Source: Paraphysomonas bandaiensis (taxonomy: Eukaryota; Protista; Chrysophyceae). Taken from it: DNA of 64,000 nucleotides. The notes beneath the pieces are model-generated. The model was not told the origin of the DNA, made no database searches, and saw only the letters and a program-made list of their open reading frames with translations. This document shows positions 1 through 64,000 of the stretch, in pieces. Positions within the stretch are counted from its first letter, which is position 1; the number at the start of each line of letters is the position of its first letter. The stretch spans positions 124,001-188,000 of the forward strand of contig CBFFRP010000146.1 in assembly GCA_965644295.1 (NCBI GenBank), read 5' to 3'. Position numbers and translations under genes: made by a program.

Positions 1-830
1 GCCCTCTTATAACAGTTTGTAAAAAATATTTACAGAGATTTGAAAAGTTTTCAGTGTTGAGAGTTTGGAGACTCTGTATTTCCGTTAAAGTCTTCTGGGA
101 TACACTTAAAATATCCATTTATTTATATGTTAATACAGGGGTTGATATGAGATGGTGTTATTATGAGGTAAGGTGATATGTATGTATATATAGAGGGGAT
201 AGATGTGTAGTTAAGGAGTTTAGTGTTTAATAGCAATGAAATATGCATGTAGATATACATGTATGTACTCCACACTGCTCATACTCATACTGCTGTATAT
301 CATACCACAGCTATCATATATAGTATACGGTATACCGACTGCTGTATACTACTCGTGCTCGTATCTATGTATACTACTGTAAAATATCCTTGCTGCGATA
401 CATAGAAAATGGGGATTTTATTGATAATTATCTCTGATTTTCCAGTATTTCAAGATGTTCTGTTCCACAGAGTGAATATCAATTATACGGGTTACATATA
501 ATGCAAATACATCACATGCGTTCCATATATAGAGAGAGACTACACGGGTTACATGATCTCCACATGGCCCGTATGAATGGTTAAGAAATCTATGGTACTT
601 TCACAACAAAACTTGTCCCAAAATCAGCCAGTGAACGAAAATTGGTTCTATCTTGGATACAATGCATTGCTTTTGTATGGAGCATGTACCTCATGTGTAT
701 GGTCCTTATATACAGATGTCTCATCTATATAGACCGAGTGTCTGTAGTAGTACATATGATATATATCTCTTAGCATCTTAAGGGGGGTGTATATATCATG
801 AACCTGCTTTGATTATTACCCTTCATTCAT

Positions 831-2168
831 ATGATGCCTAAAGGGAAAAATAAAAAAAGTGAGAGTGCATTACCTCAAATACGAGTAGAGATCAAGCATC
901 GTAAGGATGCAGAGAGCTCTGATGTCGTTACTAGAGTTTCCGAACAATCGACTGCAAGCAATTCGTATGACAGCCAAGATCTCCACGATATTTCTTACTC
1001 AGAACATAAATCGAAGGATTCATGCACTCGAGGTGACTGCTTGTATCATGTCAGTGCGAAGCCATTGACATCGTCTATGTATGTCAAAGCAACTGCGGCG
1101 TCACATTTCAACCACCACGGAAAGCTATCTAAACAGAATAAGTGTGCTGTCGATGAATCCAATGATAAAACTCTCGACGTTCCTAGAAAGCGTGCCGTAA
1201 GTGCTGAGGAACTATCGCACAAGTGGCACTACTCAAGTGCCGATCAAGAAAACTTATCATTTGAGTCTGTACAACTCGTTGAGAGCTACTTGGAATGTCA
1301 TCACAGTTTTGCAGACCCATCCGTACCGAAACTGGAGTGTGGAAGTAATTCAAAGAGTGAAGTAAATGTTACTCGTAGGTCAAAGCAACGGGTACCTGCT
1401 GTAAAGCAGAGAGGAGGTCAGGGAGTGTATCTGGACAGTAAACTGCCCGCTCCAATGAAGTATCAACTGCCCCCTCAGTTAGTGCCTAGTAGTGATAAAG
1501 GTAATGAGCTAACCAGCTCACCAGAGCGATTTCCTGCGGCTGAATCTAACGTCTTAGGATTAAACTTCTACCGTCCTTGTACACCTTTTAATAAGGAAGT
1601 GAATCAGGATTCTGAATTTCTTCTACATGTTGTCGGAAGTGCTGTATGGAAATCTCCTCGAGTAGGCTCTAACTCTGTAGTGACTGGGAGTAGTAAAGAT
1701 TCCAATGACAAGGACTACGAATTAGCGTCGCAATCCTCAATTTCGCCTGCTTGTCGCCATCTCAGTATTCATATTCCGACATCAGCAAGGTATAACGCGA
1801 ATGACTCAAATCTTCCTGTTATCAATACTGCCCATGAAAAGAAGCGCAATTTGTCAGTGACTAGGGTAAAAAGCCCAAGTGTTCAAACGACGGAGTCACA
1901 CACTGATGGTTGTGAGAGTACTACGGAATCATCTGTGAATCATTTTCCGGAAGGCTACAAGAATCAGGATCCCCGAAAATTACGTGTGGGTGTTGTCGTC
2001 CCAAATCTGAAAGTGAACTGGCGTAAAGCACAAAAAAAGCAACAGCATAGGTTGCGTAGTTACTTTACCCCGAAGGATTGTCGTATGACCAGAATTGACG
2101 AGGATGTAGACCGTTCCGAATCACCCCTCTCATTATTACTCAAGTATTCAGACCGCAGCTCTTCATGA
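831..2168 (+). CDS. Hypothetical Ser-rich, probably disordered protein (445 aa, single exon)
   Basis: Uninterrupted 1.3-kb ORF in AT-rich DNA; no recognisable domain. Confidence 0.6.
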   Translation: MMPKGKNKKSESALPQIRVEIKHRKDAESSDVVTRVSEQSTASNSYDSQDLHDISYSEHKSKDSCTRGDCLYHVSAKPLTSSMYVKATAASHFNHHGKLSKQNKCAVDESNDKTLDVPRKRAVSAEELSHKWHYSSADQENLSFESVQLVESYLECHHSFADPSVPKLECGSNSKSEVNVTRRSKQRVPAVKQRGGQGVYLDSKLPAPMKYQLPPQLVPSSDKGNELTSSPERFPAAESNVLGLNFYRPCTPFNKEVNQDSEFLLHVVGSAVWKSPRVGSNSVVTGSSKDSNDKDYELASQSSISPACRHLSIHIPTSARYNANDSNLPVINTAHEKKRNLSVTRVKSPSVQTTESHTDGCESTTESSVNHFPEGYKNQDPRKLRVGVVVPNLKVNWRKAQKKQQHRLRSYFTPKDCRMTRIDEDVDRSESPLSLLLKYSDRSSS

Positions 2169-3989
2169 GGTTTGACATCTAATACTGTGAACAGCAGCTA
2201 CATATTCAAGTTTTGTTACTATAAAGAACTTAAATTACTATAAAGCATGTATATTCATTGTATCATAGTACTTATATTATCTCTTAAATGCCATTGTAGA
2301 GTGTGAATGGTCTTGTATACTGTAATATGTATTCCAGTATCTGTAATATATACTAAATTTTGATATGATTTCTTGAGAACACATCTATATTTCAAACTTA
2401 AACGAACAATTTTCAAACTTAAACGAACAATTTGATAGCTACATTTTCAGTTTTAGAAATAAATATAAACTCATGTAAACAAACGACGCTCACAAAAACT
2501 CTCAAACATGTTGCTTTAATGACTAGTATATATACATGTATACTACATCCTACATCCCTTTCCACTAGGTTTAAGGTGTAAAGGGAAATCTTTGTCTTCA
2601 CAAGCGTTACAAGGTCTCTCATTTCTCCTTTTATCGAATCACTGTAGTTTCAATCTTTATTAGGCATTATAAATTCGTATACCTAAAAATCAGGAGCGGA
2701 ACACTCTCCTTCTGTCAGATATATACCCCAAGTACATAATCTTACGCAGAGGTATCCACTTTCATCAAAGTCTCTAGCTACCATAGGCCGAATGGGTTAT
2801 AATAACGAATGAAATGGTCCCAACTGTTGCTTCGTCTGGCAGATAGCTGCCCTCTATCTTTGGTCCTTGCATCACAGCACCTTATGGAAACATCAGATTT
2901 ATCCCTAAACGAGAGTGTAGAGCCAATCATATAGCTTCTTATGGTATCGCTTTACAACGGTTGGATATACACCGAAAGCACCAGCAGTACCGTGTACCTA
3001 TACCCACCACAGTACAGCAGTACATACACCATATACAGTCTACCGTATAATTCCATACACAGAGACCTCATACCACACACACGTATATATGGTACAGCAG
3101 TGCTGGGTATGTACCATATATGTATGTATGTGACCAGCCAACACTATTAATTTACGGGTCAGTTTAATTAGACCAGCGAACATAAATACTTGCGGGTAGT
3201 AGATAATTCCCATACGGACAGCACATTGTGATTCATATAATAGTCATTATGAACTCATTATTGAAAAATTCATTTTCATTTTTCTCTCACAGTTTTGTGC
3301 GGCCGTTTTCGAGGTATGAATATACGATTACATGTATATACATATGAACTCATTCTAATAATTACTGTGTAGTGTAATATCTCAGCAACTTTGTCGTTCC
3401 CAGCCATTGCTTATGGGTCAGAACACTGTTGTGCGGTTCATGAATCGCAACGCCAGAATACCAAAGAAGGTATAAATTATAAACACTAATTTGTAAGTAT
3501 AGCTTAATGGTGATTATAGGCCAATCATGGTAAGCGACCTTGCAGTCACGCACGGAGGAGAGCGAAAGTAAAGAGGTTTCAAAGTGCTCGGCTGAAAACG
3601 AAGATATTCGGCCAGTGGTAATTCATAAAATAGTTGTAGTGTGTAGTTTATGAGAACATTAGTGGCATCGGCATTGCTTGCAATAGTCTTCATTCGTAAA
3701 TAAAATGTACTCAAAGTATAGTATGAAAATAGCGTTTTCTCCATATACAATCTATTGTTTTCAAGTAACAAATATTTCGAGCACTACAAAAGGCAGCTCC
3801 ATATTTGCCGAGAAACGGGGCCGGGTAACAATACATCATTACCAGTAAAAATGATAATAATAATATTTTAAAGACCAATAATAAATATATTGTGCTAAGA
3901 AGAAACCATTAGCTCGATCGGTTGTAAGTAGTTAGTAGAGGTACAACATGATGATGAAAACCCGATAACAATTTATCAACGTATCAACT

Positions 3990-4176
3990 AGTACTCTATG
4001 TATTTTAACTTTCAACTCTTCGTCACTGTCGTTCTCATTCTCGTCATGATTGGACAATCCATCATCAATGACATATTGCACTGTCTTTGAGTTGAACAGC
4101 TTGTTGAACCGAAGGAACAGCAACAGTTCAAGGCGCATTCCTCGTCGCAAGTGTGTCATGATAATCTTGGTTCGTC
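3990..4176 (-). mobile_element. Remnant of a hAT transposase C-terminal dimerisation region
   Basis: Translates as RTKIIMTHLRRGMRLELLLFLRFNKLFNSKTV plus an acidic tail. Resembles the hATC C-terminus and the remnant at 45500-45640. No TIRs identified. Confidence 0.55.
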
Positions 4177-6032
4177 AGTCAATTATAATTCCTTTCAATT
4201 GAGACTTTAACATAATGCAGTCCTTAAATGAGTTCTGTATGATATATATTATGTATAGTAAGCCATAACCAGTCACCTGAGAAATAAGAATTAAAATATT
4301 CTTTATATGTGGACAAGTGAGATTGCTGTATTCTATGTCCTATGAACGTCTTGGAGTTGACAGTTGACAACATTTATAGAATTGACAGTATTGGTTCAAC
4401 ATGCCACATCTAATAGTATTCTCATTTATAATAGCTATTTTAAGTACAATGTACTCAGCCTAGGTCTTGCTTCAGAGCCCTACTGTTAGATTGCAGCAGT
4501 ACTGGCGTACTGGATGGACATCAGTTGTTTAGTGTCAAGTGACAACACATATAGCTCTATTATTGTTTTCCAGGCTATGGTTTACAGATTGAATGAATAG
4601 ACATGTTGTAGCTCTGAAAAGTGTTACGTATTACTTAAATTATGTAATGACAGTGTCACAAGGGCTGTTTAAATCGCAGAAAGAAAGCGCTCGTATTGGT
4701 TGGGAGGTGGCTCACAGAAGTTTTGATCACTATTGCCTGCTTTTTCCCGACGTAGTTCAATGGTTCCTATTTTTATGAACAAATACTTAGAGAAAAACTT
4801 CTTTTCGGAGTCGAGTTCGGAATGAAGTTTAACTCCATTGTTTTTAGAGGACTTAAAATTTGGACGCAAAGAAAGTTTTCCCAAGTTATTTAAGCGGTCC
4901 AAACGTAGCGGAAAAAACTGGAAATATTTTGAAAACCATTAACACCCCTAATGCTGGTGGTATTGGGTTAGTATACCAACGCAATGGTGATTCAAGGGTC
5001 GTTTGAAAGTGTCTCTGACCTTAGAATAGCTTGAATACCTGCACGTCTCATGAAGTCTTGTCTCAACATTTTAAGAACGGCCTTGTGAATGATGGACAGT
5101 TACTGACGTACCATGTATTTCTACACTTGTTTACTCTGGTTTATTTTCAATAAAGCCTCATGCAGAGAGCGTGTCTGTCTGCAGATATGAATATGGAAAA
5201 GTCGTGTGCAACATGAATATTACAACAATAGATGTATTTCGCTTTGTTACTATTAGCGGAACAAAGATTCTTGTGGATCCAAAAAACATTACTCCATTAA
5301 CGGGGAAACAAGCTTCACTGTTAATCTGTTCGAGACAATCTCTTGACTCCCAATTCTCTTCCAATGTCGTCGAATTCTCTTTCCTTGATGTCAGTAATCA
5401 CATCATCATATTCATCTGACATTACAATAGGACTAGCCGCTTCTAACGGATAATTTTGTCTCTCTCTTTCCATTAATAAGACTATTTCTCTGGATGACTA
5501 TCTTTTCTTGCAATACTCCTCCATATCTGAGATAGATACACAGTTCAGTGTAAGCAAGCGTATGCATCTCATTTTTCGGTATTTAATTGAAGTAAAATTA
5601 CTTTATATTACTTACATACAAGTACGGATGGAATACAGATAATTGTTGTCTCAATATTAGAGGCATGTGTGAACAAAAATATACACACAGCAAGCAATAT
5701 ACTATATCGTATGCTGGTTAGAAATCTTTGGTTTTGATGTAGTGAACTGACCAATTTAGCTAGAAAATCCTTTTTTTTGTTAGATTTTTGTATATTGTAC
5801 AGAGTATACCAGACTGTATACCAGTATATCATACTTCGTACTTGGAATGTGATGTACAGCTACAGATACTCTGTTAGTGTATCAGTACATCCATATATTG
5901 GTATTCACCACACATTTCATCACTATATACACTCACCTCACCTCATAGTGTTACACAGTGACTACTATACCCTGCACTCGACCTCATAGCATTCTACCAC
6001 TGCATATATTAGTATCTATTCCTTTATTAACT

Positions 6033-6893
6033 ATGGCTCTTATACGGAATATATCCAGACATATGACTAAAGGACCTCTAGTGGGTCGTCATTTTTCTCT
6101 ACTAGGGAAAGGTACGTATATATACATGTATATATGTATATATAGAGAGTGATGCGTGTTTTTGTCTATAGGTTTATCTAGTGTGGAAGCTGAAGAGTAT
6201 TTAGGAGCATTTCCTTGTGTTAAAATGAGAGGACTTCCTTTTGATGTCACTCTTGATGATGTCTGTGATTTCTTGGGTGGTATTCGACCAGTTGACATCG
6301 TGCCACAGATGGGAAAAGGAAAATCTAAAGGTATTGTTTGTTTTTTATATGATATTGATACCTTATGTTTGACTTGATATATAGCAACCGTTGCGGTCCT
6401 CTTCGCTAATGTCAACGATGCTAGCGCAGCACTTAAACTAGACAAGAAGTGCATAGGAGAGAGATACATAGATGTTTTCCGTATCCGCCGGGACGAATTC
6501 CACAAGGTTGTGAGTGAACACCTCGCTGAGCGCGCTCCTATTGTTTTGTCGCGACCCAATATGGCCAACTATGAAGCAGTACTCAAGTTGGACGGCCTCT
6601 CATTCGAAGCCTCTTTCGATGATATCAAGCGGTTCATGTCCGGTACGTTTGTAAGATATTAGCGTGTTAGGGTAAATTTCTGTATTGCAGGTTTTGATAT
6701 TACAAATGACGATATTATATTGGAGGCTAACCAACAGGGCAATCCAAGTGGTGCGGCTTATGTAGGATTTGCTTGTGAGAAAACCGCTGCCAAAGCACTT
6801 AAAGCATTGAATAGAAAAGCAATGGGTATAAGAAATATTAACATATCTACCGTTAACCCTACGGAAGCTGATAAGGTCAAGAGTATTTACTAA
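6033..6893 (+). CDS. hnRNP F/H / GRSF1-like protein with two quasi-RRMs (exons ~6033-6111, 6172-6330, 6385-6642, 6691-6893)
   Basis: CVKMRGLPFDVT...IGERYIDVF, and a second RRM VLKLDGLSFEASFDDI...PSGAAYVGF. GT-AG introns keep the frame. The basic N-terminus resembles a mitochondrial presequence. Confidence 0.85.
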
Positions 6894-7076
6894 GTAATAA
6901 GTAACTGTATTTCTGATTGTGGAATCTGAATCCTTTATCAATTCTGAAGTAGCCTAGAAAGAATATACTGGTGCCAGTATTCTGTATGACAAACGTAGTA
7001 TGAAGTACTACACAGTTAAATATTTGTTCTGAATGTACTACACAGTTAAATATTTGTTCTGAATCACTACTGACAC

Positions 7077-7890
7077 ATGAAGAGTTGTCGTGGTGTAGGT
7101 TTTGTATGTACAGCTTCATTACGTAATACACAGGGCCAGGTAAAATATATTGGATTGCAATATACAATATACTCTTATACTTGTAGTAGCACAGGACATC
7201 TGTCCTATGTTACCACCAAAGTGGTAGACATGAGAGGAGTCATTGTCGCATTCAGGAAACTGGATAAGGAAGGAAATACCACTGAAGAGCAAACTCCGAT
7301 TTATGTCAAAGATGTTGTAAAAAAATACTTATTCTACCAGGTCTCAGACTCAGAATTGTTGAGTTCTGCTACATGAGAGCAATTGAAAGCTGCAATTATA
7401 AGGTATTTAAATATTTAAATTACTGTATTATACAGTTGTAGTCTTGTTAATCGTATTGTGAGAATGAATGACGATAAGTATATAGCGGTAAAACGGAATA
7501 TAGTCACGATGCAAGTTGTAGTGACGATGTAAGATCGTCGTACGAGAAATGAGTGGTAGTGGAGACAACATGATAATGATAAATGATAAGAGATATCGAT
7601 TATAATTTATAATTCTCAGCATTGAGTATAAGTTACCTTCTGTTGTTAAGTTAATACTTCTCATATAATTTCAAACCTTGATAAGAATGACAAGTTTAAT
7701 ACTTTGCTCACTGTTACTACAAATCTGATCTAACTCATTTCGCGAATTATTAAACTTGTCATTCTGAGACCTGGTAGAATAAGTCATTTTTACAACATCG
7801 TTGACATAAATCGGAGTTTGCTCTTCAGTGGTATTTCCTTCAAGTCGAGGTAATACCAAAACCTGGTAAAGCAATTTCACCAGGTTTCAT
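7077..7890. mobile_element. Scrambled fragments of a Ty1/copia-like pol gene with inverted duplications
   Basis: HLSYVTTKVVDMRGVIVAFRKLD...EEQTPIYVKDVV is homologous to 14715-14830(-), which adjoins integrase and protease remnants. 7269-7348 is inverted at 7763-7841. Confidence 0.6.
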
Positions 7891-8245
7891 ATATAAGTAT
7901 TGAGTTATTATTTTACTGTAATTTGTATCTGAGAGGTTAAAGATAAAGAAAAAGTCGCAAGTATAGTTGTTATTAGCAGTATTTATTGCGTTAAAAGTTG
8001 GCCCTGCTATTATTACTTGTGTTTTGTAATATCATATTCTCATATAGCTACACCTGCTTCGCTTGAGACTGCAAACGCTCCAACCGAATAGCCTGATTTC
8101 GGATACATTGCATACGCATATAGCCATCTTTACCACTACTACTTACAGTAGTATTAGTACCTATGCTCGGAAACGACGCGGCAACAGCCGCTGGGGGCAC
8201 ATTGCTAGTAGGTGGAGGATCATAAGCAGGTGAAGGATCATAAGC

Positions 8246-8860
8246 AGTTAGTACAGTGTATAGTAACAACGCACAACAATAATCAGAACAATACCGCATA
8301 TATACGACATACGACCCCGTCACCATCTTTATGAACAGTATTACTTACCCTGCTCGTGCGCTTTCGTGGTATCTCTTCCTCCGCCTCCGGGTCGTCGTTG
8401 GATATGTCGCCACGAATGTTGACAACATTCTTCTTCCCGTTGCACTTCTCCTACACCATAATATGTACACAGTTAGTGCAGTGTATAGTAACAACGCACA
8501 ACAATAATCAGAACAATACCGCATATATACGACATACGACCCCGTCACCATCTTTATGAACAGTATTACTTACCCTGCTCGTGCACTTTCGTGGTATCTC
8601 TTCCTCCGCCTCCGGGTCGTCGTTGGATATGTCGCCACGAATGTTGACAACATTCTTCTTCCCGTTGCACTTCTCCTACACCATAATATGTACACAGTTA
8701 GTGCAGTGTATAGTAACAACGCACAACAATAATCAGAACAATACCGCATATATACGACATACGACCCCGTCACCATCTTTATGAGCAGTATTGCTTACCC
8801 TGCTCGTGCACTTTCGTGGTATCTCTTCCTCCGCCTCCGGGTCGTCGTTGGATATGTCGC
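8246..8860 (-). repeat. 225-bp tandem repeat (~2.7 copies); each unit is a 102-nt exon-like segment plus a 123-nt GT-AG intron-like segment
   Basis: Period 225 (8345/8570/8795). The minus strand reads tgtag|EKCNGKKNVVNIRGDISNDDPEAEEEIPRKRTSR|gtaag. Confidence 0.8.
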
Positions 8861-8863
8861 CAT

Positions 8864-9725
8864 GTCTGAGAGTGGTATCAGCTCTGCAGCAATCTGATGT
8901 ATGTGTACGTGTCTGTCTGTCTGTCTGTGTGCTCAGGAGGTGTGATCCACACAACAATGAACACCTCATCCGATAAACCACACCTCCTGAGCACTCCTCA
9001 CTGTCATCAACAATGTCACCATATTAACATCAGAAGATACTAACTCAGAAGATACATGCATCACTCTATATGTATGCATGTGTATGGTGTGTTAAGTTAT
9101 GCATATATATATATTATTGTCATGATGTGCGTGTTGTAAGCACTGCTCGTGCAGTGTGGTTGCGGTGTAGTATGATGGGTTCAATGTTCAGGTGGGCTCA
9201 AAGCAGGGGGAATAGGAAGTGTTCTAACGTGCACAATCAAACGATGTTATAATGTTTCGTCTGCTTGTACTTGTTGGACCTCTCTACACGAGTCCACACT
9301 CCTCAATCCACTGTATGAGGCTCTGTGCTACAGCCTCGTGACCAAACACTGTCATGAAGACCTTCCTGGAAGGCAGTTATAAGCCTGCAACTCTGAACCA
9401 CATAGTAAGAAGTGTCATCTGAGAGTGGTGTGACCTCTGCAGCATTCGGAGGTGTGTGTATGTATGTGTGTGTCTGTCTGTGTGCTCAGGAGGTGTGATC
9501 CACACAACAATGAACACCTCATCCGATAAACCACACCTCCTGAGCACTCCTCACTGTCATCAACAATGTCACCATCTAAGCACCAGAAGATACTGACTCA
9601 GAAGATCCATCCCTCTATATGTATGTATGTGTGTGTGTGTGTGTTAAGTTATGCATATGTATTATGGTCAAGATGTGCGTGTTGTAGTCACTGCTCGTGC
9701 AGTGTGGTTGCGGTGTAGTGTGATG
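8864..9725. repeat. Two diverged direct copies (~8864-9175 and ~9415-9725), each with a perfect 16-bp inverted repeat
   Basis: GTGCTCAGGAGGTGTG...CACACCTCCTGAGCAC at 8929-8994 and 9482-9547; the flanking sequence also aligns. Confidence 0.75.
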
Positions 9726-10067
9726 CACACCGCGTCCTCACCACACACTCATGACGCGTGTTCGACGCTCTTGTGGGGCGTTTTTGGTCAAATTCAAATT
9801 TTTTTTGTACGTGTTTTTCTATATGTTATGCTGCGCCGTGCTCGATCTGGGCGCACATGCATGTCTAGATGTGTCCGGTGCGAGGAACATATTTTGAAAT
9901 GCATGCACTTCATCTCCATGTGCAGTTAGTTTCTATCACATCAACACCATATCAATAGTAGCATGTGATGTGATGTGATGTGATGTCATCTGGGACACAC
10001 AAAAAGGTACGACGACACGAACCTGTCTGCCATGAATGTCTGTTATGCTTGATTACATGTACGTACG

Positions 10068-11104
10068 TATATATAATGGTTGCGGAAGGAAACCTGTGAC
10101 TTCAACTCGCCTCAATAGCGGTGGCGACTGCTATTGGGACAGTGTCGTCATGAAAAGATGTGACCTTCCCAACCTTCATATGTTATACTTGTTTGTTCGG
10201 TCACCTGTGATATCCACTCGTGTCAGTAGCGGTGGCGACTGCTATTGGCGCAGGGTTGTCATGAAAAGATGTCGACAGAACTTACTTGTATGTTATACTG
10301 TATATATAATGGTTGCGGAAGGAAACCTGTGACTTCAACTCGCCTCAATAGCGGTGGCGACTGCTATTGGGACAGTGTCGTCATGAAAAGATGTGACCTT
10401 CCCAACCTTCATATGTTATACTTGTTTGTTCGGTCACCTGTGATATCCACTCGTGTCAGTAGCGGTGGCGACTGCTATTGGCGCAGGGTTGTCATGAAAA
10501 GATGTCGACAGAACTTACTTGTATGTTATACTGTATATATAATGGTTGCGGAAGGAAACCTGTGACTTCAACTCGCCTCAATAGCGGTGGCGACTGCTAT
10601 TGGGACAGTGTCGTCATGAAAAGATGTGACCTTCCCAACCTTCATATGTTATACTTGTTTGTTCGGTCACCTGTGATATCCACTCGTGTCAGTAGCGGTG
10701 GCGACTGCTATTGGCGCAGGGTTGTCATGAAAAGATGTCGACAGAACTTACTTGTATGTTATACTGTATATATAATGGTTGCGGAAGGAAACCTGTGACT
10801 TCAACTCGCCTCAATAGCGGTGGCGACTGCTATTGGGACAGTGTCGTCATGAAAAGATGTGACCTTCCCAACCTTCATATGTTATACTTGTTTGTTCGGT
10901 CACCTGTGATATCCACTCGTGTCAGTAGCGGTGGCGACTGCTATTGGCGCAGGGTTGTCATGAAAAGATGTCGACAGAACTTACTTGTATGTTATACTGT
11001 ATATATAATGGTTGCGGAAGGAAACCTGTGACTTCAACTCGCCTCAATAGCGGTGGCGACTGCTATTGGGACAGTGTCGTCATGAAAAGATGTGACCTTC
11101 CCAA
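10068..11104 (+). repeat. 233-bp tandem array (~4.4 copies) of two alternating related hairpin sub-units (5 A, 4 B)
   Basis: Units start at 10078, 10311, 10544, 10777 and 11010. Both sub-units share TAGCGGTGGCGACTGCTATTGG and GTCATGAAAAGATGT. Confidence 0.95.
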
Positions 11105-11289
11105 TCTGCACGTGTTGCATCCGTGTATTCTGTGCCCATGGTCTTTTGCTTGCAGTAAAATACATATCTATTATAAATATACATTAACTATTGAAATATA
11201 TTGTACAGATATATTTACTATTAGCATGAAAGAACCAGTGCCATGTTGAAGACCTTTATGTCCGCCTGCTGCATGCATTATGTGGTAAG

Positions 11290-14200
11290 AGTGAGATGGT
11301 ATAGTGTATATAGTTAGATGGTATAGGGATGTATAGTGAGATAGTATAGTGGCATATATTGAGATGGTATAGTGGTATATATTGATATGGTATAGTGGTA
11401 TATAGTGATATGGTATAGTGGTATATTGTGAGATGGTATAGTGGTATATTGTGATATGGTATAGTGGTATATTGTGAGATGGTATAGTGGTATATTGTGA
11501 GATGGTATAGTGGTATATAGTGATATGGTATAGTGTTATATAGTGAGATGGTATAGTGGTATATAGTGGGATGGTATCTGCGTGTATTGTGAGATGGTAC
11601 AATGGTTGTATAGTGAGATGGTATAGTGTATATAGTTAGATGGTATATGGGTGAATCGTAATATGGTATAGTGGCATATGGTGAGATGGTATAGTGATAT
11701 GGTATAGTAGTGGTATATAGTGAGATGGTATAGTGGTATATAGTGAGATGGTATAGTGGTGAATAGTAATATGGTGTAGGGATGTATAGTGAGATGGTAT
11801 ATTAGCATAGTTAGATGGCATAGTGATATATAGTTAGATGGTATAGTGCTATAATATAGTGAGATGGTATAGTGATGTATAGTGAGATAGTATAGTGACA
11901 TATGGTGAGATGGTATAGTGGTATATAGTGAGATGGTATAGTGGTATATAGTGGGATGGTATCTGGGTATATAGTGAGATGGTACAGTGGTTGTATAGTG
12001 AGATGGTATAGTGGTATATTGTGAGATGGTATAGTGGTATATTGTGAGATGGTATAGTGGTATATAGTGATATGGTATAGTGTTATATAGTGAGATGGTA
12101 TAGTGGTATATAGTGAGATGGTACAGTGGTTGTATAGTGCGATGGTACAGTGGTTGTATAGTGAGATGGTATAGTGTATATAGTTAGATGGTATATGGGT
12201 GAATCGTAATATGGTATAGTGGCATATGGTGAGATGGTATAGTGATATGGTATAGTAGTGGTATATAGTGAGATGGTATAGTGGTATATAGTGGGATGGT
12301 ATAGTGGTGAATAGTAATATGGTGTAGGGATGTATAGTGAGATGGTATATTAGCATAGTTAGATGGCATAGTGATATAATATAGTGAGATGGTATAGTGA
12401 TGTATAGTGAGATAGTATAGTGACATATGGTGAGATGGTATAGTGGTATATAGTGAGATGGTATAGTGGTATATAGTGGGATGGTATCTGGGTGTATAGT
12501 GAGATGGTACAGTGGTTGTATAGTGAGATGGTATCTGGATGTATAGTGAGATGGTATAGTGACATATGGTGAGATGGTATCGTGGTATATAGTGAGATGG
12601 TATAGTGGGATGGTATCTGGGTGTGTAGTGATATGGTACAGTGGTTGTATAGTGAGATGGTGTAGTGGTATATAGTGAGATGGTATATTAGCATAGTTAG
12701 ATGGCATAGTGATATATAGTTAGATGGTATAGTGGTATAATATAGTGAGATAGTATAGTGGCATATGGTGAGATGGTATAGTGATATATAGTGATATGGT
12801 ATAGTAGTGGTATATAGTGAGATGGTATAGTGGTATATAGTGAGATGGTATAGTGGTATATAGTGGGATGGTATAGTGGTGAATAGTAATATGGTATCTG
12901 GATGTATAGTGAGATGGTATATTAGCATAGTTAGATGGCATAGTGATATATAGTTAGATGGTGCAGTGGTTGTATAGTGAGATGGTATAGTGGTATATAG
13001 TGAGATAGTATAGTGGTATATAGTGAGATGGTATAGTGATGTATAGTGAGATGGTATAGTGGTATAATATAGTGATGTATAGTGAGGTAGTATATGGGTG
13101 TATAGTGAAATATAAAAGAATATCTGATTATTACATGAGAACGGTTGCGTACAGAAACTAGTTTTACATCTATAGAATAACTAATAACTCGACTTACTAT
13201 ATACTACTATTAGCGGGCTACCGTCTCGGGACTGCTTGTGCATCGCTGCGAGCACCATGGTTCAACCGTCCCTTGCAGTGAGGTTAATCGGGGGTCTGCC
13301 TTTGGGCAGTGTGTCTGCCGGGCCTGTATCGTGAGTTTTACGGGGGATGGTTGGGGCTAGATGTATATGAGAGTGTAAGTCGGTGGTGTAGATGGTGCTC
13401 GTTGTCGAGGTGGGATTTCGACCACAAGTAAGGAGGAGTTGTTTCCGGAGTGGTGGTGCTTGTCTCTGTCGGGTTCGGACTCTTGCAGCGGATAGAATTC
13501 TTGGGGTGGATGTCGCTAGGAGTAGTTGGAGTATTTTTGGTGTCGGGTGAGTATCCTGCGACGGGCGTTGCTGTGAGTGTGGTGGGGTCGTAATCGGTGT
13601 TACTGATGCCGTGTCTGTGTTGTGATGTCTGAGACCTCTGTTTCGAAGCATGCGGAGCCCTCCACCATATAGGGGAAGGAGGATAGAGGTTACGGATTTT
13701 TCGAGAACGTGGAACTGATGTTCGAGCAGTGAGCTGGATATGTGGCGTCCGAATGCGTCGGTCAATTGTGTGGCAGTAATGTGGCCGGTCCAGTAGCGCT
13801 CAGCCTGGGGTGTGTGTGGATTCCATGCGGCTTTTGCTAGTTTGATTATGGCGGTGTGGAACCAGGGATGGGGGAGCGTGCGTGTGCGAAGTTTGTCGAA
13901 CTTGTGGTGTGCTTGGTGAACATCTTCACGTATGTGAGTGAGGTCGGGGTGTGTGCAGGTGAGAAGCATGTGTGCCATGTTGTCGATTGGGAGTGCACAG
14001 TCTGCGCATGCTGAGGCCGTTGTTATGTGATCAGGCCCGGTTTTCCCTTTGGCTTGATTTCTGCCCATCGCGTATGATTTGTCCCATACGTAGGTGTATA
14101 GTGAAATGGTATATGGGTGTATAGTGAGATAGTGTAGTGATGTATAGTTAGGTGGTATAGTGGTATACAGTAGATGGTATAGTGGTATAATATAGTGGGA

Positions 14201-14480
14201 TGGTATAGTGATGCATAGTAATATGGTATGGGTGTATAGTGAGATGGTATATGGGTGTATAGTGAGATGGTATATGGGTGTATAGTGAGATAGTGTAGTG
14301 ATGTATAGTTAGGTGGTATAGTGGCATACAGTAGATGGTATAGTGGTATAATATAGTGGGATGGTATAGTGATGCATAGTAATATGGTATGGGTGTATAG
14401 TGAGATGGTATATGGGTGTATAGTGAGATGGTATGTGGGTGTATTCTGAGATGGTGTAGTGGTGTTTAGTGAGATGGTTA
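11290..14480 (+). repeat. Degenerate ~23-bp minisatellite (consensus GAGATGGTATAGTGGTATATAGT), interrupted by a LINE
   Basis: Many variant monomers with larger block duplications (for example ~11600-11830 recurs at ~12150-12370). Confidence 0.95.
13112..14092 (-). mobile_element. 5'-truncated non-LTR retrotransposon (ORF C-terminus with CCHC knuckle plus 3' UTR), with a 15-bp TSD
   Basis: CADCALPIDNMAHMLLTC knuckle; homologous to 25642-27876. Direct repeat GGTGTATAGTGAAAT at 13097-13111 and 14093-14107. Confidence 0.85.
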
Positions 14481-14639
14481 TAGTTCATACTTGTGAACTG
14501 TATGTAATATATATGTGTAGTCGGTGACTTTTATTGCTGTAAAACTGAAGTAATATGGAAGAAATTAGTAAAAAATATTATAAATAATACTCTTCACACT
14601 GTTATTAACTTCATAGTTACTTATTGTGCATAGTTATAC

Positions 14640-15464
14640 CCTTTTCCGACCATCACCAAAAATTTCACCAGGTTTTACATCAAAACCCAGGTTTTGGTAT
14701 TACCTCGACTTTTCCTAATCCAGTTTCCTGTATGCGACAGTGACTTTTCTCCTGTCTACCACTCCTGTGGTAATATAGGACAGATGTACATCAAGATGTC
14801 TGAGGCCCACCAGGTACTGATAATCAATTTTACTCTCTGGTGTTTTCGCGTAAATACTGCCTTATATGATGTCCTACTAAAATTCACCTGCGCCATCTGC
14901 ATGATATCGTCATAGTACCAATCTTTCTTCTCCACACTTTTCATGCATTTCAACACTTCACTCCCGCCTTTTGTTTTTCAAACCATATGCCCATACTTCC
15001 TTTGCATCGCTGTCTTTGAAAAGTAACACATGTTTGTATCCTTCCATAGATGGCGTGTTTGGTATATGCACTGAGCACCCCTCTCTCATTTCAAAGTTGT
15101 CATTTGGGTTGTTGTCTAAAAGTTCATCATTATATAAATCTTGTTGCACCCACTGTCTAGGTATATAACTTCTGACGTGCTCTGTGCCATATTCACCTCT
15201 TCTTCAACACATACCATCGATTCATATCCCGCTTCATCTTCTGAGTCATGTACTGATACTCGCGGTTTCTTCTTATTTTTGTAGTTAACAATTGCCAATT
15301 ATTTACAGTTACTGTATCTACAAAAATAAGAATAAACCGCGAGTATCAGTACATGACTCAGAAGATGAAGCGGGATATGAATCGATGGTATGTGTTGAAG
15401 AAGAGGTGAATATGGCACAGAGCATGGCGGAAGATATATACCTAGACAGTGGGTGCAACAAGAT
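14640..15464 (-). mobile_element. Ty1/copia-like remnant (protease and integrase fragments) ending in a 147-bp-arm fold-back
   Basis: IYLDSGCNK aspartic protease motif; GYKHVLLFKDSDAKEVWAYGLKNK integrase-core motif. 15138-15284 is inverted at 15318-15464. Confidence 0.75.
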
Positions 15465-15594
15465 GATTCCATGCAATTTTTGCAATTACAATTAATTGTT
15501 ACGCAGCCCTAGCATGTGGACATACAAATATATCATAATTAACAGCCCATCAACACTCAACATCGCACATTAATTAAAAGATTCAACAACAAAA

Positions 15595-18318
15595 CTACAC
15601 AGCAGTACTTCCCGCCGCCTCGTCAGAGAAGCAATACCCAGTAGATTCGTCATAAATCAGTTCGAATCCATCAGGAATATTGTTAGCAACATTATCTGAC
15701 GATGGGGTATTCACTTCACAACCTGCTCCAGATCGTGCCTTTTTCCCTATTGAATGTGCAGCGAGAACAAGATCCAGAGTGCCATCAACAACAGTTTGGA
15801 TTAACTCGTTCTTTCCAACACAAAGAGCTGGGTTTGTGTTAGCCTCAAGCAGAATAGCTTTGTTATTGGGAGCACTGGTAACCATAAAATCGAGTCCTAA
15901 TAGATCAAAGTAACCCTTTTTCTTAATAAAGAGACCATTAGACGCCTACAACACAACCGATAAGTACACGAATATTAAAACCAGTTTAAATATCTGACTG
16001 ACCTTTATAATATCAACCATGCATTTCTTCATTTCCGAATTGATCTTATTTCTTAAGAAAGCTGCACTTTCTACGTCTCCCGCACGCTCGACCGCATCCA
16101 CGAGTTCTTCACGAGTAAGAATCTAGCATAGAGACTATTACACAAGTGTAGATATGAAATAAAACAACCTGGCTATCCTTGTGTTCCTTGAAGTCTGAGG
16201 ACTTCTTCTGAATAGAAGTGTTGCTCAAGTGAACAACAGAATCTTCCAGAGAGGATAGGTCCAGAGTGTAAGGTTTCAAAGTTCTTCTAGCGTATCCAGG
16301 ATAGAAATATACAATTGTATGAGGCACAACTTGAGCAATTAGCATATACACCCGTAAGTCAAACTTATATCCATCTACCAGAAGCGGTCGCATAATGTAC
16401 TCTTGAACGATGCCTTTCGGTAGGGGTTGAGTATATGTTGCACCTTTCCTTGCAGGTGACTCAGACCCATTCCTACTTTTTTCCTCCGACTCTGCCGAAG
16501 TGGACGATTGAGTGAGATGGGGATGGTACTCTCGTATTAGTTCCATGATTTCTCGTCCTCCTTGCATTACTCGAACGCCTCTTCCACGGTTACTGCATGA
16601 GGGCTTGTAAATCCACAAAACGGATGCATCTCCTTCCCTAGTAGTACCAACTGCTGCCTCAGACAACCTCTTGTCCGCATCCAACAAGGCCAGACAGTCA
16701 GTAATATCATCCAGCTGGTATGTCTCTGGCATCCACGGAGTTGGCAGGCGGGAAGATGCAATCTGTTCAATATTAGAAGCGGTATTCTTGGGAATATCCT
16801 GAGTTGCATTTCCCGTCAGAGCAGTTGCAAGGACTTCCACGGGACTTTCTGTGTCAAGCAGAGCAGAATATCCGGTCATTTGGGTACGAGAGGACTGGGA
16901 ACAGGAGGCATAATGATCCCGCAGGCACGTCAGTAGCCCGATTTTCGTCGTAATCACGTCATTATTCGGAATATGGTTAACCAACTGTCATATACTATAA
17001 AAAACACAGACATACTCTGAGCAAATACCTGTCCAGAATGGTGAGCTTTGAAGTCGATTTGTGACCGTCTTTCCACCCACTTCAATGCAAATCTTGTGGA
17101 GAAAGCGTACTCGAACGGAAGCTGCTGCCAACCACGTCTATCGAGAGAATTCTTTATAAAACGCCAGCCGTTTCCTTCTCCAACGTAGTAAGTGAATGGT
17201 GGTGGGGGCTTTTGTGTGACAGATGGTGCAGTGACTGAGCCGCGGGATGCACTTTCAGCGGTGTCTGCAGGATTGCTGCGTGACCTCGGGAGGCGCTTGG
17301 CTGTGCGTGTTCGTCGGCCTCCTTTAGCACTGGTTTCAGCAACTGGAATAGAATTAATTTGCTTTGCTTCGATATCATCTTGATCTTCAGTACGAATAGT
17401 TTCCTCCTTCTCATGCTCCATCTCCTCATCTTCTACATCGCTACATCCACCGGCAGATTCATCATCTGACGAGTCATGGAATATGGATCGACTCCCAGCT
17501 GCCATCGCGAGAGCTGCATTAGATGATATCCACTGATGCTCTGGACAGACACTCACACACTGGCCGTTCAGCCAGGTGTCAATGCTACAAAAGTATACTT
17601 TCTCCAGGTTCCATAACTTAGACGGAAAAAGATATGATGGAAAGATCTGTACAGTACCCTTTTGGTATCGTGCACCAATCGTAGCTTCTCCAGTCTCACC
17701 CCCCAAAAATATTTCAACATGGACCATATCATGCTTTTGAACCTTAGATCTGATAAAAATTGCATAGTGATGACATAAATTCAAAAAAAGATAAGTACAA
17801 ACCTCTTTGAAGTGTATGTTCCGGCGTAGAAAATCAAATCACCAGGCTTCAATTCTTTTACACTCTCCACTCTAATCGGAAGGGTGTCAAACTGGTAAGC
17901 CTGTACGAAAGATTATAAGCACGTTTATTACATTACATATACAAACCTGATTCCATTTACCAATGACAAACCCGAAATCACTTTGTAAATCCTTCAACAC
18001 TTGTCTGACCAAGCCGCAGCAATCCAAGTACAGCGGGTGATCAGATGCACCTTCAGGTTGATACTTTTTGGCATAAGGAACACCCATATAAAACTTTGCC
18101 CTATCAATAAACTTTTGTCGTAACTGATCTTTGAATTCTTCAGATCGATCTGGTCGATGTTGTAGACACTGTTTCATCAGTTTTCTTTCTTGTTTCTTCT
18201 CTTTAAGAAACTTCGCAAACGAATCTTGAAGAGACGTCTTTTCATTTCCACCAATCACTACTATTTTATCACTAATAAGAACATTTTCTACATTCTCTTT
18301 CGCTGTAGTTTCATTCAT
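15595..18318 (-). CDS. TTLL10: TTLL10-like tubulin/protein glycylase fused to an N-terminal NlpC/P60-like cysteine peptidase domain (~6 exons)
   Basis: TTL motifs LVNHIPNNDVITTKIGLL, WIYKPSCSNRGRG, VQEYIMRPLLVDGYKFDLRVY, HLSN and GYFDLLGLDF...LLEANTNPAL. N-terminal motifs GVPY...LDCCGLV...PGDLIFY...HVEIFLG. The introns join all parts in one frame. Confidence 0.85.
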
Positions 18319-19066
18319 ATTTAATACACAGTCCTTAATAACTACCAGCCAAGTGATTGTCTCTGTTCAATAGCCACTAAGTTAATACTATTCACTGTTG
18401 TTTCAACTGGACTTTCAATCCGTAGTAAGGGTATGCACAAAGGGTATGATAATATCACGTAGTAGATAATATTGATATGATAGTGCCACTCTCTCATATA
18501 TTGAGTTCCCACTATGGAGTTTGATATGATACTAACATACATACATACATACATACATACATCCATACACACTACACACATATCTAGATGTCATATATAT
18601 GAACGTTAGAATATACAGAGAAATATGGAATAATGATACTGCTGCTTGTGATGTCTTCCTGTAAACTGAAAATGATTGTACACATACAGTATATATAGTA
18701 CGCAGCTATGTCAGTTTCGACATGTATGGCAGTATAATATAAGTACGTATGCCATACTGGAGGTATACAATTCTTATGGACAGCTCCAAACTATTTCAGT
18801 TTTCATACGCCCCCTTGAGATACAAGAAAAGTATGGGCGTTGTTTATGTATGTGGGAACGTCACGTGAAAACTCTATATACTGACTTCGCTCTTATAGTT
18901 CTACTACTTGAATTGGACATCACAGTTATACTCTTAAACACTGCGCCTCATTATAGTTAGAGGGCGACTCATTTGAGAGTGTGAATTTAGTTTCTATTTT
19001 TTCTGCTCATAGATGCAGACATAAGGAACTATTTCGTGTAAGTAGGGTGTCTTTCTATTAACAGGA

Positions 19067-19981
19067 ATGATGTTTGGGAAACCGCATCTCAATCTCTCTT
19101 GTTCGACTCTCGGTATGGAAACACTTACACCTATTCCTCCTCCATTTCTAGTACCACGACCATTTGAAATCAAGAAACCTGTATGGTGTCAAGCACCAAC
19201 TACTAGTGTGATATTTGAAGAGTGTGGTACCGGACGTGAGAGAGATATTGGTGAAGAGGCATTTTATATCATTGGACGTAATGAAAGATGTGATATCATT
19301 CTTGGAGAAATTATGGTGTCCAGGTGTCATGCAGTTTTATGTCATAATGGTTTGGGTGATGTTTATCTCATTGACCTTGGGTCCAGCCACGGCACATTTA
19401 TTGGCAACCATCGGCTAGTTCCATACACCCCCACTTTAGTTAAGCGACATTCGGTTATGCGATTTGGCTCATGGGAAAAGCAGTATATTGTGCGCGAGTA
19501 CCCTAAGCCAGATGATGTTCTTGCCAAGTCTAAGTATTGTGAATCCGTTGAGGAGCAGTTAGCGATGCTAAATGCTTTCCGCAACATCACCTGCTTGACA
19601 CCGACAAATTCGCAGGATAGACCTATGAATGTTGACAAAAGTGAAGAGGTATTGCCTGTTACGGAAGTTGGACCATATCGTCCGGCCCGTCGGTGCTCTT
19701 ATGCGGATCTGGGAGACAGCAAGCGCGAGATGATTGACATATCTCAAGAAGACACTCTTCACACACAACTAGTTCATGCCCAGGAGGCCTTGCACGCCCG
19801 CAAGAGTATGCGTCGAAGTTTCTCGCTGGATAGCAGCTATGCAAGTCCGTGTGCGCGACGACTTTCCACAAATGGTGGGGAAGGCGGTGGGATGTGCCGC
19901 AAGAAGGTACGCTTTTCGGAGGGAGACCTCTCAGTGGTGTACACAGCAGAGACTGCCACAGGACGAGCACCCGGTAACTAA
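19067..19981 (+). CDS. FHA-domain protein
   Basis: IIGRNERCDI...VSRCHAVL...LIDLGSSHGTFI matches the FHA consensus. C-terminal KKVRF is an RVxF-type PP1-docking motif, as in NIPP1-like proteins. Confidence 0.85.
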   Translation: MMFGKPHLNLSCSTLGMETLTPIPPPFLVPRPFEIKKPVWCQAPTTSVIFEECGTGRERDIGEEAFYIIGRNERCDIILGEIMVSRCHAVLCHNGLGDVYLIDLGSSHGTFIGNHRLVPYTPTLVKRHSVMRFGSWEKQYIVREYPKPDDVLAKSKYCESVEEQLAMLNAFRNITCLTPTNSQDRPMNVDKSEEVLPVTEVGPYRPARRCSYADLGDSKREMIDISQEDTLHTQLVHAQEALHARKSMRRSFSLDSSYASPCARRLSTNGGEGGGMCRKKVRFSEGDLSVVYTAETATGRAPGN

Positions 19982-20680
19982 GTACTGCTTCTCGTACTAA
20001 ATGTGCGTCTCATATTTATATTTTTGATCAATCATTCTTCGTTACTAGTAGTTGCTCGTCAACGTAATATTTTCTAATTTATCATGATGCGAATTACTCT
20101 GTTATGAAGGTTAACTGTTTTAGTATGCAGTGACTTCCATGTCTTCAATTTAGTGGTATTAATCCTAATAATGATAACTTTATGTCGAACTCTATTGAAA
20201 AGAAGTGCGTATTACCTGCTATATATGACTTGCATACAGTGACACTATATGACTTGCATACAGTGACTTGCTACGTATATCGTATATATATTATATATGT
20301 AGAGAGTAGGGAGCTCGAAAAGTGAAAGGGATATAATGTCAAGTATCTGTCATTAAGTATATTTTCATTTTCCCCTAAATTAGTTAGCGCAGCTTTGTTC
20401 CCTGCCTTCGCTCTTAACATGGCTTTTTGATTATATAGTAGTTTTGTTTTTGCATGACTGTACAAGGTACAAGGGTCAAGTCTTTGTAGTTAGAGCTATC
20501 TTTCAGTTTTTACCGACACCAAGAATTAATTTAATAGTCTTTTTGTCAGAGTGGCAGTGTTGCTAAACGAAAATTTATACATACTTGCATTAATACAGTT
20601 CCGTCAGCACTATAGAACAATATAACTATAGTTGCATACCTACTACTTTATGATACCAATAAAATACATTCATTAACTTC

Positions 20681-21600
20681 CTACCACTCTTCAGCTGATT
20701 CTGTAGATGCAAGCCGCTCTCGTTTCCTGATCTCACGCTTGATCATTGATATTCTCAGTAATGAGAAAGTAGATCCGAGAGATAGCGCTGTGAGTAATAT
20801 TCTACCTGTACATATATAAGGATAGGCGAAATGCTTCACTATAAACGCACCTGGTGAGGTGTCAGTTACATCAACAATGCCGGTAAACACACACAGGGCA
20901 TACACAATAGAGGAGACGGTGAACGTAGTGAGGAGTATATTCCTCAGCTCTCTCCTTGCGTCTTGCCTGGAGTCTTCGAGTCGTTGTTTAGCAGCCTGTT
21001 CTGGGGTAGCTGGAGCGGATGCTCCGGTTGAAATAGAGAAAGGTATATAGTCCTCAGGTTTCTGCGACCCCGACTGGGTGGGAGTAGACGGAGTAGACAT
21101 TCCTTTATTCTCGGTTTTCTGCACTGAATTCACGCTCTGAGGTCGTTTTCGGCTGGGCGTTGATGCACCTCCTCCTTCCAATTTCGTACTCGTGGATGGA
21201 GAAATAGGTTGAGAGTCCCTGTGGTCATCAAGCTCAAGGAAGTCTTTCATCTCAGGTGGCATCGGATCCAGAGATATTATCAAACGCAAAAACTCCTCGA
21301 ATCCTGACCTCCTTCTTTCTTTAGTATGCTGAGAGAATGTATTGAACATACTCTTATTCGGGAACCGATAAGCTTCCACTTCAGGATACACATCTTTTAG
21401 AGAACTATGCAAAAAACTGAAATGTCTGCAAGGATATAAATATTCATACGATGGTTGCTATATTATACGTACTTGTATCGTTTACGCAGGTACCATGAGT
21501 TACCAGTCTGCTTATCATCAACATGTACATTGTATACAGTGTATATACGACCATCATGATCTTCCAATTCTTCATAACTAATAATTCTAATTTTAATCAT
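20681..21600 (-). CDS. PX (phox homology) domain protein with C-terminal hydrophobic helices
   Basis: YTVYNVHV...LRKRYKHFSFLHSSLK...FPNKSMF...ERRRSGFEEFL; intron ~21428-21472. Confidence 0.85.
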
Positions 21601-22270
21601 TGTACAGCTTGCTACTATATATAATATCAAGATCTTATGGCCATAGAGTGCCTGACGATACGCTGCTGTTTACAGGTACTGCATATGCTGCAGTTATGTA
21701 TGAGGTTAAAGTAGTTAATATGTTACTGTGGAATATACGATAAGAGGAGAGTATGGAGTGGATGAGGTGTTTAATGCATGGAAACTCCATGTACTGCTGT
21801 ATGTATACATATGTAATAGCCTGCAGTAGCTATCTCTATATATCCCTATATATGGCTCGATGTACGACGTAGTACAGCAGCAGTACAGCAGTACAATATC
21901 AGGAGCAGCACATCCACTGCAACTTCGTGCATTGTGTCTGCATCTTCATACACTCACCATCAGCAGAATAAATGGCGATTCTATCCCATATATGGGATCT
22001 CTAGTCGAGTGAATCTCCATCCATTAGTTGACTCCTCCATACATGAGATCCACCACTACGACCCGTACAGGACACTACATACCACACGGAACTCTCACTA
22101 CTACGATGTACATACTCCACAAAGCTGCATGATATATCCACATACAGTGTCTATATACTCCCATATATCTCAACTATCAATAAACATATTCAACCAATCA
22201 AATATATTTATTTGAAGGGTTGAGAGAGAGTTCATTGTATTGCTATATCTGATAATTAAATACATCGCAT

Positions 22271-24046
22271 ATGGTTTGTATTATAACTCTCTATATGTAT
22301 ATATATATGTAACTATATATACAGGCATACCGCAGGTCACGTGCTTCAAAAGACGAAGAGTCAAATGACTGGCGTAATGGTTCAGGAAGAACTGTATCAT
22401 TTGATCAAAGAGCTGCTCGTAACTCCACTGGGGCTAAAGAGGAGTTTCTAGCTCCCACTGAAGACGAGGTGGTTGGTGGACAGTTAGTTGGAAAAGATCC
22501 CAAACAACTGGCAATATATTTTGTATTGATGGTTTTTGTCGGTCTTGGAAACAAAATTTTCAATAAATTAATGACTGTAAGTGCACTCATCATATTTATG
22601 TTGTATTCTAATTTGTACCGCAGATTCCCATGCACAGTAAGACACTCAGCTAATCTCGAGTAACATGAGCTAACTGTTTAACAGATTACCCTAATTTTTT
22701 GAATTTATTGACAACCACGATGTATGTTCCGGTGGGTAGCATATAAGCGAATATGTTAAAGTTGATAGTTTACTGTGTCAAAATAGGTGTGTTTCGCCTA
22801 CATCATACCCATGGCTCGAAATGGTGGCATTCCAAAAGAACAACTGGACCTTCCATATAAGCCGTTTGCAGTCATGGGCGGTCTGGATGCGATCGCAGGT
22901 ATTATGCAAGTCTTCGCCGCGACATACCTTCCTGGTCCGATGATCATCCTGATGGTGAGATAACTCGTCTTCTATTGATGCATAGTACTCAAGTGTTGTG
23001 TTGACAGAGTCAATCCGCTATCCCTATCAGCATGGTGATTTCCAAGTACCTTATCAATGCACAGTACAACAAGTACCAATACGCGGGAGCTATTATTGTG
23101 GCTGTCGGGATCGTGGTGGTTCTTGCACCAACTATCACCGGTGGTGGAAGCCCTATATGGGCTATTGTCATGATGGTTAGTTGTATTCCCATGACTCTAT
23201 CATCTGTTTACAAGGAAATATCTCTTGGTGAAACTGAGCTTGACCCGGTATGTTTCATTTTCTTCACGTTGCTATTACTAACCTATGAATATTTGTTAAG
23301 ATGTACCTGAATGGCATGATCTGCGTCTTCCAGCTTCTCTTCTCACTTGTGCTCTGCGTGCCCTCGTCACTTGCATCAGACCCCCCCGTACCCATTCCCG
23401 ATCTGCCTCAGAATCTTCTCAATGGTCTGAAGTGTTTTTTTGGTATCAGCTCTATGACTTGTGATGACGACGAGGATGATGGAGAATGTTCCGCTGATCA
23501 CTGCATGCCTAATGCTCCTATGTTCGTCACAATATATCTGGTATTCAACCAGCTTTATAACTTGCTTATTATCCTCATCCTCAAGTACGGATCAGCGAAT
23601 ATTCTCTGGCTGGTAAGTGCTTGGAACATATGATTATAAGCTGTGCTTACTCTAATGAAAACGATAGGCAATGACCCTCATGGTTCCCCTAGGCAATGTG
23701 GTATGTGCTTTGCAATACATGTGCCATCTTGAAACTGATGCTGTTCTAGGCTTTTACTCTTCCCTTTGTTCCTGAACATCAAGGGCTACGTGTGACGGAT
23801 ATTATTGGTCTGGTCATTATATGCGGTGGACTGGGTGTGTACCGCTTCCTTTCAGATGCCATCAAGAAGTACCAGGAGAAGCATGATGGTCATGAATCGG
23901 CCTCTGTGAAGGAACCACTCCTTGACCTCGTGAAGGATGTTGATAGAGTAATCAGCGTCACCGGAGAAGAAGAAGATAGCGACGAGACGGAGGGAACAAA
24001 GTCCACTCAGTCAAGAATGTACCCTGATGATGGAACGGGTCTCTAA
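22271..24046 (+). CDS. Chloroquine-resistance-transporter-like (CRT/CLT, DMT superfamily) membrane protein, multi-exon
   Basis: GNKIFNKLMTIPMHNYPNFLN, FAVMGGLDAIAG, QSAIPISM, LSSVYKE, FNQLYNLLIILILKYGSAN and VPLGN motifs; about 10 TM segments. Confidence 0.85.
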
Positions 24047-24571
24047 TCTTTTGGCGTGTACACTATTATCACGCGTAAGCTAGGTGATAGTTGTACTCGT
24101 CACATACAAATATTAGCTCGATCATTGAAATACGATAGTGCATCCTGAACATGTGGGCTTGATGCTCTGTTGCATATATATTCTGTGTGGTTTGGCTTAT
24201 ATCGTAAATAAGTATCATGGATATTACAACGCTCTTAGTCGCTTTTTATATCTCTTTAACCTTGAGTACGTACTACGCCTACTGACCGTCGCTATATATC
24301 TAATGCGGAGCATATACTATACAATACAATTAGTGTACAAGGAGGCAGTATGATATTTTTGTTTCTATCTGTCCGTTGGTGTGTGTTCGGCAGTACACTG
24401 CACATTTCCTAGCTAACTTAACTATAACTTGACTACTAAGGAGCGGCCCATATGTATTTGAATATGGAGCGGCACTGATATACTTGACCAATTGATAATA
24501 ACCCAAATTACTTAAATCGTATACACACAATAGTAAGCACCCCTATAGCCATATTCCATGTTGCCACACAA

Positions 24572-25001
24572 TTACAGGGAGAGGTGCGAATCGCTAGTCA
24601 TTGGTGGGTGCGGCTGGCGGTTTAGCGTGCACATCTCGCCATTACAATACCCGCGTTTAAGAGTATCAGCAGTGTTAGTAAACTCACAACCTCCTCCACC
24701 ACATTCTCCCCCTTTACAACCATCAAAAATACAAGCACCACCTGATAAATTATCCGTTATATATGTCAGTTACTTATATATATTTACCGTTACAAACTGG
24801 ATTGACACAATTCACAAATTTACAGGCACCTCCACCACAATATACAGGCTCCTGACAATTTTCAAATAAACATGCCCCACCATTGCATTCATAATCACAT
24901 GCTACAGGTCTGTGTTTTACATTAAACATATCAGAGTAGGATACACTGATAGTGATAAGTAGCAGTGTATAGATAGATCTTAAACCAGTCATATTAACCA
25001 T
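24572..25001 (-). CDS. Small secreted Cys/Gly-repeat protein (exons 25001-24788 and 24741-24572)
   Basis: Signal-peptide-like N-terminus followed by four CxGGxCxF repeats. The intron keeps the frame to a TAA stop. Confidence 0.75.
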
Positions 25002-25641
25002 ATATATCAGTTCTCTATAGCTAGTGGTGTTGACGGATATCAGGTAGAGTAAAGTAACTTATAATGAGAATAATCTAAGCACTCTGTTGTATGTATGCAT
25101 ATATACTGTACGTAGAGTCCCATATGGCATATATATACACTTGTATCGTAGTTGTTAACGTAATTAAGGTACTGTACTGCTGTATACATTGCTGTGTACA
25201 TACTGTAGTTTCAAGGTTAAACTCTGTGATAAATATTCAGTTTCTATTTGTTAAAAGCAGGGTTTTCAGATATTAGAATCACAACATTCGCCGAAATCTA
25301 GGGACTACTTTTTTTTTGCTTTTTCTAAAAGTAATTTTTTTACATTTTATGCAGTGCATACATGCTATATCGTACACTCATCCAGTCAGGAAATTGTAAT
25401 TTTGTCCGGTGCAATATTCTTATTTCCTCCTGTACAGATGTCCATATGGACAGCAGTACATGCACATATCCATGCATGTCGAGTGTTGCATATCTTAAGG
25501 AGAGAACTGTTGCAATAAGCAGAGATCATTATAATTTTATAAGATACTGCATAGAATATGTATAAGTCATCACTGAAAGGGACTCATGCTGATGCCCATA
25601 ACCTGCTAACATATGTGCATACATGCATTCCTATACATTGA

Positions 25642-27876
25642 AAGTCTTTTTATTTAGCAATAGGCGTTAAAAACTCATTCCGATCCAGTGGCTAGTTGAA
25701 TGCTAGATCTACTAGTTAGACCTCTACCTATAACTAATCAGCACAAATTCTATTATCCTACTATTTAGTGCTACAGAAGCTGCTTGTGCGTCGCCGCAAG
25801 CACCAAGGTGCAACCACTTCCGTTCTTGATGTTGTGTGTGAGTTCGCCCTGCTCGTGTGTCTGAGGACTCACTGGCGCGTGTTGTCCGGGAGTCTCCCCT
25901 TGGGATAAGGTTCTGCCTGGCTCGGAGGTACAGGGTTCTGTATTAAGGTCCTGAGCGTACCGAGCACTAGATGTGTGCACTGAGAGGTTGATGGTGTGGT
26001 GGAATGTGGCGGTGTCGCCATGCACCGTCTGGGCGTTGGGCATAAGTGGAGTTGCCGGAGACGTCGTCACCGTTGTCTAGGGCATGTTGGTTTCATACGG
26101 TCCGGTGCTATGGTCCTTTGTGTATGGTTGGTAGGGTTCATAGGTGCGGTGGGCGGTGTTCCAGTCTCGGTTCGTCTGTGGATTCCTAGTCATCTTAGTA
26201 CCCTTGGGCGTTTCCGTTTCTGTCTATGTTTTGGATGCGGCCGCGGTAGTAGCTTTGGGGGACCTTTCTGTAGGGTAACGTATCTTCTACCTCGATCTTG
26301 GATCATTAGTTTTGCTGCAGCGAAAAGCGGTAGAAGCAATTTGATGATCGCTGATTCGATGCTGCGTAGTCCTTGGGATGTCAGTGACTCATGGATGTGA
26401 TCTCCAAAAGCCATTTCAAGCTGAGTAGTTGTGATGGTACCCGTCCAGAATCTCTCCACCTGTGGCACGGAAGGGTTCCAGGCCCTGCTGGAGAGTCACT
26501 GGAGTACAGTTGTGATCCATTGGGGTAGTTCCGGATTTCTCACTTCTTCTAGAAGCGCGTTTTTGTGGCTGTGAAATGCAGACTCCCTTATCTGTGTTAT
26601 GTTGTCATTTGTACAGTCTAGACACATATGCTTGAGTGAGTCTAGTCTAAATCCGCAGTCAGAACATGCGGCTTTAGCCATGTCGAGTCCGTGTTTGGTT
26701 TTCGCCCGGTTTCTTCCTATGCTGAAGGATTTGTCCCATGTCAGTGCTACATTGAGTACTCGCTGGCGCAGGTGGGAGCTCACTTTGTCCTTTGAGGGTC
26801 CACCATCTGCTTGCGCCAGTTTGCGCGGAAGTAGTGCTCCGCTGTCTTTCCAGTATCAGGATTGTGACCGGAGCGTTGGTCTCGGTGAGCTGTGTAGGCC
26901 TCCAGCGTCCGTTGATTACGGAGTGATTGGAAATCCGTGAGCAGGGGGCTAGTGCGATACGGCCGTCGTTCCCCAGTTAGACGCCAGTGCCATAAACCCT
27001 CGGTGAGTATTCTCTCAATGGCTTGGTCCACTTCTATGTTACAGACAGTGTAATTTTGTCGACCGAGGAGTCTATCTACCTCAAGCCAGTCCTCTCCTGC
27101 TACTGCGCAGACAGTATGAGCGCCATTGCTGCTCCCATGAGCTCGTATGCATACGGGCCAAGTCCAGGTACGTCGCTGAAGGGTGTCTCTAATCGCAGTA
27201 TTTTTGTTGTACCGGTCTTCCATTCATCCTCCGGTGGGAGCCAGACTGCCACCGCTCCTCCATAATGTGCCCATCTTGTGCGTGGGTGTACATGCGTAAT
27301 GCGGCGCGGGGATAGGGCTGTGGGCGTGTATGAGCCGTCCGTGAAGATTGCCTTATAGGTATCCGCGTTTGCATCATCCAGTCCTAATGTGCGGATAATG
27401 TTGGTCAGGGTGTTGGTATCTTGAGGTTCCGGATTTTCGGGTTGGTGGAGTGTGAGGCCAACCTCCGTACCCCATTCCCGTAGGCTTAAGGCAAAGTGGT
27501 GGTAGTTTGGGTACGGAGCGGTAGTCTGTGTTAGAAGAAAGTGCGCTGCGTCACCGGTATCTCCGCCTAGGATTATGGCGCGCTGTAGGGAGCCCCATTT
27601 TTGTTCTTGAGCGGAATCTGAGAAGCGTTTCATTCCAAGTCCATTATGCCTGAGAGAGAGGTAGATCAATTCCGTGGGGTATCCAGGACTCAGGCTTAGT
27701 GCTGTCCTGTAAAGGGTTGCGCAGGTGGAATCGATGTCCTTGTAACATTGTAGGGGCCAAGAAGCCTTGGTGGCCTTGTAAAGTAGAGTGGGGATGATTT
27801 GGGTCTCTATAACCATGACTTTGCAACCCGCTGAGGCGTGCTTGATCCCAAGGTGTGTGCCCGCTGCCTTTGCACA
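25642..27876 (-). mobile_element. Degenerate 5'-truncated non-LTR retrotransposon (post-RT region, RNase H, CCHC knuckle, 3' UTR)
   Basis: LIYLSLRHNGLGM (post-RT), IFTDGS...AYELMG (RNase H) and CSDCGFRLDSLKHMCLDC. Contains stops and frameshifts. Imperfect TSD CCTATACATTGA/CCTATAGATCGA. Confidence 0.85.
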
Positions 27877-28478
27877 CCTATAGATCGATACATGTATACA
27901 CACATAAGCATATATACAGTATGATAGGAGCTGTTCGGTGTATGTATATTACATCCATGTATACAGTAATTGCGTTGCATATATAATGTATGAGGGGTGT
28001 ATTCATCTGCAATAAGTAAGAAAAGTTCTAGAGAGGAATGACATTAAGAAGCATGTGTAGTCTAGTTAGCGTATGAATAGCACAGGATTCATAAGCATTC
28101 ATTACTTACGAGGGCTTTAATGTTTTTATAATGCTGAATGCATAATGTATGATATATGGTCATAGACAGGAGTGGCTATTGCAATAGATGCATTTGCTTT
28201 TATTAATGCTGCTGGAACAATGCAGCTGACTTACGCACTGATTAGTGTATTGTAAGCCGATATGCCAGGTACACAAGCATGCTAGTGAATTTCATATTAC
28301 AGCTTTTATGATACACTCAAGGAAATCTAAATCAATATAGGAGTAAAGACGCAACGGTGATTCTTCCGAATAAGACTCCATTAGGTTTTAATAATGTAAT
28401 ATAGATCGATTCACTTTCCACATATTCACCACACTATCACACAAACACCAATTTACACTATAAAATGCATACACCAGC

Positions 28479-31400
28479 TTACTTAATCCAACTCATTGCA
28501 AACTCCGATCTTGTTTCCACTCCCTTACGTAAATTTTGAACCAGTGATGAGAGCCCAAGAGCTTCCTCAATCTGTATGGAAAAAGTAAGAAAAGATCAGC
28601 GATGTACCTCAAGTAAAAATACCTCCCCGTCAGAAACGCCAGTGTCTGCTGAAGTCTGTTGGCTCTGAAAAGATACCGGACGGTTGCCGGAATCTATCGT
28701 CTCACTCCGCCTCATTTGTTTATGCGAAAAGTCGATCAGATCGTCTCGTCTCTTAATGGCTGCGAAATTTGGAGGAGATGATTCACACTCTTCAGTTTGG
28801 GGAACCACTACATTAGAATTTTCAGCAACGGTTGACCGCTTCCGAATAATGTCGATCAGAGTTGGATTGACAAAAGATGATCGTCTCCTGCCGCGGTTTC
28901 TAGTGGCAGGGGCGGTTTCCTTTCTCTTAGACGGCTCAAGGTAGTTCCTGTAAAATAACATTAAAATTCATGGTATTTCCACTATTATTGTCTACACACC
29001 CAAAAAAGTTTCTGAGCTCAGCCAACTTTTTCCCGTGGATTGAAAATAGGTGACAAAACGTCTCTGCAACAACATCCACAGTCTTCGTCGACAGCTGACG
29101 CTTCAAAAAAGTAGACTGTTTCTTCTTCTCGTCACCAGCATTTTTGATCGTTATCTATATGGAGATATGTGTGTAATCAAACCAACTCATCACAACAAAC
29201 CAACTCAACAATACCTCTACATCAACAATGCCAACTAAGCGTCCGTTTTTGTCGCGCATATCTTGTTTAACGTGATACGATACATCCTGGACTTCGTCGT
29301 CTTCGTTGTCAGAGTCAGAATCTGTATTATCACTGAATTCCACAACTTCAGGAACACTGACTTGTTTACGTATACTACGGTGTCGTCTACTGCCCTCACG
29401 TCTGCTGCTTTCGTTGGCACAATATACCCTTCGACTGCTGTGCATGCTCTCCTTCCTTCGAACACTTGGACCCTCAATGTTCGTGTCGCACACAGCCATC
29501 GACTCGAGTTCGTCAAACTTAATCACAGCCTTACCGCAGAGACCTCCATCCTGATAATTTATCGTCAATTCCACATGTAACAAATAACATTGCAAAACCT
29601 TAGCTTCTCTGTCATTGAAGACAAGTATACGTATATCAGTCGCAGCTCGCGGGGCGTGAAAAGTGAACGTCTCGTTCCATATAGTCCGGCCTCTTGAAGT
29701 TGACTTCTGTGTTGATCTCGTTTTTCGTGCACCACAATTCAGTCTGGCGTACAGGGTTTTGGGAGCAAAAGGACTAGAACTGCTTTTCGTTGGTGACACA
29801 TCACGGAGCGCCCCTAGTTTCACCGTGACTAGTTTTCCGGGAGACATAGCGGATGACGTGTTTAGCCGACCCTCTCTGCAAAGCGCCTCGCCCTCCTGGA
29901 AATATTCTCTGTCACCGCTGGATTCACCCTTCGAGTTATAGTATCGTGCAAATGCCCTGCCCTTGCGCAGAATATGTATGTCAGTATCGTCTCCAGTACA
30001 CAGTATAACCTGACCAGGTGTCGCAATGGTTGGTTCAATAAACCTGACCATGCTGTAGACAAACCCAAGCTGGTACTCCGAGGCTTCTGTATCAAGTAAA
30101 CAAAGTGAACACAGTGCGTCAAAGCAGTTCAGTTGAATGAACTCTAAAAGAAGTGGCTTCGGAATTAGTCTGAAGTCAGACAACTCCACGCTATTATCAA
30201 GATCTGACGAGAGGTAGTCGTAGTACATTGCAACACTGCTTCGTATAGATTCGTTGAACTGATTGCTGGCACAAAATTGAATCATAGATTCGCGACTCCG
30301 ACGCACAGACCCACTCTGTTTGTCCACATTTTCAATTATAGAGCTCAGCACAGCAGTAACACCAGCATCACAGAGAATTGCACCCGTAATCATTATAAAT
30401 ATAGAGTATATTCTTTCCACATCGGTGGCCATTGAAATATTACCGTATCCAACAGTCACGATGGTATATATTGCCCACAAGTACCCCCTTGAATATATCG
30501 ACACAGAAGACATGTTATCATATTCATTTTCCTGTATCCAGGAACTTTCACCTTGGACCCCTATCCAGCATAGCATACAGCAGGCTAGATGACCAAAATA
30601 CCACATTACAGCTACCATCTTTAGAATGCGCACGTGGTCTGCGGAGAGCCGTTTCCCTGATATACTTTCCACAATGGTGAGGAGTCGCTGAAAGTGTCTG
30701 TTCACACCACGTAGTCTCATTAAGTACAGAATCCTTAAGAACACAAAAGTCGAGACGTTTCGAGTTATTCCATACCACAATAGAGCAATCGGTAAGGATG
30801 ATACGACATCCCACTTTAAGTGGCGATCAATGTAAATAGCTGAATACTCACTTCTACATGTCATGAGAACACCATCTTCGTCAAGAGCAAAATAACGCAA
30901 ATTTAAATATATGTCAACGGAGAAAAATACAAAGAGCATAGTATCAAATACTCCCACTGTAACGTCGATTTGACTGAAGGCAATAAAGAACGGAACAGTC
31001 GCCGCAATGTAAGTCCCAAACATAACTGTCAGCAGTGTCCATATACGAGAAAAGTTCGAGTCGGGAAGTATACAAAACTCAGTTCGAGTGGTTTTTTTAT
31101 CGGTCGATACGATTCGCGACATTTTCGAATTTTTCAAGTTCCCATTTAGTGTTTGCACTAAATGTGCTGTTGATGTTTTCCAGAGAGCAACAAAATTTAC
31201 TCTCAATAAGCTTTCAAACTGATCTTCGTATCCGTAGTGTTCTACTAGCTCCCAGAAACTTTCATACGTCATCTCAAAACAAACAACATCAGATATGGCT
31301 TGCGCAGCACACGAGTAACACGCTTTCGTAAAGAACTCCGACTCGCCCAGAATACCAACAGAGCTAAACAATTTCGAATATTGCTGGCCCGTACCCTCGT

Positions 31401-34400
31401 TGACAAATGAAACCTCCCCACTGATCATTATATATATTGACAGAGCAGCCTCTCCGGAATGAAAAATAAAATCAGGAGACATGTAGTGCTGCAAATCTGA
31501 TAGTAGTGTTAGCTGTTTACTTCAACATGTTTACACGCTTACCCATACGTGCACTAATGTCATATCTGAATCCACTATGGCACTGCTTCACAAAAAATAA
31601 GTTGTCAATTTTATTTCTCAGTAAATTGGCAGTGAGCTCAGAATATATATGAGGGGAAACGAATTGTCTGATTTCATGGCCTGTAAACACGTATATATAA
31701 GTGGTAAATCTATTAATAATTCAAAGCAGTCATACTTTGTGCCCCTCTTTGTAGCGTCCATAATTTGTCCATGTATGCACTAGCTTTCCGCATCAACTCA
31801 TCCGACGATTTTTCTCGAAGAAGAAGTCTCTTGATGCGATCACAACGGTTTCTATATATGTCTGAAGTCACATCCAAATGAGAAACTATGTCTTGAAGGC
31901 AGGTCACAACCTAACATAACGGTTACATAAATAAAATAGAAAATATAGGATTGGCTAACCATTGTGTACACTGCGGTCCCAACAATGAATACAAATAAAG
32001 AAAATATATGTTCTGTGAGGGACACGGCAGCTATGTCACCATATCCAACTGTTGTCAACGTTGCTGTGGCCCAATATATGGAATATACGTACTGCATGTA
32101 AAGTAAGACATATTTATTATTGACCATGGTTTTACCTGTTAAAGCAGCATGTCGAATGGGGGAGGTCCATTACAGTTGTCACTTTGTCCATAGGATTTAA
32201 ACGAACACGACCTGAAATAAAATATCAATTAGAGTGTTCATTTAAATAAGATTTTAACACGATGGTACCTTAAAATGCCGGCGCTATCAGCCCAATTATT
32301 ACTATTTCCATTTATATGTGCCTGAATTCCGATGAGTTACTTTTAAAATGTATAATAGAAATACACCGCACCTGGTTACCAACAATGAAAAACAAACATC
32401 CCACTACATGTGCAGAAAGGAAAACCACAAACATAAGCTTGAATATACGAATAGCGTAGCGAAACCCGGAACTTAATTTCGTGAAAAGAACATCTTCATA
32501 AGACTGTACATGCGATGGCAAATCTAACACCCGGGCCAGTTTGTTCAAACGATACACGGCTAAAGTTTGACCCAAGCTTAGACCAGGTAAAGCACCAGAT
32601 AGAACAAGTATATCAAAAGGAATGGAGGCAAAGGCGTGTATAATGAAATTGTGCGAAAGATAATTGGCCTTAATCTTGGCTCTGGACATAACCAGTTCAT
32701 TCTTGTCAGTGTATGCTAGAAAAATCATTCTCAGAATGATGTCTACCACGTACATAATATCCCCAAGACAGTCTATTCCAAGGAATGGCGAGATAACAGA
32801 TTCAACCCCTTCCATGAAAGTAACGCGGGCAAGAATCAAAAGCAAGTTATATATAGTGACAAGCGTAAGAATCACAAGCCATATATTGTACCCCATTGAT
32901 TGTGGTTTGACGAAGACTTTGTCACTATCTATCACACCCATCTCATGGATCACCTGTAACGCCCGTATTGATGGAGCAGGAGTGTCAATGATAGACTTGG
33001 CAGCAGTTTTGGCAGCCTCGTGCATATTCTCCATCACATCCTTGGTAGACCGTAAACCGTGCTCTCTGACCAGCTCTTGAAATTTTGACCTTCTCAGATA
33101 CCATATCTCACTGTTCGTATAAGCCTCTGCTCTGAAATTACAATATCCACTTTCTTCAAAAAGAAAAATTTCTGCAAAACTATCTCCATGTGAAAGTTTT
33201 TGTGTCTTTCGCCCCTGTGCAGTCAAAATCTGGACTAATCCACTTTGCACAAAATACATTCCACTGGCCGGGGTGCCAGGAGATATAATCACAGATCCAC
33301 TAACTACAAATTGAAGTTCGATGGAAAGCATAAGTTGACGAATGAAACCAGAGTCACACTGTGAGAATAGCTTGGAGGAGAGGACCGAGTCCATGACCAT
33401 AAACTGGCGCAAATCTTCCTGCAAGTAATCCGGGAGCATACTCGAAATCAACTTCGCTTCATCCATTCCTTGTCGTTCACGATCCATGTAGTCCAGATAG
33501 GCAAGTACCCCCATGTGTTCTTTCTCGTCAAGAGATTTTCTCAACAGTTTGTCATCTACATTCATAGATATCTGATTTTGATTTACAGATATGGTCTGCA
33601 AAAAAGTCTTAACTACTTCCTTTCTGTGCCCAATGTTACCCACAGATGTGTCAGTATTGTGGAAATAGGATGCAGCATTGGCAATGATAGTCGCACAGGT
33701 GCAAGATCCCACAATGGAGGACACCACTACATACACAGTGGTAGAAGTTGAATCGGCGACAACATCTCCATACCCTACTGTTGTCATAGTAGTAATACAC
33801 CAGTACAAACTCTCAGCAAATGCGCTGCCACTTCCATCAACATGCAGCAGTGACCACCCAATAGCAGTCCAGAGACATACAAAAAGAGTAACTATACTAA
33901 GATGCACCACTGTGATACCTTCCGTGCTAATAAGAGTTAAATTCCTTTGCTTCTCGAAGAAATTCAAAAAGTTGGAGATGTTTTCAAACAGAAGTATGCC
34001 CCAAAGGAGTTTCGAAAGCCTAATACTGTTCGTCATATAATATCAAACAGAAGAAATTGACCTTACCTGAGGCAGAGCACATACCCTATAAACGGTGCTA
34101 AGAGGTCTAAAGGAATCACAGCCACAAGTGACACGTATGCCCTCCACGACCCTATAAATTTGTTGAATATCTCCCTCGGATCTGCAACTACAACGTGTTG
34201 TTCGGATTCAAAATGCGTGAAAGCAAAGAAAAAACTGTTCAAGAGAATATCAACAATGAATAATACATCCAGAAAGTAGTCGACGACTAGGCTCCAATCC
34301 CATTGCGAAAGGCACCCTCCAATAGAACCATCATAACAGTCAATATAGGCCAAAATTCTACGCAATCCATTATCACAAGACGTAATTGAGCAGCTTCATG

Positions 34401-36173
34401 AAACACACCCTACCTGAATGGAACCGCCAATAAAAAGTAAAATGTCATTAGTATAACAACCATCGACCAAACTGCCCTACATACCAAACAGAACTTTAAC
34501 TCAGAGCAGTGAAATGTAAAATACGATATGTACCGAAAAATAGAATTAGGTAGAATCACAAATTTTCTCGTTTCTGGACACAAATTTAGAGCATCTCAGT
34601 AAACCTTTATCACTATACCAGTTACAACGTCTGCCATCATCTCAGCCATGCGTTTCTTTTTGCTGCTCTCTTCTATGGAAGTGCGCACTTTTAACACCCT
34701 CATGAGAAACTTCTTGTGACTCTCGATAGTAGCCTCCACAGACTGCTGCTTCGTCGACAACCATGTCTCCACATCCAACTTTCGATGGTGATCATTACTC
34801 TCTACGATCGCTTCCACTAAGGCATCGTAAGACAATACCATAACTTCTGTGTAAGCGGCCGCTTCTGCCTTTACTTCGCTAGGAGTTCCAAATAAGAGCT
34901 GAAAGTCGCCAATAGAGTCTCCCGCCATGCAAGTAAAGAGAGCACTCCGCGAACCCTCTACTTTAACTTCAATTCTACCTGATCTCACCAACAACAACTC
35001 TCTCCTACGCTCAGATTGAAAGAAGACGACAGCACCCGGGGCGTACGTGCGGAAAGTAAGTTTCTCGGTGGCAAGATTAACGAGGCGAACGGGCATATGC
35101 TCGAAGAAAGGAACAGTAGAAAGATGAGCGGCATATGTACGCTTTATCTCTCGTAAAAGAGGACGAGGAATATCACAAAGGAATTCACATTCCAATTGTC
35201 CGCACTGACGAGTGAATAGGAAGTTAAATAATCCGTCGACGCGAAGTCGAAGTTCGTCAGGTACATCTCGCAGAGCCAACAATGTTTTCAATGTTGCCAT
35301 CTCACTACGAAAGAACTTAGTAGAAACATCCTTGTTGGAAAGAAGTGAGGTAATAGAAGAAATAAGAAATCCATAAAAAAGCGACCCATTAAGTATAAGG
35401 AACATCGCGAAAACGATTTCCACGTTGTTGACAGGGCTGATATCGCCGAATCCAATAGTGAAAAGTGTCTGCACGACAAAGTGTAACGACCGAACATATG
35501 CGGAGAGAGTGCTACTACTATTCAAATACTCATCTTCAGCAACCCAGGCATTTTTATGGGGACAGGTTCCTCTATGCGGGCATGATATATAAAACCATAG
35601 GCTAGCAAAGGTAGACAAGTGGATAGTGGTCAGGACAAACGTGAACAGCACTCGAGAAAGGGTGTCGTTTACGAGGGCATTAATGTCCTTGAATTTGCTT
35701 TTGAGAGAGTAATATAAGCGAACAACGTTAATAGTTTTGATCATACGTGGAATGCAAAGCAAAGCTAGGCGTGACCCTCTGACACTTGCGGCCTTAGCTA
35801 CCGGCACACCCACGAGTGGAAACACTGCGATCATATCAACTGCAAATGACACAACGTCCATTTTCGAACTCTCTACAATGCCCTGTCGTTGTAAGGGTTT
35901 ACGGGAGGCATTGCGGTATGGCGAGAACTGAAGAAGTTGAACTAGTAACTCTATAAAGCAGAACACATCACAGCATATTCCCAGCACTGCTACCCCGTTA
36001 TCCAGAACAACATCCTGAATAATACATACAATCACCGGCGTTATCAAGCATGTGATCCATGAAAATAAAAACTTTAGAAGGATCCAATACTTTTCTAATC
36101 GAGCAGGACCTCGACTAGCCCCTCGCAACTCTCTTGCGGGTATAACACGTGCTTTCCTCCTAATAGAACGCAT
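28479..36173 (-). CDS. Single-chain four-repeat K+ channel (CNGK/tetraKCNG-like): 4x(6TM + pore + CNBD), with a C2 domain
   Basis: Four selectivity filters TIGFGD, TVGYGD, TVGYGD and TVGYGN, each followed by a C-linker and CNBD. C2-like LYARL...IWNETFTF...IRILVFND...GLCGKAVI. Multi-exon; stop at 28479-28481. Confidence 0.9.
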
Positions 36174-37053
36174 ATCTCTCTTCTAATGAAAAGAAACTTT
36201 ATATTACATGTAATGTATTGTGATTTCATCTCTTCTATATCCTCCACAAATAATAATAATTAAAGATACTATAATATGGGCAGGTGGCCGAGGTCTTGGA
36301 ATTAGTCCTAATTATATATGAAACTATCCAGTCATTCCTATGATATCATACGTACCGTCTACACTGCTGTATACATACATACATAGCTATAGTATGTACA
36401 CTATGTGAGCACTATATATGCTTTACTGACCAATTGTTTGCCTATAAATTATTATATTAATATTTTATTGGTTCACTGTATATGAAGTAGTGTACAGTAT
36501 ATATCCCACTTCTTGGATATGTTTTCAAAATGAAAACTGAAAATGATCCAACCGTTGAAGATGACATTTCAAATACAAGTATATTATATTTGATTCTTTT
36601 TTGAAGAAATTCGAAGTCATTTTAACCGTACTACAAAAACAGATGTACAGTAGTGTATACATACATACATACATCCCTCTGTATGAGTGTATGTATAGAT
36701 CTCATACAGCAGTATGTATGTACAGCAGTGTATATATAGGGAGATGAGTAGATGTGTGTAGACATATGAATCTACCGTACATATCACACCATACCTAAAC
36801 CCATCAAGAATCAAACTACCTCTTCAATTCAAACGAAATCCAATCCAATCCTATTATTCATAGGGATAATCTGAATGTTTTACTAAGAGAATAACACTGT
36901 ATTTCGTATTAATACACGGATCCATCATCTCTGCTCTATAGTCACAGTGTCTCCTCTCCTCACCCAGTAGTTACATACCCAACCATCACTAGTTGAGGTG
37001 TATGTCGAGACTATACTTATCTTCTATAGATATTTACTAGTGTTACTTTAGTA

Positions 37054-39200
37054 ATGTCTAATTCAGACAGGTGAGTTATATATATGTGTGTGTTATATAT
37101 GGGGTTATGACTATTATAGACGCGTATGGGCAAAGGAAGAAGATGAGGCTATCAGAGCACTTGTTGCGAAATATGGCACGAAGACATGGTCAGTCATTGC
37201 TGAGCAAATTGTTAAAGAATATGACATTGAAGGAAGAACTGGGAAGCAGTGTCGGGAGAGGTGGCACAATCATCTCGGTACGTTCTTTCATTTATAATAT
37301 ACTTATAATGCTAATACTACTGGATACTATAGACCCTAATATCAATAAAAATTCTTGGACTGAAGAGGAGGAAAAGATAATGTCGGAAGCTCACAAAGAA
37401 CTAGGGAACCGTTGGTCAGAAATCGCAAAGCGGCTTCCAGGGAGAACTGACAATCACGTAAAGAATCACTGGTATTCCTTCATGCGTCGGAATGTACGCC
37501 GCCTAAACCGCGAGGTTGGCAATGTAGCGGGATCGCATGCCAAAGCGGAGAAGGCTGCGGCAGCAGCTGCTGCCGCAGAGAACGGCGGCGACAAAAATTC
37601 TACTGAGAAGCCTGCTACCGCTAAGAAGGCCAACAAGTCTCGTAAGGCCGCAAATTTAGCAGGTATAGAGTGGTAATATTGCATCCTTGTCTGACTGGTA
37701 ATGGTTGGTTCTATAGAATTACAGCGTTACTTCAGAGCAGCTGCTGAAGCAGCTCATGAAGTGCTGGCGGAGCAAGGTGCGTCCGGTATGGACAGCTGCG
37801 GAGATGTGGCGAAGCTGACAGAATCTGATGGCAAGGCTCTGGACTCGCCAAGTAGGATGGTGGCGCTCAACCTTGCAAACGGCAATCCGCTCTTTAGGTG
37901 ATTTACAAATGACATTAAATTCATGTGCATACCTGACAAGTGTCTTGTTGGCAGGGAAAAGCTGAAACAGAAGCTGGATATTACAGGAACATCTGGAGAG
38001 GGTGTTGATAATATGAGCGGGCACAGTTTTTCATCTTCTTTTGATTCGAGCACAGCGTCCTCTGCTGCAGTGGCTGAAGCGGTAGACAGTGCGACCAAGG
38101 CTCAGGCAGCCACAAAAAAAGAACCAAAGTCCAAGAAAGAACGATCTTCTGTGGGTAAGGCTAGCCGCCCCCCGAAGATGCGACAAAAGAAGTACAGAGG
38201 AACTGACGGAGATGGTGATAAGGATGACGGCAAAGAAACAGATGCAAACGGATCAATTATAAAACGGCGTAGAAAGACAGAACTTCAGATACAGGTGAGG
38301 GATACGCCATTTCCAAGATAAATGTTACAAGATCTATTGCTTGTGCTGTAGGTGGAGCCGACAGCTCCCCCGGTCGCACCATTGCATTCACTCGCATTCA
38401 ATGACATGGGTCCACCTGACGACACGCCGCGCAAGGCATTCAAGTTTAAGGCTGGTAAAGACAGCTTGCTTAATGCCCCCCTGGAGTCTCCGCTGTCACT
38501 TGACAAGCATGTCAGTTTTGACGGTAGCTTCAACATAGCTGCCGATACACCCACTCTTTCGAAGTTGATGAATCTAATTCCTCAGAACAGCTCCAAGCCT
38601 GGATCAACTCTTACCAGCGACTCTCTGCGATTTGACTTTGACGAGATCGTACAGCACTTTCCTTCCCCACGGGCAGGCTTCCCATCACCCCGTAATGCCG
38701 GCTTTCAGTCACCCAGAGTGAGTGACCTCCCGTCATCCACATGGCACGGGCTTAATATGGATAGTACAACAAGTATAGGGTCTATCGGGACAAGCTTTTT
38801 TAACTTCCCTGATAGTGCCAGTGGTGTAGGACCTGGGGTGTTTAGCAGCAAGGGTGATATGCCCCTCACTTCCACAACGTCAGCTGGTAGCAAACGAAGC
38901 TCACGTGAGTTGTCTACGCCGGGTGGGGGAACTGGGGATGATTTTGGTCTCGCTCTCATGTCCCCGAAATCCCCGAAGCTGACACCCTTGTCCTCAGCCG
39001 GTAGCGTGACCCCAGGGTCTGTAGGTCTGATCAGTTCTAGTGGTGGATTCACACCGCGTGTCGCACTCGGCACTGGAGGATCAACCCCTAATTCGTTCGA
39101 TGTAGGAGAACACGGAAAGTTCGGGTCGATGAAGAGTCGCCGTCATACACCCACTATAGAGGAAGAGTGTGCTCTTCTAGACAACACAGATGAATCCTGA
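37054..39200 (+). CDS. R2R3-type Myb transcription factor, multi-exon
   Basis: [17 protein letters not shown]...[16 protein letters not shown]...WTEEEE...[24 protein letters not shown]. Confidence 0.92.
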
Positions 39201-40925
39201 GACTCCCTTCACGGCAGAGCAGTCACTGTTTATGTCTTATACGCATGGCGTGGTCTGCCCTTATGGCACTCACCTGTCGAAGCCTGGACTGTTTAGCGGT
39301 GTAGTAGTATATATTATTTCCAATCCATCAATGTTTCATAGACAAGAATGTTGCCATGTTGTTCCACCCTCCTGTGATCCAGGACTTTGTGCCATCCTTG
39401 TATATGCGTATGCTATTTCCATTGTTCATCAATCACAATTCTAAGTAGAATAAGAACTGAAAATAATTCAAAGAAAAAATATAATAAAATCGAAGTTACT
39501 TCTTACTTCTTATGTCCACCGTGAAAGTGTAGTATTAGTCGTTGGAGTACAATCGTGCAGATCAAATCGTACACGTATGCATCGCTGTGGTTGTTTCAAG
39601 TTACCGCTCTTTGCGTGCTCCTATCACTAGCTACTGTAGTGAATGTCTTATTATTTGCAATAGGCGTTTAAGTGTCTGGTCAACCACTTTCGTTCTATCA
39701 CTCATAGCACACGCAGTGAACAAGCAGAATGTTGATACACCTGACATCTGCTGACTTCAGAATTTTTGAGTCCTGAAGGTGAAGAGCCCGGATGCTTGAC
39801 TTCAGTAGGCAGCCCGGCAGCCCAATACCCTGGTTACCCTTCAACTGGGCCTAGTCCTGAATCCTGAATGCCGGTAATATATTTGTCCTTACTAAATTTA
39901 ACCGACATTCCTACTAATTTTGCGGACAGCTGAGCCTACTAAAGTTTTCAGACATTTCTACTATAAGTTAAGAATTTTGTTCGATTCTATTAAATTTATG
40001 TACGGCTCGACTTAGTAGGAACATCTGCAAAATTTAGCAGGAACTAATGACACTTTTTGCTTTAGTAATACCAAATAGAAAATTTAGCAGGTTTAAAATG
40101 ACACCGTCCCAGATGCCTGTTTCTATTCGCCAGAGCCCAAACTTATATTATAGTGTCCTTTGTATCACACAAGCATTTGTCTATGAGTGGACAGAATATT
40201 ATCTGCTGTCTGTATGTGCGTCTCACGTTAGTTTACCGGATAAATATCTCCTGTACTTATCCCCCAGAACACCAGGAAAGGTACGAGTTTGACTTCGTTG
40301 AAGGCTCACTATTATACGTAAATAAAAAGCTATTATCAATTAAATGCTATTTGATACTCTAAACTACTTACTTAAGTAGCAGGTATGTATTAGTTGTCAA
40401 ACATTGCTAGCAAATTGTCTCTTCATTCCAGGGGTGACAATTTATTAGTAAAATGATACGTAGCTCATAAAAAGATAGTAAAAAGATTATGCAACCTAAT
40501 CTAATTGGTTGAGTTGCCTAGTCAAAGCTGAAATTATGAATTATTAAATGTCTAATTTTTTCAACCACTTGACCAGCTTTTGATACCAATATCGGTGTGA
40601 CTAGGAAATTACACCCACAACAATAGACCCCAAAATGTCGAGGAAATATATCTTGTGCTAATCAGTCATAACAATCATAGCTCTACTGTTATTAATCTTT
40701 CAACATTATTGATATTTCCTATGTACATATTACTTTGGTTCTGTGAACAGAAGGTATACCACCACTTACTTCTCCTATATCCTATACATACCAAAGCAAA
40801 CGTAGGTGATAGCATGTGCTGGAAAACATATATTTCTGAAGATTATGTTTACACTTATTTTTATCAAGCAGTCTATATATATATATATAACTGCACTTTC
40901 ACATTGCAAACTCAGCGAAAAGTTC

Positions 40926-42922
40926 TTAGAACATCTCATTGGCAAGAAACTTGTCAAACATTTCAATAGCATATCCAGGCTGCATTTGAGGGACCATATG
41001 CCCAGCACCATTTATAGTAATGAACTGGAACTTATCGTAGGTGATGGCATATCCCGCTTTGTGCATTCCGTGAGTACTATCTGGCTTTGCAAACCACTGG
41101 TGCCAACCTTGCACCATCGTAAAATTCAAATCGCGTGTCCAAGTCTCGGACCCCACATATGGTATACATGCATCCGTATCCCCAGAATATATGAGCATCT
41201 GATAATCATTAATCAGTTCTTTGTACAGTGGCATGAGGTCCCCCGCCGTTTTAGTATAAACCATTCCCACAGTATCAGGAATAACATGCAGAGCTTCCAT
41301 CACAGAAGGTTCAGCTAACCAGGCATTCATTCCCTGGTGACCCCCACATACGTAGTCATTCATTTCATCAGAGTACCCAGCAGACACATAAAACGAGTTT
41401 TCAGTTGTGACTTTAACACTACTTTCAGCCATGCGTTGGTATAAGTGGGACAGAGAAAGCCGTCTACGACGATTGTCACTTCCACACTCATCGTATATAT
41501 TATACCTGTAAATACATGCCGACTAATATTAGTGCAAAACAGAATCATTATACTTTTGAACTGTACTTACACATCGAAGTCGCCCATCTGTTCATACATT
41601 TCGTCAATCTTCTCCGAGCAACTGTATGAAGCGTTAGTGGAGTACGAAAAATACCGTAGTGATTATGATGATTACCTATCAGTGAGTGTAGACCAGTCAC
41701 CACAGGCATCTACTATTTGTTTGTAGAGTGGCTGAGAGTACATTCCGTGACCATAGTAAAAATCCGCAAGGTATTTCTTCTGCTCAGCACCATGCGCACA
41801 AGTACCCACCGTTGTTCCCCAGCACCCATTCCCAACCTAAATAAAACTAATATTAATTCACACATAAAATGTTTATATAGTATATATTGTAAAACACCAA
41901 TAATAGGGGAAATTACAGCATATAAGGACACTGTATATATAACAAGAAACAATACCTACCGCGGCACCAATTAGGTTAATTTTTCCATTTAGCGAGTCTG
42001 ACTTGATTTGATCCATCATCATTGGAATATAGATACCAGCATAAGACTCTCCAGTAATGTAAAATTTATTTACACGAAACTCAGGAAAGTCCTGGAACCA
42101 GTTCACCAAGAATTCATAGGCATCCAATGCAGTACTTTCGTCCTACACAAAATCATCTTAATACTGGTGATAAGAAACTTCGCCACAAGTGCGCCAATAA
42201 AATAGTGTACACCACCATACCGTATTTTGACACTCCTCTTCTGTCGTCGCGTTATCACAATAGGAAAATCCAACTCCTTTAGGGGACTCAAGGTATAGCA
42301 TATTAGCCCTCGTCGTCCACCCATAGGGGTTATAAAACACCTGACAATTTTACATTTAAGTATATCATAATTCGTTTATAATAAAACCTGAGGAATTCCA
42401 TCAACAGGATCGGTTAGAGAGTAATCATTCGTAGAAATTTGACCATTTTCACTGTACATGACGTTAGGATTCATCATGATATAGTTCGTATTGCGCATCT
42501 CACATCAACATTCCAATGAGTGAAGATGAACCAGGGCCACCTTTTTCACCATAAATCAGAAGAATTACATTTTGAAATACTTATTTACCATTTAACCTGC
42601 AATACATATGAATAGAGACATAAATAAAAGAGATGATGACATACCATAACACAAGTGGGTCATTAGTCGGATCATTCTAACAGCACCATATGAATAATCA
42701 ACACACACAGAGATAATCAATACACAAACATACCTCTGATTCAATGAAATAATAATGAAGGTGTCCAGGTACACCAGATAGATTTCCTATCGGGACATAT
42801 CCAGAGTAATGATTAGATGGGAGCTCTCCAACATAACCCGGCAGTTGATCGACTTTATCTGCTGGTACAGCTGATTGACTCACGCCAATATATGCTATTA
42901 ATACTGTCAGAGATACGATCAT
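40926..42922 (-). CDS. Serine carboxypeptidase (S10 family), secreted, multi-exon
   Basis: Signal peptide; [33 protein letters not shown] (catalytic Ser), YSGDTD and GAGHMVP (catalytic His). Confidence 0.93.
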
Positions 42923-43379
42923 CTTAAATGTACGGTACGTATATATATGGCTGATTTGTGGTTAATAGAACCAACTATACACACACACATACATACATGA
43001 ATATGCTAACACACAAACATATGGTATGAGTGTGGTAAGAGCAAATTATGTTATGGTATTCCATAAAGAGGGGATATTATTGGCTAAACAATGCGATACT
43101 GCTGTACTATACTCTGTACTGTGTATGTAGGTGTGTGTGACATAGCAGTATAATTCATGTAACATCAACATATACAGCGAGTATACCTCTATATACAGTA
43201 TGTATACATATGTATGCATATACTGCTGTATATATATATGTGTATGTACATAGGTAGCTATATGTACAGAGTATGTCCAGCAACCACTTCACGTTTGTGT
43301 TTACAGTGTGGTTCAGATCATTGAAAATAGCAGAATCCGTTAGATCAACCATGGTTACAAGGAGGCCTACCAAGACATT

Positions 43380-43556
43380 TTGCAGAGCTAATGCTACCCA
43401 GTTCCAGGGAGTTAATCTCTAACTGATTCTACTATGAACAAACCACGCAGCAAAGACAAACGTGAAGTGCCTAGAAGATAACGTAGCCATACCGCTTGAT
43501 TGGCCTTCTCAATCTCCCTATTCGAACCCTATAGAAAGCCGTTGGTCCATCCTTGA
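43380..43556 (+). mobile_element. Tc1/mariner transposase remnant
   Basis: 43495-43556 translates as LDWPSQSPYSNPIESRWSIL, a degenerate WPSQSPDLNPIENLW motif. Confidence 0.7.
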
Positions 43557-43576
43557 CCTCCACCTAATATGAACCG

Positions 43577-43685
43577 GTGATGAGGGCTGGAAATTGATGG
43601 AGTTAGTTGAAAGTATTCCCCGTAGATTTAAAGCTGTCACAAAAATATTAGCGAGTGATATTTTAACGGTTTCTCATGTTTTGAG
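43577..43685 (+). mobile_element. Possible hAT transposase fragment
   Basis: DEGWKLMELVESIPRRFKAVTKILASDILTVSHVL resembles the hAT W..L..L.PF..AT..L...T.S.V segment. Confidence 0.4.
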
Positions 43686-44447
43686 TTATAAAAGTTTTAG
43701 TTTTAGATAGTTTTTCGTTCCAAAAAACGGTATAGCTTATTCGATGCGCACGATAAAACTAGTCTAAAAACATGTCAATCATATTTCTAGAGTTGTTATA
43801 TGCAGAAGGGGCATTATATCTTTTCTATAGTGTATGCACATGTACTTGCTGCTGTATGTATGTATCTTGTTGAGATGGTTATATACAATATGTTTCAGTG
43901 GTAAAGCATTGTATTGAGAACAAATCAGTGTGCAGCCTATACATATGAATGACTAATATTTGTTACCATTTCATGTTGCTTTTAAGCAGTGTATATTATA
44001 TATATTTTCAATGACAGCTGTTTTTTACTTTATATTTGCCCTGGACCTACTGTATCGCATTTCTTATCACTAGCTCTAGTTCAAACCAAAAGAGATAAAT
44101 ATAAAGAATAACTTCAGTGTTTGTGGTCAGGTTTATCATAGATTAGCACAGAGCATAGTATAAACCGAAGTAGGCAGTGTACGCCTTCTGTTCTTCACAT
44201 AAAATTATATTTCTTTAGACCTCTGAGGCGTGTCTTGGTAATAGTTCATATAATAACAGTATATATGATATATGCAGTTGACATAGGGTGGTGACTGGAT
44301 AACAACACATAATAAATTAGTATAACGTTACTGTCGAACCGCCAGGCTACAAAAAGTATTGCCATTAGGGTTTGTTGTCCAAACTCTAATGATTTCAATT
44401 TCAAAATAATTGACTATCAATTGATACGCAGTCTAGAGAGCTAGTAT

Positions 44448-45804
44448 CAGGGCTGCGTATCAATTAATTGATTTTCAATTAATTGCAATTAATTGTCAAT
44501 TATTGAAATTGCAATTGTTGAAATTGGGACATCGATTCATAATTGCAATTATAATTGACTCCAGCTAGCTTCAATTAATTGTCAATTAATTGCAATTAAT
44601 TGATATTAAAAAACCCACCTTTTTATGCTGAAAAGTTGTTAAAAAACGGCATTTTTAGTAAAAATCCAATAGAGCTTCAATTAATTGTCAAGTAATTGCA
44701 ATTAATTGATATTAAAAAACCCACCTTTTTATGCTGAAAAGTTGTTAAAAAACGGCATTTTTAGTAAAAATCCAATTTTTAGGATAAAAATCGAAGACTG
44801 GTAAAAGACTATAATATCCATAGGATTATCTCACATAGTAATTCATTTAATTAATTAGCGATAGGAGCGACAAATTGGCACCAGAAGTCATTGCACGAGT
44901 GTTATTTGAGAAAGTAAATAAATGATGATAATAATAACGAAGAGGCTGCAATAGAGATTTGTCCTGCAGGAAAAGGAGCTCCACATTTTCCGTGATTGAC
45001 CGCTACTTGCTTCTATCTAATCATATGCGATCTTTCGAGTTTGGTTCCGATGTGTTAAAAGTCTAATTGTAGGACTATCCACCTCTATATACAGAGTATA
45101 TACATGTATATTATGCCCTGTATTATAAAAATAAGTGTAGTACAATTACAGAAGTAAGGTTACACCAGCTTGACTTCCACGACGTTTGCACATTGATTGA
45201 CGAACCCTTCATAATGCACCCGATTGTTGAGCGTCATCTGGGCGACAGTGCTGCTATTATTTTTAACGCTGCTTTCGAAAAGGCAGTCGTGAAGATTCAA
45301 TGTGGCAACGAAGCCGTAGCTCGGACGGCAAAGGATCAAACTAAAATATATTTGTTCGATGAGGAAGAAGAATATTATGACGGTGCGAGTCTAGCTCCGA
45401 ATGACGACGCAGCGCAACGTTTGTTTGATGGTAGCAGGCAGCGGAAGCGAGCAAGACTTAATAAGCAAACGCGTTATGGATGAAACACTTGCATAGCACA
45501 ACCAATAAGGTTGAGAGGTTGCTCAGTAGAGCTACGATTGTTATGACGGGCTTGCTCAAGAGCTTGACTCCTCAACATTTAGTGCTAATTATGATTTTCG
45601 CATGAATCGTTGCCTCTGGAATGAAATGACAGTTGAGGTAGCTATATTCGCAGCTAGTGTATTTTAGTACTAAATAATTGCAATTAATTGCAATTAATTG
45701 CAGTTAATTGCAATAGTTGAAATTGAGACAGCAAGTAATAATTGCAATTATAATTGACTACAACCTGCGTCAATTAATTGACAATTAATTGATACGCAGC
45801 CCTG
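44448..45804 (+). mobile_element. Complete non-autonomous hAT DNA transposon (1357 bp)
   Basis: 23-bp TIR CAGGGCTGCGTATCAATTAATTG at both ends; 8-bp TSD GCTAGTAT at 44440-44447 and 45805-45812; CAATTAATTG subterminal repeats; decayed transposase (FEKAVVKIQ; TNKVERLLSRA...WNEMTV). Confidence 0.95.
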
Positions 45805-46131
45805 GCTAGTATTGCTTTCAGTAATTAGCTAACATCGCAATTATAGATAAGTAAAATGTGGGAGCTTAGAGTTTAGTGTCTATACACCAACACACACTCC
45901 TAGATAGCAAATTTAGTGCTAAACACTGATAGACATCAAAATTAAATTATTATTCTGGCTGAGTCTACTGACTGTTATTTCATAATTCTATTTCATATCT
46001 AGTTTGAATAACTTCTCCATGTGAGGGCGCTGAAATATAGAGCACAGTTAGAAACAACAGCTACTCACATCCTTCATTATTACCTCATCTACAAGCTTGA
46101 CACTAGTTATCTACAGAATCACCACTGAAAC

Positions 46132-49131
46132 TTAGTCACTCTTGACCGCTCCATAGATATAATTCACGAATGAGAAAGATGACATGAATCCAACAAACCC
46201 GAGCATCATGAAGAATGCATATGACACAACTCCCATGTAACCGAAATAAAAAGAACCCTGGAGAAACCCATCCATGTTGGAGCGGTGGAAGAAGTAAAAG
46301 AATGAGTAACAGTAAATGAGAAGCCCTGTAGCACCCCCATTAGCAAACGACCTCCACCACCATCTGTGGTCCTCACGCACCAACTGGAAATACAGCAATG
46401 CGATCGTAATGAACGAAGCAACCATCGTTAGCATCACAAAAGCCAAAAATAATATTCCAAATAAGGAATATATCTTGTGTCCCCAGATAGCAGCAAATAT
46501 ATAGTGAAGTTCGATATATATGGCTGAAAAAGGAAGAAACCCTGCCATGAAGAGCTGGGCAAGTGGATGGCGGTACCAAACAGTTTGCTTCGGCACTTCC
46601 CTGGGAACTTTATTGGTTCTGCAGAGAAACAAAACATACTACATTATCGCAAGAACATAAGACGTCTTGTTAATGCATACCTACAGGGTGCCTTGAACTC
46701 CTCGGTCACATTTCTGCCGGCGATAGCTCCAGCCACAGTAAGAGGGAAGTGCACGAAGACAATGATCGACAACATCAACTAAACGCAGAGAAGTTATTTC
46801 GCAAATTAACATTGAGATTGTGGCACAAAGATACACGCACACGTTAATAATATTCGTATTACCATGATGGTTGTTGCTGGAAGAGCGGCTGTCGACTCCT
46901 GAGACCACGCCACGCCGTTCACCCAACAGAAGACGGTTGATAGGGGAAGAGGAAAAACCATAGCCGTGGTTATTACATTCCACACCCAATTAGTGCCTCT
47001 GAGCTGCTTGTAAAGACGACCTGAAACGAACCCCCCTACCGCTCCACAGAGTGCGTATATGATGATAGCTGCCGTAAGGAGAGCTCCACGGCGAGTAGCT
47101 TTGAACACTTCCAGTAAGACAAAAGACAGGAGGATTATTGTAGTAGTAAATATTTGTGCGCCAGTTCCCACACAGGCGGTAAAGAGAGATAAATGCTGCG
47201 GAGCACGGAAAACGTCACCATTGATCATTTTCCAGCCGGTTTCCTCCTCAGCAATTTCATCCTATACAAGAAAAAATCGTTAAAACACAAATGCACTATA
47301 GGTGCAGACTATTTCTTAATATTTTTACAATAAAACAATTCGTGTTTGTATGTCTCATCCATCAGTCTTGTCTTCAAACAGTTTCAGACAATGTGATTTC
47401 GTTTTAGCAATCATCGACATACATATTCATATATACAATACAACGTAGCGATAGTGTTTGTATGTCTCATCCATCAGTCTTGTCTTCAAATAGTTTCAGA
47501 CAATGTGATTTCGTTTTAGCAATCATCGACATACATATTCATATATACAATACAACGTAGCGATAGTGTTTGTATGTCTCATCCATCAGTCTTGTCTTCA
47601 AATAGTTTCAGACAATGTGATTTCGTTTTAGCAATCATCGACATACATATTCATATATACAATACAACGTAGCGATAGTGTTTGTATGTCTCATCCATCA
47701 GTCTTGTCTTCAAATAGTTTCAGACAATGTGATTTCGTTTTAGCAGTCATCGACATACATATTCATATATACAGTACAACGTAGCGATAGTGTTTGTATG
47801 TCTCATCCATCAGTCTTGTCTTCAAATAGTTTCAGACAATGTGATTTCGTTTTAGCAATCATCGACATACATATTCATATATACAATACAACGTAGCGAT
47901 AGTGTTTGTATGTCTCATCCATCAGTCTTGTCTTCAAATAGTTTCAGACAATGTGATTTCGTTTTAGCAGTCATCGACATACATATTCATATATACAGTA
48001 CAACGTAGCGATAGTGTTTGTATGTCTCATCCATCAGTCTTGTCTTCAAATAGTTTCAGACAATGTGATTTCGTTTTAGCAATCATCGACATACATATAT
48101 ATAAAAATCTCTTAAATAATCCATATATATAACTTTGAGTTACATGTAGTAGTTTGTACAGTAAAAGTAGTACATACCTCGTCGACTTCCATGTACCTCG
48201 AGAAATCCTTTTTCAAAATTCGCATAAGAATAATCGCCAAGAATGTGGTTAGCAAGAGTACTAGCACCATAGAGTTAAACATTGATAGCCAGTGAATTTC
48301 GAAAGTAGATGGAAGAAAGGCGGATCCTTCATATCGTTTCATGCGATCCTCGTACTTAACATCTGGCTGGTGGACCCACTCAACGGAGTAGGAGAACACA
48401 ATCTAGTAGCATAATTAGTACAAAATCAAACGTTGGAAAAATACAGTACTATATAAATGAGTTTTACCTCTTGTCCTGTGACAGCATCTGTAATATCAAC
48501 ACGTCTCTTGGGATCCGTGGTCACATTGGCAGACACAATTTGATCGTTGTTAAAACCGATACTGAAGTGAAGGTGGGGGTAAAGGTACACTCGTGCACCT
48601 TGGATTGATTTTCCTAGGAGGAATTCTTCGTGCGCCACTTCACCAACGTATCCCCACATAGGTAGATCGTCCACAAACATTTCAAAAAAATAATCGTCTT
48701 CAATAGCATCTTTAAACTCTTTAAGCTGCACATAACATTAAATATGACACAAACAATATAGAAATAGTCGAACATACATCCTCTACATCCATGTATTCCT
48801 CACAGAGAGACCTCCATGGCACAGGGTCCATAAATGTTAAGTCATAAGGGGTGGCAACTTTACGAGATCCAGCTAACGTCTCTCCTAAATCCTGTTTACG
48901 TCTACGTTGTTTTCCAGTACGACGACAATATGGCAGGGAATAGTACTATATATATATATATTATAAGGCTTAATTCATTATATAGACTGTACTTACAGGG
49001 TATGTTTCAGTTGGGTTGTTAAACGGGCCTACTGTATTCGCAACTATCGTGATACGCTCATGATTAGAATATCTTGCCCCATCTACAGTACCCCATACAA
49101 TAAAGCTAACTAAACTTAACAATATGAGCAT
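46132..49131 (-). CDS. Transmembrane 9 superfamily (nonaspanin/EMP70) protein, TM9SF1-like, multi-exon
   Basis: ANTVGPFNNPTETYP, FVDDLPMWGYVG, EIHWLS, ETGWKMINGDVFR, GFLPFSAIYIEL, EDHRWWWRSF and a C-terminal KSD (KxD/E motif). Confidence 0.93.
47342..48098 (-). ncRNA. 112-bp x7 tandem array of a candidate intronic box C/D snoRNA
   Basis: Each unit has an 8-bp terminal stem TGTATGTC/GACATACA, a C-like TCGATGA, D' CTGA, C'-like TTGAAGA and D-like ATGA. GAAATCACATTGT upstream of D' is complementary to conserved LSU rRNA CAAUGUGAUUUC. Same strand as the host gene. Confidence 0.7.
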
Positions 49132-50650
49132 TTTTCTATATCATGAATATATATATATATATATGGTCCTGTGGTGTTATATCTGCCTATGCATACATAG
49201 AGTAAAGTCGCACCGGTCATATGGATAGTAAGTCAAATCAACACCAAACTACTTACAGAGGAAGTGGAAGTGAACTCTGCAGCCCATGAGGTATCTTCAA
49301 GGGGTAAAAGGTCACCTCATATTTTCAGTTTTCTATATATCCTTGGGTTCGGTTTTGCCCAATATACTATGACGTATAGACGCAGTTATACAGCAGGAGT
49401 ATCTTCTTGCATATGGTATGGACACGTATGGGCAGGCAGCATCATAGTTTTCGGAAATATATTGATGCAAAATTCCTCTATATTACTGCAATGCAACAAC
49501 GGTTGTCTCAATATTCGAGGCATCTCTGAACAAAAATATACAAAAGATGCCGATACGCATCACAACTCGTTTCATGTTAAGATTTCTATCATCATGGTGT
49601 AGTGTATGTGACGTTATATCTTGTATTTTAACTTTGAAATTTCGAAATATAATTGAAACCAATGATTCTTTTTCTCGTTACAGCGAAAGCTAATAGAGAG
49701 GAACAGACACCCTTACATATACGTTTGATAATAGATGCAAATGTAAAAGAACACCTTCAAATGAACCGATTAACAACTCACTGGATTTATTCTCATTATT
49801 TGTCACCGTCCATATACAGTGACACAACTATGTCCACTCTCTCTGTAATCCGATAGGTAGACCGTGCTGTCATAATGTTCATACGGTGGTGTAGAAGGCA
49901 GTTCAAGTCTGGGTATGAAAGAGAATGGATGGAGTACGAAAATTGACAGAGAAGTTTATCTATAGAGGATAAGGCAGCTCCGAATTCTAAAATCATGTCT
50001 AATTTTATGCGAAATTCATCATAATTCCTAATTGGAGTGTAGAAACGTTGAAGTTCAGAAGTTAGTTAATTGTGAAGTTCATTGAAGCTATCAGCTTTTG
50101 TTAAGTTCTTATGGTAGTTATATATATTTATAGATATTGTAGCACAATCATGTAGCTACACTCTCTCTGCAGTCAAAATGTAATGAAAGAAAGTGTATAA
50201 TGTAGTTAGTGCTGTCATTAAGGTAGAAAATGAATTCATTTTTTATATTGCTTTTATTTTGTCGTCGTCTTCATATTTCAGTTCATAAGGTAGTTCTAAA
50301 TTGTAGAATATGTAGTAATTTCTGCGAAATTCACATGGGTGTTACATAGAAGTTTGAAATAATGGACAAGTAAAAACGAGGGGAGCCCCTCATATTGCCA
50401 CCACACCAGCAGAACATATGCTTTGAAGACAAGAGATATAGTATTAAAAAATTACTTCAACGGTCAAAATTGTAGCATATATGTTAGAGAATGATTTATG
50501 CTATACTGACCAGTGTATTTACGTCAGCATAGCTATAACAAAGCAATTATCGGACAACCGCTCACTAGAGTGCATAAATATAGCTTCATATGGCAGCATC
50601 TCATATCAACACAAATTACACACACCGAATTATATTATACAGTACGTATA

Positions 50651-51289
50651 CTAGTTAGTAGGTGCTCCGTCCGTGATATCTACATTTCCAGAGCAGTTCT
50701 TTTCGGGATACTTAGATGATGATGTACATTTATGTACAGCTGCTTTTTTAATACCAGCTTTAAGTGCTTTTAAATCTGAAACAACTGTAAGACAAGAAAT
50801 GCAAATACATGTGAACTTACCTATCAATATACTCTCGATATGAGGAAGAAGAAGTGGTTTGAGCATTACATCGTTTACACCACTGGCGACAAACTTCTCT
50901 TCGTCTTCTTCGGTGATATCACCAGTCACACCAATTATCAAACTTGAATAACCCAATTCTCTTATTTTCGCTGTAGCCTCAATACCACCCATTACTGGCA
51001 TTATTGAATCCATGAATATTATATCAAACGGCGCGTTATTGGCGATAGATGAGCTTATTACATCAACTGCCGCCACACCGTCTTCAGCCAAAACAACTTC
51101 CTCAAAGAAATCATTTATTGTCCGGCTTAACATTTTTCTATTGAATTTAGAATCATCTACGACCAGAGCTCTTGAAAACTTAATGACATGGTGGTCCCCC
51201 ATTTCATTCTCATAGTACTCCACAAGGTCACGCTCGTTCACTTTACTCACCTCCCGGTTCTGAGATTCTCTGCGGATGATAGCTCCCAT
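50651..51289 (-). CDS. Stand-alone CheY-like response regulator receiver protein
   Basis: LVVDDS, FMDSIMP (phospho-acceptor Asp), GVTG and LKP; probably has an intron near 50770-50820. Confidence 0.85.
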   Translation of the reverse strand: MGAIIRRESQNREVSKVNERDLVEYYENEMGDHHVIKFSRALVVDDSKFNRKMLSRTINDFFEEVVLAEDGVAAVDVISSSIANNAPFDIIFMDSIMPVMGGIEATAKIRELGYSSLIIGVTGDITEEDEEKFVASGVNDVMLKPLLLPHIESILIGKFTCICISCLTVVSDLKALKAGIKKAAVHKCTSSSKYPEKNCSGNVDITDGAPTN

Positions 51290-51688
51290 CTTCGTGTCGT
51301 TAATGGACCTTAGAGGGATTACTTAATCAGACAGAGAGAATATATCTCGTCTATACTAGGTCAATAGAACATATATGATGCCTATTGTGCCCTTATGGCC
51401 ATCGTCACCCAACTAGTTTCCCTTTTGTGCATCATATCCATATCATAAAACAACAGCCTCAATTTTTGGTAACTGCTTTTTTGTATTTCTATAAAACTGA
51501 AAAAAAGGGAGATGACTTTTAAAGATATTTTTTACGGATGGTAAGATGTGGGGTGTTTTGTACTGAAAATAATAATGGTGAATGTTAATGTAATGAGACT
51601 ATACATTTCAGCTGTCTGAAGAACTCACTAGATACAAAGTATGAAATATTAATCAAGTAAATTTTCCATTTTCTTACATTGTTGTAGG

Positions 51689-52107
51689 ATGGTTAACGTT
51701 CCCAAGGAGAGAAAGACTTTCTGCAAGGGCAAGAAGTGCGGCAAGCACACCCTTCACAAAGTTACCCAGTACAAGGCTGGTAAGGCCTCCAATTTCGCTC
51801 AGGTGTGTGTGTTTCACAATAAATAATGAATAAAAATATAATTATTTTGTTGATGTAGGGTAAGAGAAGGTACGACAATAAGCAGATGGGTTTTGGTGGT
51901 CAGACCAAGCCCGTCTTCCACAAGAAGGTGTGATACTTGTTAGCAAATTTTGAGACTACATGTGACACAAAATATATATAGGCCAAGACCACCAAAAAGA
52001 TCACGCTGCGTCTTGAATGCAAAGAGTGTAAGGCTAAGAAGCAGTTGTGCATTAAGCGCACAAAGCACTTCGAGCTTGGAGAAAAGAAGAAAGTCTCGCA
52101 ATACTAA
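51689..52107 (+). CDS. RPL36A: 60S ribosomal protein eL42 (L36a/L44), 3 coding exons
   Basis: [32 protein letters not shown]...[27 protein letters not shown]. Confidence 0.97.
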
Positions 52108-52884
52108 ATTGCTTGTTGATAGACTGCCATCTCTTAATCTAATGATCATTCTTCAGTAAGTGAGCTATTTACTTTGAAATTATAGATATGGTAAATATGG
52201 GAATGTAGTGCATATTGCAATTCTATTGCTTTTTCGATAGCTCGGTAGAATCGCCTTTTGACATAGTTCAGCTAGAGTATCTGATTCTAGTCTCCTTTTA
52301 GTTAAAGGGAATGGTAATTAGAAAGTGTATGTCGTGACGAAAGCAGTGCTAGTGAGTCGTATGTGAACACCATGACCTTGTACTACTATTCAACAGCGCC
52401 ATAATCCAGATATTACTCAAGTATGTAAAACATGCAACATGATTACTACGTAAATATATACACTTGAAGGACTACTTAGCTAGTATTAGTGTGGATTAGA
52501 GCAGAGTGTGTTGTAACCATAGAGAAGTAGTCATGCGTAATTTCAAATTATAGGTGAGGTGTCATTGTTGTATTATTGTCCCACTGTTTTCATCTGGGGC
52601 TATATTATCCCTATGGCGTTAAGAGTGTTTTATTGAACAATTACAGATCAAACTAACACATATACTGAAAAGAAGTATAGTATATTAATTTAATTGCTTT
52701 GCTGAGAAGGGGAATGGGAAGAAATTATAACACTGTAGACTATAGACTGGAACATCGAATTTGTAAATAATAGCAATGAAGCCCGCACTTAACATTCTCT
52801 CGTAATATTTTTTATATACTATCTTACAAGTAAAGCATATACGACAACAAACATTTATTGGGTATTATTAACCAATTCCTCGTG

Positions 52885-53916
52885 CTACATTTTAGTCAGA
52901 TCATGCACCTTGTCTTTTTCCTTCTCTGTAGGTGAAACAGTGGAGCTCAATTGATTTGACTCAGAATGGAAACGACTCAAGGCAGCATTTAGCATTTTCG
53001 CCCGTTTTGCTTCATGACTAATATTCGAGGTAGCCTCTGCTGCTCTCTTGCTTTCATTTACTCTTCTCATCGTTCCGTCATTTGCCTGTTCTTCACTATG
53101 CCCTAATGTATCCTCGGACTTCGATTCTAGACAACGAGGTCTTTCTGCAACGTTGCATTGAGGAAGTCCAACCTCAAGCACTATGGCACTGTGGTCAGAT
53201 AGCACTTCTCCTGAGACATCATCCGTCCCAGCAATTAATTCAAACGAACACACTTCGACATTTTCGAATTTGTTATGATACACTCTATCGAACCGCGCCT
53301 TTATGTGAGTACTACCGGGCAAATGCCATGTAATTTTAGTTTGTTGCGATGACCCTGCATCCACCCAACAATCGGCTATACAGTTTTTCCTACCATGATG
53401 TGCACTGACTTTATTGATAGCTGCTTTAGCTTCGGAATCTCGCATGTTCAAGTCTCCCGCAAGAAAAGCTGGACCATCATTCTCTGCTAACATCGAGAGA
53501 CACTCTTCTAACTGTGCAACACGTTGTGGTGAAGATTCTTTACAACTTTCCAAATGAGAGCAAACTATAAGAACATCTTTACAACCCGTGCATTTTGCCG
53601 ATATAACGATCATATCTCTAAACATACGACTCTGTGCAAGAGGGGACTGAAACTTCTTCCGGTTAAAAGCATTTAATTTTACATTCGAACGAATATATCC
53701 TACACAAAAATAAGGAGCTTCTGGAGCATTCTGTTCTGTAGCAATATATCCGCTAGATGTGAGTATAGTCTGAATATATGGGAGAGTATCATGAGTAACT
53801 TCTTGGAGAAGTATAACATCAGGTGCGGCAGATAGAAGACATCCACAAATAATATGCGTCCGATCACTTAAATTATCATCATTTAGGCCATCTATATTCC
53901 ATGTAATTATCTTCAT
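52885..53916 (-). CDS. TDP2: Tyrosyl-DNA phosphodiesterase 2-like EEP hydrolase
   Basis: TWNIDGL, LQEV, SHLES, AGDLNMRD, RFDR and SDH motifs. Confidence 0.85.
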   Translation of the reverse strand: MKIITWNIDGLNDDNLSDRTHIICGCLLSAAPDVILLQEVTHDTLPYIQTILTSSGYIATEQNAPEAPYFCVGYIRSNVKLNAFNRKKFQSPLAQSRMFRDMIVISAKCTGCKDVLIVCSHLESCKESSPQRVAQLEECLSMLAENDGPAFLAGDLNMRDSEAKAAINKVSAHHGRKNCIADCWVDAGSSQQTKITWHLPGSTHIKARFDRVYHNKFENVEVCSFELIAGTDDVSGEVLSDHSAIVLEVGLPQCNVAERPRCLESKSEDTLGHSEEQANDGTMRRVNESKRAAEATSNISHEAKRAKMLNAALSRFHSESNQLSSTVSPTEKEKDKVHDLTKM

Positions 53917-54157
53917 TGTTATATAAGGTCTATGCTGAGGATACTATTTGCTTGATGTGTTAAGACTTGAGATTCACAGCTACACTCCAGCTGGAGTTCC
54001 TCTACTGGTACAATACTTGCAAGTAGAATAGAATAAAATGACAAAAATGATTTTTTCAACTGAAAAAGAAAAATATTGAAGACAAAAATGAAAGCAAAAA
54101 ACACTTATATGTGGAACAGTCGATATACAAGGAATTCCTACAAATAAGTATACAGGT

Positions 54158-54344
54158 GTGTATGTATGTATGTATGTATGTATGTATGTATGTATGTATG
54201 TATGTATGTATGTATGTATGTATGTATGTATGTATGTATGTATGTATGTATGTATGTATGTATGTATGTATGTATGTATGTATGTATGTATGTATGTATG
54301 TATGTATGTATGTATGTATGTATGTATGTATGTATGTATGTATG
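54158..54344 (+). repeat. Perfect (TATG)n microsatellite, ~46 copies
   Basis: Directly visible. Confidence 0.98.
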
Positions 54345-54426
54345 TTCTCCTGAAGAATTCTTGTTGATTCAGCTCAGGTCTCGTGATTGCACTATAGCTT
54401 TTGAGCTACTTACAACCATCTGTCAA

Positions 54427-55698
54427 ATGAACGCTTGTGATAGACCTCATCGAGGTATATTCAGCGCCGCTGATCTCGAAGAATTTAAACAATCTGAATC
54501 GTACAGCGAAATAACTAAGTTTGTGCGACTGTGTGGCAACGCTGTAACAGGTTTAAGAATAAGCGATGTTAGTCATATTCCAGAGGTGTTTTAATTCCGC
54601 TGCATAGTCACTATAGTAGTATAATGCATATGTTATCTATTTAGGCTGTTGCATCGATTGAGAATTTTATGAACACCCTGGAGCAATGGGTAGATGAAAT
54701 ACCTCCTATACAACAGCCGATGCGTTTTGGGAATAAAGCCTTCCGCCAATGGCACGAACGTTTGGAACAGGTTTGTATGGTTATACTGAATATGATGCAA
54801 CTAATAGTTATTGCCTTGTAGAATGCTCCGGATTTTGTAGCAAGTTTGCTACCACATGACAAGAGGCAGTATTCGCCGGAATTGCTAGCATATTTCAGTG
54901 ACTCATTTGGAAATACGAGACGCATAGATTATGGAACTGGTCACGAGGCAAATATGGCGTTTTTTTTTCTATGTCTTCTCAAAATTGGTGTCATACGTGA
55001 ATCCGACCTTGCAGCACTTATTCTTCGGAGTTTTAGCGCATACGTGAAGACTATGAGAAAGCTTCAGAGTACATATCTCTTGGAACCTGCAGGTTCTCAT
55101 GGGGTGTGGGGATTAGATGATTACCACTGCCTTATATTCGTGTGGGGGTCAGCTCAGGTATGAAGTCATTGGTATAAGGGTTAGCTTTGACTTCCGTAGT
55201 TGGTTGACCATTCAGAAATTACCCCGAAAAGTGTCAGAGACTCTAATACTGTTTCGTATTATGCCGATGAGTATTTGTATTTGGAAGGGATACGGTTAGT
55301 ATTTGGAAGAGTTTACGTGTTGCTTAATCACTGCCATCATAGGACCATTTACAGAATAAAGTCGTCAGCCCCTTTCGCAGAAACTTCCCCAATGCTATAT
55401 AGCATTAGGTCAGTGTGATAAACTTCCTTTTATTCCACAGTAACGTTACTGCAGTGACCTTAAAGATTGGAAGGCGGTATACACTGGAATGCTCAAGCTT
55501 TTTGGGGGTGAGGTGCTACATAAGCTACCTGTGGTTCAGCACATGGTGTTCGGTTCTCTTCTGCGTTGTACATGGAGCCCCAGTGGTTCAGAATCATTGC
55601 CAGCTGCATCTGGATCGTCAGGCACATCAGAAGGTGTTCCTCCTCTTCCTAGTTCCAGTATTGATACACCGCGACAATCAAGTATGTATTCCTTGTAA
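54427..55698 (+). CDS. PTPA: PP2A phosphatase activator (PTPA/RRD), multi-exon
   Basis: PPIQQPMRFGNKAFRQW, FGNTRRIDYGTGHE, LEPAGSHGVWGLDDYH and KLPVVQH. Confidence 0.93.
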
Positions 55699-57192
55699 GT
55701 TGTCTACACTACTTATATGCTTTAGCAGACTCTTCTTCAGTGTGTCAAGAGGCTGCTACTGTTGCGCCATGGGCGAGCAATCAAAAATAGCTGAATGCAG
55801 CATCATTTTCGTTACCTGGGTAGTACTGTTCTTTGTCATGCGTATGTTGACTAGGTTTTTTCCGAGTCACATTAATTTAGTTACACAACAATAATTTAAT
55901 CCAACGCTTTCGTGACTATCTTATATCTATTTCGGCCTTGTCATATATATATGCTAATATATACTATTTCTTCAAAGTAGTACTCACTGCCGAAGTGCTG
56001 TGTCGTGTGTGTTTTCGTTACGATTAGTTGCTAATTTGAAGCATGCTTAAGTGAGAGCAAGCAGCAGGCACGCACACCCATCTTTGAGGTTCACCCTGCA
56101 GTAACTATTTTATATTTGATGTAAGATGTAGAATACGAGTAGTTTTTTATCTAAGCTGTTTTTATATTGGCCGGATAGTACTAGTTCTATATTTCGCAGC
56201 TATATCAGTATATATCTATCAGAGTACATGCTCTCTATGAAAGCACTGTGTTTAATATTATGTAGATTTATAAAACAATAATAAATTCAACGGCATCATG
56301 TTATTTATATATTCAAGTTTAAGTGTATGAGCGTTGGGGTTTGCACTGAAAGTACGTTGTGTTTCTTACGAGTTGTGTTTAAATTTCCGATATGCAGTAG
56401 CTTATACTCTTGACGACACTAATATTCTCTTTGCTGTATACGTTTTATATTTTTATATTTTTATATTTTCTGAAGTCACCAACTATCAAGAAGGTGTTGT
56501 TGCACAGGGCTCACATAACATGGACTGCTTGCGCAAAAGCCTGTATGGGTGAAATTATATATTTCCTGTTGGCAATGAGGGCTATGTGTGTGCAGATTAC
56601 TATTGATTTCATACTACAGCCCTTGGTGATTGTGATACCAGTCAAAAACATGTCAACTTCTTGATGATAAGAGCATAGATGCTCTTATTCGGGTGGAGAT
56701 AGATGTGTAATCAGTGTTCACAACTATCGCTACACATACCACAACGATGCAACTCTTACAGCACGCCTCTGTGCATTATGGGACAATAGACACCTATGTC
56801 ATGGAATCACACACTGAATACGCGTATGTAATCGGTATTTTCGGATTTCGTGAGGTGAAAAGTCCAGTTTCTCATCTCATATAACTTCAAAACTATGGTT
56901 TTTCGATAGCCTCTGGAATGTCAGTCATCATAAGACTTAGCTCTATCTATAGCGCACTGCTGCTGTAAGATATATGGCGCTAATCCACATCACATCGTCT
57001 ATTGAGTGTCTTAATTCATCTACAGCATAGCTGAATCCTCATGAAATCTGACTATCAATTATTCACAGTGTGCAGCATATATGATCCAGGTCACTGGTGT
57101 CTGATATATGAGGTCAAGTTCAGCTCAGTGTCTGACAGTCTCTGGATATGCTGCATGGATAAAAGTCTATATACGAATATCAAAGTTAATAC

Positions 57193-58461
57193 ATGAAGCC
57201 CCTCTCGTCATCCATATCGTTGCTCATCGTCTCGTTCTTCTTACAATGGCTTCAGCTGTGGGCTTCTTGTTCTGAGGATTTGTCAAATGTATACTATATA
57301 CCTGTGTATGATATGGGTTCATCTGCACCAACAATGTACGTCAACAGTTTTGGCTGTCAATGTGACGGATGGGGTGGTGATGTTGTTTCCCAGAGCTGGA
57401 GAATTGACTTTAGACATAGAAACTGCACATGTTCAATAACTTATGATTCAAAGTCTTTTGATCTAGTACATATTGACGTGTTAATGAATACTATGAATCA
57501 TATATCTGGCAATTATCATGACCTCGAAGTAAAATTATATCATGAAGATAGAATGGCAAATGTTCTGGAAGTCATTGTTCCACTGGTTATCGATGTCAGC
57601 ATTTACGATAGCGAAGACTGGTTGAAATATGTAGCATTGCTCGGCACCAATAACTTCACCAACGTACGTACCTTTCATCCTTACGACGACATGGTTCCTG
57701 ACTACACAGACTATGCGACGTTTCTTGTCTCGTCCCCCATTTGTAACACCACAATACGTCGAATCGTGATGCTGGATAATGTTCTTGTCGGATTGCAATT
57801 CTATGTATCTATCCGGCATATAGTGTACAACTCAACACTAGCAGGCTCCATAATTCCTTCAAATAGTAACGATATCATTAATCTAAATGCTTCAGAGGTG
57901 AGTCTCTATCGTTACATTTCTCAGCAGGATGAAATTTTGAAGCCGAAGCCAAGGCCAAATGCTGGTCCTAACAGCGTGAGTAACGACACAATGATTTTGG
58001 TCGGTGGTATTACGGCTGCGCTTGCTGTTTTATCTGCTGCAATTCTCTTTGTAAAATGGAAGAATCGCCAGTATAAAACGATTGATACTTCAGTTAATGT
58101 TGCGTACGCATTTCCCAGTCTGGATGCTACATCCCACTGTAAAATTAATACAGGAATTCCCAAAGAACAGGAAGATGTTGAGTTGGTACTTCAAGATATT
58201 GTTTCATACGATATCAATGAACAAAATAACGACATGGACCGGTTTACACCTTTTCTTGACAAGTCAATAACAGCTTCGGACAGCTGTATTCCCCCATATT
58301 TCACTCTGGCAGCTCAGTATTGCGAAAGTGAAGATTACACTTATGAAACATGTGAGCATTGCGAAGATAAATTGGTAACAGATGAAGATAGTAGCGACGA
58401 AGAGTTTAACGAGATTAGCTTTTTCACTCCACAAAAGCATTCGTATGATAACTTCTTGTGA
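57193..58461 (+). CDS. Hypothetical type I membrane protein (signal peptide, Cys-containing ectodomain, one TM helix, acidic tail)
   Basis: 422-aa ORF; hydrophobic N-terminus; TM helix ILVGGITAALAVLSAAILFV followed by KWKNR; several N-x-S/T sequons. Confidence 0.75.
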   Translation: MKPLSSSISLLIVSFFLQWLQLWASCSEDLSNVYYIPVYDMGSSAPTMYVNSFGCQCDGWGGDVVSQSWRIDFRHRNCTCSITYDSKSFDLVHIDVLMNTMNHISGNYHDLEVKLYHEDRMANVLEVIVPLVIDVSIYDSEDWLKYVALLGTNNFTNVRTFHPYDDMVPDYTDYATFLVSSPICNTTIRRIVMLDNVLVGLQFYVSIRHIVYNSTLAGSIIPSNSNDIINLNASEVSLYRYISQQDEILKPKPRPNAGPNSVSNDTMILVGGITAALAVLSAAILFVKWKNRQYKTIDTSVNVAYAFPSLDATSHCKINTGIPKEQEDVELVLQDIVSYDINEQNNDMDRFTPFLDKSITASDSCIPPYFTLAAQYCESEDYTYETCEHCEDKLVTDEDSSDEEFNEISFFTPQKHSYDNFL

Positions 58462-59312
58462 TATTTTGTATCACTACGAGCAATGCCATGTTTCTGTAAG
58501 GTTGTTTAGTATCAGTACTTCTCAGTACTTTTCACATGGAAAGCATTCAATACTATGAAGTTAGTGCATTAGGAAATCACAACGCAAATATTTAATCATT
58601 TGAACTCAGCTGAAGATATTATGTAGATCACGAAAATAATATTATGGTTACAGTGTTTGTTGTAAGATTTCCATCTATCATTGCATATCTTTTAAATACT
58701 ATAATTTGCTGTAATAGTGTTAAATCATAATATTACTACTGCCAATATATTTGAAGTAAGAACTAGATATTTCGAGTGGTCTCGAGAACTATACTTCAAT
58801 AAGATAGCACCTCCTATGTACATACAACATACAAATGTAAATACCAACGGAACTATCAGGGAAAGAAAATTCCATGTATAAAAAAATATGCTCAGTGCGA
58901 GATTCTTTTACGCTCTATTGCGATGGAAATAACTGTACTTTATATAGTCGCTTATTTTGACTTCACCACCGGAGAAATGGTGTAGCCAAGCAAGCATGTT
59001 GTCCTTTGTAGCCGCCCAAGCGTATAATGCAAAATAAACTCGTAGCAGGTAGTGATTTATCTTCAGCCTAACCTCCACAGGAGACCCTAATTGGGTGCAC
59101 CGCTGTTGAGAAGATAACATCGATATGAAGAGCCACATGAATATCTGCATAGTACTTGAATAGCATAATACTAGGGTGTCTTTTCCTCACTCAAAAAGCC
59201 CATGAAATTATCTCCTAGGTAAAACAATCGCTAGGAACTCCTACTAGTCAATTTCAAGCTTAAATTCTGTCTATAATCATACACATTCTTAGAGATCTAG
59301 AACACAGAGCGA

Positions 59313-62300
59313 TCCATATCCATATCCACCATATCCACCATATCCACACACATATCCACACACATATCTACCATATCCACACACATATCCACACACATAT
59401 CCACCATATCCACACACATATCCACACACATATCCACCATATCCACCATATCCACACACATATCCACCATATCCACACACATATCCACACACATATCCAC
59501 CATATCCACACACATATCCACACACATATCCACCATATCCACACACATATCCACACACATATCCACCATATCCACCATATCCACACACATATCCACCATA
59601 TCCACACACATATCCACACACATATCCACCATATCCACCATATCCACACACATATCCACCATATCCACACACATATCCACACACATATCCACCATATCCA
59701 CCATATCCACACACATATCCACCATATCCACACACATATCCACACACATATCCACCATATCCACCATATCCACACACATATCCACCATATCCACCATATC
59801 CACACACATATCCACCATATCCACACACATATCCACACACATATCCACCATATCCACACACATATCCACCATATCCACACACATATCCACACACATATCC
59901 ACCATATCCACACACATATCCACACACATATCCACCATATCCACCATATCCACACACATATCCACACAGTACACCATATCCACCATATCCACACACATAT
60001 CCACCATATCCACACACATATCCACACACATATCCACCATATCCACACACATATCCACACACATATCCACCATATCCACCATATCCACACACATATCCAC
60101 CATATCCACACACATATCCACCATATCCACCATATCCACACACATATCCACACACATATCCACCATATCCACCATATCCACACACATATCCACCATATCC
60201 ACACACATATCCACACACATATCCACACACATATCCACACACATATCCACCATATCCACCATATCCACACACATATCCACCATATCCACACACATATCCA
60301 CCATATCCACCATATCCACACACATATCCACACACATATCCACCATATCCACCATATCCACACACATATCCACCATATCCACACACATATCCACACACAT
60401 ATCCACCATATCCACCATATCCACACACATATCCACCATATCCACACACATATCCACACACATATCCACCATATCCACCATATCCACACACATATCCACC
60501 ATATCCACACACATATCCACACACATATCCACCATATCCACCATATCCACACACATATCCACCATATCCACACACATATCCACACACATATCCACCATAT
60601 CCACCATATCCACACACATATCCACCATATCCACACACATATCCACACACATATCCACCATATCCACACACATATCCACACACATATCCACCATATCCAC
60701 CATATCCACACACATATCCACCATATCCACACACATATCCACACACATATCCACCATATCCACCATATCCACACACATATCCACCATATCCACACACATA
60801 TCCACCATATCCACACACATATCCACCATATCCACCATATCCACACACATATCCACCATATCCACACACATATCCACACACATATCCACCATATCCACCA
60901 TATCCACACACATATCCACCATATCCACACACATATCCACACACATATCCACCATATCCACCATATCCACACACATATCCACCATATCCACACACATATC
61001 CACACACATATCCACCATATCCACCATATCCACACACATATCCACCATATCCACACACATATCCACACACATATCCACCATATCCACACACATATCCACA
61101 CACATATCCACCATATCCACCATATCCACACACATATCCACCATATCCACACACATATCCACACACATATCCACCATATCCACCATATCCACACACATAT
61201 CCACCATATCCACACACATATCCACCATATCCACACACATATCCACACACATATCCACCATATCCACCATATCCACACACATATCCACCATATCCACACA
61301 CATATCCACACACATATCCACACACATATCTACCATATCCACACACATATCCACACACATATCCACCATATCCACACACATATCCACACACATATCCACC
61401 ATATCCACCATATCCACACACATATCCACCATATCCACACACATATCCACACACATATCCACCATATCCACCATATCCACACACATATCCACCATATCCA
61501 CACACATATCCACACACATATCCACCATATCCACCATATCCACACACATATCCACCATATCCACACACATATCCACACAGTAGTGAATGTCTGATTATTT
61601 AGCAATAGGCGTTGAGACCTTGCATCAATTAGTGGCTAGAAGAATGCTAGTCATACTAGTTAGACCACTACCCGTAACTAATCAATACAAACTCTTTTAT
61701 CCTACTATTTAACGCTACGAAAGCTGCTTGTGCGTCGCCGCAAGCACCAAGGTGCAACCACTTCCGTTCACATATCCACACACATATCCACCATATCCAC
61801 CATATCCACACACATATCCACCATATCCACACACATATCCACACACATATCCACCATATCCACACACATATCCACACACATATCCACACAGTACACCATA
61901 TCCACACACATATCCACACACATATCCACCATATCCACACACATATCCACACACATATCCACCATATCCACACACATATCCACACACATATCCACCATAT
62001 CCACACACATATCCACACACATATCCACCATATCCACCATATCCACACACATATCCACCATATCCACACACATATCCACACACATATCCACCATATCCAC
62101 CATATCCACACACATATCCACCATATCCACACACATATCCACACACATATCCACCATATCCACACACATATCCACACACATATCCACCATATCCACCATA
62201 TCCACACACATATCCACCATATCCACACACATATCCACACAGTACACCATATCCACCATATCCACACACATATCCACCATATCCACACACATATCCACAC

Positions 62301-63982
62301 ACATATCCACCATATCCACACACATATCCACACACATATCCACCATATCCACACACATATCCACACACATATCCACCATATCCACACACATATCCACCAT
62401 ATCCACCATATCCACACACATATCCACACACATATCCACCATATCCACCATATCCACACACATATCCACCATATCCACACACATATCCACACACATATCC
62501 ACCATATCCACCATATCCACACACATATCCACCATATCCACACACATATCCACACACATATCCACCATATCCACCATATCCACACACATATCCACCATAT
62601 CCACACACATATCCACACACATATCCACCATATCCACCATATCCACACACATATCCACCATATCCACACACATATCCACACACATATCCACCATATCCAC
62701 CATATCCACACACATATCCACCATATCCACACACATATCCACACACATATCCACCATATCCACACACATATCCACACACATATCCACCATATCCACCATA
62801 TCCACACACATATCCACCATATCCACACACATATCCACACACATATCCACCATATCCACCATATCCACACACATATCCACCATATCCACACACATATCCA
62901 CACACATATCCACCATATCCACACACATATCCACACAGTACACCATATCCACCATATCCACACACATATCCACCATATCCACACACATATCCACACACAT
63001 ATTCACCATATCCACCATATCCACACACATATCCACCATATCCACACACATATCCACACACATATCCACCATATCCACCATATCCACACACATATCCACC
63101 ATATCCACACACATATCCACACACATATCCACCATATCCACACACATATCCACACAGTACACCATATCCACCATATCCACACACATATCCACCATATCCA
63201 CACACATATCCACACACATATCCACCATATCCACACACATATCCACACACATATCCACCATATCCACCATATCCACACACATATCCACACAGTACACCAT
63301 ATCCACCATATCCACACACATATCCACCATATCCACACACATATCCACACACATATCCACCATATCCACACACATATCCACACACATATCCACCATATCC
63401 ACCATATCCACACACATATCCACCATATCCACACACATATCCACCATATCCACCATATCCACACACATATCCACACACATATCCACCATATCCACCATAT
63501 CCACACACATATCCACCATATCCACACACATATCCACACACATATCCACCATATCCACACACATATCCACACACATATCCACCATATCCACACACATATC
63601 CACCATATCCACACACATATCCACCATATCCACACACATATCCACACACATATCCACCATATCCACACACATATCCACACACATATCCACCATATCCACC
63701 ATATCCACACACATATCCACCATATCCACCATATCCACACACATATCCACCATATCCACACACATATCCACACACATATCCACCATATCCACACACATAT
63801 CCACACACATATCCACCATATCCACCATATCCACACACATATCCACCATATCCACACACATATCCACACAGTACACCATATCCACCATATCCACACACAT
63901 ATCCACACACATATCCACCATATCCACACACATATCCACACACATATCCACCATATCCACACACATATCCACACAGTACACC
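59313..63982. repeat. Two-monomer satellite of 12-mer CATATCCACACA and 9-mer CATATCCAC, with higher-order patterns
   Basis: About 4.7 kb made almost entirely of these two units, with rare variants (CCACACAGTACAC, CTACCAT). Confidence 0.97.
61580..61769 (-). mobile_element. ~190-bp 3'-terminal fragment of the same LINE family, inside the satellite
   Basis: Aligns with 25645-25825. GCTGCTTGTGCGTCGCCGCAAGCACCAAGGTGCAACCACTTCCGTTC is identical and TATTTAGCAATAGGCGTT is shared. Confidence 0.9.
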
Positions 63983-64000
63983 AGCATACCGTCGAATACT

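What the first reader, a model, noticed from the sequence alone, without database searches (positions are those of the whole stretch)
15595..18318. NlpC/P60 cysteine peptidase fused to a TTLL10-like glycylase: a possible writer-eraser enzyme of the tubulin code
Seen: GT-AG introns join an N-terminal domain to a complete TTL ligase domain in one frame, through an acidic linker. The N-terminal domain has NlpC/P60 hallmarks (FYMGVPY...LDCCGLV...PGDLIFY...HVEIFLG, with Cys and His retained). The ligase motifs (TTKIGLL, GYFDLLGLDF, LLEANTNPAL) fit TTLL10. Known: TTLLs build side chains on the gamma-carboxyl of Glu, and many NlpC/P60 enzymes hydrolyse gamma-glutamyl amide bonds. Inference: the fused peptidase may trim or remove glycyl/glutamyl branches, or proofread the ligase. 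The fusion may already exist unannotated in databases; I know of no functional study.
Basis: partly seen in the sequence, partly recalled or inferred. Interest (0 to 1): 0.8.

Follow-up and report, generated by a model that had tools for sequence, protein, structure and literature searches.

The report
Polyglycylase TTLL10 carrying a cysteine amidase
This is a real, expressed gene of a marine flagellate for the tubulin polyglycine ligase TTLL10. In most eukaryotes outside the usual model animals, TTLL10 carries an intact NlpC/P60 cysteine amidase domain that the papers I could search do not mention, which makes that domain a testable candidate for the still-unknown enzyme that removes tubulin glycylation.

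Summary
Observation confirmed. Window 18318-15595 (minus strand) is one 6-exon gene with five GT-AG introns of 44-57 nt, encoding 825 aa. Two RNA-derived contigs span it with every intron removed. An MMETSP Paraphysomonas ORF (P0324) is 822/825 identical to the model. The two domains and the linker lie in a single exon.

The C-terminal half is a TTL ligase. In a tree it groups (99/99) with NCBI-named vertebrate TTLL10, apart from seven paralogues in the same genome.

The N-terminal domain has a canonical NlpC/P60 fold (VIA-align Z 12-13). Its Cys100, His167 and Glu169 are unchanged wherever present in 94 aligned relatives (93-94 sequences). It is more conserved than the ligase domain.

The fusion is not special to this genome. 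It is the usual TTLL10 form in stramenopiles, ciliates, choanoflagellates, sponges, cnidarians, echinoderms, molluscs and many non-mammalian vertebrates. UniProt auto-labels a few of these "NlpC/P60 domain-containing". No paper in the held library links NlpC to TTL or TTLL enzymes. A 2025 TTLL10 study states that no glycine-removing enzyme is known.

The eraser or editing function remains inference. A solved precedent exists: trypanothione synthetase-amidase pairs an N-terminal papain-like amidase with a C-terminal ATP-grasp ligase.

The parts
15595..18318 (-). Whole coding region of the TTLL10 orthologue. Six exons: 18318-17947, 17900-17803, 17749-17029, 16984-16169, 16122-16003, 15945-15595 (stop included). 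825 aa.
   Evidence: In-frame join and GT-AG introns. Spliced contigs X1 and X4 remove exactly these introns. P0324 is 822/825 identical.
17470..18141 (-). NlpC/P60-type papain-fold amidase domain, residues about 60-250, interrupted by introns 1 and 2. It includes a conserved C-terminal extension (residues 213-250, W216, C221, H228, W230).
   Evidence: A family profile hits solved NlpC/P60 enzymes at 5.6e-6. The AlphaFold model of the homologue P0041:74-282 has pLDDT 90. The top 50 Foldseek hits are all NlpC/P60. VIA-align gives Z 12-13 and rmsd 2.4-3.2 over 113-127 residues.
18019..18021 (-). Codon of Cys100, the predicted nucleophile: the first Cys of the D-C-C-G motif, which aligns with D-C-S-G of bacterial enzymes.
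   Evidence: HMM alignment to 3npf and 3pvq. Cys in 93 of 93 aligned relatives that cover the column.
17713..17721 (-). Codons His167-Val168-Glu169. His167 is the predicted general base. Glu169 is a family-specific invariant at a position where bacterial enzymes have Gly.
   Evidence: Aligned with H-V-G of 3npf. His and Glu in 94 of 94 sequences.
17206..17469 (-). Disordered linker, residues 251-338: an acidic stretch followed by a basic Arg/Lys/Ser-rich stretch. It lies entirely inside exon 3.
   Evidence: Translation. pLDDT below 50 for residues 252-330 in the full-length model. 19% mean identity among relatives.
15733..17205 (-). TTL (ATP-grasp) ligase domain, residues about 339-780, interrupted by introns 3, 4 and 5.
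   Evidence: Pfam TTL 1.3e-28 on exon 4 and 3.6e-36 on P0324. Foldseek matches TTLL6, TTL, TTLL3 and TTLL11 at E about 1e-18 to 1e-15. Groups with TTLL10 at 99/99 support.

Best explanation
The gene encodes the TTLL10 orthologue of a Paraphysomonas-like chrysophyte flagellate. TTLL10 is the ATP-grasp ligase that lengthens polyglycine side chains on glutamates of tubulin C-terminal tails. Here it is in its ancestral two-enzyme form. An N-terminal canonical (non-permuted) NlpC/P60 papain-fold domain with an intact Cys100-His167 pair is tethered to the ligase by an 80-residue disordered acidic/basic linker.

Shown: one spliced transcript; both folds; invariance of the catalytic Cys and His across about 90 relatives from stramenopiles to vertebrates; single origin and vertical inheritance of the fusion.

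Inferred: the N-domain is an active amidase working on the same substrate as the ligase. It would hydrolyse glycyl side-chain bonds on tubulin tails, either Gly-Gly bonds within the chain or the gamma-glutamyl-glycine branch point. That would trim, edit or reset the modification under regulation, as the amidase does in trypanothione/glutathionylspermidine synthetase-amidases.

I put the structural part at 0.95 or higher and the specific deglycylase/editing function at about 0.35. The overall figure given is a blend of the two.
For: One gene, one transcript:
-.
- The domain junction lies within a single exon.

N-domain is NlpC/P60:
- The profile of 61 relatives hits gamma-D-glutamyl-L-diamino-acid endopeptidase-type structures 3npf and 3pvq at 5.6e-6 and 2.5e-5, with DCCG aligned to DCSG and HVE to HVG.
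- The model has pLDDT 90. Foldseek's top 50 are all NlpC/P60. VIA-align Z is 12-13 and covers whole bacterial catalytic domains.

Conservation points to an active enzyme:
- C100, C101, D99, N123 and Q124 are unchanged in 93 of 93 sequences. H167, E169 and R184 are unchanged in 94 of 94.
- The NlpC core is 59% identical on average to the window's protein, against 40% for the TTL domain.
- 19% of N-domain positions are at least 95% conserved, against 8% in the TTL domain.

TTLL10 identity and single origin:
- All fusion proteins form one clade (99/99) with NCBI-named Latimeria, Ambystoma and Crocodylus TTLL10. Seven paralogues of the same genome fall outside it. The inner topology follows the species tree.

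Chemistry (established knowledge): NlpC/P60 enzymes typically cut gamma-glutamyl amide bonds, and related CHAP enzymes cut bonds to glycine. The glycylation branch is a gamma-glutamyl-glycine isopeptide.

Precedent: Leishmania trypanothione synthetase-amidase has an N-terminal papain-like Cys-His amidase and a C-terminal ATP-grasp ligase that catalyse opposing reactions (PMC2427367).

Open niche:
- 'Unidentified deglycylases' (PMC11244163).
Against: - No activity data exist for this domain.
- The canonical third catalytic residue (His, Glu or Asp about 12 residues after the His) aligns with a variable position. It is Ala179 here and A/K/E/Q/G/S in relatives. The centre is therefore at best a Cys-His dyad, or it uses the family-specific Glu169. 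I could not inspect coordinates.
- The window's protein itself scores below Pfam's NLPC_P60 cut-off (17.2-20.0 against 23 bits).
- Species with the fused form (sea urchin P0259, Tetrahymena P0415) are reported to carry long polyglycine chains (PMC11244163). The amidase therefore cannot be a constitutive eraser.
- The ligase works without the domain. A Xenopus tropicalis TTLL10 fragment (residues 105-570) is an active elongase. No mammal or bird appeared among 156 N-domain hits.
- Cummings et al. propose chain-length control without any deglycylase.
Confidence: 0.45

Rival explanations
1. The amidase acts on glutamyl rather than glycyl side chains. As a gamma-glutamyl isopeptidase it would remove glutamate branches that compete with glycylation on the same tail, clearing or remodelling the tail that the polyglycylase is recruited to.
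For: The closest solved relatives by sequence profile are gamma-D-glutamyl-L-diamino-acid endopeptidase-type enzymes (3npf, 3pvq; also 2evr). TTLL10 is recruited and stimulated by glutamylated tails (title and abstract of 10.1101/2024.03.31.587457). This reading is compatible with long glycine chains persisting in species that have the domain.
Against: Dedicated deglutamylases (CCP and TMCP metallocarboxypeptidases) already exist. TTLL10 only elongates existing glycines, so freeing glutamates does not directly feed it. No experimental data.
Confidence: 0.12
2. The domain is an active cysteine hydrolase or transferase, but its target is not the tubulin side chain. It might cleave its own linker or C-terminus to regulate or release the ligase. 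It might act on other glycylated proteins such as NAP1. It might process a small gamma-glutamyl or glycyl compound.
For: Invariant Cys and His show catalysis but say nothing about substrate. A conserved S-I-F and acidic motif directly follows the domain, and a conserved C-terminal F-x-L-L-x-x-E block is modelled as an ordered strand. This recalls the C-terminus that occupies the amidase site in trypanothione synthetase-amidase. TTLL10 glycylates NAP1. A metagenomic relative, P0358, joins the same N-domain to a U-box instead of a TTL domain, so the domain can work with another partner.
Against: Almost every full-length relative recovered pairs the domain with a TTLL10-type ligase. In the TTL tree this holds from stramenopiles to vertebrates. 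That pattern is most simply explained by a shared substrate.
Confidence: 0.2
3. The domain is a non-catalytic module that binds tubulin tails, glycyl branches or a partner protein, as some NlpC/P60 domains (for example RipD) have become.
For: The canonical third catalytic residue is missing. The non-catalytic RipD is among the structural matches. The ligase core alone already recognises monoglycylated substrate.
Against: Cys100, His167 and the surrounding motifs are unchanged in 93-94 sequences covering well over a billion years of divergence. Binding modules usually lose these residues. Cys-His dyads are active in some relatives such as Tse1 (my own knowledge; Tse1 is a structural match).
Confidence: 0.08
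4. Artefact: two neighbouring genes, or a mis-assembly, read as one.
For: None found.
Against: The junction lies inside one exon. Spliced contigs from independent runs span the whole gene. An independent MMETSP ORF is 822/825 identical. More than 120 full-length relatives are collinear with it.
Confidence: 0.01

Closest known systems
TTLL10, the tubulin/NAP1 polyglycylase (elongase) characterised in mouse and Xenopus tropicalis
   Same: The TTL domain falls in one 99/99-supported clade with NCBI-named vertebrate TTLL10. It aligns collinearly at about 40% identity over about 650-750 residues with shark, turtle, caecilian and invertebrate family members. ATP-grasp motifs are conserved.
   Different: The forms studied biochemically lack, or were made without, the N-terminal domain: the Xenopus construct covers residues 105-570, and no mammal was among the N-domain hits. 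The window's protein and most non-mammalian orthologues carry a roughly 190-residue NlpC/P60 domain that the TTLL10 papers I read do not mention (one search found no 'N-terminal domain', 'peptidase', 'papain' or 'P60' in the 2025 TTLL10 study).
Bacterial NlpC/P60 (MEROPS C40) cell-wall endopeptidases, for example dipeptidyl-peptidase VI/YkfC-type (3npf, 3pvq), SagA (6b8c), RipA/RipB, MepS
   Same: Same non-permuted papain-like fold (Z 12-13). Same D-C-x-G nucleophile motif and H-V-x-I base motif. Shared G-x-P-Y and Q motifs.
   Different: Cytosolic eukaryotic protein with no peptidoglycan substrate. The third triad residue is not at the canonical place. It has family-specific invariants (second Cys101, Glu169, Arg184) and a conserved Cys/His/Trp-rich C-terminal extension. 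It scores below the Pfam cut-off.
Trypanothione synthetase-amidase and glutathionylspermidine synthetase/amidase
   Same: Same architecture and logic: an N-terminal papain-like Cys-His amidase joined to a C-terminal ATP-grasp C:N ligase, catalysing opposite reactions under conformational control (PMC2427367).
   Different: Not homologous as a unit. These enzymes are absent from the top 50 structural matches of the N-domain, and the ligase is of the TTL type. The substrate there is a small thiol-polyamine conjugate, not a protein tail. The resemblance is an analogy that supports plausibility, not membership.
Known erasers of the tubulin code: CCP/TMCP deglutamylases (M14 metallocarboxypeptidases) and vasohibin-SVBP detyrosinase (transglutaminase-like cysteine peptidase)
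   Same: It would be a peptidase acting on tubulin C-terminal tails. Vasohibin shows that papain-clan cysteine peptidases can do this (PMC10318531).
   Different: Different fold family from both. It would be the only eraser physically fused to its writer. No activity has been shown.

Membership tests
TTL/TTLL ATP-grasp ligases (Pfam PF03133) | Match to the TTL profile above the curated cut-off | tested here: met
   Exon 4 scores 100.5 bits and P0324 scores 125.3 bits, against a cut-off of 20.1.
TTL/TTLL ATP-grasp ligases (Pfam PF03133) | ATP-grasp fold like solved TTL/TTLL enzymes | tested here: met
   The full-length model (pLDDT 80) matches TTLL6, TTL, TTLL3 and TTLL11 at Foldseek E 3e-18 to 1e-15.
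TTL/TTLL ATP-grasp ligases (Pfam PF03133) | Conserved nucleotide- and Mg-binding residues | tested here: met
   K524, Q591, Y593, K604, D606, R608, D728, E743, N745 and N747 are at least 95% conserved in 94 relatives and present in the window. Their assignment to ATP or Mg binding is from general knowledge of TTLLs.
TTLL10 subfamily (polyglycine elongase) | Groups with named TTLL10 and not with other TTLL paralogues | tested here: met
   Clade of 13 fusion proteins including Latimeria, Ambystoma and Crocodylus TTLL10, support 99/99. Seven paralogues of the same genome are excluded. No named TTLL3/8 or glutamylase references were in the tree.
TTLL10 subfamily (polyglycine elongase) | Adds glycines only to already monoglycylated substrate | not testable with these tools
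   Needs an enzyme assay.
NlpC/P60 superfamily (Pfam PF00877, MEROPS C40) | Match to the NLPC_P60 profile above the curated cut-off (23 bits) | tested here: inconclusive
   The window's protein scores 17.2 bits (whole) and 20.0 bits (residues 40-260), both below the cut-off. Relatives P0024 (26.6) and P0313 (24.9) pass. The family profile hits solved NlpC/P60 enzymes at 5.6e-6.
NlpC/P60 superfamily (Pfam PF00877, MEROPS C40) | Papain-like alpha+beta fold in the non-permuted order (Cys helix before His strand) | tested here: met
   Model of the homologue P0041:74-282 (63% identical to P0324, the near-identical copy of the window's protein, over residues 40-260). Z is 12-13 over whole bacterial domains. 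All top 50 Foldseek hits are NlpC/P60. The window's own N-domain has the same secondary-structure order at pLDDT 86-98.
NlpC/P60 superfamily (Pfam PF00877, MEROPS C40) | Catalytic Cys and His | tested here: met
   Cys100 aligns with the Cys of DCSG and His167 with the His of HVG. Both are invariant. Their spatial juxtaposition could not be measured because no coordinates are returned.
NlpC/P60 superfamily (Pfam PF00877, MEROPS C40) | Third polar triad residue about 12 residues after the His | tested here: not met
   That column is Ala179 here and variable in relatives (A 35, K 23, E 9, Q 9, G 6, S 6). Dyad enzymes exist in the superfamily, so this lowers but does not remove the case for activity.
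Bifunctional amidase/ATP-grasp synthetases (GspSA, TryS) | Homology of the amidase and ligase to those enzymes | tested here: not met
   They are not among the top 50 structural matches of the N-domain, and the ligase is of the TTL type. Only the architecture is shared.

The most novel reading that the evidence does not exclude
The N-terminal NlpC/P60 domain of TTLL10 is the long-sought tubulin deglycylase, or a glycine-chain editing enzyme. On this reading it is an ancestral eukaryotic writer-eraser fusion that was overlooked because mammals, and the truncated constructs used in vitro, lack it.
Probability: 0.3. Interest if true: 0.9.

Novelty: new variant of a known kind. Interest (0 to 1): 0.7.

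Why it matters
Glycylation is the one major tubulin-tail modification for which no removing enzyme is known. Two recent papers say so explicitly. Here a predicted active cysteine amidase of the chemical class that cuts gamma-glutamyl and glycyl amide bonds sits on the same polypeptide as the polyglycylase. It is more conserved than the ligase domain. It is present in tractable systems: a Tetrahymena species, sea urchin, Nematostella and choanoflagellates. That turns the open question into a direct experiment.

If the domain is not a deglycylase, it is still an unexplained, strongly constrained catalytic domain of a well-studied enzyme family. Its apparent loss in mammals would bear on how chain length is controlled there.

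The window's gene itself is an ordinary orthologue. The interest lies in the family-wide feature it exposes.

Tried and rejected
- Exon-by-exon Pfam and NCBIfam scans did not detect the peptidase domain, which is split over three exons. phmmer of exon 1 against PDB sequences gave only chance hits. The domain became visible only through relatives, a family profile and a fold model.
- A reciprocal tblastn of vertebrate TTLL10 ligase domains against the genome was confounded by introns and gave small margins. I replaced it with a maximum-likelihood tree.
- PDB sequence and fold matches of the ligase do not separate glycylase from glutamylase types. TTLL3 is best by sequence and TTLL6 by fold.
- I could not read Anantharaman & Aravind 2003 (Genome Biol 4:R11) or Iyer et al. 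2009 (Mol Biosyst) because they are not held. I have an unverified recollection that NlpC/P60 domain architectures were surveyed there, so an earlier passing mention of the fusion cannot be excluded.
- One paper search was too broad to be useful.
- Two-gene or mis-assembly readings are rejected.
- Pseudoenzyme is judged unlikely because the Cys and His are invariant.
- The tools return no coordinates, so I could not measure the Cys-His distance, look for a substitute third residue, or see how the two domains pack. The full-length pTM of 0.72 hints at a defined arrangement but is not proof.
Full report
**Observation.** The region was read on both strands and its ORFs listed. On the minus strand an ATG at 18318 opens a frame that continues through five short GT..AG introns to a TAG ending at 15595. 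The introns are 17946-17901, 17802-17750, 17028-16985, 16168-16123 and 16002-15946, with lengths 46, 53, 44, 46 and 57 nt. Joined locally in a script, the six exons give 2478 nt with no internal stop, encoding 825 residues. All quoted motifs are there. The two halves of the protein are not brought together by splicing. Exon 3 (17749-17029) by itself runs from the His motif of the peptidase domain, through the acidic then basic linker, into the first 60 residues of the ligase domain.

**How the spliced model was handled.** The joined protein was never sent to a search, fold or look-up tool. It was only translated and compared locally in scripts. Whole-protein analyses were done on P0324, a database protein that a search returned and that is 822/825 identical to the model.

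**Transcript evidence.**
- Runs holding the stretch are marine.
- Contigs of X1 (2740 nt) and X4 (2581 nt) lie on 15500/15598-18400 as six blocks. They skip exactly 57, 46, 44, 53 and 46 nt with CT..AC ends on the plus strand. These are all five modelled introns and nothing else.
- A contig from a poly(A) metatranscriptome (X5) crosses the 16984/17029 junction, and X8 crosses two others.
- These are assembled contigs, so they show neither transcript ends nor expression level. Intron-free sequence across the whole gene is nevertheless RNA-derived, and it carries one uninterrupted 825-codon frame.
- Independently, P0324 is a 'complete' ORF of 825 aa that differs at S92P, K502M and V617M. It comes from MMETSP1103, taxon 36769, which is Paraphysomonas, a colourless chrysophyte flagellate. 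The amino-acid differences are consistent with the single-base differences seen in X1 and X4 (I did not map them codon by codon).

**The genome.** It is 62.5 Mb and holds a single copy of this N-domain. It has about a dozen TTL-family loci, as expected for a flagellate.

**The ligase half.**
- Pfam TTL matches exon 4 at 1.3e-28 and P0324 at 3.6e-36.
- The full-length AlphaFold model (pLDDT 80, pTM 0.72) matches TTLL6, TTL, TTLL3 and TTLL11 structures. Residues 252-330 of that model are disordered.
- A maximum-likelihood tree of TTL domains alone puts the window's protein in a 99/99-supported clade. The clade also holds Ectocarpus, two ciliates, a choanoflagellate, an ichthyosporean, a sponge, Nematostella, sea urchin, lamprey and the NCBI-named TTLL10 of coelacanth, axolotl and crocodile.
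- Seven other TTLL loci of the same genome fall outside that clade. Inside it, stramenopiles, ciliates and opisthokonts separate as in the species tree.
- The gene is therefore the TTLL10 orthologue. The fusion arose once, early, and was inherited vertically.

**The N-terminal half.**
- Exon 1 alone finds 40 relatives, two of which carry Pfam NLPC_P60.
- An exhaustive search with exon 3 finds 389 clusters. Many are proteins of 600-1100 aa matched in two stretches, meaning both the peptidase end and the ligase start. Ten of these, scanned with Pfam, all have a TTL domain and most have a sub-threshold NLPC_P60 match.
- A profile of 61 N-domains hits solved NlpC/P60 enzymes. The best are dipeptidyl-peptidase VI-type entries 3npf and 3pvq at 5.6e-6 and 2.5e-5. 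D-C-C-G aligns with D-C-S-G, and H-V-E-I-F-L-G with H-V-G-I-Y-L-G.
- The model of the closest full-length homologue's domain (P0041:74-282, pLDDT 90) gives only NlpC/P60 structures among Foldseek's top 50. VIA-align Z is 12-13 at rmsd 2.4-3.2 Å, covering entire bacterial catalytic domains, for example 113 of 117 residues of SagA.
- The topology is the canonical one, with Cys before His. It is not the permuted LRAT type.
- The window's own domain, modelled within P0324, shows the same order of helices and strands at pLDDT 86-98.
- Pfam's own threshold is narrowly missed by this protein (17-20 against 23 bits). That probably explains why most database entries list only the TTL domain.

**Conservation** (94 full-length relatives; counts).
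- Cys100, Cys101, Asp99, Asn123 and Gln124 are unchanged in all 93 sequences that cover them. His167, Glu169 and Arg184 are unchanged in all 94.
- The NlpC core is on average 59% identical to the window's protein. The ligase domain is 40% identical and the linker 19%.
- 19% of N-domain positions are at least 95% conserved, against 8% in the ligase domain.
- The one canonical feature that fails is the third triad residue. The column that holds His in 3npf is Ala179 here and is variable. The site is therefore a dyad, or uses the family-specific Glu169 two residues after the His. This could not be checked without coordinates.

**Distribution** (names from the sources).
- Protists and algae with the fused form: chrysophytes (Paraphysomonas, Spumella, 'ChrysophyteH1'), the brown alga Ectocarpus, ciliates (Protocruzia, Tetrahymena malaccensis, plus an ESM Atlas cluster of 114 mostly ciliate members), the choanoflagellate Salpingoeca kvevrii and the ichthyosporean Chromosphaera. 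The choanoflagellate Choanoeca flexa is represented only by N-domain fragments (135 and 241 aa), so the fusion was not confirmed there.
- Invertebrates: sponges, cnidarians, echinoderms (including Strongylocentrotus purpuratus), a hemichordate, a brachiopod, molluscs, annelids and nemerteans.
- Vertebrates: lampreys, sharks, sturgeon/paddlefish, bichir, tarpon, coelacanth, caecilians, axolotl, turtles, crocodile, lizards and snakes. Many of these are named 'TTLL10' by NCBI.
- UniProt auto-names some of these proteins 'NlpC/P60 domain-containing protein'.
- No mammal, bird or frog appears among the 156 hits of the N-domain search, although their TTLL10 lengths fall inside the search's length window. 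This is suggestive of loss but is not proof. From memory, human and mouse TTLL10 have no such domain.

**Literature.**
- In the held library (8.1 million PMC papers and 0.36 million preprints) only three papers contain both 'NlpC' and 'TTL...'. None discusses the fusion.
- The 2025 TTLL10 reconstitution study used Xenopus tropicalis residues 105-570. [quoted passage not shown]
- A 2024 paper speaks of 'unidentified deglycylases'.
- Zhang & Aravind 2012 predicted that ciliary transglutaminase-like peptidases might remove tubulin modifications. That concerns a different domain.
- Two older surveys that might mention the architecture could not be read.

**Mechanism.**
- Shown: a predicted active papain-clan amidase is tethered to the polyglycine elongase by a flexible linker. 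This pairing has been kept since before stramenopiles, alveolates and opisthokonts diverged, with stronger constraint on the amidase than on the ligase.
- Inferred: the two domains share a substrate, and the amidase hydrolyses side-chain amide bonds on tubulin tails.
- Chemistry: both candidate bonds fit the superfamily, from general knowledge of its members. One is the gamma-glutamyl-glycine branch, like gamma-D-Glu-diamino acid. The other is a bond to or between glycines, like CHAP enzymes acting on pentaglycine bridges.
- Precedent: trypanothione synthetase-amidase and the related bacterial glutathionylspermidine synthetase (PMC2427367; the bacterial enzyme's own amidase domain is from my knowledge, not the part I read) pair an N-terminal papain-like amidase with a C-terminal ATP-grasp ligase. 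The amidase undoes the ligase's own product and is gated by a C-terminal segment.
- By that analogy the TTLL10 amidase would shorten or remove glycine chains under regulation rather than constitutively. This would reconcile it with the long chains reported in sea urchin sperm and Tetrahymena.
- I rate this at about 0.35. The rivals are a deglutamylase, another or an in-cis substrate, or a binding module. They are set out separately with the experiments that would separate them.

**Verdict.** The window's gene is an ordinary orthologue. The family-wide feature it exposes is real and is not described in the literature I could search. It bears directly on an acknowledged open question.

Noticed in passing
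window 15138-15464: Just downstream of the gene's stop codon lies a near-perfect palindrome: two 150-nt arms, 96% complementary, 27 nt apart. Each arm is a dispersed repeat with at least 39 other copies across the genome at 87-89% identity (89% to one arm, 87% to the other). It is probably part of a mobile element inserted head to head. The X1 transcript contig appears to run into it.
   Followed up: partly
protein P0358 (ENA metagenome, 694 aa; no locus fetched): A relative whose N-domain is 61% identical to the window's N-domain is followed by a U-box (Pfam 4.7e-12) instead of a TTL domain. Here the same amidase is paired with a different enzyme that forms isopeptide bonds.
   Followed up: partly
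L008 (G000:C280:10500-14500): In the TTL-domain tree this paralogue is the nearest neighbour of the TTLL10 clade (support 87/91). It may be the initiating TTLL3/8-type glycylase of this organism.
   Followed up: no
window 10001-14000 and 58001-64000: Blocks of extreme GC skew: +0.34 to +0.60 at 10-14 kb and -0.39 to -0.98 at 58-64 kb. This suggests strand-biased simple or satellite repeats.
   Followed up: no
window 19067-19981 (+): The divergent upstream neighbour is a 304-aa ORF whose middle looks by eye like an FHA domain (G-R...S-x-x-H ... G-S-x-x-G-T). It was not scanned.
   Followed up: no
L001 2217-5138 and L003 6001-10172: Metagenomic contigs from other protists carry the same gene. 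The NlpC/P60 ORF is followed on the same strand by TTL ORFs split by short introns. The linker in L003 is much longer and rich in Ala/Ser.
   Followed up: partly
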